Origin: Pecten maximus
Lineage: Eukaryota
Assembly (NCBI RefSeq): GCF_902652985.1
Contig: NC_047028.1
Location: 9,610,001 to 9,674,000 of the forward strand
Reading direction: 5' to 3'
DNA: 64,000 nt
The notes beneath the pieces were generated by a model. The model did not search any database. It was not told the DNA's origin and saw only the letters and a list, made by a program, of their open reading frames with translations. Below are positions 1 through 64,000 of the stretch, piece after piece; position 1 is the first letter of the stretch, and the number at the start of each line of letters is the position of its first letter. The position numbers and the translations under genes were made by a program.

Positions 1-900
1 TTAACAACAAAAATACGTATTTATATCATTTTTGAATTTTAGGAGATATTCCATTGAAACTCAGCTACAAACTCCTAAATGAAGCACCAAAAAAATAATA
101 TAGTATATATGTAGGTGAGGAAATATCTTTATTCTTGAATTGTTTTTACTTAGGTTACTATAGACAAGTAATCCTCAATCTTGACTTTAATAGTCCTTCC
201 TTGAAAATGGCAAAAATAGAATTGGTTGCAATTGGGCGGAAACACCTCATTAAGTTTTTCAGGACTGAACAGATCAAGATCTGAATAAGATAATTAAAAA
301 TTGAGCTTTGCTTTACAGAAGTTTGAAGCTCTATTCATAAGAATATATGATAATCAATATAAAGTACCCTGTGTAAGATAATTCTTTTGTTTTTATATGG
401 ATTTTATTATTCTTATTTATAAAACTTCTGTGCTTTGATTTTGAAAGTTTTATTAATATCATGACGACTCCAATTCTGGAAAAGCATTTTTGTCAATCTA
501 CATAGGAGCCGGGGAATTTTACAAGTATGCAAAGACCTGAGGTCTCTTACAATACAACAAATATAAGTACCGAAACGTCCTGGTAAGAGTCTTCTTTGGG
601 TACCGAAACGACCTAGGCCTACCGGGTACCGACCTACCGTGTACGTACCGACCTATATATATCTACCCAACGTTAACTAACACGTCATCTTTCCGTAGTT
701 CAATGACGAAAACATGAACGTGGCAGATAACAACATATTGTACCTAGATTTATGTTATGATATCGTTTCGGTAACATCACTTAGTATGATTAACACTATC
801 ACCATGTTTTATGGAAATTATATCGAACATTATGCCGACTCATGTCCAATCTACGTTTTATGAATCACATGACAATAAATGCCCATCACTCGTTCCTTAC

Positions 901-1315
901 CAAAACAAGAATTTTATCGTTGGTGCTGCCATTTTCGCAAATTTAGGAGCTTTAATGTCCTTGTGTACATCGTGTGACGTTTCAGTGTGTGTAAGATCTC
1001 TCCAGGTTAGAAAAATTAGCGCAGCAAAAACGGCGACCATCGAAAAGTGGCCCATTTCGGCCATTACCTGCGGGTTATATTAATTTAGAAACTGAATATT
1101 GTAATTTTTTTCCGAAACGAAATAAACATTTATAGAGATATGATGAAGGATTGATTCGATAGTGTAAAGTAATTATTTTGTCCAATTTAAAAAAATTTCA
1201 TTTAACGTTATTAATGATAAGAAATGTTATTTCGCGAAAAATAAATATTCTGTAGTTTTCACTTGAAATTCCGTAATTTTAAGCTACTCTCAAAGTAAAA
1301 CAAAATGGCAGCACC
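901..1315. promoter_or_regulatory. TAF9 promoter region, possibly bidirectional
   Basis: CpG-enriched relative to the flanks. The same 14-mer AAAATGGCAGCACC (YY1-like, overlapping an ATG) occurs on + at 1302-1315 and on - at 935-922. Confidence 0.45.
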
Positions 1316-1425
1316 TGCGAGGAGTACGCCGCGCGATGCCCAAGTTATGGCAGCTATACTGAAAGATATGGGGGTTTTAGAATACGAGCCACGGCTTATA
1401 AATGCTATGTTGGAGTTTGTCTACA
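1305..1425 (+). CDS. TAF9: TFIID subunit 9, coding exon 1 of 6 (gene CDS 1305-5804, 822 nt, 273 aa)
   Basis: ATG at 1305 reads [40 protein letters not shown], matching the TAF9 histone-fold N-terminus (PKDAQ..ILKDMG..EYEPRV..MLEF). GTGAGT donor at 1426, phase 1. Confidence 0.96.
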
Positions 1426-2498
1426 GTGAGTATAATATATTAATGTATATTCTTTGAACACATCCTTGTAAGCGAACCACCTACCAAATAATGTACACAA
1501 CATTAAGCAGCGACTCCAGTTTTGACGGATACTGGTGTAATCAAAGTATATGTAGTACTGTAGATACTAGTGTTTCTTTCGTAAGTACATAACTGGCTCA
1601 TAAACTAAAGAATAAAGAACTGTAAGTTAAATTTAAATAAATGTTCCATTGTATTATTTAGCATAAATCATTTGGGCTAAATAAATGGGACTTGGACAAG
1701 GTGGTACTTGTTTCTTGACCTCCTTTGTACACAATGACGGATTTCAACTAGAGGAGTCTAGGGTCTTATTGTATTAGCTTTACTTCATGGCCAGTAGAGC
1801 TGATGTACATGTGACTATTCCAGCTGAGGTCGGAAGAGATAGTGACTGACTGAGTGTAAGACTATGTATATCTAGCTAGTAAGCCAGAGGTCCCCGGTTT
1901 GATCCCTATTGGATTTAAATTTAATTAATCATACCCTGTGTTACATTGAATGGATAATGCATTTTTTTGTTGTGGTTGTGCATTGAAGTTTATTTGCCAT
2001 TTTGCCTTTCAAGACTTGAAGATTGAAGGTCAGACTGTATTGCCTTATGGTAATCTAGTAACTTGATGCTTCTGTAGATGAGATAATCATGATAATCATC
2101 TGCAATTAGTTTAATTTCACGTGTACAAGACACAGAGTTGACAATGTTGTTTAAACTAAAATAGCAGTATCCCCTGATCAGGTACCCCAGATAGAATGGG
2201 GGTTTTGTCCGACTAGTACTGTTTAGTAGTACCAGCTGGTCACAGGATTGCAGGCAAGTTCTTATTCAGGAGAGGGTATAGTTTGTAACGCCATGTTAAT
2301 GTAGTTTTTACAGGAGTCTCTCATGGGGAAACAAATTGTTTTCTTGATTAATGTTAGATGAAGTTTGGAGTTTGACTTTGTACTGTGTACATTAGCTGCT
2401 GTTCCATTACAGAAGTAGTTATGTGTATATGTTATTATCAAAGTCATGTATTAAACTAATTTAAAGTAAGTCACATTTTGATATTTTTCTTTGAGCAG

Positions 2499-2635
2499 GA
2501 TATGTCACAGATATTTTGGATGATGCCAAAGTTTATTCCACTCATGCAAGCAAGAAGAACATTGATCTTGAAGACACCAAGATGGCTATCCAGTGTAGGA
2601 TGGACCACTCATTCACTAACCCACCACCAAGAGAT
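2499..2635 (+). CDS. TAF9: TAF9 coding exon 2
   Basis: CAG acceptor; reads (R)[45 protein letters not shown]; GTAAG donor. Phase is consistent with exon 1. Confidence 0.96.
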
Positions 2636-3018
2636 GTAAGTGTGTAGTATAGAACTGGTAGTCTCAGCTATTGTCATTAACTTTCCAAAGTTCATCATTA
2701 ACTCAAGGTTGGAGTTAAAGCTGAACCATTTGAATGTAAATACTAAGTACATAAGCTAATGACAATATGAGTATAGAGCTAGCGCTGGGACCAATTGCTT
2801 CACTTCAGTTGATCTTGAAGATATTAAATAACCATTGTTGAAATAAGATTCCAGGAAAACAACCATTTGTACATGTTTTTATGTAAATTTATATTAATTT
2901 ACATAATAATAGATATTTCAGATGTACAATGTATATTAAATTCACACAATATTACTTGCTGTGTATTATGAGATGTCTGTATTCCATTCATATTGCTATG
3001 TTGTTTGATTTTATGAAG

Positions 3019-3159
3019 CTGCTGATGGATATAGCCAAACATAAGAATGGCCAGGTTTTACCACTGATCAAACCTTACACTGGTCTCCGTCTACCACCAG
3101 ATAGATACTGCCTGTCAGCACCCAACTACAAAATGGCTGGCCACCGAGTGTCAAAGAAG
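3019..3159 (+). CDS. TAF9: TAF9 coding exon 3
   Basis: Reads [47 protein letters not shown], containing the conserved TAF9 motif [24 protein letters not shown] boundaries. Confidence 0.96.
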
Positions 3160-3806
3160 GTAAATATATAAAATTTTGAATATAAAACAGCAACAAAAAC
3201 TGCCTCTTGATTATATTTGACTTCCATATTTGTTTTCGATATATATCTAAAGGATTTGTTGCTTGTCATAATAGAATGCAGTGGTATTTTGAAAACAGAA
3301 GTTTTTGATAGCTAAGCTGGGCCGGATTTGCCTCAATGACAGCTAGTGATATTGACATGCACATAGTTCTTCACAGTTATATTTTTAATTAGTAGGCAAA
3401 GAGATAAAATACAATGTTAACTCACCTTTAATTCATTGTTGATGACATCTTCAACTACTGGTGACCCTCCTACTAACTTGACTTGTATAGACTTCCAGTC
3501 ATTTCCTTCCATATAACATGCCAGGTTAAACTTCCCAGGACGATATACCTCCAAGCTCGAATCAGATCTGATTCAAAGAATTTTTTACAGCACTTTGGAA
3601 AAACGTTAAGAAGATTTTTGTGTGTGTTATTATCACATCAATAGCTACTTAAAACTGTGTGTCGAATCGTTAATTGTAATCAATTTTAAAAAAAATGTAA
3701 AAAGGTTAAAAACGAGAAATGTTTCAAATCCAGTTATTTCGAAAAAGAAAACTTTTTTAGAGATCATTATCATACTAACAGTACACATTTAATTTTTTTT
3801 TTTCAG

Positions 3807-3888
3807 CATCAATCAAGGATACAGATTGGAATGAATCAGATTCCCGGAGGATCTTTATCTCATCAGCGAATCAACATCACACCTCATG
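3807..3888 (+). CDS. TAF9: TAF9 coding exon 4
   Basis: Poly-T tract plus CAG acceptor; reads HQSRIQIGMNQIPGGSLSHQRINITPH(G); GTTTGT donor. Keeps the frame. Confidence 0.8.
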
Positions 3889-3990
3889 GTTTGTCATCAG
3901 AAGTTACATATGTTGGGGAGTCATCCTTCTTGAAACCTTCTTTGTTGTTGAATTACTTAATTAATAATCCAAATAAGTTGAATACATGCA

Positions 3991-4175
3991 TTTTCTATGC
4001 CCCCGCTATGAAATGGAGGGAGGAGTCATATATATTGTAGCCATGTCTGTCCTGTCCTGTTCTCAGTCCTGTCATGTCCAGATGCAATGTAACTATCAAA
4101 TCATTGGAAACTGCTCAGGTTTCAGGTGTCTAGTGGCAGTGGGGGCATTTATGACTTGCAGACATTTTCTAATTT
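3991..4175 (+). mobile_element. Short decayed Helentron-associated (HINE/DINE-like) element in TAF9 intron 4
   Basis: T-rich start, subterminal IR ATGCCCCCGC / GTGGGGGCAT, (TGTCC)-type microsatellite remnant. Confidence 0.45.
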
Positions 4176-4634
4176 TCTTTCTGATTTGTCATCATTGTTC
4201 CTGCTCATGACTGATTACAGTATATCTTGATCTCGACAGGTTAGGTTCATATTTACACCACAGTATACCATCTAATTCCTAATAATATAATACATTTACC
4301 TATATAGATATACTTGATGATCAGGGACATCATAGTATGGTAGATTCTACATCAGATCATCATCGCTTAAATTGAAAAGATAAAGGTCACATGTGGCCAT
4401 TAAAAAAAACAAGAAAGAATCGAACAATCAAGAATCTCTGGATTATTTAATTTTGTGCTACCACTCACTGTTACTGAGGGATATCCTGTTAAAGGAATCC
4501 TCTACAACCAATATGCTTTATGCCTTTTGACTTTAATAGTTGCAAGTTAGGATCAATTATGAACCATATATATGATGTAGCTTGATTAAGAGCATATATA
4601 CTAATTATAATCTCAATACCAATTTTATTTCCAG

Positions 4635-4760
4635 GTAAAATCAGTGGAAGTGGTCTCACTGTTGTTACAAAAAGTGTTTCCATACCAACGGTTACCATAG
4701 TAACCAAACCATCATCACAGCCAACAGTTCTAACAAAACCAGCAATCAGGATTGCAGGAG
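4635..4760 (+). CDS. TAF9: TAF9 coding exon 5
   Basis: TTTCCAG acceptor; reads (G)KISGSGLTVVTKSVSIPTVTIVTKPSSQPTVLTKPAIRIAG, an S/T/P/V-rich stretch as in the TAF9 C-terminal half. Phase 1-1. Confidence 0.8.
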
Positions 4761-5073
4761 GTTTGTCAAAGTTTTTATACATTCTCTAGAGAGTTTAGAT
4801 TGTCACCATGAATATCATATCTTATTATCAATGTGATCACTGGAGCATTTCGTCTGGTATATTATCAACCATTATGCTAACAGATCAACTGTTTTAGGGT
4901 TTAAAGGTCAAAACCACTGCTACTATTTATAGGAAATCATCAAGCAATTCAGTTACAACATTGCAGCAATATATTCTTAATGTGTTTTTCATCAGACTAC
5001 CTTATTTATATACATTGTAAATGACAATGAAAAAGAAAACACCAAAAAAGGCCTATAATATTTCACTTACTTC

Positions 5074-5492
5074 GTTCTTACAGGTACTTAGTTAACCTCA
5101 AAATAACAAACATGAACAGTTATACTCAACAATGTTCTTACATGTACCTAGTTACCCTCAAAATAACAAACATGAACAGTTGTACTCAAAAATGTTCTTA
5201 CAGGTACCTAGTTACCCTCAAAATAACATACATGAACAGTTATACTCAACAATGTTCTTACAGGTACCTAGTTACCCTCAAAATAACATAACATGAACAG
5301 TTATGCTCAACAATGTTCTTACAGGTACCTAGTTAACCTCAAAATAACATGACATGAACAGTTATACTCAACAATGTTCTTACAAATACCTAGTTACCCT
5401 GAGAATAACATAAATATGAACAATTGTGCTCATCAATGTTCTTACAGGTATACCACTTTACTCTAAAAATAACATAAACATGAACAGTTGTA
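5074..5492. repeat. ~60-62 bp tandem repeat (~7 units) in TAF9 intron 5
   Basis: Unit approx. TGTTCTTACAGGTACCTAGTTACCCTCAAAATAACATACATGAACAGTTATACTCAACAA. Confidence 0.9.
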
Positions 5493-5589
5493 CTGTATGT
5501 ACATAAAGCTTAAAACAATTGAATCAGAGTTATAAACTGGACATTTTGTGACGTTATGTTTATTACTTAAGATAATGTTTTATGTACAG

Positions 5590-5804
5590 GAGGATCCTTG
5601 GCATCATATGCTCCAAAGATGAAAGTGACAAGTTTGCCCCAGACGTCTCCGTCAGTCTCCATGCTATCGTCCAATCAGCAGGTCACTGCCTCCTTACCTG
5701 GCAGCCAGCCTTCTATACGAATACAGCCAATCTCCTCTACCACTTCATCACTTATATCAAACCCACTCAAACGCAAACATGAGGATGATGACTACGACAC
5801 ATAG
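5590..5804 (+). CDS. TAF9: TAF9 coding exon 6 (terminal)
   Basis: Ends ...NPLKRKHEDDDYDT*, the characteristic TAF9/TAF9B basic-acidic C-terminus. The summed exon length of 822 nt is divisible by 3. Confidence 0.9.
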
Positions 5805-7359
5805 TCTGTAATGGTGACGACAATGACTACAACACAAACTCTATTTACCTGTAATAAGCCCAGGGGGCGTTGCATTTAAAGTAAAGAGCTGTGTTATTGA
5901 CAATGAGAAAACACTTTTACATTTGTGCAGAAATACACCTGGGCTTAATTTATACCAAGCATTGGCCAGTTGTATGATAAATAGAATAATCATGTGGAGA
6001 ATGATTACGATGAACACCATGTAATCATGTGAACATCACTTTCGTACCATGAATGATGAAGTCCATATGGTTTCCTCGATATATCATTTCAAGTAGAATT
6101 TTTTCATACATATTAGATCACATTTGAACAAATGTTGTAGTGTTTTCTATAGTGCTTTTGTTGCTGTTGTTTAAATCAAACTGAAAATAATCTTTATCGA
6201 GTAAAAATTTGATCAAATGAGAATGAGACTTAAGTACATCTTAATAAATAGGGAGTTAAATAACTTTGATATGAAAATGTGAAATGATATGTATATCATA
6301 TGTGATTCCCATTGAAATATAACTGACCGTTATACTTCTGTCTTTATGGGCCTGTATCTCTGGAAACCATATGTTCTATGTTTTACACCAGCAGTCAACA
6401 TCTGTCACAAAACCTTGGTATTTGAAATGAGTCCTTGAATGTCATATCAACTGGAACATATAGACACAGTAAGTTGGGAAAACACGAATTTCAATATCTC
6501 GAAATTGAAAAATAATAATAGAAAAATTTAAATCATGCTATTACAATAAAAGTAAAGATGTAGGTTAACTTGACAGCATCAATATATATAAAGTTGGAAT
6601 TGAAAGTCTTTGCAGGGTTTTTGTTTTCTGTTCTAAGTACAACTGTAGTTCTAAATTGTAATACTGCAACTTAATTGTGTACAGTACTTAATGGTAAAAC
6701 ACAGGTGCAGAAAGTAGTGTTGTTATATGTTTGGTTTCTGTGGAACAGTATGTCTGAAAGATGCAAATAGATTTAAGATTACTCCAGGTATAGACACGAT
6801 TTCAATATTGTGTCTGTAGCAAGACGTTATCTTTCAAATTGTGCAGATGGGATTAAAATTTATTGTATAATCATGTATTTTTAGAGTGCTAGATGTCGAT
6901 ATATCATCGTAACACCACTGGCAATTCTGTGGTTGTATCTAGCAGATAAATGTACTGTACTGTAAAAGGGATGCGAGGTTGAATGGAAGAACACTAGAGT
7001 AGATATGTGTGTGTGTGTGACTTAATATTTATGAAGTATCTTAATTGTTACTTCAAACTATATACAATTTGTATCAAAATTGAAGACATTAAATGTCATA
7101 AAAAATATGGAATTGTCTGTTTTGATTATTCATTAACACTATAAATAATTATACCCTCACTTAGTAAAGAGTGGTATATCACAGGGCCTGGAGAATTTGT
7201 TACAGTATGTGTGTACATTTATCCTGTAGTTGGCGCCGCATTGTCATAATACACCCACCGGTCCAAATACATAGAGAAAGCAAAGACAGTGTCTTAAAAT
7301 ATAAGCTGTATTTTGGCGAGGGTAAAGAAAGACAAATTGGCGAGCCACTTTTGCCTTTC

Positions 7360-7603
7360 TATCATGCAGCAGTCTTCAAAAATAAGCATTTTAAAGTGAA
7401 AAGTTATCAACAATATTCTAAATATGTTCGCCTTTTAAATGTTGTTTCACTTAAAAGTAGGTCAGTCGTCCCGAGCCATTATATTCTATTATCATGCAGC
7501 AGTCCTCAAAAATAAGCATTTTAAAGTGAAAAGTTATCAAAAATCAAATGTCCCAAATATGTTCGCCTTTTAAATGTTGTTTCACTTGGAAGTAGGTCAG
7601 TCG
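7360..7603. repeat. Local direct duplication (~110-130 bp, 2 copies)
   Basis: TATCATGCAGCAGTC..CAAAAATAAGCATTTTAAAGTGAAAAGTTATCAA..AAATATGTTCGCCTTTTAAATGTTGTTTCACTT..AAGTAGGTCAGTCG occurs twice. Confidence 0.85.
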
Positions 7604-7739
7604 ATTTGACAAAAATATATATCATTATAGAGAAAAGGGACTAGATTAAAATCTGTTTAAAATGACAATCTTTAGAATGAACTCCCACAATGTACCCTGA
7701 TGGATGTAATTTTTACTGAATTTTAAATGAACACAGAAG

Positions 7740-8600
7740 GGTTGTCATCATATGGTGGGCTAATCAAATCCCTCTTTGTCTGGTGTTTTTCCTCTGTTTG
7801 TCCTTCTATCCTTAAAAAATTATTATTATTGCTATTTCTCAGAAATTGATCTTTCTCAAATTCCATATGTAGATTCCCCTTGGTCCCTAGTTGTGCATAT
7901 TGCATTTTGAGTCTGATCTGAAAACAAGATAGCCAAAAAACGGCCATTTTGAATGTTGACCGTTGAAGTTTGTTTTCTCTATTTCTCAGAGAGGTCTTCA
8001 TAGATATTTCACAAATTTCATATGTAGGTTCCCTTTGACTCCCAGTTGTGTAGATAAGATCGCCAATGGCTGCCATTTTGAATTTTGTGAGTTCAAGTGT
8101 GTTATCACTATTTCTCAGGAAGTCCATCAATATTTGTGGAAATTCAATACGATTCAGCTGATATTAGTTTAAGTTTGTTTGATGGATCTTTCTCAGATTC
8201 AATATGTAGGTTCAGCTTGTTTTCGAATAATTAAGAAGAAAAAGAGAAAATATCACTAGGTGGTGGGTCTCTGGTATCTCGTTTTTATCAAATCTTGAAT
8301 GAACACAGAGGGATGTCATTTTTGCCAAATTTAGAATGAATACCGAGGGGTGTGATTTCCTTCTATCGAATTTTGAAAGAATATCAAAGAATGTCATGTT
8401 TAACTCATCTAGCCCGAAGGGCCTGTGAGCTTATGTTATGGCACAGTGTCCATCGTCTGTCGTCTGGCATCCGTCGACATTTCCCTAAAATCCCTACTAG
8501 TATTGGAGGCCTGAATGGATTTTGATGAAATCTGGTCTGGAGTATTATTGGGCAAAGAGATCTAACATTGAATAATGGATGGTGGGGCTCCCCTGGGACC
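7740..8600 (+). mobile_element. Decayed HINE-like fragments
   Basis: 7830-8210 resembles the ~154-bp unit at 43640-44700 (CTATTTCTCAG..CAAATTTCATATGTAGGTTCCC). 8400-8600 resembles the 5' end of the element at 62242 (GCCCGAAGGGCC.GTGAGCTTATG followed by CGTC repeats). Confidence 0.6.
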
Positions 8601-8689
8601 GTAGGTTTAGGGATGTTTTGCCAAATTTGGAATCACATGGTTTGACAACAAAGATGTCATCTTATATAAAACCTGGGCAGACTTAACAT

Positions 8690-9640
8690 GACGACTTTCA
8701 AGATAACATTTGTCATTTCTCTCCGGCAAGGAGAGGCTCATCATGATGGCTTTTGTAATTCTCGCATCATTATTGCTTCCGGGAAAAGGTCCTACTGTGT
8801 CGAGAACCATCAGGCAGGGCTTATGCCATGAACTTCGCCGCTTCTTCTGGCCACAGTAAGATATCACATCCTCTGGAGCTTGTGGTCGAACTCTTGGGTA
8901 GAAACATATATCTACCGTCACTAATGACAGTCGTCCACTAGCCAAAAAAAAAAAATGCTTCGCATAACACTGTGTTGTGCTCCAGAACATTTTCTCTTGT
9001 AAGATGTTCACGTGTAATGTTTTTACTATAATGGAATTAAATGTTTTTGATTACACTGGAAATTGACATATTAAAGAGTTCAACAATGTTTCCATGATGT
9101 CTTCACTTTTACCCAGAACAACAGCAGTCGGCATCATCGTAGTTTGTAGTGTAAATTTGAATATGATAGAATTTCTAGAAACTTCTAGTCCAACCAGGCT
9201 TTACAATCTGCACCATCCAAAGAGGAGACACGCAGAGTAAGGAGACTCCTGCTTTTATAGCATATGTATTATCTCCAAAGTCTGGAAAGTAGCCGGGAAG
9301 TCAACATTTCTCTTTCATCAGTGCGAATTTCAACGTCATGGTTAAGATCTTCCCCAAGGAGATGATGTGAACAAATACGTGAGGACCAAGGACACCATAT
9401 CTTGGGCAAGATTGTTGAGTTTTGATTGAAACTTGTTATACACAGTGTACAGGTGGCGTGAGAAGACTAGCCATAAAATAGATCCTCTATGGATAAAAAT
9501 GGGATGTTCCGCCACGTATCACATTCAACACCAACATTTTGATCTTCATGTTGTGGCTTTCGTTCCTGATAATTCTTGAGACACTTTGCGAATCACGCCA
9601 ATCTATTGATCATCAGTAAAGTCATTGCCATCTGCTTTTA
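8690..9640 (-). pseudogene. Decayed ISL2EU/Harbinger-like (DDE_Tnp_4-type) transposase fragment
   Basis: Minus-strand frames broken by shifts and stops give VISDGRYMFLPKSS / DHKLQR / SYCGQKKR / KFM..LPDG / LDTVGPFPGSNNDARIT. This follows the DG.Y..KS....QR..YS..K....K....DG....GP....ND motif order of this transposase group. Confidence 0.6.
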
Positions 9641-11439
9641 AAACATCAAGCAACCAATTGAGCTGGGGAAGTCTTCTGTTTCCTATGGTGGCTGATATGT
9701 GCCATTTCGTTATTTCGTTATTTCACCCAGCTTATCATCGCCTTTTCGCTGCGACAGAACGAAATAACGAAAAAATAGTTTTACTGTCTCTCCTAAAGAC
9801 AACTTTACAACTCGCACCTACACACCTGTCTTTTATTGTGAGAACTGTACTGTGTTAGATGTTAATAGACTCTGTCAGACACAATTTTATAAAAAGGATA
9901 GAAGTGCTTTATATGATATTTAGGATAAGTAATAATGCTCTCTATACGATTTTGATTTATGATTTTGAATGGAATGAATATGGAAGACATTTAAAATGTT
10001 ATTTGTTTACAAAAAAAGACAAAATGCTTAAAAAATGAATATTATCGACGGTACGTATATTTACTGTTTTAGTATTTTGATATTTAGTTTATGGTTCAAA
10101 CTTTCCTATTTCGTTAAAATAAATCTTTCATTTTTATCTGTTTTGTGACAATCTGCGTTCTTGATTTAGTAATCAGGTTAAGTAATTAGTTAATTAGGTG
10201 AGTGCATCATCAATTTTGGATTAAAGTGTAACATATCTTTAGGCCGACCCCTGTGGGAAATTAACATTGCTGGAAACACCACCTTTGACCCATGTGACCT
10301 TGAATATTGGTCAAGGTCATTTCTTTCCACAAACATTGATGGGGTCATCCCAGGAACTATCAGCCAGATATCTTATTTGAAGGGGTTTTATTCAATCAGA
10401 AGTCATATGAGTGTTTTCACAAAGTTGACACCAATGACCTTGAATATGGGAAATGACATTCTTATGTTCTTAATTTTACTGGAAAACTAAGTCAAGAAAT
10501 AAAGGAGGGACCATTCTGTGGCCCTACAGTGATAAGTATGATTTTTGCAGAAAGATACTTTATATAGTCAGATGCATATTGTTATTGGTCAAAAGTGGAT
10601 TCGTAGTTCTAATAGATGCATAAGTTGACTAGTTTTTGAAATGCACACTGTGGTCAGAAAAAAAATAGATAATAAAAAAAAATTAAAAATGCACTTTAGA
10701 CCGTTTTGTAGCCTCTTCATGCCCTGAGGACAGATTTCTACCAAATTTCTTTATATTTAAACCTAAATGGTTTATAAGTTGAATGCAGATAAGAATGCGC
10801 TCTGTGACCCCGCACGTTCACACATCGTGCCCCTAGGGGTCATGTAGAATTCTATTACCAAATTGCCAAAAATATGTCGCGGATTACAACATATTCACCC
10901 CCACCCCCCTTCTTGGTACGAACGTTTAGACAGAACACTGACTACAGTCGCCGAGACTAACAATAGGCTGTAAAACCTGTAGACTAGCTAAGTCCTTGTG
11001 ATACACGCCGACAGAACACTGACTATAGTCGTTTCTACGGTCGACAATGAAAATAAAACTAAAACAAAAACAAACCACAAAAACTAAAACAAACACATTA
11101 ACAAACAAACAAACAAACAAAACGAACAAAGCGAACGGCATTCTTTACATAAAACTGATCTTAAAGATATGAAGATCGACTGGCAGAGTCTATTTGATTT
11201 ATTGCAGGATGACACAAAATCATTTCCTTGATAATGTATATAATTACGGGTGCTTCCGATATCGAAAAAACAAGTTAGTAAAAACAATGTTTTTCCATTA
11301 AAATTTTCGTTTCACGTTGTTTTCAAATTTTAGACAGAATTAGCCTAATCTACAATGAAAGGGAAGAAGGGAGATAAGTCGTGTACGATTGTTGCTTCCA
11401 GCATCACATTTTTGTTGCATTCATGGCCTAAGTGATGTC

Positions 11440-11521
11440 ATAGCCATACCGGAAATACAGTAAAATATTTCACTGAGCATGCGCACATCAATATCAAACA
11501 ATATGAACGACCAAAATGGCG
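11440..11521 (+). promoter_or_regulatory. LRCH proximal promoter / start region with housekeeping-type motifs
   Basis: ACCGGAAAT (ETS-like, ~11448), GCATGCGCA (NRF1-like, ~11477) and CAAAATGGCG (YY1-like, overlapping the ATG at 11516). Confidence 0.55.
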
Positions 11522-11690
11522 ACTACATTTAGCTCTGGAAGCCAGAGCCCTACATCACTTTCTCGGACTATAGATCGTGTATTTGAAGATGCACAACACA
11601 CGGGTGAAATCAATTTAAGTGGAAGGAAATTAAAAGAGTATCCACAAAGTGTCTCCGCCAAATATGACTTAATAGATACGATAGGAGCAG
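11516..11690 (+). CDS. LRCH: Leucine-rich repeat and calponin homology domain-containing protein (LRCH family), coding exon 1
   Basis: Reads MATTFSSGSQSPTSLSRTIDRVFEDAQHTGEINLSGRKLKEYPQSVSAKYDLIDTIGA, matching the LRCH N-terminus (R.LDR.LEEA..TG.L.LSGRKL.E.P...DL.DT). GTGAG donor, phase 1. Confidence 0.93.
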
Positions 11691-14600
11691 GTGAGTTTTG
11701 CATGTGCGATATCGGATACTGTCAAAAAAACCTACTTGCTGATCGCGATCGGGAGTGTGGTTTACTTTGCCATTCTTTTTTATATATGTTTATCAAATGT
11801 CAACCGGACATTTTCTGTCCTGTTTAATTAAGTTACAAAGTGGTACACCGACTTATTGTTGAAATGATCAAAAGCTATAAAGTGATGTTGGGATGGTGAG
11901 CCGGCCCATGATTCATTGACGTCGATGGACCGGAACTGATAAGGTTTCTGTCTCGGGCAGAACAAAAAGGCTATTTGTACTCCTGTACATTAATATATGT
12001 TGACAAACAAACTCCCTTTCTCCCTATATAGACTGAGCAATTTAATTCAATAACAAACGACGTATGAAACATCTAGTCCCTGTGATGCCTCAATAGGGTT
12101 GTTTTGATTTAAAATGTTGGACTTACAATGCGTTGTGTATTCTATAGAGTCGTCTGGGGTGTTTTGTGAAAACACAACATGGTCGTTGACCTGGAACGTC
12201 AAACAAAAACAAACATGGTATTTACAATGGCACGGGTTTGATACGAGACACGTCGTCATTCTTTTAAGATATTGGTCTTCGGATTGGGAAGGTTTAAATT
12301 AAAATACAGAAATGTTCATCTTTCTAAATGTGTCTGTTAGATTGCTGAATCAATGCTTCAACAGTGGCATTCAACAGTGGCATTCAACACGTCTTTACTA
12401 AATGGCATAGGATAGAAAACATCAAACATTATAATGTTGATTAGTGTTAATTTGTTTCTCTAACATATTAAGATTCATTGGATTATCTAGTTACTTAAAA
12501 GTTTGATGTAATAAAATTACTAAATAATAATAGAAAAGAAAAGAAAATATCAGAATGATAGCACAAGAAAAGTTTGATTTACAAAGAGCATGCTTTGTTT
12601 CTAATAACAATCTCATTCACAAGATCTAATACGCTATGGGCCAGGATGATTAACTGAGACTCATGAGAGTGGTTTGCAGAAGGTTATGAATTCTGATGTA
12701 ATTTTATGTATATGTGGCTGGGTTATATTACACTGACCTAGCATTTTTCTATTTACTGATATTTGTATTTATACAAAATAGCCTAGTGTTGTCCCACCCC
12801 CATGATGTATACTGAATTTCTACTTCCCTACCTAGCTCTATAGTGAGACTTGTGTGTTGGACTGTGTATTGTAGATCCCTGCAGTCTGACAGCTGGTAAT
12901 CAGGATTATAGCCTAGTAGTAATGTAGTAGTCATTAGCCAGGTGTAATAGATGATGCTACTTATAACAGGTACTTCAGAGATACAGGTAATTCTAAACTG
13001 ATCATGGTACAGTACACACATCACCTGGCTACATACAACTTGTAGAGATCTGATTTAGTTATCATCTTGAGGTACTGCATTTTGCGTTAAATAGCATGAA
13101 TCAGTATACATAGAGTAAATTCAGTATTAAATGTATGTATACATGCAAATTTGTTCATTTCAGGTCAAATTAAAAAAAAATATGTGTTTCTGTGACAACT
13201 TTGAAAAATATGGCCAATCGCCCAGTATAGGTACATTAACAGTTTTGTAAATTGATAGGGACATTTTTTATAAACATTTTATTTATGTTGCAATTGGTTA
13301 TATGTTTTAGTTTCTACCACAATACCCTGTGTAACCTCTATTTACATCACACATACATATATGACAGCAGTTGAAGTGTGAAAGCTATTTCAGGGTTTCC
13401 TTTACAGATTAATCTTCTGCATTGCTTGCATGCAATTCCTGAAAAATAAGGGGGTCCTGTTTTCCTTTCTAAGGTTCAAAAGGCTACATGGACAGCATAT
13501 ATATCCATCTCTGTATAATGTCATCAGACTATCTCCTATCTGGTACCTCTGTAGTCTCTACAACATCTTTATGGTGATTTAAAAACAGTTGGTCAGAACC
13601 TGTAAACTAGCCCTGTGTGTTATTATCTATGAGACCACAACCCTGTGACAGGTAATGGGTAGGTATATACTGTTACATACTATACTACTACCAGTGATAC
13701 AACCCTGCTGTCAGAACATAAAAAATAAAACCTACATGTTGCCCTTGGAAGTGAATGTTGTAAATGCAGGTCAAGGGTAAAGATATTTTTAGGTGGTAAG
13801 AGAGATGAGGAGTAGCCTCAGAAATTTCAATGTGAACTTGCAGCTTGTTGGAAGGTGAATAAATTATTAGGTAGTGTATTTAACTAGACAAACATTCATA
13901 AGCCTGCAGATTCAAATTGATAGTAAATAGTCTTTGTACAGATAATCAATAGTCATGCATAGCCATAAACACAGAGTAACACAATACTAATGTAGATAAT
14001 TTCTTGTTCCTTGAGGTTATGGGGTAATTTTAGGGTTTGGACATTGTGTATGCAATTCTATATGGTAGTTTTGATATAACACTTTCTGAGAATTTCATTG
14101 ATATTTTCAGAAGAAACATGGGTACAAATTCCTAAACCTTGCCCCAGAGCACTCCCTAGCTATCTACCAGGAAAATATTACTGCACTACATGTGTACATC
14201 TACAAGCCAGTTATTTGTAAATACTACGGAGGTATTCATATTTATAACATAATTCATACAGTCAATAAGCCCTGTCAGGTAACACTGTAACTTATACATG
14301 TGCTTCACTCACAGTACGGATCTACTACACACAAGTACATAGACTACATGTTGGCTAGTGAAAAAATACTTGAAATCTATAATTTACTTTATACTTGAAT
14401 ATATATCCTGTTTGATAATCCAGTCAAAATAAGTAAAATAAATTCACTAGTAGCAAAACTTTATACATATTTCCTGTGCTACATTTGTAGCTGGTGGCAA
14501 TGGCGATTGAGTCATTCGGTCAGGTTTTGATGTGTGACCCACATAAGTTATAACACTTAACAAGATATGTTGAGGTATATATATATTTGGTGCAGTGTGC

Positions 14601-16384
14601 TCAGCATATTTATCAGTATCCTGTAGATTATTGAGGAAGTTACATGGCCGTATCAGCTTCAGGCCAGCCTCACTTCAATGCACATTCATGATCAGTTTTG
14701 ATGAAGTTATATAACATATAAGCTCTAGACAGGTATCCTTCTTTTTTAAGTTTAAAAATTGAAATTTATCCAAGAAAACTTATGCTGTCAGTGTGATATG
14801 CATGCCAATGCAGTCGTAGTCATGATTTGGTTGTAATATTAATTATAATTACCAGCTATATATATAATATATGCAATTAGGCCATACATCTGATTGATCT
14901 TTGTAAATATGCAGCTTTGTAAATTTGTGAAAATTTTATTAATTGATTACATTTTAATTATAGATAAGATAGGTACAGAATGTATAGTTTGATTGTGATA
15001 AAAAATTCTCAAAATTGATAGCTTTACGCTAATATATAATTTTGCAAAAAAGCATTTTATGACCAGTACAGTTTTAGTGTACAGTACTAGTGTATATACA
15101 TGTAAACAAATGTCTTCCTCTGTAAATGTGAAATGTCATTTCTAGCATCCTGCAAGCAAACACTTCCTATAAAGGTCTAGATATTCAGGAAATGAATTGA
15201 TCTGTATGTAATAATATTCTTGGAAACACAACATGGATAATGTTATAATAAACTATACATTTGGTAACTTTGGTGTTGTATTAATTTACTATAATGATAT
15301 TATTAAAAAAGGTGATCCTGTTTCTTATGATCAATGTAGTCTCTTTGGAACACTGGGCTAGAAATCTAAGGTAGAAAATATTTCTTGAAATCTATGATCA
15401 ATCTGATCATAGATTTCAAGAAATGTGTATCATTGATCATCTATAGAATATTTCAGTTGTTATAATTAATTGATTCAAATGTCCTAATTAGGTAGTTTCA
15501 GTAAAAATCATGCAAGCTTTTTATGAAATTCCTGAAGAATTTTTCATTGAACTTGATACTCGAGCTCTGAGACGGTACAATGCAGCAGAACACTAGATAT
15601 TACTGTTGATAATGGACATATTGATCAGTATTGTCTACTGTACAACTTGTGATTACAAAAACAATGAAGATGTTGGTCCAAGTTAGGATGCATGTTTGAT
15701 GGCTATTTGTTCCTGTTTCTGTCAGACTGATCAATGATTGTTTTCAGTCATCATCTGGTATTCTGGCTTTCTTGCTGACCCATTCTGTTATACGAGAACC
15801 TCATCAAAATCTGTCTGGAAAGTGATTACAGACTGGTAGTTTTCTCTATCGATCTTGTTGGTAATTAGATCATACAAGTTTCATGTGTATCATATTTGTG
15901 TTCTTATTTCATTGATATTGTGGCCAGATTAAACTGACACCCTCTGCACTGTGTCATTATTTCACAAAAATTTAAACCTCAGAATTTCAGAAATAGCATA
16001 TTCTGTGAATGTTGCCTTCAGCATTTCACACACAATTATAATATATATATATTTGAAATGAAGGGATCATAGATATGATTTCTGAATCCTAGATAGAGTT
16101 TTTTATGTTGAGTGACAGACCTTGTGTGTGGTGTGACTTCCGTCCATCAATGTTACTTTAACTGTTAAGTATTGATCTTCATACCATGTTCACTCATGCC
16201 CGTGTACATAATTCTCCACCATAGAACTTGTCTGTGGAATTTCCCAAATGGATCTGTCACCAGCTGTTAATAGCTGCCATCCTAATGATTTCTGTGTAGT
16301 TTTAAACATGTCAATGATAACTACTAGTTCTAAGCAAGTTAATTACTATTTAGTAAGTGATGGTCGTTAAGTGCTGGTCACATA

Positions 16385-17055
16385 AAAAAATAGACTGTTG
16401 GTTTCTGTCCCATTCAAAATAGACTTGGTTTATATAATTATGTTCCATACAAAATAGACTGTTGGTTTATATTATGTCCCATTCAAAATAGACCGTTGGT
16501 GTCTGTCCCGTTCAAAATAGACCGTTGGTTTCTGTCCCTTTCAAAATAGACTGTTGGTGTCTGTCCCATACAAAATAGACTGTTGGTGTCTGTCCCATAC
16601 AAAATAGACTGTTGGTGTCTGTCCCTTTCAAAATAGACCGTTGGTGTCTGTCCCATACAAAATAGACTGTTGGTGTCTGTCCCATACAAAATAGACTGTT
16701 GGTGTCTGTCCCATACAAAATAGACTGTTGGTTTCTGTCCCTTTCAAAATAGACCGTTGGTTTCTGTCCCATTCAAAATAGACTTGGTTTATGTTCCATA
16801 CAAAATAGACTGTTGGTTTCTGTCCCTTTCAAAATAGACTGTTGGTGTCTGTCCTATTTAAAGTAGACTGTTGGTTTCTGTCCCATTCAAAATAGACTTG
16901 GTTTCTGTCCCTTTCAAAATAGACCGTTGGTTTCTATCCCATATGAAATAGACTGTTGGTTTATATTATGTCCCATTTAAAAAAGACTTGGTTTCTGTCC
17001 CATACAAATTAGACTGTTGGTTTCTGTCCCATACAAATTAGACTGTTGGTTTCAA
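16385..17055. repeat. 29-bp minisatellite (~22 units)
   Basis: Unit CAAAATAGACTGTTGGTGTCTGTCCCATA with variants. Confidence 0.92.
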
Positions 17056-17599
17056 TCAAGGTTGACATCTTTATTTTGCAATAATCTCTATATTCTTTAA
17101 TTAAAGTCTGAAGCTTTTAATAGTACAACTTGCCAGCTTTCTAGTCATTGATTACTGTCACTACTCAGTTACTAGGTATTTCGCTTTATAGTCATAAGGT
17201 CTACAAATTTCATCATCATAATCAAATGCAAAAAAAACAACAACATATGTCCGTTCCATTACATATTTATGAATTCATATAAATCAAAACAGACAATGTT
17301 TTTGTGAGGACAACTTCTTGCTTTTAATGAAAATCATTTAGTTAATATATATACATTGTACATTCATTGACCATGAAAATTAGTTGCATGAAGATCAGGA
17401 TAAAAACATAATTAGATGTCATGTAGCTAAATCAAATCTGCCAAAATTTATATCTTTGCTTCATGCTAATAAAATTTAACCTGTATTCAGCTGTTACAGT
17501 GTACCTAGAGATCTTGAGATTTACAGAATCAAGAAACTCACTTGAAACTTGAAAGTCTTGAATTTTATAATCTGCATGATTTGATTGGATATCTATATA

Positions 17600-18674
17600 C
17601 AGAGCAACCCGCTTATTTGCATACCCCTTTTTCCACGACAAAATATGCAAATAACCGGAGTATTCGTATAGGCGGAGTTGGGTTTTGGCCCCTCTTATAC
17701 ATTATGTAGATCGTCAGGTCGGTACTCAAAATGGGCGCTATATGATTGTTTACGTAATTTCATTAAAAATATATTAAAAAAAAAACATTATTAAAAATAT
17801 AAGAGTAAATACGAAATACATGGGTTGTTATTCTTTGTAAATGTACAAATATTTGCATACACTTCATCGTTTACTACTTGTCACTCCGAGTCTCTGGGTC
17901 CGATATCGGTCATACCCGCGTGGGTTGGCACTACGATGTACAATGTCATCGTTTCAATTAACATTCATTATCGTCTCGAGATGCGTTGTGTTCCTGCTAT
18001 GAGTATATTAGTTGTTTGATCATAGATGATGAACTGCTGAAGCAATAGACTCTTAAATGACCGTGACATGTTATTGTCGTTTGGGTTTGTTTTGGAAAAT
18101 GGCGCACACACACAAAGAGTTGTTGTTCATTACACATATGCCCCCACAATGCAACGCACCTAGTAAACAATCATGGCGATCGCAACCTGCCCCAGCGAGT
18201 GTTCAAGTGCACAGAACACAGGTTTGGATCGATGCTATAATAAATAAACAAATCTCATCAAAAGATGAGGCATATAAATATTTTATTCAGTAATTCTTCT
18301 GCACATTGCTACTGATCATATGGTCTGAATAATAACTAAATGTTGATATCGATGCATCGAACGTAACCTGTAATGACGAAGTGTGAACCAATGATAAGAT
18401 AACGTTGTACATCGTGTCGAATCAATATGTAAGTTAAAACACATTTCATAAAACTTTTATTACGGGAAAATCACAAAAATACCCTAAAATCAATTGAAAT
18501 TTTTCGATTTTTTGGAATTTTTATATGCATATAAGCGGGAGTCAGTGTTTTAGTCGATGCAAATACACGGGATTAAAATACAAAGATAAAGAAGGAAAAA
18601 ATCGGGACCTGAGAATTTTATGCAAATAAGCGGGATATTCAAATAACCGATATGCAAATAAGTGGGCTCCTCTG
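17600..18674. mobile_element. Non-autonomous Tc1/mariner-pogo-type MITE
   Basis: Ends TA|CAGAGCAACCCGCTTATTTGCATA ... TATGCAAATAAGTGGGCTCCTCTG|TA: ~24-bp imperfect TIRs with TA duplication. Internal repeated TGCAAATAA motifs. Confidence 0.8.
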
Positions 18675-19020
18675 TATATACATATCATGGATTGCCAAGC
18701 CATGCCTGATATATATATCCCAAATTAAAGCTGATAGCGATCAAATTTATTGTCTTGAGTAAGATATTAGGTTTCTATTTTGGTTTGGAAAGTTTTTGTT
18801 AGAATTTGCCCACATGTATACATGAAAGGCCATGTGGATTCTTTCAGCTGTGATTATGGTTTATGATAAAGGAAGACCTGGAATTCTTTGCAAATCTGGC
18901 ATTGTTTCTGCACAGACATTTGCCAGCAAGATGCTAAATAATGAGACCAAGGATTTTTAATCATACAACACTTAACTGTTGATTTATAATTAGGTCAGAA
19001 TTAAAGTGCATCTTTTCCAA

Positions 19021-19238
19021 GGGGCCGCGTTGGCCGAGTGGTTAAGGTGTCCCGACACTTTATCACTTGCCCTCCACCTTTGGGTTGCGAGTTCGAAACC
19101 TACGTGGGGCAGTTGCCAGGTACTGACCGTAGGCCGGTGGTTTTTCTCCGGGTACTCCAACTTTCCTCCAGCTCCAAAACCTGGCACGTCCTTAAATGAC
19201 CCTGGCTATTAATAGGATGTTAAACAAAAACAAACAAA
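19021..19238 (+). mobile_element. tRNA-derived SINE with V-domain-like core
   Basis: A box TGGCCGAGTGG, B box GTTCGAAACC, core GGTTTTTCTCCGGGTACTCC..TTTCCTCC, (CAAA)-type tail. Flanked by a 12-bp TSD GCATCTTTTCCA (19008-19019 / 19239-19250). Confidence 0.88.
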
Positions 19239-20142
19239 GCATCTTTTCCAGATTGATGGCATTTCCACCCATCCACATGTTCACATATATACACTATATG
19301 TAACTATGAGGACTGCAGGATGCCACAATTAAATCACATTATCTATTGACATATGTAAGAGGGACTTCAAAGTTGGTTAAGTTGTAATATTTACAACTGT
19401 TGTTTTGAATCCTTCATTGGCAAATATTACATGTTTGATCTCTAGTAACCACTTCAGGTATACGTATCAGGTTGTTGGTTCGCATCCCGAAGGAAGCTGA
19501 GATCACCAACCGCCTGTAGGCTATAGGGTATCAGTATGCATCTGTATGGTACAGGGATGCCTTCAATGCTTTAGATATATAATAAAAATTATATTGTCAT
19601 TGTTTTGGAGCTGAGGTGAAATATATATAGTGTACACAAACTGCATTGACTTAACAAATAAAAGTTAATTATCGGTAATTTTTACTATCTATTAGTATTA
19701 GTATATTGTACATGGGGTGCCTTCGTGTAATTTCAGCTTGGATATAAATAATGTTGAATCACCCAATAATGTAACCATTTGTATCCATACATGTCTCATG
19801 TTGCTGTACATCTGTCTTATACAGGAAGTATAGGTTTATAGAATAATGGAGCAATTACAAAAAACACTTCTAGTGCTCAGCAATTCAGGGACGTGTGTAA
19901 AACTTATGGTATGACTCATTAGGACGTTCATTTACTGTTGCAAAAACACACAGACAGCATGTACAATATTTGTGCTATTAATGGCCCTGCTCTCGGTGAT
20001 GATTGTCTTCATGGTCAATCACAAGAATTCCCAATGGTACTACTTCTTTTGTAAATATGGACCTGGGACTTAATCATTTATCTTCATGGCAGACAAAATA
20101 TTGATTATGATTATTGGAAACACAGAAAAGGCAATGTTCATA

Positions 20143-21350
20143 CAGTGGAACTTCGTTAACTCGAACTCGGTTAACTCGAATACCCCGCTTAACTCGAAGT
20201 ACCTCGCCGGTCCCGGCCGAATTCTCTCTTTATCTTAGTAAAAAAAACTCGGATAATTCGAATTCGGATAACTCGAAAAACTCGGATAATACGAAGTAAA
20301 AATTTGGTCCCAACAATAAAAATCCTACTTGAAATGTTCGAATAACTCGAAGTATAATTTTCGTCGATCGGTGGCAAACGCCGACATTTTTTAAGAGCTA
20401 AATTCCGTTTGTAATACTGAACATATCGGCACTACTAACCTACATGCTATTATAAGTGTTTCATAAATTCATAAAAGAAATTGTCGGTTGAATCTTATAA
20501 CAACAAGTCTTGGTGATAAAAAGTACTGCTTTACTTACATCAGGTAATTTCCCAAGGCGGTCGCCGATATCAGTACACACGATAGTCAACAACTCATCTA
20601 CCCGTTCGCTCAAGCGGAACTAATCTCTGACACACCGGTAGATCTACCCGGCTGATGTTTTTACAGGTGTAGAAATGACACAGTCACCGGCGCCTATTAA
20701 ATCTTTAAACTGCTGAAACAATAGCGTAATTACTGCTGAGGTGTTCAGAGTTCAACTGTAACGGTCAGTGCTGTCTATTAAATCGGATAAAACGCCAACT
20801 CAGTTACAGTAACATTTTATATGCACATGCGCAGCCCAACTTCCGGTGCTAATACACACGGCAATGGCGTGGTTATCAATAAAAAGTAAGTAGGCCGATC
20901 AAACAGTATTTTATATATGTCCAATAAAAGGTAATGGTTCTGTTACGTTTTGTATGCAATCTGTGTTAAACTTAAACGGTTATTTGTTTTGACATTAATA
21001 ACTTGTTATTTTGTCGAATTCCGTTTTATCGTTTACCTTTTGCAAACATGACTTGCACATCAGATCGTTATTGAAGTGACTAAGTGAAAGACACTTTATC
21101 TTGACTTTATATCGGCAAAACTACACCAAATTACAAGTGACATAACGAAACATTACATATATATTTACATGTATTGACCAGTCTTCACACTAAACTGATG
21201 AGCGACAGAGCGAAGTTATAATGATTATATAATGTTGACAAATATTGACCAAACTTTTCACCAAAACTGATAACTCGCTTAATTCGAACACTCGGATAAC
21301 TCGAAGTTTTTTCGTGGTCCCGTCGACTTCGAGTTAACGAAGTTCCACTG
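20143..21350. mobile_element. Young non-autonomous Tc1/mariner-pogo(Tigger)-type element, 1208 bp
   Basis: Perfect 23-bp TIR CAGTGGAACTTCGTTAACTCGAA with TA TSD on both sides; many subterminal TAACTCGAA copies. Confidence 0.92.
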
Positions 21351-23124
21351 TACTTGATAAGCATTAAATAAAGCTTGCTATATGCTCTTTCCTTTGAGAA
21401 AACCACAAAGTTTGTTTTGAAGTCTGATAATTCTTTTTGTTGATGCTGATGAATCTCTTTTAAAATTTGGTTCTTTTGAACTATCAGTATCATATTAAAG
21501 CTGTGTTTATAGTAGAGGCCAGTGCCAGATAGCTAATTGATTGATACAAGGGAATTTAATTAATGACTTCAGTTACTATGTCTTTGTGTACCATGAAGCA
21601 TATAAACAACAAATTTGGCACCAACATTGGAAATGTATGTAGATGGTCTATACATGTACATTGACTTATTGAGAAATGTTGAATATTAATCAAGTAATTG
21701 AAATGAGTAATTTAATTAACTGGCTCTCAAAAAAAATTATATTAAGTGAAAGAAGATGCAGTTTGTATTTTGAAAATTCTTAAGAGTGCAAGTACTTCCA
21801 GGGCCGGGTCTTTTAAAAACTTAATATATATTCGCAGTTTACACCTGAGATTTTGCTTCTGAATTATCGAAATTTCTCTCCAAAATGAAACAAAAAGGCC
21901 TCATTCAACACCAGTAAAAAGAACTCTGGTGTACTCTGTACCATATCATTGAATATTATCGACTATGAGAAATTGATTGCCAGTGCCTCTATAATTAGGT
22001 AATTAAAAAAGTACAATATGCGGGTATGTTCAATACCTATATGTGTACATTTTCTGTTGGCCGAGGACAGTAAATGGATGCTGCCAGGATTTGTAATTCT
22101 ATGACAGTCATGGTCATGAACTGCACTTAGCCTCTCCAATGTATATTATATATTGTATCTATGAACCCTTATAACTTATTTATCAAAAACAGAACACAAA
22201 TTGTCCAGGTGCCAGGCTGAGTGGTTTGTGGTAGATGTTAGGTTGAATTCCATCCTTCAATCAGACACAGAATAGGCATAGAAAACATGTAATGGTTTAC
22301 TAGTTAGAAAACACTCCAAATCTGCATCTGTAGCTTTTCTCAAACCAAATCTGGTTTTATCTGCCAACAATTCTATACAGAGTGTGCCTCATGGCTGTTG
22401 TGTTGGTTAACTGTTTTGTTGTATTGGTGAACATTCATCATTAAGTTTATTTGAATATAATTTTGATTATTTTAAGTCCCGGGACCCATCGGTGAAACTG
22501 GGGGTAGCATAGGTTCCTCTGGGGCCTTCTTGTATATATATATATAGTATGTGCGTAATGCCAAAGATTGTCATTCATTTTGATAAAACTCTACATTTGA
22601 GGTTAAGGTCAAGGCCAAGGTCACTATTACGTTTTTTTAGCGGGGATTGGAAGAGGACATATGTTGCTATACAACACCCAGTATACTTGAGTATATCACT
22701 CTTTGAGTGTCTGTGCTATATACTTGCTGGGAATACACACATGCTCCAATAAAGAAAATTGAAAGTACAAACTTGTTTGTTGATTCTTGCGAGACCTGAT
22801 GCCAGTTTCCAGTTTCAGGCTGTTTAGTAACATATATAATATATATTATGCTGAGTATGCATATGCAATGAAAATTTGATGATATATCAGAATGTCAAGA
22901 AGAAATATTCATGCTACTGAACATTTTAAAGTACCAGTAAGCTATTCATTTTCATTTAGAATTAAAAAAAAAAGTCATCCTTTAGGTAACTTCAGACGTG
23001 GAGGTTAAAAAGTATATGTTTATATTTACAGGCGTGAGTTCTCACTAGCAGCAGGTAAAAGTTAAGTGCAGTTGTTTGTTGTTTGAAATTTCCTTCAATC
23101 TAATTGTGTACTTTAACATTTCAG

Positions 23125-23269
23125 ATCTGTCCAAGAACAGACTGCAAGATGTCCCAAAGGAAATATGCGACTTCGCATCCATGGAGAAACTCAACTGTTA
23201 CCACAATGTGCTCAAATTTCTCCCGGATGCCTTGGTCCAGCTACAGGCTCTCACCCATCTTAACCTAAG
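23125..23269 (+). CDS. LRCH: LRCH coding exon 2
   Basis: TTTCAG acceptor; reads (D)LSKNRLQDVPKEICDFASMEKLNCYHNVLKFLPDALVQLQALTHLNL (LRRs); GTAAAG donor. Phase 1-2. Confidence 0.93.
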
Positions 23270-24768
23270 GTAAAGAGGTGTTCACAAATAAACAGGGGTC
23301 TAGATCTTGTAAACATATAGTAGAATTTGAGATGATTTTAAGATACATGGTAAATCTTAATAACTTGCAGCAACTTAAACAGCATATTGAAACATGTATG
23401 TACATGGTCATGATCTGGTCCTGTCCACAAAACTGACACGTACACGTGTATCTAAAAATTTTATGATCAAAACATGGTGGCTTATTTTGAATTTATTTTT
23501 TTGAAGAATTAAAGAAATGTGCTTACAAAATCAAAAACATTCAATTAAATCAAGATAATTTCATCACTGGTTTAATTGGACTTTAAATTACTCAATTATA
23601 ATTACTAATTAATTCTATTTATTATTTATTTGAATAGGTTTGAATTAAATTGACATGTATATGAAGTAATAAAAATAATTTGGAAAATTTAATTAACATG
23701 CAATAATATTTAGACCTAGCAGTGACAGTTTTAGAGCCAGAACATAGACTACAGCTGGAGAATTTAATTTGTGATATGATTCATTTTACCACCAAGCAGT
23801 AAAATTTTGGAGGCACAAGTTAGTTCCTCTCTAACCTAAGTCTTGTAATTCATTGGTCCTTCAGCTTCTGTTATATTTCCGTGATATCCCCTTATGTTAG
23901 GTGACACGTAGTCTTAGTCACTGTAGTTGACAAATTATTTACAGAGTTATTGCCCTTTTTGGAGTCTTGTCTTACTAATTCCTTGTGATGTTACTTCTAT
24001 TTCTTTTAATCTCAACTGGGTTAATTAGCATCGTATGTAGATTTTTGTTTATCAATCACTGTATCCTATAATGTTTTTAGAGGAGGGCACCAATTTTCTC
24101 CATAAATATTATATATATCGTAGCTTCTTTAGAATCAGGCTACGTATACATTTAGAAGTTTAGAGACTGGTGACTAGGTAAGGTGGTGTTAACCTTGGAG
24201 GATGGAAACATACAGCATGGTGGTACTAATAGTGGGGACATCAAATCAAAATTACATTGATTGGCTGCATGTGTTCAGCACACCAAAGGTGTTCTGTTTG
24301 ATTGAAGACAGGTGGCTATCTGGCTGGTGATAAACTCCATTTGTTTTCAATGAGTGAACCTGCCTTTTGAATGGAGAATATCAAACAACATGCTTTCTGA
24401 CTTTCAGAGCGTCATGTGATTTTGTTTTGATGCAAATTTCAGTTCCTTTGTGTAGCCTGTATCTGAATAGCTGAAGCTGTTTAATGTGCTGGGGAGAAAT
24501 GAAGCTGTTTAATGTGCTGGGGAGAAGTGATTAAAGCTATAACTTTGGTTTTAATGTTACGTGATATTTGAATCACATTTTATACATGATAAAAGGTTTA
24601 TATATAGCTATGCTCTGTTTAATTTGGGTCAAGATCATTAGATTTCCAGTGCTATAATATAGAAACATTTAACAACAAATTTAACTTTTAAGCTTTCTTT
24701 CCTTTTATTTTACGCTTGGCCATCAATGACATATAATATCATGTTACAGTCTTTGTTTAACAATACAG

Positions 24769-27700
24769 AGTGTCTGTGAGGATAAGATGTAACATACCGA
24801 TGTATCCTCTGTTTGGTAAGTGTCTGTCAGTGTAAGATGTAATATACCGATCGCGATGTATCCTCTGTTTGGTGAGTGTCTGTCAGTGTAAGATGTAACA
24901 TACCGATGTATCCTCTGTTTGGTGAGTGTCTGTCAGTGTAAGATGTAACATACCAATGTATCCTCTGTTTGGTGATCATGAGTGTCTGTCAGTGTAAGAT
25001 GTAACATACTGATGTATCCTCTGTTTGGTGAGTGTCTGTCAGTGTAAGATGTATCCTCTGTTTGGTGAGTGTCTGTCAGTGTAAGATGTAACATACCGAT
25101 GCATCCTCTGTTTGGTGAGTGTCTGTCAGTGTAAGATGTAATATACCGATGTATCCTCTGTTTGGTGAGTGTCTGTCAGTGTAAGATGTAATATACCGAT
25201 GTATCCTCTGTTTGGTGAGTGTCTGTGAGGGTAAGATGTAACATACCGATGTATCCTCTGTTTGGTGAGTGTAAGATGTAACATACCGATGTATCCTCTG
25301 TTTAGTGAGTGTCTGTCAGTGTAAGATGTAACATACCGATGTATCCTCTGTTTGGTGAGTGTCTGTCAGTGTAAGATGTAATATACCGATGTATCCTCTG
25401 TTTGGTGAGTGTAAGATGTAACATACCGATGTCTCCTCTGTTTGGTGAGTGTCTGTCAGTGTAAGATGTAATATACCGATGTATCCTCTGTTTGGTGAGT
25501 GTCTGTCAGTGTAAGATGTAACATACCGATGTATCCTCTGTTTGGTGAGTGTCTGTCTGTGTAAGATGTAACATACCGATGTATCCTCTGTTTGGTGAGT
25601 GTTAAGATGTAACATACCGATGTATCCTCTGTTTGGTGAGTGTCTGTCAGTGTAAGATGTAACATACCGATGTATCCTCTGTTTGGTGAGTGTCTGTCAG
25701 TGTAAGATGTAACATACCGATGTATCCTCTGTTTGGTGAGTGTAAGATGTAACATAACGATGTATCCTCTGTTTGGTGAGTGTCTGTCAGTGTAAGATGT
25801 AACATACCGATGTATCCTCTGTTTGGTGAGTGTCTGTCAGTGTAAGATGTAACGTAGCGATGTATCCTCTGTTTGGTGTCAGTGTCTGTCAGTGTAAGAT
25901 GTAATATACCGATGTATCCTCTGTTTGGTGAGTGTAAGATGTAACATAACGATGTATCCTCTGTTTGGTGAGTGTCTGTCAGTGTAAGATGTAACATACC
26001 GATGTATCCTCTGTTTGGTGAGTGTCTGTCAGTGTAAGATGTAATATACCGATGTATCCTCTGTTTGGTGAGTGTAAGATGTAACATACCGATGTATCCT
26101 CTGTTTGGTAAGTGTCTGTCAGTGTAAGATGTAACATACCGATGTATCCTCTGTTTGGTAAGTGTCTGTCAGTGTAAGATGTAACATACCGATGTATCCT
26201 CTGTTTGGTGTCAGTGTCTGTCAGTGTAAGATGTAATATACCGATGTATCCTCTGTTTGGTGAGTGTAAGATGTAACATAACGATGTATCCTCTGTTTGG
26301 TGAGTGTCTGTCAGTGTAAGATGTAACGTACCGATGTATCCTCTGTTTGGTGAGTGTCTGTCTGTGTAAGATGTAACATACCGATGTATCCTCTGTTTGG
26401 TGAGTGTCTGTCAGTGTAAGATGTAACATACCGATGTATCCTCTGTTTGGTGAGTGTCTGTCAGTGTAAGATGTAACATACCGATGTATCCTCTGTTTGG
26501 TGAGTGTCTGTCAGTGTAAGATGTAACATACCGATGTATCCTCTGTTTGGTGATGTAACATACCGATGTATCCTCTGTTTGGTGAGTGTCTGTGAGTGTA
26601 AGATGTATCATACGGATGTATCCTCTGTTTGGTGAGCGTCTGTCAGTGTAAGATGTTACATACCGATGTATCCTCTGTTTGGTGAGTGTCTGTCAGTGTA
26701 AGATGTAACATACCGATGTATCCTCTGTTTGGTGAGTGTCTGTCAGTGTAAGATGTAACATATCGATGTATCCTCTGTTTGGTGAGTGTCTGTCAGTGTA
26801 AGATGTAACATACCGATGTATCCTCTGTTTGGTGAGTGTCTGTCAGTGTAAGATGTAACAAACCGATGTATCCTCTGTTTGGTGAGTGTAAGATGTAACA
26901 TACCGATGTATCCTCTGTTTGGTAAGTGTCTGTCAGTGTAAGATGTAACATACCGATATGTATCCTCTGTTTGGTGAGTGTCTGTCAGTGTAAGACGTAA
27001 CAAACCGATGTATCGTCTGTTTGGTGAGTGTCTGTCAGTGTAAGATGTAACATACCGATGTATCCTCTGTTTGGTGAGTGTCTTTCAGCGTAAGATGTAA
27101 CATACCGATGTATCCTCTGTTTGGTGAGTGTCTGTCAGTGTAAGATGTAATATACCGATGTATCCTCTGTTTGGCGAGTGTCTGTCAGTGTAAGATGTAA
27201 CATACTGATGTATCCTCTGTTTGGTAAGTGTCTGTCAGTGTAAGATGTAACATACTGATGTATCCTCTGTTTGGTGAGTGTCTGTCAGTGTAAGACGTAA
27301 CAAACCGATGTATCCTCTGTTTGGTGAGTGTCTGTCAGTGTAAGATGTAACATACCGATGTATCCTCTGTTTGGTGAGTGTCTGTCAGTGTAAGATGTAA
27401 CATACTGATGTATCTTCTGTTTGGTGAGTGTCTGTCAGTGTAAGATGTAACATACCGATGTATCCTCTGTTTGGCGAGTGTCTGTCAGTGTAAGATGTAA
27501 CATACCGATGTATCCTCTGTTTGGTGAGTGTCTGTCAGCGTAAGATGTAACATACCGATGTATCCTCTGTTTGGTGAGTGTCTGTCAGTGTAAGATGTAA
27601 CGTACCGATGTATCCTCTGTTTGGTGAGTGTCTGTCAGGGTAAGATGTAACATACCGATGTATCCTTTGTTTGGTGAGTGTCTGTCCGTGTAAGATGTAA

Positions 27701-28535
27701 CATACCGATGTATCCTCTGTTTGGTGAGTGTCTGTCAGTGTAAGATGTAACGTAGCGATGTATCCTCTGTTTGGTGAGTGTCTGTCAGTGTAAGATGTAA
27801 CGTAGCGATGTATCCTCTGTTTGGTGTCAGTGTCTGTCAGTGTGAGATGTAACATACCGATGTATCCTCTGTTTGGTGAGTGTCTGTCAGTGTAAGATGT
27901 AACATACCGATGTATCCTCTGTTTGGTGAGTGTCTGTCAGTGTAAGATGTAACATACCGATGTATCCTCTGTTTGGTGAGTGTCTGTCAGTGTAAGATGT
28001 AACATACCGATGTATCCTCTGTTTGGTGATGTAACATACCGATGTATCCTCTGTTTGGTGAGTGTCTGTCAGTGTAAGATGTAACATATATATATACCGA
28101 TGTATCCTCTGTTTGGTGAGTGTCTGTCAGTGTAAGATGTAACATATATATATACCAATGTATCCTCTGTTTGGTGAGTGTCTGTCAGTGTAAGATGTAA
28201 CATATATATATACCAATGTATCCTCTGTTTGGTGAGTGTCTGTCAGTGTAAGATGTAACATACCAATGTCTCCTCTAGATCTGTTTGGTGAGTGTCTGTC
28301 AGTGTAAGATATAGCGATGTATCCTCTGTTTGGTGAGTGTCTGTCAGTGTAAGATGTAACATACCAATGTCTCCTCTAGATCTGTTTGGTGAGTGTCTGT
28401 CAGTGTAAGATATAGCGATGTATCCTCTGTTTGGTGAGTGTCTGTCAGTGTAAGATGTAACATACCGATGTATCCTCTGTTTGGTGAGTGTCTGTCAGTG
28501 TAAGATGTAACATACCGATGTAACCTCTGTTTGGT
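24769..28535. repeat. 50-bp satellite (~75-80 units, with 40-bp deletion variants)
   Basis: Unit GTGTCTGTCAGTGTAAGATGTAACATACCGATGTATCCTCTGTTTGGTGA. Confidence 0.97.
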
Positions 28536-29851
28536 GGAGGTTGAGGTTTGTTAATGCATCAAAATTATGACTGCTGCTCTTTCCAATGTCAGGTCTAGTG
28601 AAATAGAATCGCCTCTGGCACTCCAGACCAAAAACTAATAATATTTTTTTCTCGTTGTCTCACAAAATTACCAGAAGATTTTTTACAAGACTGAATATAC
28701 ATATCAGTCCGGGCAGGTTCTATGGTGGGCTGCTATAGCTATCTTTACATTTAATCTGTCTGAAGGTGCAAAAATTTTAAATATTGTCTCACATTGAGGT
28801 GGAAGTAAAATAACTCTAATAGCTTGGAACCATAAGTCTTCTATATATAGCTACTGTAAGTAGATAATGTGACTTTCTGGTATTTAGGTGTTTTCATTTA
28901 TGTCTCTCAATGGCAAAATAAGTCTATACAGCTAAGATCAAGGGGTTTTACATCATCATGAGCACTGTATTTCTATCACCAAGCAACTTCAGGCAAAAGT
29001 AAATATGATTAAGAATGATTACGATTTTGACTGTTAGTTTAGTTATCTATGTAAATAGTTGACAACCATTATTTTACACGTTTGCTCTTTCTAGGTACGA
29101 GATATGCCAGTATATATCCTGGTTGGTTATTTGTTATTTCGAAGCAAAGCATACAAATGCCAAATTCTACACAAACAGTAATTAGGGTACATTATGCATG
29201 TATGTACAATGATTCTGAGTACTACATAAAGATCCTGTATTCGAGTGTATGCTGCCTCTGTCAATAAGGTGAATGACATAATTTTAACTACATGTAAGTT
29301 ATATTATAAGGAGATGGTAAACTTTATTTGATACTGGGACAAATTAAATAAATCATAAAAATACCTATAAGTTATACTGAGTATAAGAATGTTGGCAAAA
29401 ATAGGGTAAGATATTATTCAGTCTCAACTGCTCCATTGAAGGGTCCTTAGTATAAGGTTATACATTTGCAAATTAAGGTTATGATATGATGTTTTCACTA
29501 TGATGTTTCTGCTTCAAAATTTGGGCTAAATTGGTTAGCCCTAAAATATATGTGTTGGGCTACATTTCTGTTAAGTTTTGTATAACAAAGTTTAGTTCTA
29601 TTGTACAAGAATTTTAAGATATTATATACATAGAGCCTCCCTGATAAAAAACATACACAGATACAGACTTATATAAATAGCCTCAGCATCATGTGCTAGA
29701 CATGGGACATTCAGGACATGTAAGATCAGTTGTTTCAATGATCATTGGCTCTATTATCCAGCTTCCATGAGTGACCATGCATAAAATAATTCTCTGTCAA
29801 TGGAAACATACTTGCATATGGATATATCTACCTAAAAAGCAAAATTCCCAT

Positions 29852-30012
29852 CCTGTAAATAAACCTCCTTACATTTACCAGTCTATATTCTGTAAATAAA
29901 CCTCCTTACATTTACCAGTCTATATTCTGTAAATAAACCTCCTTACATTTACCAGTCTATATTCTGTAAATAAACCTCCTTACATTTACCAGTCTATATT
30001 CTGTAAATAAAC
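29852..30012. repeat. 37-bp tandem repeat (~4 units)
   Basis: Unit CTGTAAATAAACCTCCTTACATTTACCAGTCTATATT. Confidence 0.9.
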
Positions 30013-32869
30013 TACTGTTACTTGCATTATATTGTCTACTCTGAAAATAAAACTGTTATATATATGTGTATTGAGGGATGGATGCATCTTGCAGAAACAT
30101 CCCGGATGAATTAAATTTATCAGAATTTAATTGAAAAATTTAATTATCAAATTGTAATCTTCTTTTTATCTGTCTGAACAAATTTCATCAGTGCGTTTCT
30201 GTCTCTATAGGATATAAAATGTTTGGAACATGCAGCAAGCTGAAATTGATCTGTCTGAACATAAATGTATCCCTGTGAGAGAAGAGAATTCTGTTTGGAG
30301 CAAGCTTAAATTAGGTGTGACTGGCTGTATAGTGATACACAGACAGGAACTGGAGAAGATTGTCAGCCTAGGTGATTAGTACAGGTTCAAACGCTGACAC
30401 TTGATAGAAGGAAATGAGAGCCAGAGGACCAGTTGGTAGGGGAAGCTAGCAAGTACTGGTTTAGTCGGATCAGGTTGTGTCTGTGTGAACTGGCTTTTAG
30501 TGTTAGTTGGTGACTTTCCATCAAACAGTATTGCCAATGTTATTTTAGGGGTTATGGTTTCTGCTTTTTTCAAGGATGGAATAGAGTTGCAAAAACTATT
30601 GTTTGTGTCTATCTTTAATGATCAGTCAAACCCTGAAAATTAAACCATCAAAAGAATTTATTCTTTTGTTTTACAAATTATATAATCAGGCAACAAGCAT
30701 ATATATCCCTGTTGGAATGTGTTGTAGAAATTCTACCAAAAATTGACAATTCATTGAAAAACTTTCCATGAATAAATAAATTCTGGGAGGCATGTCCTCA
30801 GACTTTACCATAAAATATCAGATGTCAGTGTCTGTCCTCACCAAACCTGATCTCGCCACACTACCGTGGTTACCATAAAATATCAGATGTCTGTGTCTGT
30901 CCTCACCACGCCTGATCTCACTACACTACCATGGTTACTGCCTTCTCGGTGTATTATTCGATATTGATGGATTTTTTGTACATAATTTAGATCTGTATAC
31001 TGCCAAGAAATGGTCTTTTGGGAGAGAAATCTCATTCTATTGAGGTTGTTTTACGATTTAGTGTCCTGGACATGTGATTAGTGGTGTAGGGCACAGATAT
31101 GGTGGAATAGCATGCATCTTCTGTTTGTTAGGTCTAAATATATAATTTGATATAGCTCTAGAGCTGTGTGTATCCTGTTTGTTAGATGGAATTTTGTCTG
31201 GCTTGTTTAATATATATGTATTCTAGCTAGGCCCGTGGAAGTTCATAAAGCTCTCCACGTACCATTACAGAATAGAGACCTAAACTCTAAGCTAAGGGCA
31301 AAACTTAGTCATTAATAGACATATTTCAGGTACATGTATGATGTAAATGTCTAATTATTATTTAAATATGGAGATAAATGCTTGGAGGCTTAAGTTATGC
31401 AGCTTCATATATGCTGTATCGGGTGCATGAACATTGTGTTCCAGATAAATTGCACCATAGCTGATGAGCGTTGTTCAGTTTTGAACCTGAAACTTCCTGA
31501 GCTTGAGGTTATGAATATTATGGGAGAATTTCAAAGATTTCAAAGAAAGTGGATGGATGTTATTCTTATAGCACATTCTGAAAATTTCAATGAGATTTTC
31601 AGCAATAATGGTAACATGTAGTATTGGACTAATGATACAACTATATGACCTTGACCTTTCCATGTTGGAGGTCTATAGACTCTTTGTTGGTAGTGTTAAT
31701 ACCAGGACACCTCGCCATGATTGGTGATTTGGACACAGTAACTATTAAACTGTCACTGCTGTAGTAGTTGTGCTAGGCTCTGGTCCTAATCAGTAAGGAT
31801 AATTGATATGGGCTGTTTAATTACACCTTTGAAGTCTGACTTGTGTCTTCTATCCTATCCCACTGTTCTGATCATTGATCGACCTGCTGCAATTACATGG
31901 CCATTTTGGTCTCTTGCTATTGTCTCTGTTCAACTGTGTGACCTCTTCCAGGCTTTACACATGAAGTCATTACTACTATAACACCTTTGACCATGTTGAA
32001 TTGTGGGATATATCTGTAATTGTCCCATTTTCATATCTAAGTTTCCCTAAGAACATCCTTGTGGAACACCAAATTTTAATATAACATTTTGAAATATGGT
32101 CTTGATATCAAATCAAAAGTTTACTTTCTGTACATGATATCTATAAACCTGCCTTTGTAAGGAGAAGGACCTATGGGCTTATGAGAGGAAAAATCCAATT
32201 TCTGTGTATTCTGTCAAAAAAATTAGTTGCATGGATCTTATCCTGCAGTTGTTGGAACCCTGTTAAGTAGAATGCAGGATATCTGAGTTGAATCGATAAA
32301 CTGTCTTGGGACCAATTTAAAAATCTATTTGGAATAATAAAGGCACCACACACTTGTTATCATACAAAATTAGAATTTTGTTGAATGTACAGTATCTGTA
32401 TTAAAAGTTACCTTAAGGTACCCCACTTAATGGGAATATTTCCAAATGAATTAGTTTTAGTCAAATAGAATTACCCTGTGTGTTTGCTACATTGAGGAGG
32501 GAGTTAATATTGCTGGTGTGAAGTGATTAATGCTGTGATGTGATTATGATAGTGTGCATACAGCCAGGACAGTAGTATTGATTATGTCTGAGTGGTGACC
32601 TGATGGTTCTGGGGTCATAATGCCATCTGGTGGTCATGTGACCTATTATTATCTGGTGGTCATGTGACCTATTATCTGGTGGTCATGTGACCTGAATGGT
32701 GACAATTTTATTTGTTAGAGGATGGTTAGAATCCCAAAATTATAGAGATAACAGTGTAACATATATAAAAATACAGGAAAGAGCGAAAGATTAAAATTAA
32801 AAAAAAACAGGCAATAACCCAAATTACAGAAAAAAAGCAAAATACAGGAGAGCTTACAACTGATACAAA

Positions 32870-34810
32870 GCAGAACATCATATCAGACTATAGGGGTGTA
32901 ACATAAATACAGGAAGGGGCATCATATCAAACTATAGGGAGTGTAACAAATACAGGAAGGGGCATCATATCAAACTATAGGGAGTGTAACAAATACAGGA
33001 AGGGGCATCATATCAAACTATAGGGGTGTAACATAAATACAGGAAGGGGCATCATATCAAACTATAGGGGTGTAACAAATACAGGAAGGGGCATCATATC
33101 AAACTATAGGGAGTGTAACAAATACAGGAAGGGGCATCATATCAGACTATAGGGAGTGTAACATAAATACAGGAAGGGGCTTCATATCAAACTATAGGGA
33201 GTGTAACATAAATACAGGAAGGGGCATCATATCAAACTATAGGGAGTGTAACATAAATACAGGAAGGGGCTTCATATCAAACTATAGGGAGTGTAACAAA
33301 TACAGGAAGGGGCTTCATATCAGACTATAGGGAGTGTAACATAAATACAGGAAGGGGCATCATATCAAACTATAGGGAGTGTAACAAATACAGGAAGGGG
33401 CATCATATCAAACTATAGGGAGTGTAACATAAATACAGGAAGGGGCAACATATCAAACTATAGGGAGTGTAACAAATACAGGAAGGGGCATCATATCAAA
33501 CTATAGAGAGTGTAACATAAATACAGGAAGGGGCATCATATCAAACTATAGGGAGTGTAACAAATACAGGAAGGGACATCATATCAAACTATAGGGAGTG
33601 TAACATAAATACAGGAAGGGGCATCATATCAAACTATAGGGAGTGTAACATCAATACAGGAAGGGGCATCATATCAAACTATAGGGAGTGTAACATAAAT
33701 ACAGGAAGGGGCATCATATCAAACTATAGGGAGTGTAACATAAATACAGAAGGGACATCATATCAGACTATAGGGAGTGTAACATATATACAGGAAGGGA
33801 CATCATATCAAACTATAGGGAGTGTAACAAATACAGGAAGGGGCAACATATCAAACTATAGGGAGTGTAACAAATACAGGAAGGGGCATCATATCAAATT
33901 ATGGGGAGTGTAACAAATACAGGAAGGGGCATCATATCAAACTATAGAGAGTGTAACATAAATACAGGAAGGGGCATCATATCAAACTATAGGGAGTGTA
34001 ACATAAATACAGGAAGGGGCTTCATATCAAACTATAGGGAGTGTAACAAATACAGGAAGGGGCTTCATATCAGACTATAGGGAGTGTAACATAAATACAG
34101 GAAGGGGCATCATATCAAACTATAGGGAGTGTAACAAATACAGGAAGGGGCATCATATCAAACTATAGGGAGTGTAACAAATACAGGAAGGGGCATCATA
34201 TCAAACTATAGGGAGTGTAACAAATACAGGAAGGGGCATCATATCAAACTATAGGGAGTGTAACAAATACAGGAAGGGGCATCATATCAAACTATAGGGA
34301 GTGTAACAAATACAGGAAGGGGCATCATATCAAACTATAGGGAGTGTAACATAAATACAGGAAGGGGCATCATATCAAACTATAGGGAGTGTAACATAAA
34401 TACAGAAGGGACATCATATCAGACTATAATAGGGAGTGTAACAAATACAGGAAGGGGCATCATATCAGACTATAGGGAGTGTAACATAAATACAGGAAGG
34501 GGCATCACATCAAACTATAGGGAGTGTATAACATAAATACAGAAAGGGGCATCATATCAAACTATAGGGAGTGTAACAAATACAGGAAGGGGCATCATAT
34601 CAAATTATGGGGAGTGTAACATCAATACAGGAAGGGGCATCATATCAAATTGTTATCTCACTCACTATATAAATGGATATTAACCAAATTTGACTGTTTC
34701 CTATAAAATACAGGAAGGGGCAACATATCAAACTATAGGTAGTGTAGCAAATACAGGAGGGGGCATCATATAAAACTAAAGGGAAAGCAACATGAATACA
34801 GGAAGGGACA
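32870..34810. repeat. ~44-47 bp satellite (~40 units)
   Basis: Unit AAATACAGGAAGGGGCATCATATCAAACTATAGGGAGTGTAAC(AT), decaying at both edges. Confidence 0.96.
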
Positions 34811-37800
34811 TTGTATCAAGCTATATAAGGAGGACATCATCACCAAATACAGAGTAGGTCAGTGTATTAAAATCAGGGAAGTGGGATAATCGACCCAGTA
34901 TATATGTGGAGATGAGAGCATTAAATGCAGGGAATAGCAATATGGGCATTAAATAGAGTTTAGAACAAGTACAGCACTATAACTTTGGTATGTATAATAA
35001 TAAGACTCATCTGAGGTAGTCAAGGCTCACCTAAAACTATTGTACACTTACGTCATATCTTGGCTTATGAATTATGTTGTACCAAGTATACCCAATTTCT
35101 GATTTGTTTTCTTCATTTTGTTGACAATTAAATTGAGTTTTGATCCAGCTTGAGCTTGATCAAGCTATAACTAATTATTCCATGCAGGGAACTTCTAGAG
35201 TTTGTGTGGTTATTTTAGGAACAAGAAAATGCAGAATGTGATGTTAATTGAAAAGTTCCACAGATGATGCATTGCTGATATTAGTGATGCACGTATTCAT
35301 ATATATCCAGCCGAGTTTGATATGTATAGCTAACCACAAGGATGAGATATTATTCTCGTCTGCAACAGGATGGTGCATTGGATTCTTGTCATAGCTAAAA
35401 GGTGATTACAAGAACGAATACAATCTGTTATAACTGTATACCTGCAGGTTATCATTATAAAAGTACAAATTATATATTGTTTGTTTGTACATGTGGATCG
35501 ATAGAGGACCCTCAATTCTAGACAAGATTTATTAAGGCTTTGCCCAATGTTAAACCTGTCCTCACAAATCTAAGCCTGGCAACATCTAACAATGATTGAA
35601 TGATCTTTTCCCTGGAAAAAAATGGAAATGAAGATATGTGAATTTAAATTTTTTGAAAAGTTCCCTCGGTATGTCGGCTATAATTGTGAAGGTTTGGTTT
35701 AATCCTTCAAGTCACTTTTCTCCCTTTGTCATTGACTTGATTCTGTTTTTGTAGAGACGTGCCATATTGGGGGACAAAGAATCGTAGAGTATTCATGGGA
35801 TACAAAAATCGTCCAATCTACCAAGATTTTAAAAGTCTAGAACCAAGTCAATTCAGGTTTCTTATACGATTCTGTATGCCATTGCCAGTGGCTGCAAGCA
35901 ACTGTTGAATTTGGAAACCGCTACCCTAAAAAATAGTGATAGTATCGTGCATCTGATAGAATCGGAGATGTATTTGATTTTTAGGTGGTCCGGATCCCCA
36001 GTGCATGTATCTGTTGGCAAATGCACTCGGATACTTTGTGTGTGTCAGACACTGCATTCTCTGGTTAGACAACTCCCCTTTGATAAAACAAGAATGCTAT
36101 CTCTACATAGCGTATATCTATACTATAACCTTATCACTAGGAACTCCCAGGAATTTGGATGTTTATAACAGGACTTGCTGCTGTATTGATGAGGCATTTT
36201 AACTTTCATCTCAAACATTGTGTAGAATTTATTTATGGCAATTGTGTTTTGGGTATGCAGTCATACGATGTCTCTATGCTAAATTAAGATCAATATGGTT
36301 TATATAAGATGTTGGCATTTCATGCTGAGTTTTAAAAATGTTATGATATGAATGATTATTGTTATTGAGCTGGTATGTTGCTGAGCCTATTTAGCCCAAC
36401 AAGTCAATACAATTACCCGCAAATGTCATTTCAGTGTCCTCTAATTTCAATGTCATGACAAGCCCATCGTTTGGCTCAGCATTGAATCAGAGCTGCGTTT
36501 TGGTCCTCTGTTGTATTCAAGATAAAAATGTATACACATGTATACATGTATCAATAAACAGTGAGGCAAGGATAATGCCTAATATTGTATCATTGTATGT
36601 GCTATCACTATTACATCTATTTAAGTACAGGAGTAATGGAGGGGAGAAAAAAAACAGCAAAAAAACTTCTATACTATATTTTGGGATCAATTACAACTCA
36701 AGATGGCTGACAGGATGCTATTTTAAATTTTGACAGTTGAAGTTCTTACACTATCACTATATATCTCAGAAATGTTGTCGTGGATCTTCCCCAAATTTTA
36801 TAGGTTCCCTTGGCACCTAGTTGAAGACTTTCAACTCCTTTTTATGTTTACTATACTTTATTTAAAGTAAAAACCTTGTTATTATACAGGGATCTTTAAA
36901 AAAAAAAAAAAAGTGCAATAGACACAGTTAACAGAAATGTTACATGTATAAATAATGTATGCCAAACAGAAATGTTACATGTATAAATAATGTATGCCAA
37001 GTAGAAATTTCACAATAATGATGGAAAAATAAAACACAAATTTATAAGAAGTACAAATCTTGTACATAAAATATGATATTTACAATGTGCCACATATATA
37101 TGTATGCCAACAGTTCAAAGCTTGAATGTCACTTGTAAATGACGGTTCTGTGAGGGTGTACTTGATTTGCTACTGTGATACGGTTATCTAGGTTCTACAG
37201 TTCGCTCACCGTACTTACTAAACCCAATGTACGACTCCCAGACTCCCGCGGAGGGATGACAAACAAATCAAAACAATTGGAAACAAAAAAACAATTTACC
37301 ACATCAAAATCAAATAAATACAGCATGAAAACAAGCAGGTGGTTTTCATCAGCGGTAGTACCTCAGAGAGGATGACTTCAGACAGATAGGTGATGTTGTC
37401 TGATACAGCGGCAAGCATCTTACTGCTGATACCATTAGTAACATAACCACTGAAGCCTGGAGAAGTATTTACCAATTGTTTGGGTTTATGTGTGAGGGTT
37501 GTAGAGCCACTCCTTTGTTTTTATCTACATTGACGTGTTTTAATGTATTGGCTGACTTGGTTGTTGGAGGTCTGAAACAGCAGCATTATCTTTCCAGTCT
37601 TAAAATGAATTCCACAGATTAACTAGTCAGTTCTTTTTCCATGTGTGGTTGAGTGGTTTAGAATCATTGTTCAGGTATGGGGTTTTAGATTATGATACTA
37701 TTAGTGGATATACACTATCCAACCTGTATGATCTGACACCCTGAATAACCGGGATATTTGCTGGGATTAATTATTGGCCATGAGTAGTCGGCCATTTTGA

Positions 37801-37969
37801 TATGGGAGCTTATTGTAGTATATAGGTAGCATATACTTAGGGTCCCTCATCACACATGCTACCCAATAAAGTTGGGGGCAGCATCTTGTCCAAGAACATG
37901 ATTAACCCGATCTGCTCCCAGAGATTGAACCTTTAATCCTCCCCAAAAATAATGCATTAGTCTGGTTCT

Positions 37970-39344
37970 TTCTCAGCCCCTATATGATATATCCTGGGTG
38001 TTTGAAGTAATAAGACCCACTAGCTGTACTATCTCAGCCCTCTATATGATACCCTGGGTGTTTGAAGTAATAAGACCCACTAGCTGTACTATCTCACCCT
38101 CTATATGATACCCTGGGTGTTTGAAGTAATAAGACCCACTAGCTGTACTATCTCAGCCCTCTATATGATACCCTGGGTGTTTGAAGTAATAAGACCCACT
38201 AGCTGTACTATCTCACCCTCTATATGATATATCCTGGGTGTTTGAAGTAATAAGACCCACTAGCTGTACTATCTCACCCTCTATATGACACCCTAGGTGT
38301 TTGAAGTAATAAGACCCACTAGCTGTACTATCTCAGCCCTCTATATGATACCCTGGGTGTTTGAAGTAATAAGACCCACTAGCTGCAATATATATCTCAC
38401 CCTCTATATAATACCCTGGGTGTTTGAAGTAATAAGACACACTAGCTGTACTATCTCAGCCCCTCTATATGATATCCTGGGTGTTTGAAGTAATAAGACA
38501 CACTAGCTGTACTATCTCACCCTCTATATAATACCCTGGGTGTTTGAAGTAATAAGACCCACTAGCTGTACTATCTCAGCCCCTCTATATAATATCCTGG
38601 GTGTTTGAAGTAATAAGACACACTAGCTGTACTATCTCACCCTCTATATGATACCCTAGGTGTTTGAAGTAATAAGACCCACTAGCTGTACTATCTCAGC
38701 CCCTCTATATGATACCCTGGGTGTTTGAAGTAATAAGACACACTAGCTGTACTATCTCAGCCCCTCTATATGATACCCTGGGTGTTTGAAGTAATAAGAC
38801 CCACTAGCTGTACTATCCCAGCCCTCTATATGATACCCTAGGTGTTTGAAGTAATAAGACCCACTAGCTGTACTATCTCAGCCCTCTATATGATACCCTG
38901 GGTGTTTGAAGTAATAAGGCCCACTAGCTGTACTATCTCAGCCCTCTATATGATACCCTGGGTGTTTGAAGTAATAAGGCCCACTAGCTGTACTATCCCA
39001 GCCCTCTATATGATACCCTAGGTGTTTGAAGTAATAAGACCCACTAGCTGTACTATCTCAGCCCTCTATATGATACCCTGGGTGTTTGAAGTAATAAGAC
39101 CCACTAGCTGTACTATCTCAGCCCTCTATATGATACCCTGGGTGTTTGAAGTAATAAGACACACTAGCTGTACTATCTCAGCCCTCTATATGATACCCTG
39201 GGTGTTTGAAGTAATAAGACCCACTAGCTGTACTATCTCACCCTCTATATGATACCCTGGGTGTTTGAAGTAATAAGACCCACTAGCTGTACTATCTCAG
39301 CCCCTCTATATGATACCCTGGGTGTTTGAAGTAATAAGACCCAC
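37970..39344. repeat. 59-61 bp satellite, left part (interrupted by the transposon)
   Basis: Unit CTCAGCCCTCTATATGATACCCTGGGTGTTTGAAGTAATAAGACCCACTAGCTGTACTAT; stops mid-unit at GACCCAC. Confidence 0.97.
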
Positions 39345-39357
39345 CCCAAACAGAAAT

Positions 39358-39612
39358 CGCAAGCTTGCGAATGATGTTAAATGCAAGCTTGCGGCAAGCT
39401 TGCGGCAAGCTTGATCTGCGAGCTAGGAATTGGAACCTCGCGGCAAGCTAGTAAATGAAACCTCGCGGCAAGCTTAATCCGCAAGCTTAATCCGCAAGCT
39501 TGCGGCAAGCTTAATCCGCAAGCTTAATCCGCAAGCTTGCGGCAAGCTTAATCCGCAAGCTTGCGGCAAGCTTAATCCGCAAGCTTGCGGCAAGCTTAAT
39601 CCGCAAGCTTGC
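39358..39612. repeat. Left subterminal repeat array of the transposon (GCAAGCTTGC / GCAAGCTTAATCC)
   Basis: Roughly 17 copies of GCAAGCT(T), many spaced 11-13 bp apart. Confidence 0.92.
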
Positions 39613-40327
39613 TGAAAATCTATAATAAATAAAACGAACATCAACTAAAAATTCTTAATAGAACTGTATTTCTTACTTATTCATGAGATCTGTTACATAA
39701 AATATCTAATTCATTCAGTAATCAGGTCTGCTTTTAAATAATAACCATTCTTGTAATCTGGTTATATTAAAGGCAAGATCACAACTCTTTACTCCTTCAA
39801 TACTCAAACTTAGGCCGGAAATCCCTCATTATAAAACAAAGGAAATAGTGTTGATCATAATAATTCTCCATTCAAAATATTTTTACCATAGAAACAATTC
39901 AGCTTGGACTTTCCAAATTTCTGAAGTAATTACCAAATCTTCAAAATATTACCAAACTAATTACATCAAATTTAAATGTAAAAATAATAAAATCCATCCA
40001 TAATGAGATAATCAGGGACATGAAAGTACACGTTTGTATATGCATGACCCAAAGAAATGTACACAACCTTACAATTTATGAAGTGTGTATGTGTCCCAAC
40101 AACACATACATTGTGTATATATATATAGTATCAAAATGCAGGAAAATGTAAAAATGTAATCTTAATAAGAAATTTCATATTCAATTGCCAATTCAAATGC
40201 ATGTCACATATATATAAAGGCAAACAATTCTATGAGATTGGTTGAAATAATGTCAACAAAAAACAAACAAATTGCAAAATGGCAAGGACTGCTTCTAAGT
40301 AATAAAAAAAAAAAAAAAAACCAATAA

Positions 40328-40888
40328 AAACAAGGCATTGCAAACGATACAAATCGCATGCTAACACATTAACTCTGACGTAAAATAGGGGGTGGGGTTA
40401 TAATTATTGCAGGACATTGAAATAACATCAGTTGTCATTTGCACTGAACTGCAATAGACATGGATGGGCTTATTATCAGGCATGGGCTATCGAGGTATTG
40501 CCATGCTGGACCAATACTATGAAGTTTGGTCAGGATCCATTCAAAAATGAAGTTGCAACAACGCTGACAAAGATTTTTTATAAATAGTAACGGTGACCTT
40601 GACCTTAACCTTGGCGCCCTGAAACACGAACTTGTTTGAGGTATTGCCATGCTTGACCCATATATGAAGTTTGGTCAGGATCCGTTCAAAAATGAAGTCA
40701 CAAGAGTGCTGACAAAGATTTTCTATAAATAGTAACGGTGACCTTGACCTTGGTACCCTGAAACATGAACTTGTTCGAGGTATTCCCATGCTGGACCCGT
40801 ATATGAAGTTTGGTCAGGATCTGTTCAAAAATGAAGTCCGAACGAACGCTATATCCCCTCCCCGACTTTCGTCGCGAGGGGATAATAA
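40328..40888 (-). mobile_element. HINE-like element nested in the transposon; a further decayed one adjoins to ~41200
   Basis: Minus-strand start TTATTATCCCCTCGCGACGAAAGTCGGGAGGGGATATAG (hairpin). ~140-bp internal repeats containing GTGACCTTGACCTT and ATGAAGTTTGGTCAGGATC. Confidence 0.65.
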
Positions 40889-41475
40889 CAAGAGCCTCGC
40901 AGGGGTAAGCATGATACCCCATCATAGTAATAGTTGAAACATGAGCCAAAAAATAGTAATATATGTTAAACATAATTGCTTCTTTTTGTATTATGTAAAA
41001 TCTTAGAGAAATTGAATGAAAAATAGGAAACTTTAAAAACTGAGGAGTGAGGTATTGTGCCATAGAATATTTGTAACAAGTTTCATAAAGTCTGTTGATA
41101 ATAAAGGCTAGAGAGCGTAACGAGGAAAAGTTAACAGACAGCAGACTTACGGACAGCGCAGGGTATCTTATAATATGACCTGTTGTTGATGGGCTTATAA
41201 AAACTACATAGATAAAGATCAAAATTAAAATGCTTAGAAACATAAGGCAACAACCCTATAAAATTTTATGAAAACGGCTAAAAACACAGTGTGAAGAAGC
41301 ATTCAAAGCTTCAAAATGTGATTACTTGATAAGTATATAAATGTGTTCAGACTTTTACAAACATATCAAAACTATGACCTTCAAATAAATATGATTTAGG
41401 CGTTTAAAAATGAAGTAAAAAAGAGACTGGTTCCATCATATGTCCAAAAAGTTAAAATTCATTTTGAGCACACAG

Positions 41476-41868
41476 TCATTTTCCATCGAGATTTCTTGGG
41501 CTACACATTTGCTGTAATGCTCTGCGTGCAGTGGCACATTTGGAATTGATGACATCATTCATCACTGCATCGGTGACTGAACACTGACCAGTGTTTTTCT
41601 TCAAATGTTTGACAGTGTAGGATTTAATTGCAGCAACAACTACAGCTGGCAAGGCTTTTGTTTTTTCTGTTGTCTTGTTATTGTGGGCAGATCGCTGTCC
41701 TTTTGCACTCGACACTGCCAAGATTTCTTTAGTGAAGAAAACTTCTAGCAAGTTTATCAGCAGTTTTCGGGGATTATTCCCTGCCTTCTGCACAACTTGT
41801 GCTAATTGTTGCGGTGTCAAATACACTTGATGGTCAGGCAACAGTTTAATCTTAGGAGCCCCATTCGT
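41476..41868 (-). CDS. BEN-domain exon (exon 7) of the accessory gene
   Basis: TTACAG acceptor; pattern L..LL..FF..E.LA.SS..G.....L....V.AI......I..KC...RR is typical of BEN domains (BANP/E5R/NAC1, Insensitive, BEND5/6). Confidence 0.85.
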   Translation of the reverse strand, partial: TNGAPKIKLLPDHQVYLTPQQLAQVVQKAGNNPRKLLINLLEVFFTKEILAVSSAKGQRSAHNNKTTEKTKALPAVVVAAIKSYTVKHLKKNTGQCSVTDAVMNDVINSKCATARRALQQMCSPRNLDGK

Positions 41869-44800
41869 CTGTAATTGAATTAAAATGAAAATGCTAAAAA
41901 TACAAGAATCAACCAAATAGATTTATCATGGCCGTTTCATTAAATGAACTTATTCAATTAATTTACCTGCAACAAGATTTGTGATACACATTACAATTGA
42001 AAGATGTAATTGATGCTAAATGCAAATCAAAAGACTGGGTACATTAGGGCTATTCCAATGAGATATCCTACTTGAGATATTCATGAAAAAATAAGTACTA
42101 TGGGTGGACTGTTTTAACTAAATCATTCCTATGAGTGGTCAATGTTGACAAACCTTGAGTCCACCTTTTGGTTAGGAATTTTACTTGAGTGGCCTTAATC
42201 ATACTTACAGTCACTGCTTCCTCCCATGGTGCTAAACAGTTAATATTCAAATTCTCGCTGCAATTTCTGTTCTCCTCTGTTGGTGTTGACAGAGTTTCTG
42301 GTTCTGGACTTTGTTGTTCTTGAACAGCCAGAGGACTTTGTTGTTCTTGAACAGCCAGGGGACTTTGTTGTTCTTGAACAGCCAGGGGACTTTGTTGTTC
42401 TGGAACAGCCAGGGGACTTTGTTGTGCTCCTAGTGCTGCAGTTACTTTTGCTTTGAAGAGTGATCTTGGTTTTGGCTTAACCAATAACGGCATTCGGGAC
42501 ATGGATTCCTAGGAACAAAAGTATTCAATAAACATTGTACTTTTAGGAAATATTTGCACACTTAAAACTAAATACATGTATAATCAAAACGAGCATTCAT
42601 ACAGTTAAGTCATTTAATTACATTTAATGAAAGGAAGAAATAGGCAGAAAACATATTAATTTTATTTAATGAAAGGAAGAAATAGGCAGAAAACCTTAAG
42701 TCTATCAAATGGTTATGGAGAGTCATCATAGTGGTCAAAATAGAGTTGAGCATGCAAATACCTCTGGAGTAGAGGAAAGGTAGGCAGCTGCATCATCTTC
42801 TGTACTAGTTGTGTTCAAGATCCTTTGACTGAGGAAAAAACATTATTAAATAAAAACAACTTTTTACTGCAGGGCAGAGCATTTAATTCCATGCTAAAGA
42901 ACAGAAATATTCATGATTTATTTACCATAATGAATAAAAAACAAAGAAATGCAAAATGCTAAGAAAAACAGTGCTATGATTATATTAGTTGATGAAAAAG
43001 CAAACAAAGTTTTAAGGAAATGATAACGAGATGAAAATGAGATTAGATAAACACTAAAAACAGCAAGGGATATAACTCTACAAACAACTGTAGAAAATCA
43101 CATTGCCATTATTAAAGGAATACATATGTACATGTCACATTGTGCATGTATCTATATATATTCTCACTTTCATGTAATGTATATTGAATTCTGCTTTCTA
43201 GTATATATATATATATTAGTATCTCTTTATATGGAAAATGTTATAAGGAATCCTTCAAGTATTTCAACCTAACAAAAGAAGTATTTTTACATAATAGTTT
43301 TACATACTGTTTCTGTTCTAATTCTGTATAAAGATCCCTCATGAATCTCAGTTTTCCCGGCGTTACCTGAATACCTGTAACAAAAAGCTTTAATTAAGCA
43401 ATAAGGTTGAACTACATGGTTTTGACAATTGTATTGAGAGATTCCTAAGTCTTTTACACACACACACATATATATATATATTACAGATATCACATTATGC
43501 TGAAATTAAAACAGATTTTTAGCCCACCATCATCAGATGGTGGGCTGTTCAAATCGCCCTGCGTCCGTGGTCCGTCGTCCGTCCCTCCGTCCGTCCCTCC
43601 GTCCGTCCGTCCGTCCCTCCGTCCCTCCGTCCGTAAACAATTCTTGTTATCGCTATTTCTCAGAAAGTACTGAAGGGATCTTTCTCAAATTTCATATGTA
43701 GGTTCCCCTTGGTGCCTAGTTATGCATATTGCGTTTTGAGACCAATTGGATAACAACATGGCCGACAGGCAGCCATCTTGGATTTTGACAAATGAAGTTT
43801 GTTATCGCTATTTCTGAGAAAGTACTGAAGGGATCTTTCTCAAATTTCATATGTAGGTTCCCCTTGGTGCCTAGTTATGCATATTGCGATTTGAGACAAT
43901 CGGAAAACAACTGGATGACAGGCAGCCATCTTGGATTTTGACAATTGAAGTTTGTTATCACTATTTCTGAGAAAGTACTGAATGGATCTTTCTGAAATTT
44001 CATATGTAGGTTTCCCTTGGTGCCTAGTTATGCATATTGCGTTTTGAGACCAATCCGAAAACAACATGGCCGACAGGCAGCCATCTTGGATTTTGACAAT
44101 TGAAGTTTGTTATCGCTATTTCTGAGAATGTACTGAATGGATCTTTCTCAAATTTCATATGTTAGTTTCCCTTGGTGCCTAGTTATGCATATTGTGTTTT
44201 GAGACCAATCTGAAAACAACATGGCCGACAAGCAGCCATCTTGGATTTTGACAATTTAAGTTTGTTATCACTATTTCTGAGAAAGTACTGAATGGATCTT
44301 TCTGAAATTTCATATGTAGGTTCCCCTTGGTGCCTAGTTATGCATATTGCGTTTTGAGACCAATCAGAAAACAACATGGCCGACAGGCAGCCATCTTGGA
44401 TTTTGACAATTGAAGTTTGTTATCGCTATTTCTGAGAAAGGACTGAATGGATCTTTCTCAAATTTCATATGGAGGTTCCCCTTGGTGCCTCGTTATGCTA
44501 ATTGCATTTTGAGATCAATTGGAAAACAATATGGCCGACAGACCGCCATCTTGGATTTTGACAATTGAAGTTTGTTATCTCTATTTCTCAAAGTACTGAA
44601 TGGATCTTTCTCAAATTTCATAAGTAGGTTCCCCTTGGTCCCTTGTATTGCATTTTTGGACCAGTCTGTCCTGAAAACAACCTGGCAAACAAACAGCCAT
44701 TATCGTTAAATCTCAAATTTCTTATATAGCTAGGATTCCCTTGTTTGAAAAGTACTGGAGGGATTTCTCAATTTGCACAGATTAGTAAAATGAAGGGAAA

Positions 44801-47469
44801 AGTAGAGAAAAGATCAATCTGACATGGAACCTATGAAGATCATTCAATGGTGGGCGCCAAGATCCCTCTGGGATCTCTTGTTGGTATATATGAATATTTT
44901 CAAAAGAATTTTTATAATACTTTGTGACAAGTTAACAAACACCACTTCTGAGTTAATAATGTAATGGTACTAAAGATACCACCTTAAAAGTATTTAGATA
45001 TATTGTATTTCTATTTGTGTTATAATAGACATGCTTACTACAGTCATTTGGGCCAATACATTCCAGTCTCTGACGCAACTGCTGATTTTCAGCTCTTAAA
45101 GCTGTGTTCTCCCTCTCTAAGGCAGCTAACTGTTCTCTGTGAGATATCAGCGTAGAGAAGTTGTAATCCGGCAATGGGCGACAAGAACTGTAGGGGGATC
45201 TGGAGTAATCCTGGAAGTCTACATGTGAAGGTCTTTGATTTAAGTTGAATGAGCTTGCCATTGGTTCTTGTTGATACATATATTCATATCCAGCAGTTGG
45301 TTGCAATTGTTGTACACATGCTGGCATCTCCTGGTTGTGATGGTCTGAAAAAGTGAAGGAGGCAGAAAACCTGGACTGCTGTTGCAGTTGTTCACCTGGG
45401 GTAATTGTCTCCTGATCTTGATGAGTAGCAGAAATTGGCTGTTTTACAGTTGGACTGTTCATGATCAGGTCATGATCCAGCACAGGTGAATGTGGTGATT
45501 GTAAATCCCTTAATGATTTCTCAGGCACGGATTGTTCAATCTCCTTCTGTTGGTCATGGCGCCTCTTTTCAATAATTTGATTTAGAGATTTGGTGGCTTC
45601 TTCCAACTTCTTTTGGTCAATTTCCTTCTTTCTTTTTTTATTGGTCAACTTTTCCTCCATTGCTTCTGACTCAACAGTTACTTTTTTGTTCTTTGAGATC
45701 TTTTTCCCTTCCTTGACCTTCTGCGACTTTTTCACCATTTCTGCACAAATACCAGTTGATTTAAGTTATATCCACATGCATGATATGAAGCAAATTTTAC
45801 AAATTACAATTATAATTATCATACACAAACATAATCTATCTTTATTTTACAATATTAAAGTACATGTTACAGTATATATTATGATCTACTTTGACAATGA
45901 TGAAAAACCAAAACTAATTTCAAATTTGTATTTTGTGGCAATAACAGTGACCTTGACCTTGGCATTCTGAAACACAAACTTCCGTGTTCTCTACAGTCTA
46001 CACTATTCATCCCAGATTTCAAAGTGAGAACTTTTGGGATTAATATATGTAAAATGACTTAGAATTACATAGACCAAGCCCCAAAATTACTCTGACAGTA
46101 CAAACAGTATTAATAAAAAAAACTTACTTGTTGACAAAGGGGTACTTTCCTTCTCAGATTCATCACTTGTCTCGGAATTGCTTTCATCATGTTTGTCATT
46201 ATGATCAGAAGATCTAGAGCTAGCTTGTTGCAATTGCAACTTCTGTCGCTGATCCATCTGTAGTTCAAGATCTTTCTTGGATTCTGACAAAAGAAAAGAC
46301 AATTTCTCAATAAAATTTGTTCAATATATTGTGAAAAAAGATATGGTAAATGCATAGTACTTTTTGTTTTTCGAAAAGAAATATTGTACTGATTTTGATA
46401 TATAAATTCAGAAATATGTATGTAATATTGAGTGGTCACTCGCCAACTAGATTGCAGACCAATATACTTCCACATCGGTACAATTAAAGAAAGTAAGAAT
46501 CAGATACTGGTAGTTATTTTCCAAAAAATATTTCATTGCATGTCGAAATTAATAGCCTACATTAACAAGCCAAAGGATATATATTCCATCATATAATATT
46601 TTTTCACATTTCATGCATTTCAGTGAATTTTTATGATATCATTTTCAATGTAACAATTGTAAGCTCATTTACCTGATATTTTACTTACTTTTCCCCTGCT
46701 TTATTCTTACTTACAAATTTCATTGCTAATTTTAAAAACTTAAACATGCAAATTTAAATGTCTCTTGAAATCAGCTATAAAAATTTATGCAAATATTATC
46801 AGAGGAATGAGCTAATATTTCTTGACATGTACGTGAAATTTCAAGAAATTACATTGAAAAACGAAGTCATCAATATTAATTGAAAATTTGCCAAAATGCA
46901 TGAAATATACAGATTTCTATATAGTAAAAATAGTCCCTGTGCATGCTTGACCGAATACTTTTGGCACGTAATTTGTAAAGTTTGATTATTTCGAAAACAA
47001 AATTAACCTGGTTAACAGCTCGAAACATATATAGATTTGAATACCTTTAATAATAAAATGTAACCCGGCCGTGCGTAAGGGGCTAGAATCATAAGCCGAT
47101 CTTTCTCTGGCCCTGACACCATATAAATTCATGGGCCTTGCATTTTTTGGCAAATTTGTTGTGGGATGTGTTAAACTAAACTCATGGAAATTTTCAACGA
47201 ATAAATCGATACCGCTATTTGGCCGAATTATTTTCTAACATCCTATTCTGGAGACGTAAGTTTACTAATTGCCATATTGTTTACTTACCGCCAATTTCTA
47301 CAATAACACCGTTCCACAGTCCGTATTTCGGTAATTTTGCGATCACTTCATCCCCTTTCTGATACAGATTAATCTCTTTTCTTGGCTCCTTTATGATGTT
47401 GATATTATTAACACTTGTTGTATTATCATCCCAATCAAACCAACAGAAGAGATTTTGCGTTCGATCCAT
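41476..47469 (-). CDS. Transposon-encoded 621-aa protein (Tudor/PWWP-like N-terminus, coiled coil, C-terminal BEN domain); 7 exons: 47469-47289, 46283-46128, 45740-45039, 43374-43308, 42828-42762, 42508-42209, 41868-41476
   Basis: All introns are GT-AG and phases chain correctly (1,1,1,2,0,0); total 1866 nt with no internal stop. Last exon VYLTPQQLAQV...PRKLLINLLEVFFTKEILAVSSAKG...ALPAVVVAAIK...VINSKCATARR has the BEN-domain pattern. Exon 3 ends in the heptad run LAALERENTALRAENQQLRQRLE. Confidence 0.82.
43517..44882 (+). mobile_element. Complete HINE/DINE-like non-autonomous Helentron inside intron 3 of the BEN gene
   Basis: 5' TTTTAGCCCACCATC..GATGGTGGGCT hairpin/subTIR, (TCCG)n microsatellite, ~6.5 tandem ~154-bp units, 3' subTIR ATGGTGGGC plus hairpin CAAGATCCC..GGGATCTCTTG. 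T-rich insertion site. Confidence 0.85.
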
Positions 47470-47852
47470 TATTTCAATTCGTGATTCTTCGAGAGCGAGC
47501 AAAATGCGACAGTAGAGGTGTGCTGTCCACCGAAATTTGAATCGAGCGGATGTTGATCTGCAGATGCTGCGCATTGGTTATCAGCAGCTCCCCGAGGGCG
47601 CGCCAGTCGTCAGTTCCGGTTTATGGTGTGATAGGCCTCGCACAATTGATACGACGGCATCGATGTTTTCCAAATATTATGATCAACTGACAGAAAATAC
47701 ACTTGAACTGTTGGTGCGTTTATAACTTCTATTATCGACCAACGTTTCCAACCAATCATTGTAAGGACCACGATCATACAAAGAAAACAACGAGGCCTAA
47801 CGTTAGACCTAATGCGACAGGAGATCGGGGTTTCTGTTTCTCTGATTTCGTC
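47470..47852. promoter_or_regulatory. Putative bidirectional promoter between the BEN gene and the transposase
   Basis: 383 bp between divergent ATGs (47469 on -, 47853 on +). Locally CpG-rich, with TGCGCAT, GGCGCGCC and TTCCGGT motifs. Confidence 0.6.
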
Positions 47853-50800
47853 ATGTATAGCAACCGCTTAAAAGATGATGATCAAGTGGCAAGTGTGTCG
47901 AAATCAACGAAATGGCGATTGAAAAAGAAAATTCGTTTACAACCTGAAGATGAACCGCATGACGAGTCCACACTTGATAGCTGCGGCGATAATATGCAGA
48001 CGTAAGAATTCAATCTTTTTGAATGCAAAACATTTTAAATCCCGATTTGGGGCCCAAAATTTGATCAGAATTCGACACTCATTTTCAACAAATCAACAGC
48101 ATTGTTAATACGTGTACTTTGAATTAATTTGGCCATCAATATCACCCCAATGTACAATTTAAGTAACATCAGTACTTGGTATTCAAATGTGAAGGTATAC
48201 CGATATACTCATAAAGCATGCATTTACACTACATTACTTTACATCTTAATGGCATTAAATTAAATTTCATTCATTTTTTTTAGATTTGACTCACCATCCA
48301 CTTCGAAAGTTAATTACAATTGCCGATTTAAGGATGATGACCCCTTTGAAAGTGCACCTAAAACTACAAAATGGCGTTTAAAGAGAAAAGGTGTGATTGC
48401 AGATTTCGATCATCAGGAGAATATTCAGCAAGATGAATTAGCAGGAAATCCTGATGGATTGTAAGACTTTGATTATATATCATATTAATTTTTAGATCCA
48501 ATTTTTCATAATATATTGCAGTTTACATGATGCATACTTTTCATGGTGATCAACTAGCTACAGCTAGTTATTATGTCAATTATTTGTCTTATCTTATTTC
48601 ATAACTTTTTCATACTTCTATAAAAGTTTGATGAATTATAAGATAATTTGTTTGCCTCCAGATATTGTTCAATGTTATCCATTACTTATGTGATCAAAAT
48701 CAGCATTAGGTTCCATGTCAGATAAAGTTAATATTTCTATAAAGAATTGGCCATGATATTGCAATTGCTTAATATAACAACATTAATTGGTATATTCTAT
48801 ATATATGTGTTTGTATAGGATGAAAATTTGTGCAGGTCCAAATATGATGAATAGTTGAATACACAACAATTATTAAAGTACAACACACATAATCTATTGA
48901 GGAGATGTAATGGAACATCTACATTTTGGTGTGTTATTTTTAACACACATAATGAGCGTTAACACATGTATGTACTCTATTCATCACTTTATTCCATTTC
49001 CTTTGTAGGAACCCATCCAAACACTCGCATGTATTGGTGGCAGATCTAGAAAACGATGGTATTTTAGTTGAAGATGTGGAAAACTCTGCAGCTACTACAG
49101 ATTTTGAAAGTGACCAAGAAAATTTCATAGATAATGAAAGTGACCAAGAAAACTGTTTTGACTGTGAAGAAAGCAATTCTGAATGGTTTGAATGTGAACA
49201 TGAAGAATTTCAGAATGAAGAGTTTTCGTGTGACTCAGAAGATGATGGTTGTAAACCTATTTATGAGGGATCATCAACTACAGTAGCCCAGAGTGCTCTT
49301 TTGATTCTGACATTTGCTTTGCGACACAATCTTACTGGTGAATGTCTGTCAGATTTATTGTCATTAATAGCTGTTCATTGTTTAACAACAAATATCATTT
49401 ACTCATCACTGTACAAGTTTAGAGCATATTTCTCTAAATTGAAATCACCGCTGGTATTTCACACATACTGCACAGTTTGTGAATGTTTACTTACGAAAGA
49501 AAACAATGTGTGTCCTAACTGTGAATCTAATGTAAAGGAGAGTAAAAATGTATCTTACTTTGTCGAGATTCCCCTTGCGCAGCAGATACAAAAACTTTTT
49601 GAAAGAAAAACTTTTCACCAAGATTTAAGTCATAGACATACTCGGTCAAAGAAAAAAGAAAACAATATAGAGGATATCTATGATGGTGATTTATATAAAG
49701 AGTTCTCAAAGGAAAATGGTTTTCTTAACAACCCAAATAATCTGTCATTTATGTGGTACACAGATGGTGTGCCTTTATTTAAATCATCCAAAGTTGGTCT
49801 TTGGCCATTATTCCTGTCTATCAATGAACTACCATACCAAGACAGAATGAAACCAGAAAACATGTTGTTTGCCGGTTTGTGGTATGGTAAGTCAAAGCCG
49901 TCTATGTCAGTTTTTCTGAAACCCTTCTATGAAAGTTTAAAGCAAGTGCGTGATGGGGGCATCATGGTTGACTGTGGACACTGTGCAGAATGTTTTACTG
50001 TTCGGGGTATTTTGTTGTGTGGTACATGTGATTTGCCAGCAAAATGCTTAATGATGAACATGTCTCAGTTCAATGGCAAATTTGGGTGTCCTAGATGCAA
50101 ACAAGAAGGACTTGTTGTAAAAACTGGCAAGGGTCACACTCGTACATTTCCTTTTCAAGCACATTTAGTTAATGGTCCAAAAAGAACCCATGAAGAGTTT
50201 ATTCAACACGGTGAAAATGCCTTTGCGTCAGCAACAACAGTGTTTGGTGTAAAGGGACCATCTTGGTGGGTGAATATTTCTGCAGACATAATACGAGGAA
50301 CTGCCATAGATTACATGCATACAGTTTTGCTAGGTATTGTTCGAAGGCTTTTAAAACTTTGGTTTGATCCTAAATTTTCTAATGAAGCCTATTCAGTCTC
50401 GGGTTTTGTGGACATAGCAGACAAAAGACTAGTTTGTATCAAACCACCCTATTTCATCAAACGCCACCCAAGGAGTATAAAGGAACATTCACAATACTGG
50501 AAAGCCTCTGAGTGTCGTTCATGGCTCTTTTATTATTCAGTGCCAGTTCTCTTTGGTGTACTGAAGAAAGATTTTTTTGAACACTATCTGTTATTTGTAG
50601 ATGCAATCTTCTTGATGAACTTGGATTCCATTTCATCAGAGGAGATGGTGCACTGTGAAGAACTACTTAAAAAAATTCTGTTGTCTTTTTTCCACACTTT
50701 ATGGTGTAAATAATATGTCGGCAAACTTACATCAATTGTTGCATTTACATGAGGTTGTGAGACAATGGTATATTCATGCTTTTCGTTTGAAAGCATGAAT

Positions 50801-51493
50801 GGTAAATTGCTGAAACTCTTTCATGGAACACAGTCTCCAGCTGTTCAAATAGCCAATGCAGTGTCAACCCTTATGAAGTTACCAATCCTAGAACAAAATA
50901 TGAAAGCTGAAGGTGTAGTGTCAGAACTTTATTTTAAACTTTCTAGTACAGGTGATCGACACAAAATTACTGAAACCATATGTGAGGGTGTGCACTTAAT
51001 AGGAGCTACACATTCCAGAAATATTCAACCAAATCATTACATTGCAATTGCTCAATTTTTGAAAAGTGCTCCAGCAAAGTGCTTTGTGTTTTACAGGATT
51101 TTGATAAAAGGATTGATGTTCCATAGCAGTACTTATAAAGTTACATCAAGAAATTCATACACTGTGCAGTTTAAAATGGGAAGTCACACATTTATTGGAC
51201 AAATAGTGTTTTATGTAAAATGCTTCCCAGTTTGTACTTGTAGCGCAAGTTCTTGTAAATGTGCACAATTTATAGCTGTTGTTAGGAAAATATCAGTAGC
51301 AAAAAACATCCTGTGCCACCCTGGTGATGTTGTCACACCAAAACTTGATAACATTATGAGTGGTGTGTTGACTGATAACTATGTAGCAATTCCTGTTACG
51401 GATATATTAGACCTTTGTGCATTTGTTGACTTTTATCGCCAAGATCGAAGGGTATTTGTATGTGTACGACCAAACAGAAAAGAAGCAGATTAA
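47853..51493 (+). pseudogene. CMC/EnSpm (TnpD-like) DDE transposase, ~936 aa; exons 47853-48001, 48284-48460, 49009-51493; disrupted at ~50669-50766
   Basis: Phase-2 GT-AG introns join into the 559-aa ORF. Motifs: CxxC..CxxC, DIYDG, WYTDGVPLFKSS..LWP (first D), CDLPAK (second D), FNG.FGCxxC, IDYMH, WKASE.RSWL, and (after frame correction) LYG..MSANLHQLLHL..SCFSFESMNG (E). There is an extra A in the A7 run 50669-50675 and the expected GPL motif is missing at ~50766, leaving TAA TAA between. Confidence 0.9.
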
Positions 51494-51900
51494 TTAATGG
51501 GAAAACTAGATCACTTGGTAATTTTTTCCCTTTAGGATTAAATTAAAAAACAGTTTGTTCACATATATGACTGATTTTGTAATTTTGACTGTGTATCAGC
51601 TAGGTTTCATATGTAAATATATATATAATACTGAAGTCTGCTTTTTCTTCAGAAAAATGTGAAGATTGATTATTTGACAAATTCTTTTCAGATAATAATT
51701 GAATCTTCGGTTTCTTAATAGATTAAATTAACTTGTGTTCTATATATAGTTTCTATACTTGTCAGTCTTCATATATATAGCATGTATGTATTCATCTTCT
51801 TTCTAGTTGTGCATGTATTTATAAAAAGTTTATATCATAAATATAAAAAAAAATACAATAAATTTATTAAATTGCATCTTTTCTAATTTGTATATATGTA

Positions 51901-52534
51901 TTTATTAGGTCATCTGACTCAAAGGGTCAGGATGACCTATAGTCATTATGCTTTGTCCGTCGTCCGTTGTGCATACGCTTTTCACATTTCAAACTTCTTC
52001 TCAAGTTCCACTGGTGTAATCGATTGAGCTGGCACTTGCCTGGAATGATCCTGAGATAGTCCTGACCAAGTGGGGTTATTTATTGGATCGGTCTGAAATC
52101 CAAGATGACCGCCATCTTGGAGAACACAATTTAAACTTCTTCTCCACTTCCACTTGTGACATTGAGCTGGAAATCGGTGAGGATGTTAAGGGAGGGGAGC
52201 CAACAAAGTGTTATTTTTCAGCCTCATAAAAACTCTGAATATAACATAATATGGCAGCCATTTTATAACATGATTGCGCAATCATGGTTTCCCAGAACAA
52301 CACCTATTTTAAACATCTTCTCAAGTTTCACCAATAACTTAACTGAAATGATCCGGGAATGGTCCTGATCAAGTGTTGTTATTTTTCAGGTAAGTCTAAA
52401 ATCAAGAATAGCTGCCATGGCCAACAGTGCACTATATATACTGGGTACAGAGTATTTGTACTACAATAAATAGTATAAAGGTCATTAGAGTCAGATGTAC
52501 GTTATATGTATAAGGCCCAGGGGCCTCTTGTTTT
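51901..52534 (+). mobile_element. HINE-like element nested 3' of the transposase
   Basis: 5' TTATTAGGTCATCTGAC..GTCAGGATGACCTA hairpin, GTCCGTCGTCCG microsatellite, decayed internal repeats, 3' AAGGCCCAGGGGCCTCTTGTT hairpin. Confidence 0.7.
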
Positions 52535-53102
52535 ATATCTCTACAATAATAGATATGTTGGTCTGGTCCATTTTGCTATATAAGCATTTACAAAACCAAG
52601 AGTCTGCTAGCCAAGCTAGTGAATAATATTTGTTAGATATATATATATATAATTGTAATGAAGTAATAACGACAGTATACAAACTAGTTAATTATTGAAT
52701 TTTCGAGGCAATCTGCCCCTTTATCAATTACATTACATATTACAAACAATCACATATAGACATAGAACATGGAACAGTACGTTACACAAATATTGTTTTG
52801 TTGTGAAAACAATACCCCTCAGCTGATAAATAATTCGTGGAGGGCTTATTATAATTAATAGCAAAACATCTTGGGGTGGTGTACAGATGCCAAAAGAAAA
52901 ATGAATAGATAAATAATATAACTAAAAGGTTTAACAAAATAACATCGCAATATATATGTATATGATATATAGTTATATACATAGGTTATATTTATATATA
53001 TAACATAGTAACACAAATGACGAAGGAAGACAATTTTAGATTATATTTATATACAGATATTTATAATATATTGTTATATATATATATATGGTTATTTTTA
53101 TT

Positions 53103-53570
53103 TGCAAGCCTTAATTATGATATTGTGGTGATTTATATGAATTCATAGTCTTGGCAAGCTTGCAGAAAACCCGCAAGCTTGCAGAAAGACTCGCAAGCTA
53201 ACAGAAATACTCGCAAGCTTGCAGAAATACCCGCAAGCTTGCAGAAAGACACGCAAGCTAACAGAAATACTCGCAAGCTTGCAGAAAGACCCCGCAAGCT
53301 TGCAGAAAGACCCCGCAAGCTTGCAGAAAGACCCCGCAAGCTTGCAGAAAGGCCGCAAGCTTGCAGAAAGACTCCGCAAGCTTGCAAAAAGACCCGCAAG
53401 CTTGCAGAAAGACTCGCAAGCTTGCGATCTTAATTTTGCAAGCTTATAGATAGCTTGCTATATGAACCAAATTCCCTGCGAGCTTGCGCAAGCTTCCTAC
53501 TAGCTTGCATATAGCTTGCAGAGAGTAAAATAAGCTTGCGGCAAGCTCGTCGCAAGCTTGCGGCAAGCAA
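53103..53570. repeat. Right subterminal repeat array of the transposon
   Basis: More than 20 copies or half-copies of GCAAGCTTGC; 53154-53425 has a regular ~20-21-bp period (CGCAAGCTTGCAGAAAGACCC-like). Confidence 0.92.
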
Positions 53571-53585
53571 GTATTTTTGTTTGGG

Positions 53586-56572
53586 ACTAGCTGTACTATC
53601 TCAGCCCCTCTATATGATACCCTGGGTGTTTGAAGTAATAAGACCCACTAGCTGTACTATCTCAGCCCTCTATATGATACCCTGGGTGTTTGAAGTAATA
53701 AGACCCACTAGCTGTACTATCTCAGCCCTCTATATGATACCCTAGGTGTTTGAAGTAATAAGACCCACTAGCTGTACTATCTCACCCTCTATATGATACC
53801 CTGGGTGTTTGAAGTAATAAGACCCACTAGCTGTACTATCTCACCCTCTATATAATACCCTGGGTGTTTGAAGTAATAAGACACACTAGCTGTACTATCT
53901 CAGCCCTCTATATGATACCCTAGGTGTTTGAAGTAATAAGACCCACTAGCTGTACTATCTCAGCCCCTCTATATGATACCCTGGGTGTTTGAAGTAATTA
54001 GACCCACTAGCTGTACTATCTCACCCTCTATATGATACCCTGGGTGTTTGAAGTAATAAGACACACTAGCTGTACTATCTCACCCTCTATATGATACCCC
54101 GGGTGTTTGAAGTAATAAGACACACTAGCTGTACTATCTCAGCCCCTCTATATGATACCCTGGGTGTTTGAAGTAATAAGACCCACTAGCTGTACTATCT
54201 CAGCCCCTCTATATGATACCCTAGGTGTTTGAAGTAATAAGACACACTAGCTGTACTATCCCAGCCCTCTATATGATATCCTGGGTGTTTGAAGTAATAA
54301 GACACACTAGCTGTACTATCCCAGCCCTCTATATGATACCCTGGGTGTTTGAAGTAATAAGACCCACTAGCTGTACTATCTCACCCTCTATATGATACCC
54401 TGGGTGTTTGAAGTAATAAGACACACTAGCTGTACTATCTCAGCCCCTCTATATAATACCCTGGGTGTTTGAAGTAATAAGACACACTAGCTGTACTATC
54501 CCAGCCCTCTATATGATATCCTGGGTGTTTGAAGTAATAAGACACACTAGCTGTACTATCTCAGCCCTCTATATGATATCCTGGGTGTTTGAAGTAATAA
54601 GACACACTAGCTGTACTATCTCAGCCCTCTATATGATATCCTGGGTGTTTGAAGTAATAAGACCCACTAGCTGTACTATCCCAGCCCTCTATATGATACC
54701 CTAGGTGTTTGAAGTAATAAGACCCACTAGCTGTACTATCTCACCCTCTATATGATATCCTGGGTGTTTGAAGTAATAAGACCCACTAGCTGTACTATCT
54801 CACCCTCTATATAATACCCTAGGTGTTTGAAGTAATAAGACACACTAGCTGTACTATCTCACCCTCTATATAATACCCTGGGTGTTTGAAGTAATAAGAC
54901 CCACTAGCTGTACAATCCCAGCCCCTCTATATGATACCCTGGGTGTTTGAAGTAATAAGACCCACTAGCTGTACTATCTCAGCCCTCTATATGATACCCT
55001 GGGTGTTTGAAGTAATAAGACACACTAGCTGTACTATCTCAGCCCCTCTATATGATACCCTGGGTGTTTGAAGTAATAAGACACACTAGCTGTACTATCT
55101 CAGCCCTCTATATGATATCCTGGGTGTTTGAAGTAATAAGACACACTAGCTGTACTATCTCACCCTCTATATGATACCCTGGGTGTTTGAAGTAATAAGA
55201 CCCACTAGCTGTACTATCCCAGCCCTCTATATGATATCCTGGGTGTTTGAAGTAATAAGACACACTAGCTGTACTATCTCACCCTCTATATGATACCCTG
55301 GGTGTTTGAAGTAATAAGACCCACTAGCTGTACTATCTCACCCTCTATATGATACCCTGGGTGTTTGAAGTAATAAGACACACTAGCTGTACTATCTCAC
55401 CCTCTATATGATACCCTGGGTGTTTGAAGTAATAAGACCCACTAGCTGTACTATCTCACCCTCTATATGATACCCTGGGTGTTTGAAGTAATAAGACCCA
55501 CTAGCTGTACTATCTCAGCCCTCTATATGATATCCTGGGTGTTTGAAGTAATAAGACACACTAGCTGTACTATCTCACCCTCTATATAATACCCTGGGTG
55601 TTTGAAGTAATAAGACACACTAGCTGTACTATCTCAGCCCCTCTATATAATACCCTAGGTGTTTGAAGTAATAAGACCCACTAGCTGTACTATCTCACCC
55701 TCTATATGATACCCTAGGTGTTTGAAGTAATAAGACCCACTAGCTGTACTATCCCACCCTCTATATGATACCCTAGGTGTTTGAAGTAATAAGACACACT
55801 AGCTGTACTATCTCAGCCCCTCTATATGATACCCTGGGTGTTTGAAGTAATAAGACACACTAGCTGTACTATCCCACACCTCTATATCACACCCTAGGTG
55901 TTTGAAGTAATAAGACCCACTAGCTGTACTATCTCAGCCCCTCTATATGACACCCTGGGTGTTTGAAGTAATAAGACCCACTAGCTGTACTATCTCACCC
56001 TCTATATGATACCCTAGGTGTTTGAAGTAATAAGACACACTAGCTGTACTATCTCACCCTCTATATGATACCCTGGGTGTTTGAAGTAATAAGACCCACT
56101 AGCTGTACTATCTCAGCCCTCTATATGATACCCTGGGTGTTTGAAGTAATAAGACCCACTAGTTGTACTATCTCAGCCCTCTATATGATATCCTGGGTGT
56201 TTGAAGTAATAAGACCCACTAGCTGTACTATCTCAGCCCTCTATATGATACCCTGGGTGTTTGAAGTAATAAGACACACTAGCTGTACTATCTCACCCTC
56301 TATATGATACACTGGGTGTTTGAAGTAATAAGACCCACTAGCTGTACTATCTCAGCCCCTCTATATGATACCCTAGGTGTTTGAAGTAATAAGACACACT
56401 AGCTGTACTATCTCACCCTCTATATGATACCCTGGGTGTTTGAAGTAATAAGACACACTAGCTGTACTATCTCACCCTCTATATGATACCCTAGGTGTTT
56501 GAAGTAATAAGACCCACTAGCTGTACTATCTCAGCCCCTCTATATGACACCTTTGGAGTTTGGAGTAATAAG
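53586..56572. repeat. 59-61 bp satellite, right part (~50 units)
   Basis: Resumes at ACTAGCTGTACTATC exactly where the left array stopped, apart from the AC duplication. Confidence 0.97.
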
Positions 56573-57290
56573 ATATTGAAAATGGTTGTTTGTAAATGCA
56601 TATAAATGAATGTTGGATGATTAAGTTCCAAATAACACTTCTCATTAGATGCCCACATAGCTAGATGTTCAATAATGCAAGTGCCCTTCTCCAGTTTCTG
56701 ATAGGAATGAATTATAGATCAGACTAATGTGGCAGATGATACAGGACTTCTAGCTAGGTAGTATGTACATATATGTTTGTGTTATAGGTTTTGTGCCAAT
56801 TATAATATTTGTTTGTTTACTGGGTTTATCACTTTATGATTAAGTGGGATAATTTTGTGGCAGATTATACGTGTAGCAGCTGTTGGCTTCCACACTGACC
56901 ACATGTACATAAGGGAAGGGTCCATCACATGCTATTTAGAACAATTAGGTTAACAATAATTGTTTTGCCTATACAGTTACAACCACAACACAAACACTGG
57001 ACAGTCTGTGGTCCCAGCTACCAGAGAAACACCAGTCATGCATCAGATCTTTAATTTATGATGAATGGACTGGCCAGCAGACTAGAGGCATTAGGGTTAT
57101 ATTGAACACCTAGCTCTGTAAATTGGGATGATCTGGAGTGTTAATGAGATTTGAAGAAATTCTAAAAAAAACAATAGAAAATGCAGACATAAGGAAACTA
57201 TTAATTCTCACCTAAATCAATAAAATGAGGAAAAACCATAGTAAAAATTACACAGCAAATCAGACCAGGTGTTCTGGAAGGGTAAGCGTC

Positions 57291-58400
57291 CTCTGCTTCA
57301 TCATCAACACCTGTCGTACAAATCTTTGTTTCATCATGATCATCAACACCTGTCGTACAAATCTCTGCTTCATCAACAACGCCTGTCATACAAATCTCTG
57401 CTTCATCATCAACACCTGTCATACAAATCTCTGCTTCATCATCAACACCTGTCGTACAAATCTCTGCTTCATCAACAACACCTGTCGTACAAATCTCTGC
57501 TTCATCAACAACACCTATCATAAAAATCTCTGCTTCATCAACAACACCTGTTGTACAAATCTCTGCTTCATCAACAACACCTGTCGTACAAATATTTGCT
57601 TCATCAACAACACCTGTCGTACAAATCTCTGCTACATCAACAACACCTATCATAAAAATCTCTGCTTCATCAACAACACATGCTGTACAAATCTCTGCTT
57701 CATCAACAACACCTGTCGTACAAATCATTGTTTCATCAACAACACCTGTCGTACAAATCTTTGTTTCATCAACAACACCTGCCGTACAAATATCTGCTTC
57801 ATCAACAACATCTGCCGTACAAATCTCTGCTTCATCATCAACACCTGTAGTACAAATCTCTGCTTCATCAACAACACCTGTCGTACAAATCTCTGCTTAA
57901 TCATCAACCCCTGTCGTACAAATCTCTGCTTCATCAACAACACCTGTCGTACAAATCTAAGTAAAGCTTCATCAACGACACCTGTCGTACAAATCTCTGC
58001 TTCATCATCAACACCTGTCGTACAAATCTCTGCTTCATCAACAACACCTGTTGTACAAATCTAAGTAAAGCTTCATCAACAACACCTGTCGTACAAATCT
58101 CTGCTTCATCAATAGCACCTGTCATAAAAATCTCTGCTTCATCAACAACACCTGTCGTACAAATCTCTGCTTCATCATCAACACCTGTCGTACAAATCTC
58201 TGCTTCATCATCAACACCTGTCGTACAAACCTAAGTAAAGCTTCATCAAGAACACCTGTCGTACAAATCTCTGCTTCATCATCAACACCTGTCATACAAA
58301 TCTCTGCTTCATCAACAACACCTGTCGTACAAATCTCTGCTTCATCATCAACACCTGTCATACAAATATCTGCTTCATCAACAACACCTGTCATGCAAAT
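57291..58400. repeat. 33-bp minisatellite (~33 units)
   Basis: Unit CTCTGCTTCATCAACAACACCTGTCGTACAAAT. Confidence 0.95.
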
Positions 58401-59639
58401 CTAAGTAAAATCTGGTTTAAGTCACATTCAAAATGTGACCTTGTGTATAGTTACAGGAAACCACAAGGCATATAAACATTCATGTCTGACTTCATATCAC
58501 ATAAGGAAATACAACTTTTTATGATCAGATATGATCATCATCCAAATGATTATTTATCCAAGGCAACAGAGTTGGGTGTATGATAAGTAATGCCAATGGA
58601 TCAATCAAGTTATATTTATTACTGGTGTGGATTATAATTAACTATAGACCAGTGTGTCATGGCAACAGCTAATGATACAGAACTTAACAAGCCGTCAGAA
58701 GTTAAAGTACTTTTAAATGTACTTGCTGGACCAGTATTGATTAGAATTCTGCAAACCAAGAATATTTCACCCTCATAGGCCTGTGTAGCTCCAATTTTTC
58801 ATTAGACTGAATTCCAGATTTGGTACAGCCCAGCAGTATAATGGGTGGTAGGTTTGTACTGCCCTGACATTTTGATATATAGTAATGGTATACACCATTG
58901 ACATCAAATTTATCATGGCCTCAATAGGATTCACACACTAGTTTTGTTAATTGGAATATTTAATGTTGCCAGAAAATAGTCCCAAATCTTTCTCAGAATC
59001 TTGAACTTATAAAATTGAATTTTGCTTCTTATGATTGATTCATCCTGATATATAGACATATATGAACATGGACATTTCAGTTCAATGCTATCACAACTTT
59101 ACATACAAAGCATTTGTTCACATCCTTTCCCAACTTATTTGGGATTAAAATGCAATTAAATATTCAAGTGATATTTATTTTAACAAGCTTTGTTCCTTCT
59201 TAGGTGACCTTGGAATGAGGTTTTCTAAGTGTTGATCCAAGCTTTGAGTAAGAAATAGTGTTACATTTTTTTTTTTTAGTGAATTAAGTGGATTTTTGGA
59301 CTAATGCCTGTGGGGAGAGATAGGGGTTGGAGGTGACTGGCATGTCAGAGGGATTGTTTATAGAGGTAGTTATCTGTGTACTGACAACAGCTTCATAGGG
59401 ATTATATCTGGGGGCAGAGCTAGAAGTAAGAACTGGTTTATAACAGTCACTGCTGAAACAACACAATTTAAAGTCTGTATACAGTAGCTGTAGTCTTCTG
59501 TTGGTTGCACTTTCCTGTAGGTACCACCTACTGTTCCTATTGCATGATTGTAAGAGGTGCCTACATTTGGTATCTTTTCTCCTTTCTAAGCAACTTTTTC
59601 CTTCCTAATGTCTCCCTTGACACTGCCTCCCTTTTGATC

Positions 59640-60570
59640 CTTAGTTGAGCATTTGCCCCTGTGAGAAAGACTTTGGGTTATGTCCCCCTGGCTGAGACAT
59701 ACCAGAGTTAGTGTATGTAGTTCCTTGTCTTGCTAAATACTCAGCATAATGGGAGTGGGACGACTGTTTGGCCCGGTGGGGTGCGTGGCCAGTCCTGGGT
59801 GTCTATTGGGAGTGGGACGACTGTTTGGCCCGGTGGGATGTGTGGCCAGTCCTGGGTGTCTATTGGGAGTGGGACGACTGTTTGGCCCGGTGGGGTGCGT
59901 GGCCAGTCCTGGGTGTCTATTGGGAGTGGGACGACTGTTTGGCCCGGTGGGATGTGTGGCCAGTCCTGGATGTCTTTTGGGAGTGGTACGACTGTTTGGC
60001 CCAGTGGGGTGCGTGGCCAGTCCTGGGTGTCTATTGGGAGTGGGATGACTGTTTGGCCCGGTGGGGTGCGTGGCCAGTCCTGGGTGTCTATTGGGAGTGG
60101 GACGACTGTTTGGCCCGGTGGGGTGTGTGGCCAGTCCTGGGTGTCTATTGGGAGTGGGACGACTGTTTGGCCCGGTGGGGTGCTGGCCAGTCCTGGGTGT
60201 CTATTGGGAGTGGGACAACTGTTTGGCCCGGTGGGATGTGTGGCCAGTCCTGGGTGTCTATTGGGAGTGGGACAACTGTTTGGCCCGGTGGGGTGCGTGG
60301 CCAGTCCTGGGTGTCTATTGGGAGTGGGACAACTGTTTGGCCCGGTGGGGTGCGTAGCCAGTCCTGGGTGTCTATTGGGAGTGGGACGACTGTTTGGCCC
60401 GGTGGGGTGTGTGGCCAGTCCTGGGTGTCTCAGGCAGTATGCTTCTGTGATGTATGATCAGTATAAATCCAACATCAGTTCCATGCTGTCAGAAGGAGAA
60501 AAAACTCTAAAATACTGCAGACTCCCAAAACACACAAATGAGGCTGTCCTTAAATGTTTTAAAAAAAAAA
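59640..60570 (+). mobile_element. Decayed tRNA-derived SINE (Meta-domain-like) containing an internally amplified 57-bp array
   Basis: Degenerate tRNA-like head, then GAGACATACCAGAG..CTCAGCATAAT. After the array: GGCAGTATGCTTCTGTGA..CTCCCAAAACACAC..GTCCTTAAATG; this tail motif is shared with the SINE at 19021. Family name is from recollection. Confidence 0.55.
59751..60430. repeat. 57-bp G-rich minisatellite (~12 units)
   Basis: Unit GGGAGTGGGACGACTGTTTGGCCCGGTGGGGTGCGTGGCCAGTCCTGGGTGTCTATT. Confidence 0.95.
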
Positions 60571-61825
60571 TCTAAATTAGTTGCAAGTGTCAACGTTTAA
60601 CCCTGTCATATACCAATACAATATTACTTAAGTACAGTCAACCCTGTCATATGCCAATATAATATTACTAAAGTACAGTCAACCCTGTCATATATATACC
60701 AATATAATATTACTAAAGTATCTTACAATATGCATTGTGATGCATTACCTATCATCACCAAAATGTTTCACAATTGTAACCTATATATTTCAACAAATGA
60801 TTGGTAAATTTATATGTAATTCTTTGAAGAGGATGTGTTTAAAGAAGAAATTTCAATTAATATTACAAAAATGGTACATATATATAAAATAGACTGCTCA
60901 CTATAGAACAACCAGCTAGTTCCAAAAGTATATACCGGTAATCAAATGTCGTTATAAAACAAATGTTCAAACATTGTGGTGCTTTGTTTGAAATTATATC
61001 CTTTCTGTACTAGCCTGTAATATAAGGAACCTGGAAGGGGAAGGTTTAAAATCTTAACAAGCTGAAGATAACCTTGATTTGGGATCATCAGAGTGGGAAG
61101 TACTTAGCACTTAGTCTGGGTTTGAGATGGTTATCAGAGAGTCATTAAGGGCAAAATGAAGATTTCTCTGTTTTAATACAGTAATTATCATTTGAATTAA
61201 TGTAGTGCACTTTGAGAATTAGAAATAAACAAGAATGCAGGCCTTGTTTTAGAGAAAGTCAGGGGGACTATCAGAGATGAGATTTGTTTATGTGATGTTT
61301 GGAGTTCATTAGGCCATACTGATAGACACAGACAGTACTGAATCAAGGCTGTATTGTAAGGAGCTCCTATAATGGAGGTGAATGGGTGAGGAATCTCACT
61401 CTCCATAGTGAAATAGCACTGATTGAAAGGAGAGAAAAAAATAGAACATAAAAATCAGTTTGAAAAGTTTTTTTTTCTTGAGGGAAGGGAGATTCCATTC
61501 TCAATGTGATTTAGGTAATACCTTTCCCTAGTTTCCCTATCTATTTCTATAAATTCGTGACACAACTGAGCTATATAGAGTACCTTTTGTTGTTCTTTTG
61601 TTGGGAGAATAATGTTGAGGTAGATTTTTCAGGAATCCTGCAAATAAAAAATTGACTTTCAGGAAACTGAAGAAGATTTTGAGATATTTTTCTTTCCCAA
61701 ACCAAATGTTTTAACTTCATTCTTATAAAGAAAAATATTTTGAAGTACCAGGTAGGTTATATTCATTTCCAGATTTTTTTAATGAATATACTCTAAACAT
61801 TTTATTCGTATGTTATATTTTCCAG

Positions 61826-61955
61826 TCGGAACCAGCTTTCCGTGATCCCAGCATTCATCTCCCATTTACACCAACTGGAAGTCCTGATTGCTAGTCACAA
61901 CAAGCTGGTCTCGCTTCCGGAGGAGATTGGTGTTCTCGACAAACTCATGGAAATA
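61826..61955 (+). CDS. LRCH: LRCH coding exon 3 (gene continues beyond the window)
   Basis: TTTTCCAG acceptor; reads (S)RNQLSVIPAFISHLHQLEVLIASHNKLVSLPEEIGVLDKLMEI, matching LRCH SRNQLS.LP....L.VLIAS.NKLVSLPEEIG; GTAAGT donor. Not in the ORF track. Confidence 0.93.
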
Positions 61956-62241
61956 GTAAGTTACATATGAAGGTGATAATGTATGTCAGTAGTTTAAAGT
62001 GAACAAGAAAAAAAAAGAAAAAAATATACAGAAGACCCCAACAGTGATTTTCACATAGTCCTGTTGGCAAGTCACGCTGACCAATCTAGGTCGGAGACTG
62101 ACACAACCAAAGCTGATGGTGATCCAGTCATCGTCATTCTGCACATCCACATCATCATATCCCAACAATAATGCAATTTTAAGTGGACAAACAAACTAAA
62201 ATTTCACACTCTGCTGTCTTATGAGGAGTGCTTGTGTGTGA

Positions 62242-64000
62242 TTTTTATTAGCTCACCTGGCCCGAAGGGCCGGTGAGCTTATGGCATGGCGCAGCGTCCG
62301 TCGTCCGTCGTCCGGCGTCCGTCCGTCGTCCGGCGTCCGTCGTCCGTCGTCCGTCCGTCAACTTTTCCTTTAAATCGCTACTAGTCCTAAACTACTCAGT
62401 GGATTTTGACCAAATTTGGTCTGAAGCATCCTTGGGTGAAGGGGAACCAATTTTGTATAAACGGTGGGTCTGGCCCCCCAGGGGCCTTAGGGGCGGGGCC
62501 CAATAGGGGAAATATAGCAAATTCTTTAAAATCCTTCTTCTTCTGTAGAAATGAAGGGATTTGATTCATATTTGGTCTGAAGCATCCTGGGGTGAAGGGG
62601 AACCAATTTTGTATAAACGGTGGGTCTGGCCCCCCAGGGGCCTTAGGGGCGGGGCCCAATAGGGGAAATATAGCAAATTCTTTAAAATCCTTCTTCTTCT
62701 GTAGAAATGAAGGGATTTGATTCATATTTGGTCTGAAGCCTCCTTGGGTGAAGGGGAACCAATTTTGTATAAACGGTTGGTCTGGCCCCCCAGGGGTCTT
62801 AGGGGCGGGGCCCAATAGGGGAAATATAGCAAATTCTTTAAAATCCTTCTTCTTCTGTAGAAATGAAGGGATTTGATTCATATTTGGTCTGAAGCATCCT
62901 TGGGTGAAGGGGAACCAATTTTGTATAAACGGTGGGTCTGGCCCCCCAGGGGTCTTAGGGGCGGGGCCCAATAGGGGAAATATAGCAAATTCTTTAAAAT
63001 CCTTCTTCTTCTGTAGAAATGAAGGGATTTGATTAATATTTGGTCTGAAGCATCCTTGGGTGAAGGGGAACCAATTTTGTATAAACGGTGGGTCTGGCCC
63101 CCCAGGGGCCTTAGGGGCGGGGCCCAATAGGGGAAATATAGCAAATTCTTTAAAATCCTTCTTCTTCTGTAGAAATGAAGGGATTTGATTCATATTTGGT
63201 CTGAAGCCTCCTTGGGTGAAGGGGAACCAATTTTGTATAAACGGTGGGTCTGGCCCCCCAGGGGTCTTAGGGGTGGGGCCCAATAGGGGAAATATAGCAA
63301 ATTCTTCAAAATCCTTCTTCTTCTGTAGAAATGAAGGGATTTTATTCATATTTGGTCTGAAGCCTCCTTAGGTGAAGGGGAACCAATTTTGTATAAACAG
63401 TGGGTCTGGCCCCCCAGGGGCCTTAGGGGCGGGGCCCGATAGGAGAAATATAGCAAATTCTTTAAAATCCTTCTTCTGTAGAAATGAAGGGATTTTATTC
63501 ATATTTGGTTTGAAGCATCCTTGGGTGAAGGGGAACCAATTTTGTATAAACGGTGGGTCTGGCCCCCCCAGGGGCCTGGGGGGGTGGGGCCCAATAGGGG
63601 AATATTGTTTATTCTTTAAAATCCTTCTTCTTCTGCAGGAATAAAGGGATTTGATCCATGTTTGGTCTGAAGCATCCTTGGGTGAAGGGGAACCAATTTT
63701 GTATAAACGGTGGGTCTGGCCTCCTAGAGGCCTGAGGGGCGGGGCCCAATAGGGGAAATATAGCAAATTCTTTGAAATCCTTCTTCTTCTGTAGGAATAA
63801 AGGGATTTGATCCATATTTGGTCTGAAACATCCTTGGGTGAAGGGGAACCAATTTTGTATAAATGGTGGGTCTGGCCCCCCAGGGGTCTTAGGAGCGGGG
63901 CCCAATAGGGGAAATATAGCAAATTCTTTAAAATCCTTCTTCTTCTGTAGAAATGAAGGGATTTGATTCATATTTGGTTTGAAGCATCCTTGGTTGAAGG
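62242..64000 (+). mobile_element. HINE-like element with a 156-bp tandem array (runs off the window), in LRCH intron 3
   Basis: 5' TTATTAGCTCACCTGGCCCGAAGGGCCGGTGAGCT hairpin, (CGTC)n microsatellite, then ~10 units of 156 bp. Confidence 0.85.

What the first reader, a model, noticed from the sequence alone, without database searches (positions are those of the whole stretch)
39345..53585. Two-gene CMC/EnSpm transposon encoding its own BEN-domain chromatin factor: candidate animal counterpart of TnpA/anti-silencing systems
Seen: an element bounded by TIRs and a TSD contains, head-to-head with a CACTA-type DDE transposase, an intact 7-exon 621-aa gene. The ORF track shows it only as unrelated fragments. 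Its product has a beta-barrel-like N-terminus, a basic NLS-like stretch (NKKRKK), a coiled coil and a C-terminal BEN domain. Known: plant En/Spm elements need a second protein (TnpA) that binds subterminal repeats and modulates element methylation. BEN domains are sequence-specific DNA-binding modules of chromatin and insulator factors (BANP, BEND3, Insensitive). BEN domains have been noted in viruses and mobile elements, so the link may not be wholly new. Inference: this is a three-part system (transposase, BEN factor, arrays of its binding site) in which the BEN protein does end recognition/synapsis or protects the element from silencing. Such elements could also be a source of lineage-specific BEN-solo genes in invertebrates.
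Basis: partly seen in the sequence, partly recalled or inferred. Interest (0 to 1): 0.88.

Follow-up and report, generated by a model that had tools for sequence, protein, structure and literature searches.

The report
Scallop CACTA transposon with BEN partner gene
A 14-kb jumping gene in a scallop-like genome carries a second, spliced gene for a BEN-type DNA-binding protein beside its (here broken) transposase; the same pairing recurs in many distant relatives, so the BEN gene belongs to the element.

Summary
Window 39345-53585 is a 14,241-bp CMC/EnSpm ("animal CACTA") transposon with CCC...GGG 13-bp TIRs and a 2-bp duplication (AC). It sits in a 60-bp satellite and has 21 perfect GCAAGCTTGC palindromes, all subterminal. 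It holds a Transposase_21 gene. Head-to-head with it (ATGs 383 bp apart) lies a seven-exon, 621-codon gene with all GT-AG junctions, ending in a BEN domain (Pfam above cut-off; model matches NACC1, Insv and BANP BEN-DNA structures).

One correction: the transposase frame is broken at two places.

The BEN gene is not a one-off capture. In this genome, 11 of 13 relatives of its first exon lie 1.2-4.3 kb from a diverged transposase (28-47% identity), all head-to-head. At least six BEN exons lie 7-13.5 kb away on the matching side. Nine metagenome contigs show the arrangement. One is a complete 12-kb element with CCC TIRs, a 2-bp duplication, a BEN partner and a different palindrome (TTCTAGAA).

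That the BEN protein binds the palindromes, like TnpA or the Harbinger Myb partner, is inference only. Splicing is unverified. No searched paper links BEN to CMC transposons. First readers of this scan noted similar pairs elsewhere in this genome.

The parts
37971..39344 (.). 60-bp satellite, left part of the interrupted array (22.8 units)
   Evidence: TRF; sequence
39343..39344 (.). left copy of the 2-bp target-site duplication (AC)
   Evidence: The satellite unit reads ...GACCCACTAGCTG...; the left flank ends ...GACCCAC and the right flank starts ACTAGCTG
39345..39357 (+). left terminal inverted repeat, CCCAAACAGAAAT
   Evidence: the same start in about 30 related copies
39358..39612 (.). 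left subterminal array: 8 perfect GCAAGCTTGC palindromes, mostly at a 24-bp period
   Evidence: the palindrome is conserved in the 75%-identical non-autonomous family
41476..41868 (-). partner gene exon 7 (stop codon included): BEN domain
   Evidence: Pfam PF10523; AF2 model pLDDT 87; Foldseek hits to NACC1, Insv, Bsg25A, BANP and BEND6 BEN domains; 80% identical to an Argopecten protein
42209..42508 (-). partner gene exon 6; contains a 27-bp in-frame tandem repeat at 42306-42425
42762..42828 (-). partner gene exon 5 (67 nt)
   Evidence: Matches the start of the Argopecten model; splice sites
43308..43374 (-). partner gene exon 4 (67 nt); holds a motif conserved in Lingula, Gigantopelta and vertebrate homologues
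45039..45740 (-). partner gene exon 3: basic NLS-like stretch (NKKRKK), low-complexity middle, heptad or coiled-coil stretch at its end
   Evidence: (weak YabA/DivIC-type coiled-coil matches)
46128..46283 (-). partner gene exon 2
47289..47469 (-). partner gene exon 1: conserved N-terminal module of unknown fold; ATG at 47469
   Evidence: Relatives beside diverged transposases; 64% identical exon in metagenome locus L099; fold not resolved
47470..47852 (.). 383-bp spacer between the two divergent start codons; inferred bidirectional promoter
   Evidence: Coordinates; promoter function is inferred only
47853..48001 (+). probable transposase exon 1 (ATG 47853; DDD...TKWRLKKK motif); its GTAAGA donor is in phase with the acceptor at 49009
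   Evidence: the motif is shared with the N-termini of Mizuhopecten and Gigantopelta transposase models
48333..48389 (+). second copy of the DDD...TKWRLKRK motif, with no ATG in its open frame; alternative or decayed exon
49009..51493 (+). main transposase coding block (Transposase_21 / DUF1258; D, D, CxxC, HxxxH and E motifs present)
50660..50775 (+). disrupted stretch of the transposase: the frame leaves at an A-run near 50.67 kb and returns near 50.76 kb, where a conserved motif of about four residues is missing; two in-frame stops result
53154..53561 (.). right subterminal array: 13 perfect GCAAGCTTGC palindromes (20-bp period) plus degenerate half-sites
53573..53585 (-). right terminal inverted repeat (reverse complement CCCAAACAAAAAT)
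   Evidence: the right ends of relatives align up to this base
53586..53587 (.). right copy of the 2-bp target-site duplication (AC)
53586..56573 (.). 60-bp satellite, right part of the interrupted array (50 units)
43644..44643 (.). 155-bp tandem repeat nested in intron 3; not part of the system
   Evidence: extremely abundant in all runs laid

Best explanation
This is a two-gene DNA transposon of the CMC (CACTA/EnSpm-Mirage-Chapaev) superfamily, of the animal type with CCC termini and a 2-bp duplication.

Shown:
- A 14.2-kb unit inserted as one piece into a satellite.
- From a 383-bp central spacer it carries two divergent genes. One is a transposase gene, now disabled by two frame disruptions. 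The other is a seven-exon accessory gene encoding a conserved N-terminal module, a basic stretch, a heptad stretch and a C-terminal BEN domain.
- The accessory gene is an old, integral part of this transposon clade. Homologous first exons and BEN exons lie in the same head-to-head position beside transposases only 28-47% identical, in this genome and in unrelated metagenome contigs.
- Both ends carry dense arrays of a perfect 10-bp palindrome. The palindrome is kept in a family of about 25-30 non-autonomous 3-kb relatives.

Inferred:
- The BEN protein acts as a dimer and binds the palindromes, as BEN-solo homodimers bind palindromic sites.
- It thereby marks and pairs the element's ends and recruits or regulates the transposase. 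This would be the role TnpA plays for En/Spm and the Myb-like protein plays for PIF/Harbinger.
- Each family would carry its own palindrome and its own BEN variant.
For: Anatomy: TIRs, duplication, satellite, palindromes; transposase; seven-exon model, 621 codons; BEN by sequence and by fold.

Recurrence in the same genome: 11 of 13 non-self relatives of exon 1 lie 1.25-4.3 kb from a Transposase_21 match, all head-to-head. Chance is about 8e-4 per hit, from 75 transposase hits in 918 Mb. BEN exons lie 7-13.5 kb away, head-to-head, at C1632, C1:39.57 Mb, C17:12.24 Mb, C3:16.57 Mb, C275 and C10:21.9 Mb. All three parts are found at C17:12.24 Mb, C275 and C3:16.57 Mb.

Recurrence elsewhere: BEN pieces lie upstream on the opposite strand in L070, L072, L073, L075, L080 and L085. 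Exon-1 relatives lie in L099 and L136. L121 is a complete 12.07-kb element with 16-bp CCC TIRs, a TT duplication, TTCTAGAA arrays at both ends, a transposase and an upstream opposite-strand Pfam BEN exon at E 6e-6.

Non-autonomous relatives keep 4-11 (mostly 5-11) GCAAGCTTGC sites at a 25-bp period, although their termini are only about 75% identical.

Literature: animal CACTA elements have CCC termini and 2-bp duplications (PMC1636069). BEN-solo homodimers bind palindromes (PMC4281564). The NAC1 BEN domain binds palindromic ACATGT (PMC7764960).
Against: - There is no evidence here of transcription or splicing. The runs laid looked like low-coverage DNA.
- No test of DNA binding was possible, and the dimer prediction gave no verdict.
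- The transposase itself could bind the palindromes.
- This lineage is single-copy as a full-length element, and its transposase is broken, so the element is not currently autonomous.
- For many pairs only one of the two partner-gene parts (exon 1 or BEN) was detectable.
- The L121 BEN exon is not alignable to this one pairwise, so independent acquisition of BEN genes by different CMC lineages is not excluded.
- I could not read the DNA of the other scallop pairs.
Confidence: 0.55

Rival explanations
1. The BEN gene is an integral accessory gene of the element, but it is not an end-binding cofactor. It acts as a transcriptional regulator, copy-number repressor or anti-silencing (boundary) factor. 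The palindrome arrays are bound by the transposase's own N-terminal region.
For: The architecture evidence is the same as for the best explanation. Known BEN proteins are repressors and insulator factors (PMC4281564). The transposase has a conserved basic N-terminal motif, DDD...TKWRLK(K/R)K, present twice. Maize TnpA also has regulatory roles (PMC1636069).
Against: A perfect 10-bp palindrome repeated 21 times fits a dimeric sequence-specific binder such as BEN. No DNA-binding domain was recognised in the transposase N-terminus by Pfam.
Confidence: 0.28
2. In this particular copy the BEN gene now serves the host. It is a transposon-derived gene on its way to domestication, sitting in a dead element.
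For: The transposase is broken at two places while all 621 codons of the seven-exon gene are open. It is the only intact member of its close lineage in the assembly. An 80%-identical protein is annotated in another scallop. Related genes look single-copy and conserved in turtles, axolotl and a shark.
Against: Two lesions in 2.6 kb against none in 1.9 kb is not significant (roughly p = 0.3 under equal decay). The copy lies in a satellite array. There is no expression evidence. The position of the Argopecten gene relative to TIRs is unknown.
Confidence: 0.12
3. This is a one-off capture of a host BEN gene by a CACTA element (transduplication), as in Pack-CACTA, with no role for the element.
For: CACTA elements can capture host DNA (PMC6379663, listed). 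This exact lineage is single-copy.
Against: The same head-to-head partner recurs beside many transposases 28-47% identical, in this genome and in metagenome contigs. The whole gene with promoter-proximal exon 1 always sits 1.2-4.3 kb from the transposase.
Confidence: 0.03

Closest known systems
Maize En/Spm (CACTA): TnpD transposase plus TnpA subterminal-repeat-binding protein
   Same: Same transposase superfamily (Transposase_21). Both have a second element-encoded protein, short TIRs and dense subterminal repeat arrays at both ends. A two-protein requirement is established for En/Spm (PMC1636069).
   Different: No sequence similarity between the partner and TnpA (no Pfam hit). Here the partner is a separate, divergently transcribed seven-exon gene, not an alternative splice form of one transcription unit. 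The site is a perfect palindrome. Termini are CCC with a 2-bp duplication, not CACTA with 3 bp.
SmTRC1 and other animal CACTA ('TRC') elements (DeMarco et al. 2006, PMC1636069)
   Same: Animal CMC elements with CCC-starting TIRs, 2-bp duplications and a Transposase_21 domain. That paper proposed that short non-transposase products play a TnpA-like role.
   Different: The SmTRC1 accessory products come from alternative splicing of the same unit and had no recognisable domain or homologues. Here the partner is a distinct gene with a BEN domain, conserved across families and phyla.
PIF/Harbinger elements: transposase plus Myb-like DNA-binding protein, and their domesticated pair HARBI1/NAIF1 (from my own knowledge of Sinzelle et al. 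2008; not checked here)
   Same: A two-gene cut-and-paste element in animals whose second gene encodes a sequence-specific DNA-binding protein that binds subterminal sites and recruits the transposase. It is a precedent for domestication of the partner.
   Different: Different transposase superfamily, and a Myb/SANT domain rather than BEN. The function here is untested.
BEN-solo and BTB-BEN factors (Insv, Elba1/2, BEND5/6, NACC1, BANP)
   Same: Same fold (Foldseek probability 1.0, TM 0.6-0.7). A single C-terminal BEN domain preceded by a coiled-coil-like stretch. Known members bind palindromic sites as homodimers.
   Different: Those are host chromatin and transcription factors. This gene lies between transposon TIRs next to a transposase, and has an extra conserved N-terminal module.

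Membership tests
CMC (CACTA/EnSpm-Mirage-Chapaev) DNA transposons | Transposase with the Transposase_21 (tnp2) domain | tested here: met
   PF02992 at E 1.2e-14, 54.5 bits against a cut-off of 28.6; 269 relatives at E<=1e-20
CMC (CACTA/EnSpm-Mirage-Chapaev) DNA transposons | [quoted passage not shown] | tested here: met
   YTDG, CDLPA, CPRC, HQLLH and FE motifs are present and lie in invariant alignment columns. [quoted passage not shown]
CMC (CACTA/EnSpm-Mirage-Chapaev) DNA transposons | Short TIRs starting CAC or, in animals, CCC | tested here: met
   13-bp TIRs starting CCCAAAC; the same ends occur in about 30 relatives; a CCC core is reported for animal elements (PMC1636069)
CMC (CACTA/EnSpm-Mirage-Chapaev) DNA transposons | Target-site duplication of 2-3 bp | tested here: met
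   2 bp (AC), read from the register of the interrupted satellite; L121 has TT
CMC (CACTA/EnSpm-Mirage-Chapaev) DNA transposons | Evidence of mobility (several copies at different sites) | tested here: inconclusive
   The full-length lineage is single-copy. About 25-30 non-autonomous relatives of about 3 kb, with 75-83% identical ends, lie at dispersed sites.
BEN domain (PF10523) | Sequence match above Pfam's gathering score | tested here: met
   26.0 bits against 23.2, E 1.1e-5, covering profile positions 5-76 of 76
BEN domain (PF10523) | All-helical BEN fold | tested here: met
   Model pLDDT 87.3. Top PDB matches are all BEN domains: NACC1 8yzs (E 3.4e-6, TM 0.71), Insv 4ix7, Bsg25A 4x0g, BANP and BEND6.
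BEN domain (PF10523) | Sequence-specific DNA binding | not testable with these tools
   Needs EMSA, DAP-seq or PBM. The homodimer prediction gave no verdict.
En/Spm TnpA protein family | Sequence homology to plant TnpA | tested here: not met
   No TnpA-type Pfam family hit on any exon at E<=1. The partner is an analogue by position, not a member.
En/Spm TnpA protein family | Made by alternative splicing of the transposase transcription unit | tested here: not met
   The partner lies on the opposite strand with its own start codon, 383 bp from the transposase ATG.
BEN-solo host transcription factors | Single BEN domain with no other catalogued domain | tested here: met
   Only BEN passes a Pfam cut-off across the seven exons.
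BEN-solo host transcription factors | A stable host gene outside mobile elements | tested here: not met
   The gene lies between the TIRs of an inserted element, and its relatives sit beside transposases.

The most novel reading that the evidence does not exclude
A whole clade of animal CMC transposons is a three-part system: a transposase, a coiled-coil BEN partner, and a family-specific palindrome array that the partner reads. These elements, spreading among marine invertebrates, would be the source from which metazoan coiled-coil BEN ('BEN-solo'-like) host factors were repeatedly domesticated. That would include the uncharacterised vertebrate genes found here in turtles, axolotl and shark, in the way HARBI1/NAIF1 arose from Harbinger.
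Probability: 0.3. Interest if true: 0.85.

Novelty: new variant of a known kind. Interest (0 to 1): 0.68.

Why it matters
Two-protein cut-and-paste systems are known for plant En/Spm and for PIF/Harbinger. For animal CACTA elements the second protein has been elusive: the SmTRC1 paper found no conserved partner. A conserved, recognisable BEN partner gives these elements a testable DNA-recognition component. Each family appears to carry its own palindrome, which gives a natural series of protein-site pairs for working out BEN specificity. It also offers a concrete origin for lineage-specific BEN genes of animals. Finally, it warns annotators that many 'uncharacterised BEN proteins' in invertebrate gene sets may be transposon genes. 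No paper in the searched library links the BEN domain with EnSpm/CACTA elements.

Tried and rejected
- RNA evidence: the 24 runs found held at most a quarter of the words. The four runs laid gave short contigs collinear with the genome in introns and across an exon edge, plus huge depth on the intron-3 repeat. There were no splice joints, so there is no verdict on expression.
The genomic neighbours of the Argopecten, Lingula and Gigantopelta homologues could therefore not be read.
The other scallop pairs are known by coordinates only.
- The search for homologous proteins with the Gigantopelta full-length protein returned only itself.
- Accession numbers of Gigantopelta and Lingula BEN and transposase models are not adjacent, which is uninformative.
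- N-terminal exon: the ESM Atlas gave only unnamed clusters. The single-sequence AlphaFold model was poor, pLDDT 47, so the 'beta-barrel' reading is unverified.
- Complex prediction with two copies of the BEN exon gave no verdict, which is evidence neither for nor against dimerisation.
- No internal homology was found between the 3-kb non-autonomous family and this element beyond the ends.
- No exon-1 or BEN match turned up beside the multi-copy 942-aa transposase family.
- Exons were searched one by one by reference. Only phases, lengths and stop counts were computed.

Full report
**What is there.** The window is G000:C14:9610001-9674000 of a 918-Mb animal assembly in 3,983 contigs. The size, the contig count and the nearest proteins (Argopecten, Mizuhopecten) suggest a pectinid scallop. 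From memory the figures fit Pecten maximus, but I did not test that.

A 60-bp satellite runs 37971-39344 and resumes at 53586-56573. Between the two parts lies a 14,241-bp insert. It starts CCCAAACAGAAAT at 39345, and the reverse complement of its end at 53585 is CCCAAACAAAAAT. The satellite unit reads ...GACCCACTAGCTG.... The left flank ends ...GACCCAC and the right flank starts ACTAGCTG, so two bases (AC) were duplicated.

CCC termini with a 2-bp duplication are what DeMarco et al. described for animal CACTA ('TRC') elements (PMC1636069). The boundaries are independently fixed by about 25-30 dispersed relatives of about 3.0 kb, whose left and right ends (75-83% identical) begin and stop at the same bases. 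Examples are C5:4184003-4186979 and C2922:1618-4584. These share nothing internal with the element, so they are non-autonomous relatives.

**The ends.** GCAAGCTTGC is a perfect 10-bp palindrome. It occurs 21 times in the 64-kb window: 8 times at 39359-39612 and 13 times at 53154-53561. It occurs nowhere else, and shuffles give zero. The spacing is about 24 bp on the left and 20 bp on the right. The non-autonomous relatives keep 4-11 (mostly 5-11) perfect copies at a 25-bp period, although their ends are only about 75% identical overall. The palindrome is therefore the conserved unit.

**The transposase.**
- Window 49034-50713 hits Pfam Transposase_21 (E 1.2e-14) and DUF1258.
- Full-length relatives of 755-845 aa align from 49037 to 51490 at 53-57% identity (62-66% over the best local alignment).
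- The nearest named relatives are from Lingula (71% over 590 residues, 84% in the best segment), Mizuhopecten and Gigantopelta.
- A probable first exon runs from the ATG at 47853 to a donor at 48001. It carries a DDD...TKWRLKKK motif shared with the Mizuhopecten and Gigantopelta models, and it is in phase with a strong acceptor at 49009.
- A second copy of the motif, without an ATG, lies at 48333-48389.
- The catalytic D, D and E residues and the CxxC and HxxxH motifs are present (definition in PMC12730594).
- The gene is nevertheless broken. Against three homologues the frame leaves at an A-run near 50.67 kb and returns near 50.76 kb, where a conserved four-residue motif is missing. This produces two in-frame stops.
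- No close full-length copy exists elsewhere in the assembly. The best are 41-45% identical, plus a 58% fragment on C18.

**The partner gene.** On the minus strand, homology to Argopecten, Lingula and Gigantopelta proteins marks seven coding blocks. Canonical splice sites join them in phase:

| Exon | Coordinates (minus strand) |
|---|---|
| 1 | 47469-47289 |
| 2 | 46283-46128 |
| 3 | 45740-45039 |
| 4 | 43374-43308 |
| 5 | 42828-42762 |
| 6 | 42508-42209 |
| 7 | 41868-41476 |

All junctions are GT-AG, most with GTAAG donors and pyrimidine-rich acceptors. There are 621 codons, with the only stop at the end.

- Exon 7 hits Pfam BEN above the gathering score.
- Folded with 28 homologues, exon 7 gives a confident model (pLDDT 87).
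- The best PDB matches of that model are all BEN domains bound to DNA: NACC1, Insv, Bsg25A, BANP and BEND6.
- Exon 3 holds NKKRKK and ends in a heptad-like stretch with weak matches to coiled-coil families.
- The fold of exon 1 could not be determined.
- The two start codons face away from each other, 383 bp apart.

**Is the partner part of the element?** This was the key question, and the answer is yes.

Same genome, exon 1:
- A 62-residue query of exon 1 finds 13 other places in the genome.
- Eleven of them lie 1.25-4.3 kb from a Transposase_21 match, and every one is head-to-head.
- With 75 transposase hits in 918 Mb, chance proximity is about 8e-4 per hit.
- These transposases are only 28-47% identical to the one here. 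They include a family of at least six copies with 811-813-aa open frames.

Same genome, BEN:
- BEN searches (Pfam model; a profile of distant BEN exons) place BEN exons 7-13.5 kb from transposases, on the side and strand expected for a head-to-head gene.
- The sites are C1632, C1:39.57 Mb, C17:12.24 Mb, C3:16.57 Mb, C275 and C10:21.9 Mb.
- At C17:12.24 Mb, C275 and C3:16.57 Mb all three parts are seen in the right order.

Outside this genome:
- A scan of metagenome contigs with a transposase profile returned 80 loci.
- Six carry a BEN-like piece upstream on the opposite strand: L070, L072, L073, L075, L080 and L085.
- Two carry an exon-1 relative there: L099 (64% identical) and L136.
- L121 is a complete 12.07-kb element. 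It has 16-bp TIRs starting CCC, a TT duplication, arrays of the palindrome TTCTAGAA at both ends, a transposase 32% identical to this one, and an upstream opposite-strand exon that passes Pfam BEN (E 6e-6).
- Other CMC loci in that set carry their own palindromic arrays: TTCCATGGAA, GTTCATGAAC, GACCATGGTC and TACTATAGTA.

A one-off capture is thus excluded for practical purposes. Because the L121 BEN exon cannot be aligned pairwise to this one, I cannot say whether all BEN partners descend from one acquisition.

**How it most likely works.**
- Shown: the parts, their order, their conservation, and the BEN fold.
- Established elsewhere: En/Spm needs two element-encoded proteins, one of which binds subterminal repeats. 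BEN-solo proteins bind palindromes as homodimers (PMC4281564). The NAC1 BEN domain binds palindromic ACATGT.
- Inferred: the partner dimerises, reads the family's palindrome arrays, and so marks or pairs the ends and recruits or regulates the transposase. The 3-kb relatives would be mobilised in trans.

I give the architecture about 0.9 and the end-binding role about 0.55. The main rival (0.28) keeps the architecture but makes the BEN protein a regulator or boundary factor, with the transposase binding the arrays. For this single copy, with a dead transposase and an open partner gene, incipient domestication is possible (0.12). However, two lesions against none is not significant.

**Relatives beyond transposons.** HMMER against 1.8 billion representatives found 62 relatives of the BEN exon. 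They include Argopecten (80%), Lingula (65%), Gigantopelta (46%; 432 aa, sharing the N-terminal module, basic stretch, coiled-coil motif and BEN) and Sinanodonta. They also include proteins of about 500-680 aa in turtles, axolotl and a shark (about 47%) that share the coiled-coil, the short conserved motif of exon 4 and the terminal BEN. The turtle cluster has one gene per species, which looks like a host gene. The direction of descent is open.

**Novelty.** Searches of the paper library for 'BEN domain' with CACTA, EnSpm, transposase, second ORF or bivalve found no description of BEN partners in CMC elements. The only hits concern unrelated mentions, or a BEN-like domain in bacterial Tn3 transposases. 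Repbase entries could not be checked.

First readers of this scan had already noted similar BEN-transposon pairs on other DNA of this genome. Those notes gave me the lead to cross-reference coordinates. I could partly check one: a Pfam BEN hit at C14:1345301 falls in the noted Tc1 region. I could not confirm the one on the 942-aa family.

I class the finding as a new variant of a known kind: a two-component CACTA system whose second component is a BEN protein.

**Limits.** The dimer prediction gave no verdict.

Noticed in passing
G000 places (e.g. C5:4184003-4186979, C2922:1618-4584, C11:4005505-4008478); loci L037-L065: A family of about 25-30 non-autonomous elements of about 3.0 kb shares both ends of this element (75-83% identity, same CCCAAACAGAAAT start) and 4-11 (mostly 5-11) GCAAGCTTGC sites at a 25-bp period. 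It shares no internal sequence with the element.
   Followed up: partly
window 49751-51490 compared with P0095 (Lingula anatina LOC106151541): The closest named transposase is from a brachiopod (71% over 590 aa, 84% in the best segment), closer than the scallop Mizuhopecten model (53-61%). The Lingula BEN homologue is 65% identical. This hints at horizontal spread among marine invertebrates.
   Followed up: no
window 43644-44643 (also 40490-40850, inverted): A 155-bp tandem repeat sits in intron 3 of the BEN gene, with related 139-bp units downstream of the gene in opposite orientation. Its summed contig depth in all four runs laid was 10^4-10^5, so it is a very abundant dispersed or satellite repeat.
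   Followed up: no
window 42306-42425: A 27-bp (nine-codon) tandem repeat of 4.4 copies, 97% identical, lies inside exon 6 of the BEN gene and is in frame. The Argopecten protein has far fewer units, so this is a young coding minisatellite.
   Followed up: no
window 47874-47930 and 48333-48389: The transposase's N-terminal DDD...TKWRLK(K/R)K motif occurs twice, 460 bp apart. Both copies have phase-2 GTAAGA donors compatible with the same acceptor at 49009. Only the first has an ATG. This is a duplicated or alternative first exon.
   Followed up: partly
L121:358-12431; L123, L125, L131, L137, L145: Metagenome CMC elements each carry arrays of their own short palindrome near an end: TTCTAGAA, TTCCATGGAA, GTTCATGAAC, GACCATGGTC and TACTATAGTA. 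Palindromic subterminal arrays seem general in this clade.
   Followed up: partly
G000:C14:11.73-11.88 Mb and contig C3597: A cluster of many degenerate BEN-exon, exon-1-like and transposase fragments. C3597 appears to repeat the same region. It is possibly a graveyard or tandem amplification of related elements, or a haplotig.
   Followed up: no
P0007-P0015, P0020 (turtles, axolotl, sixgill shark): Uncharacterised vertebrate proteins of about 500-680 aa share the coiled-coil, the exon-4 motif and the terminal BEN domain with the transposon partner (about 47% identity in BEN). The turtle cluster has one gene per species.
   Followed up: partly
G000:C14:34936669-34937234: A 67-80% identical, stop-ridden fragment of exon 3 of the partner gene. 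It is a decayed relative of this lineage.
   Followed up: no
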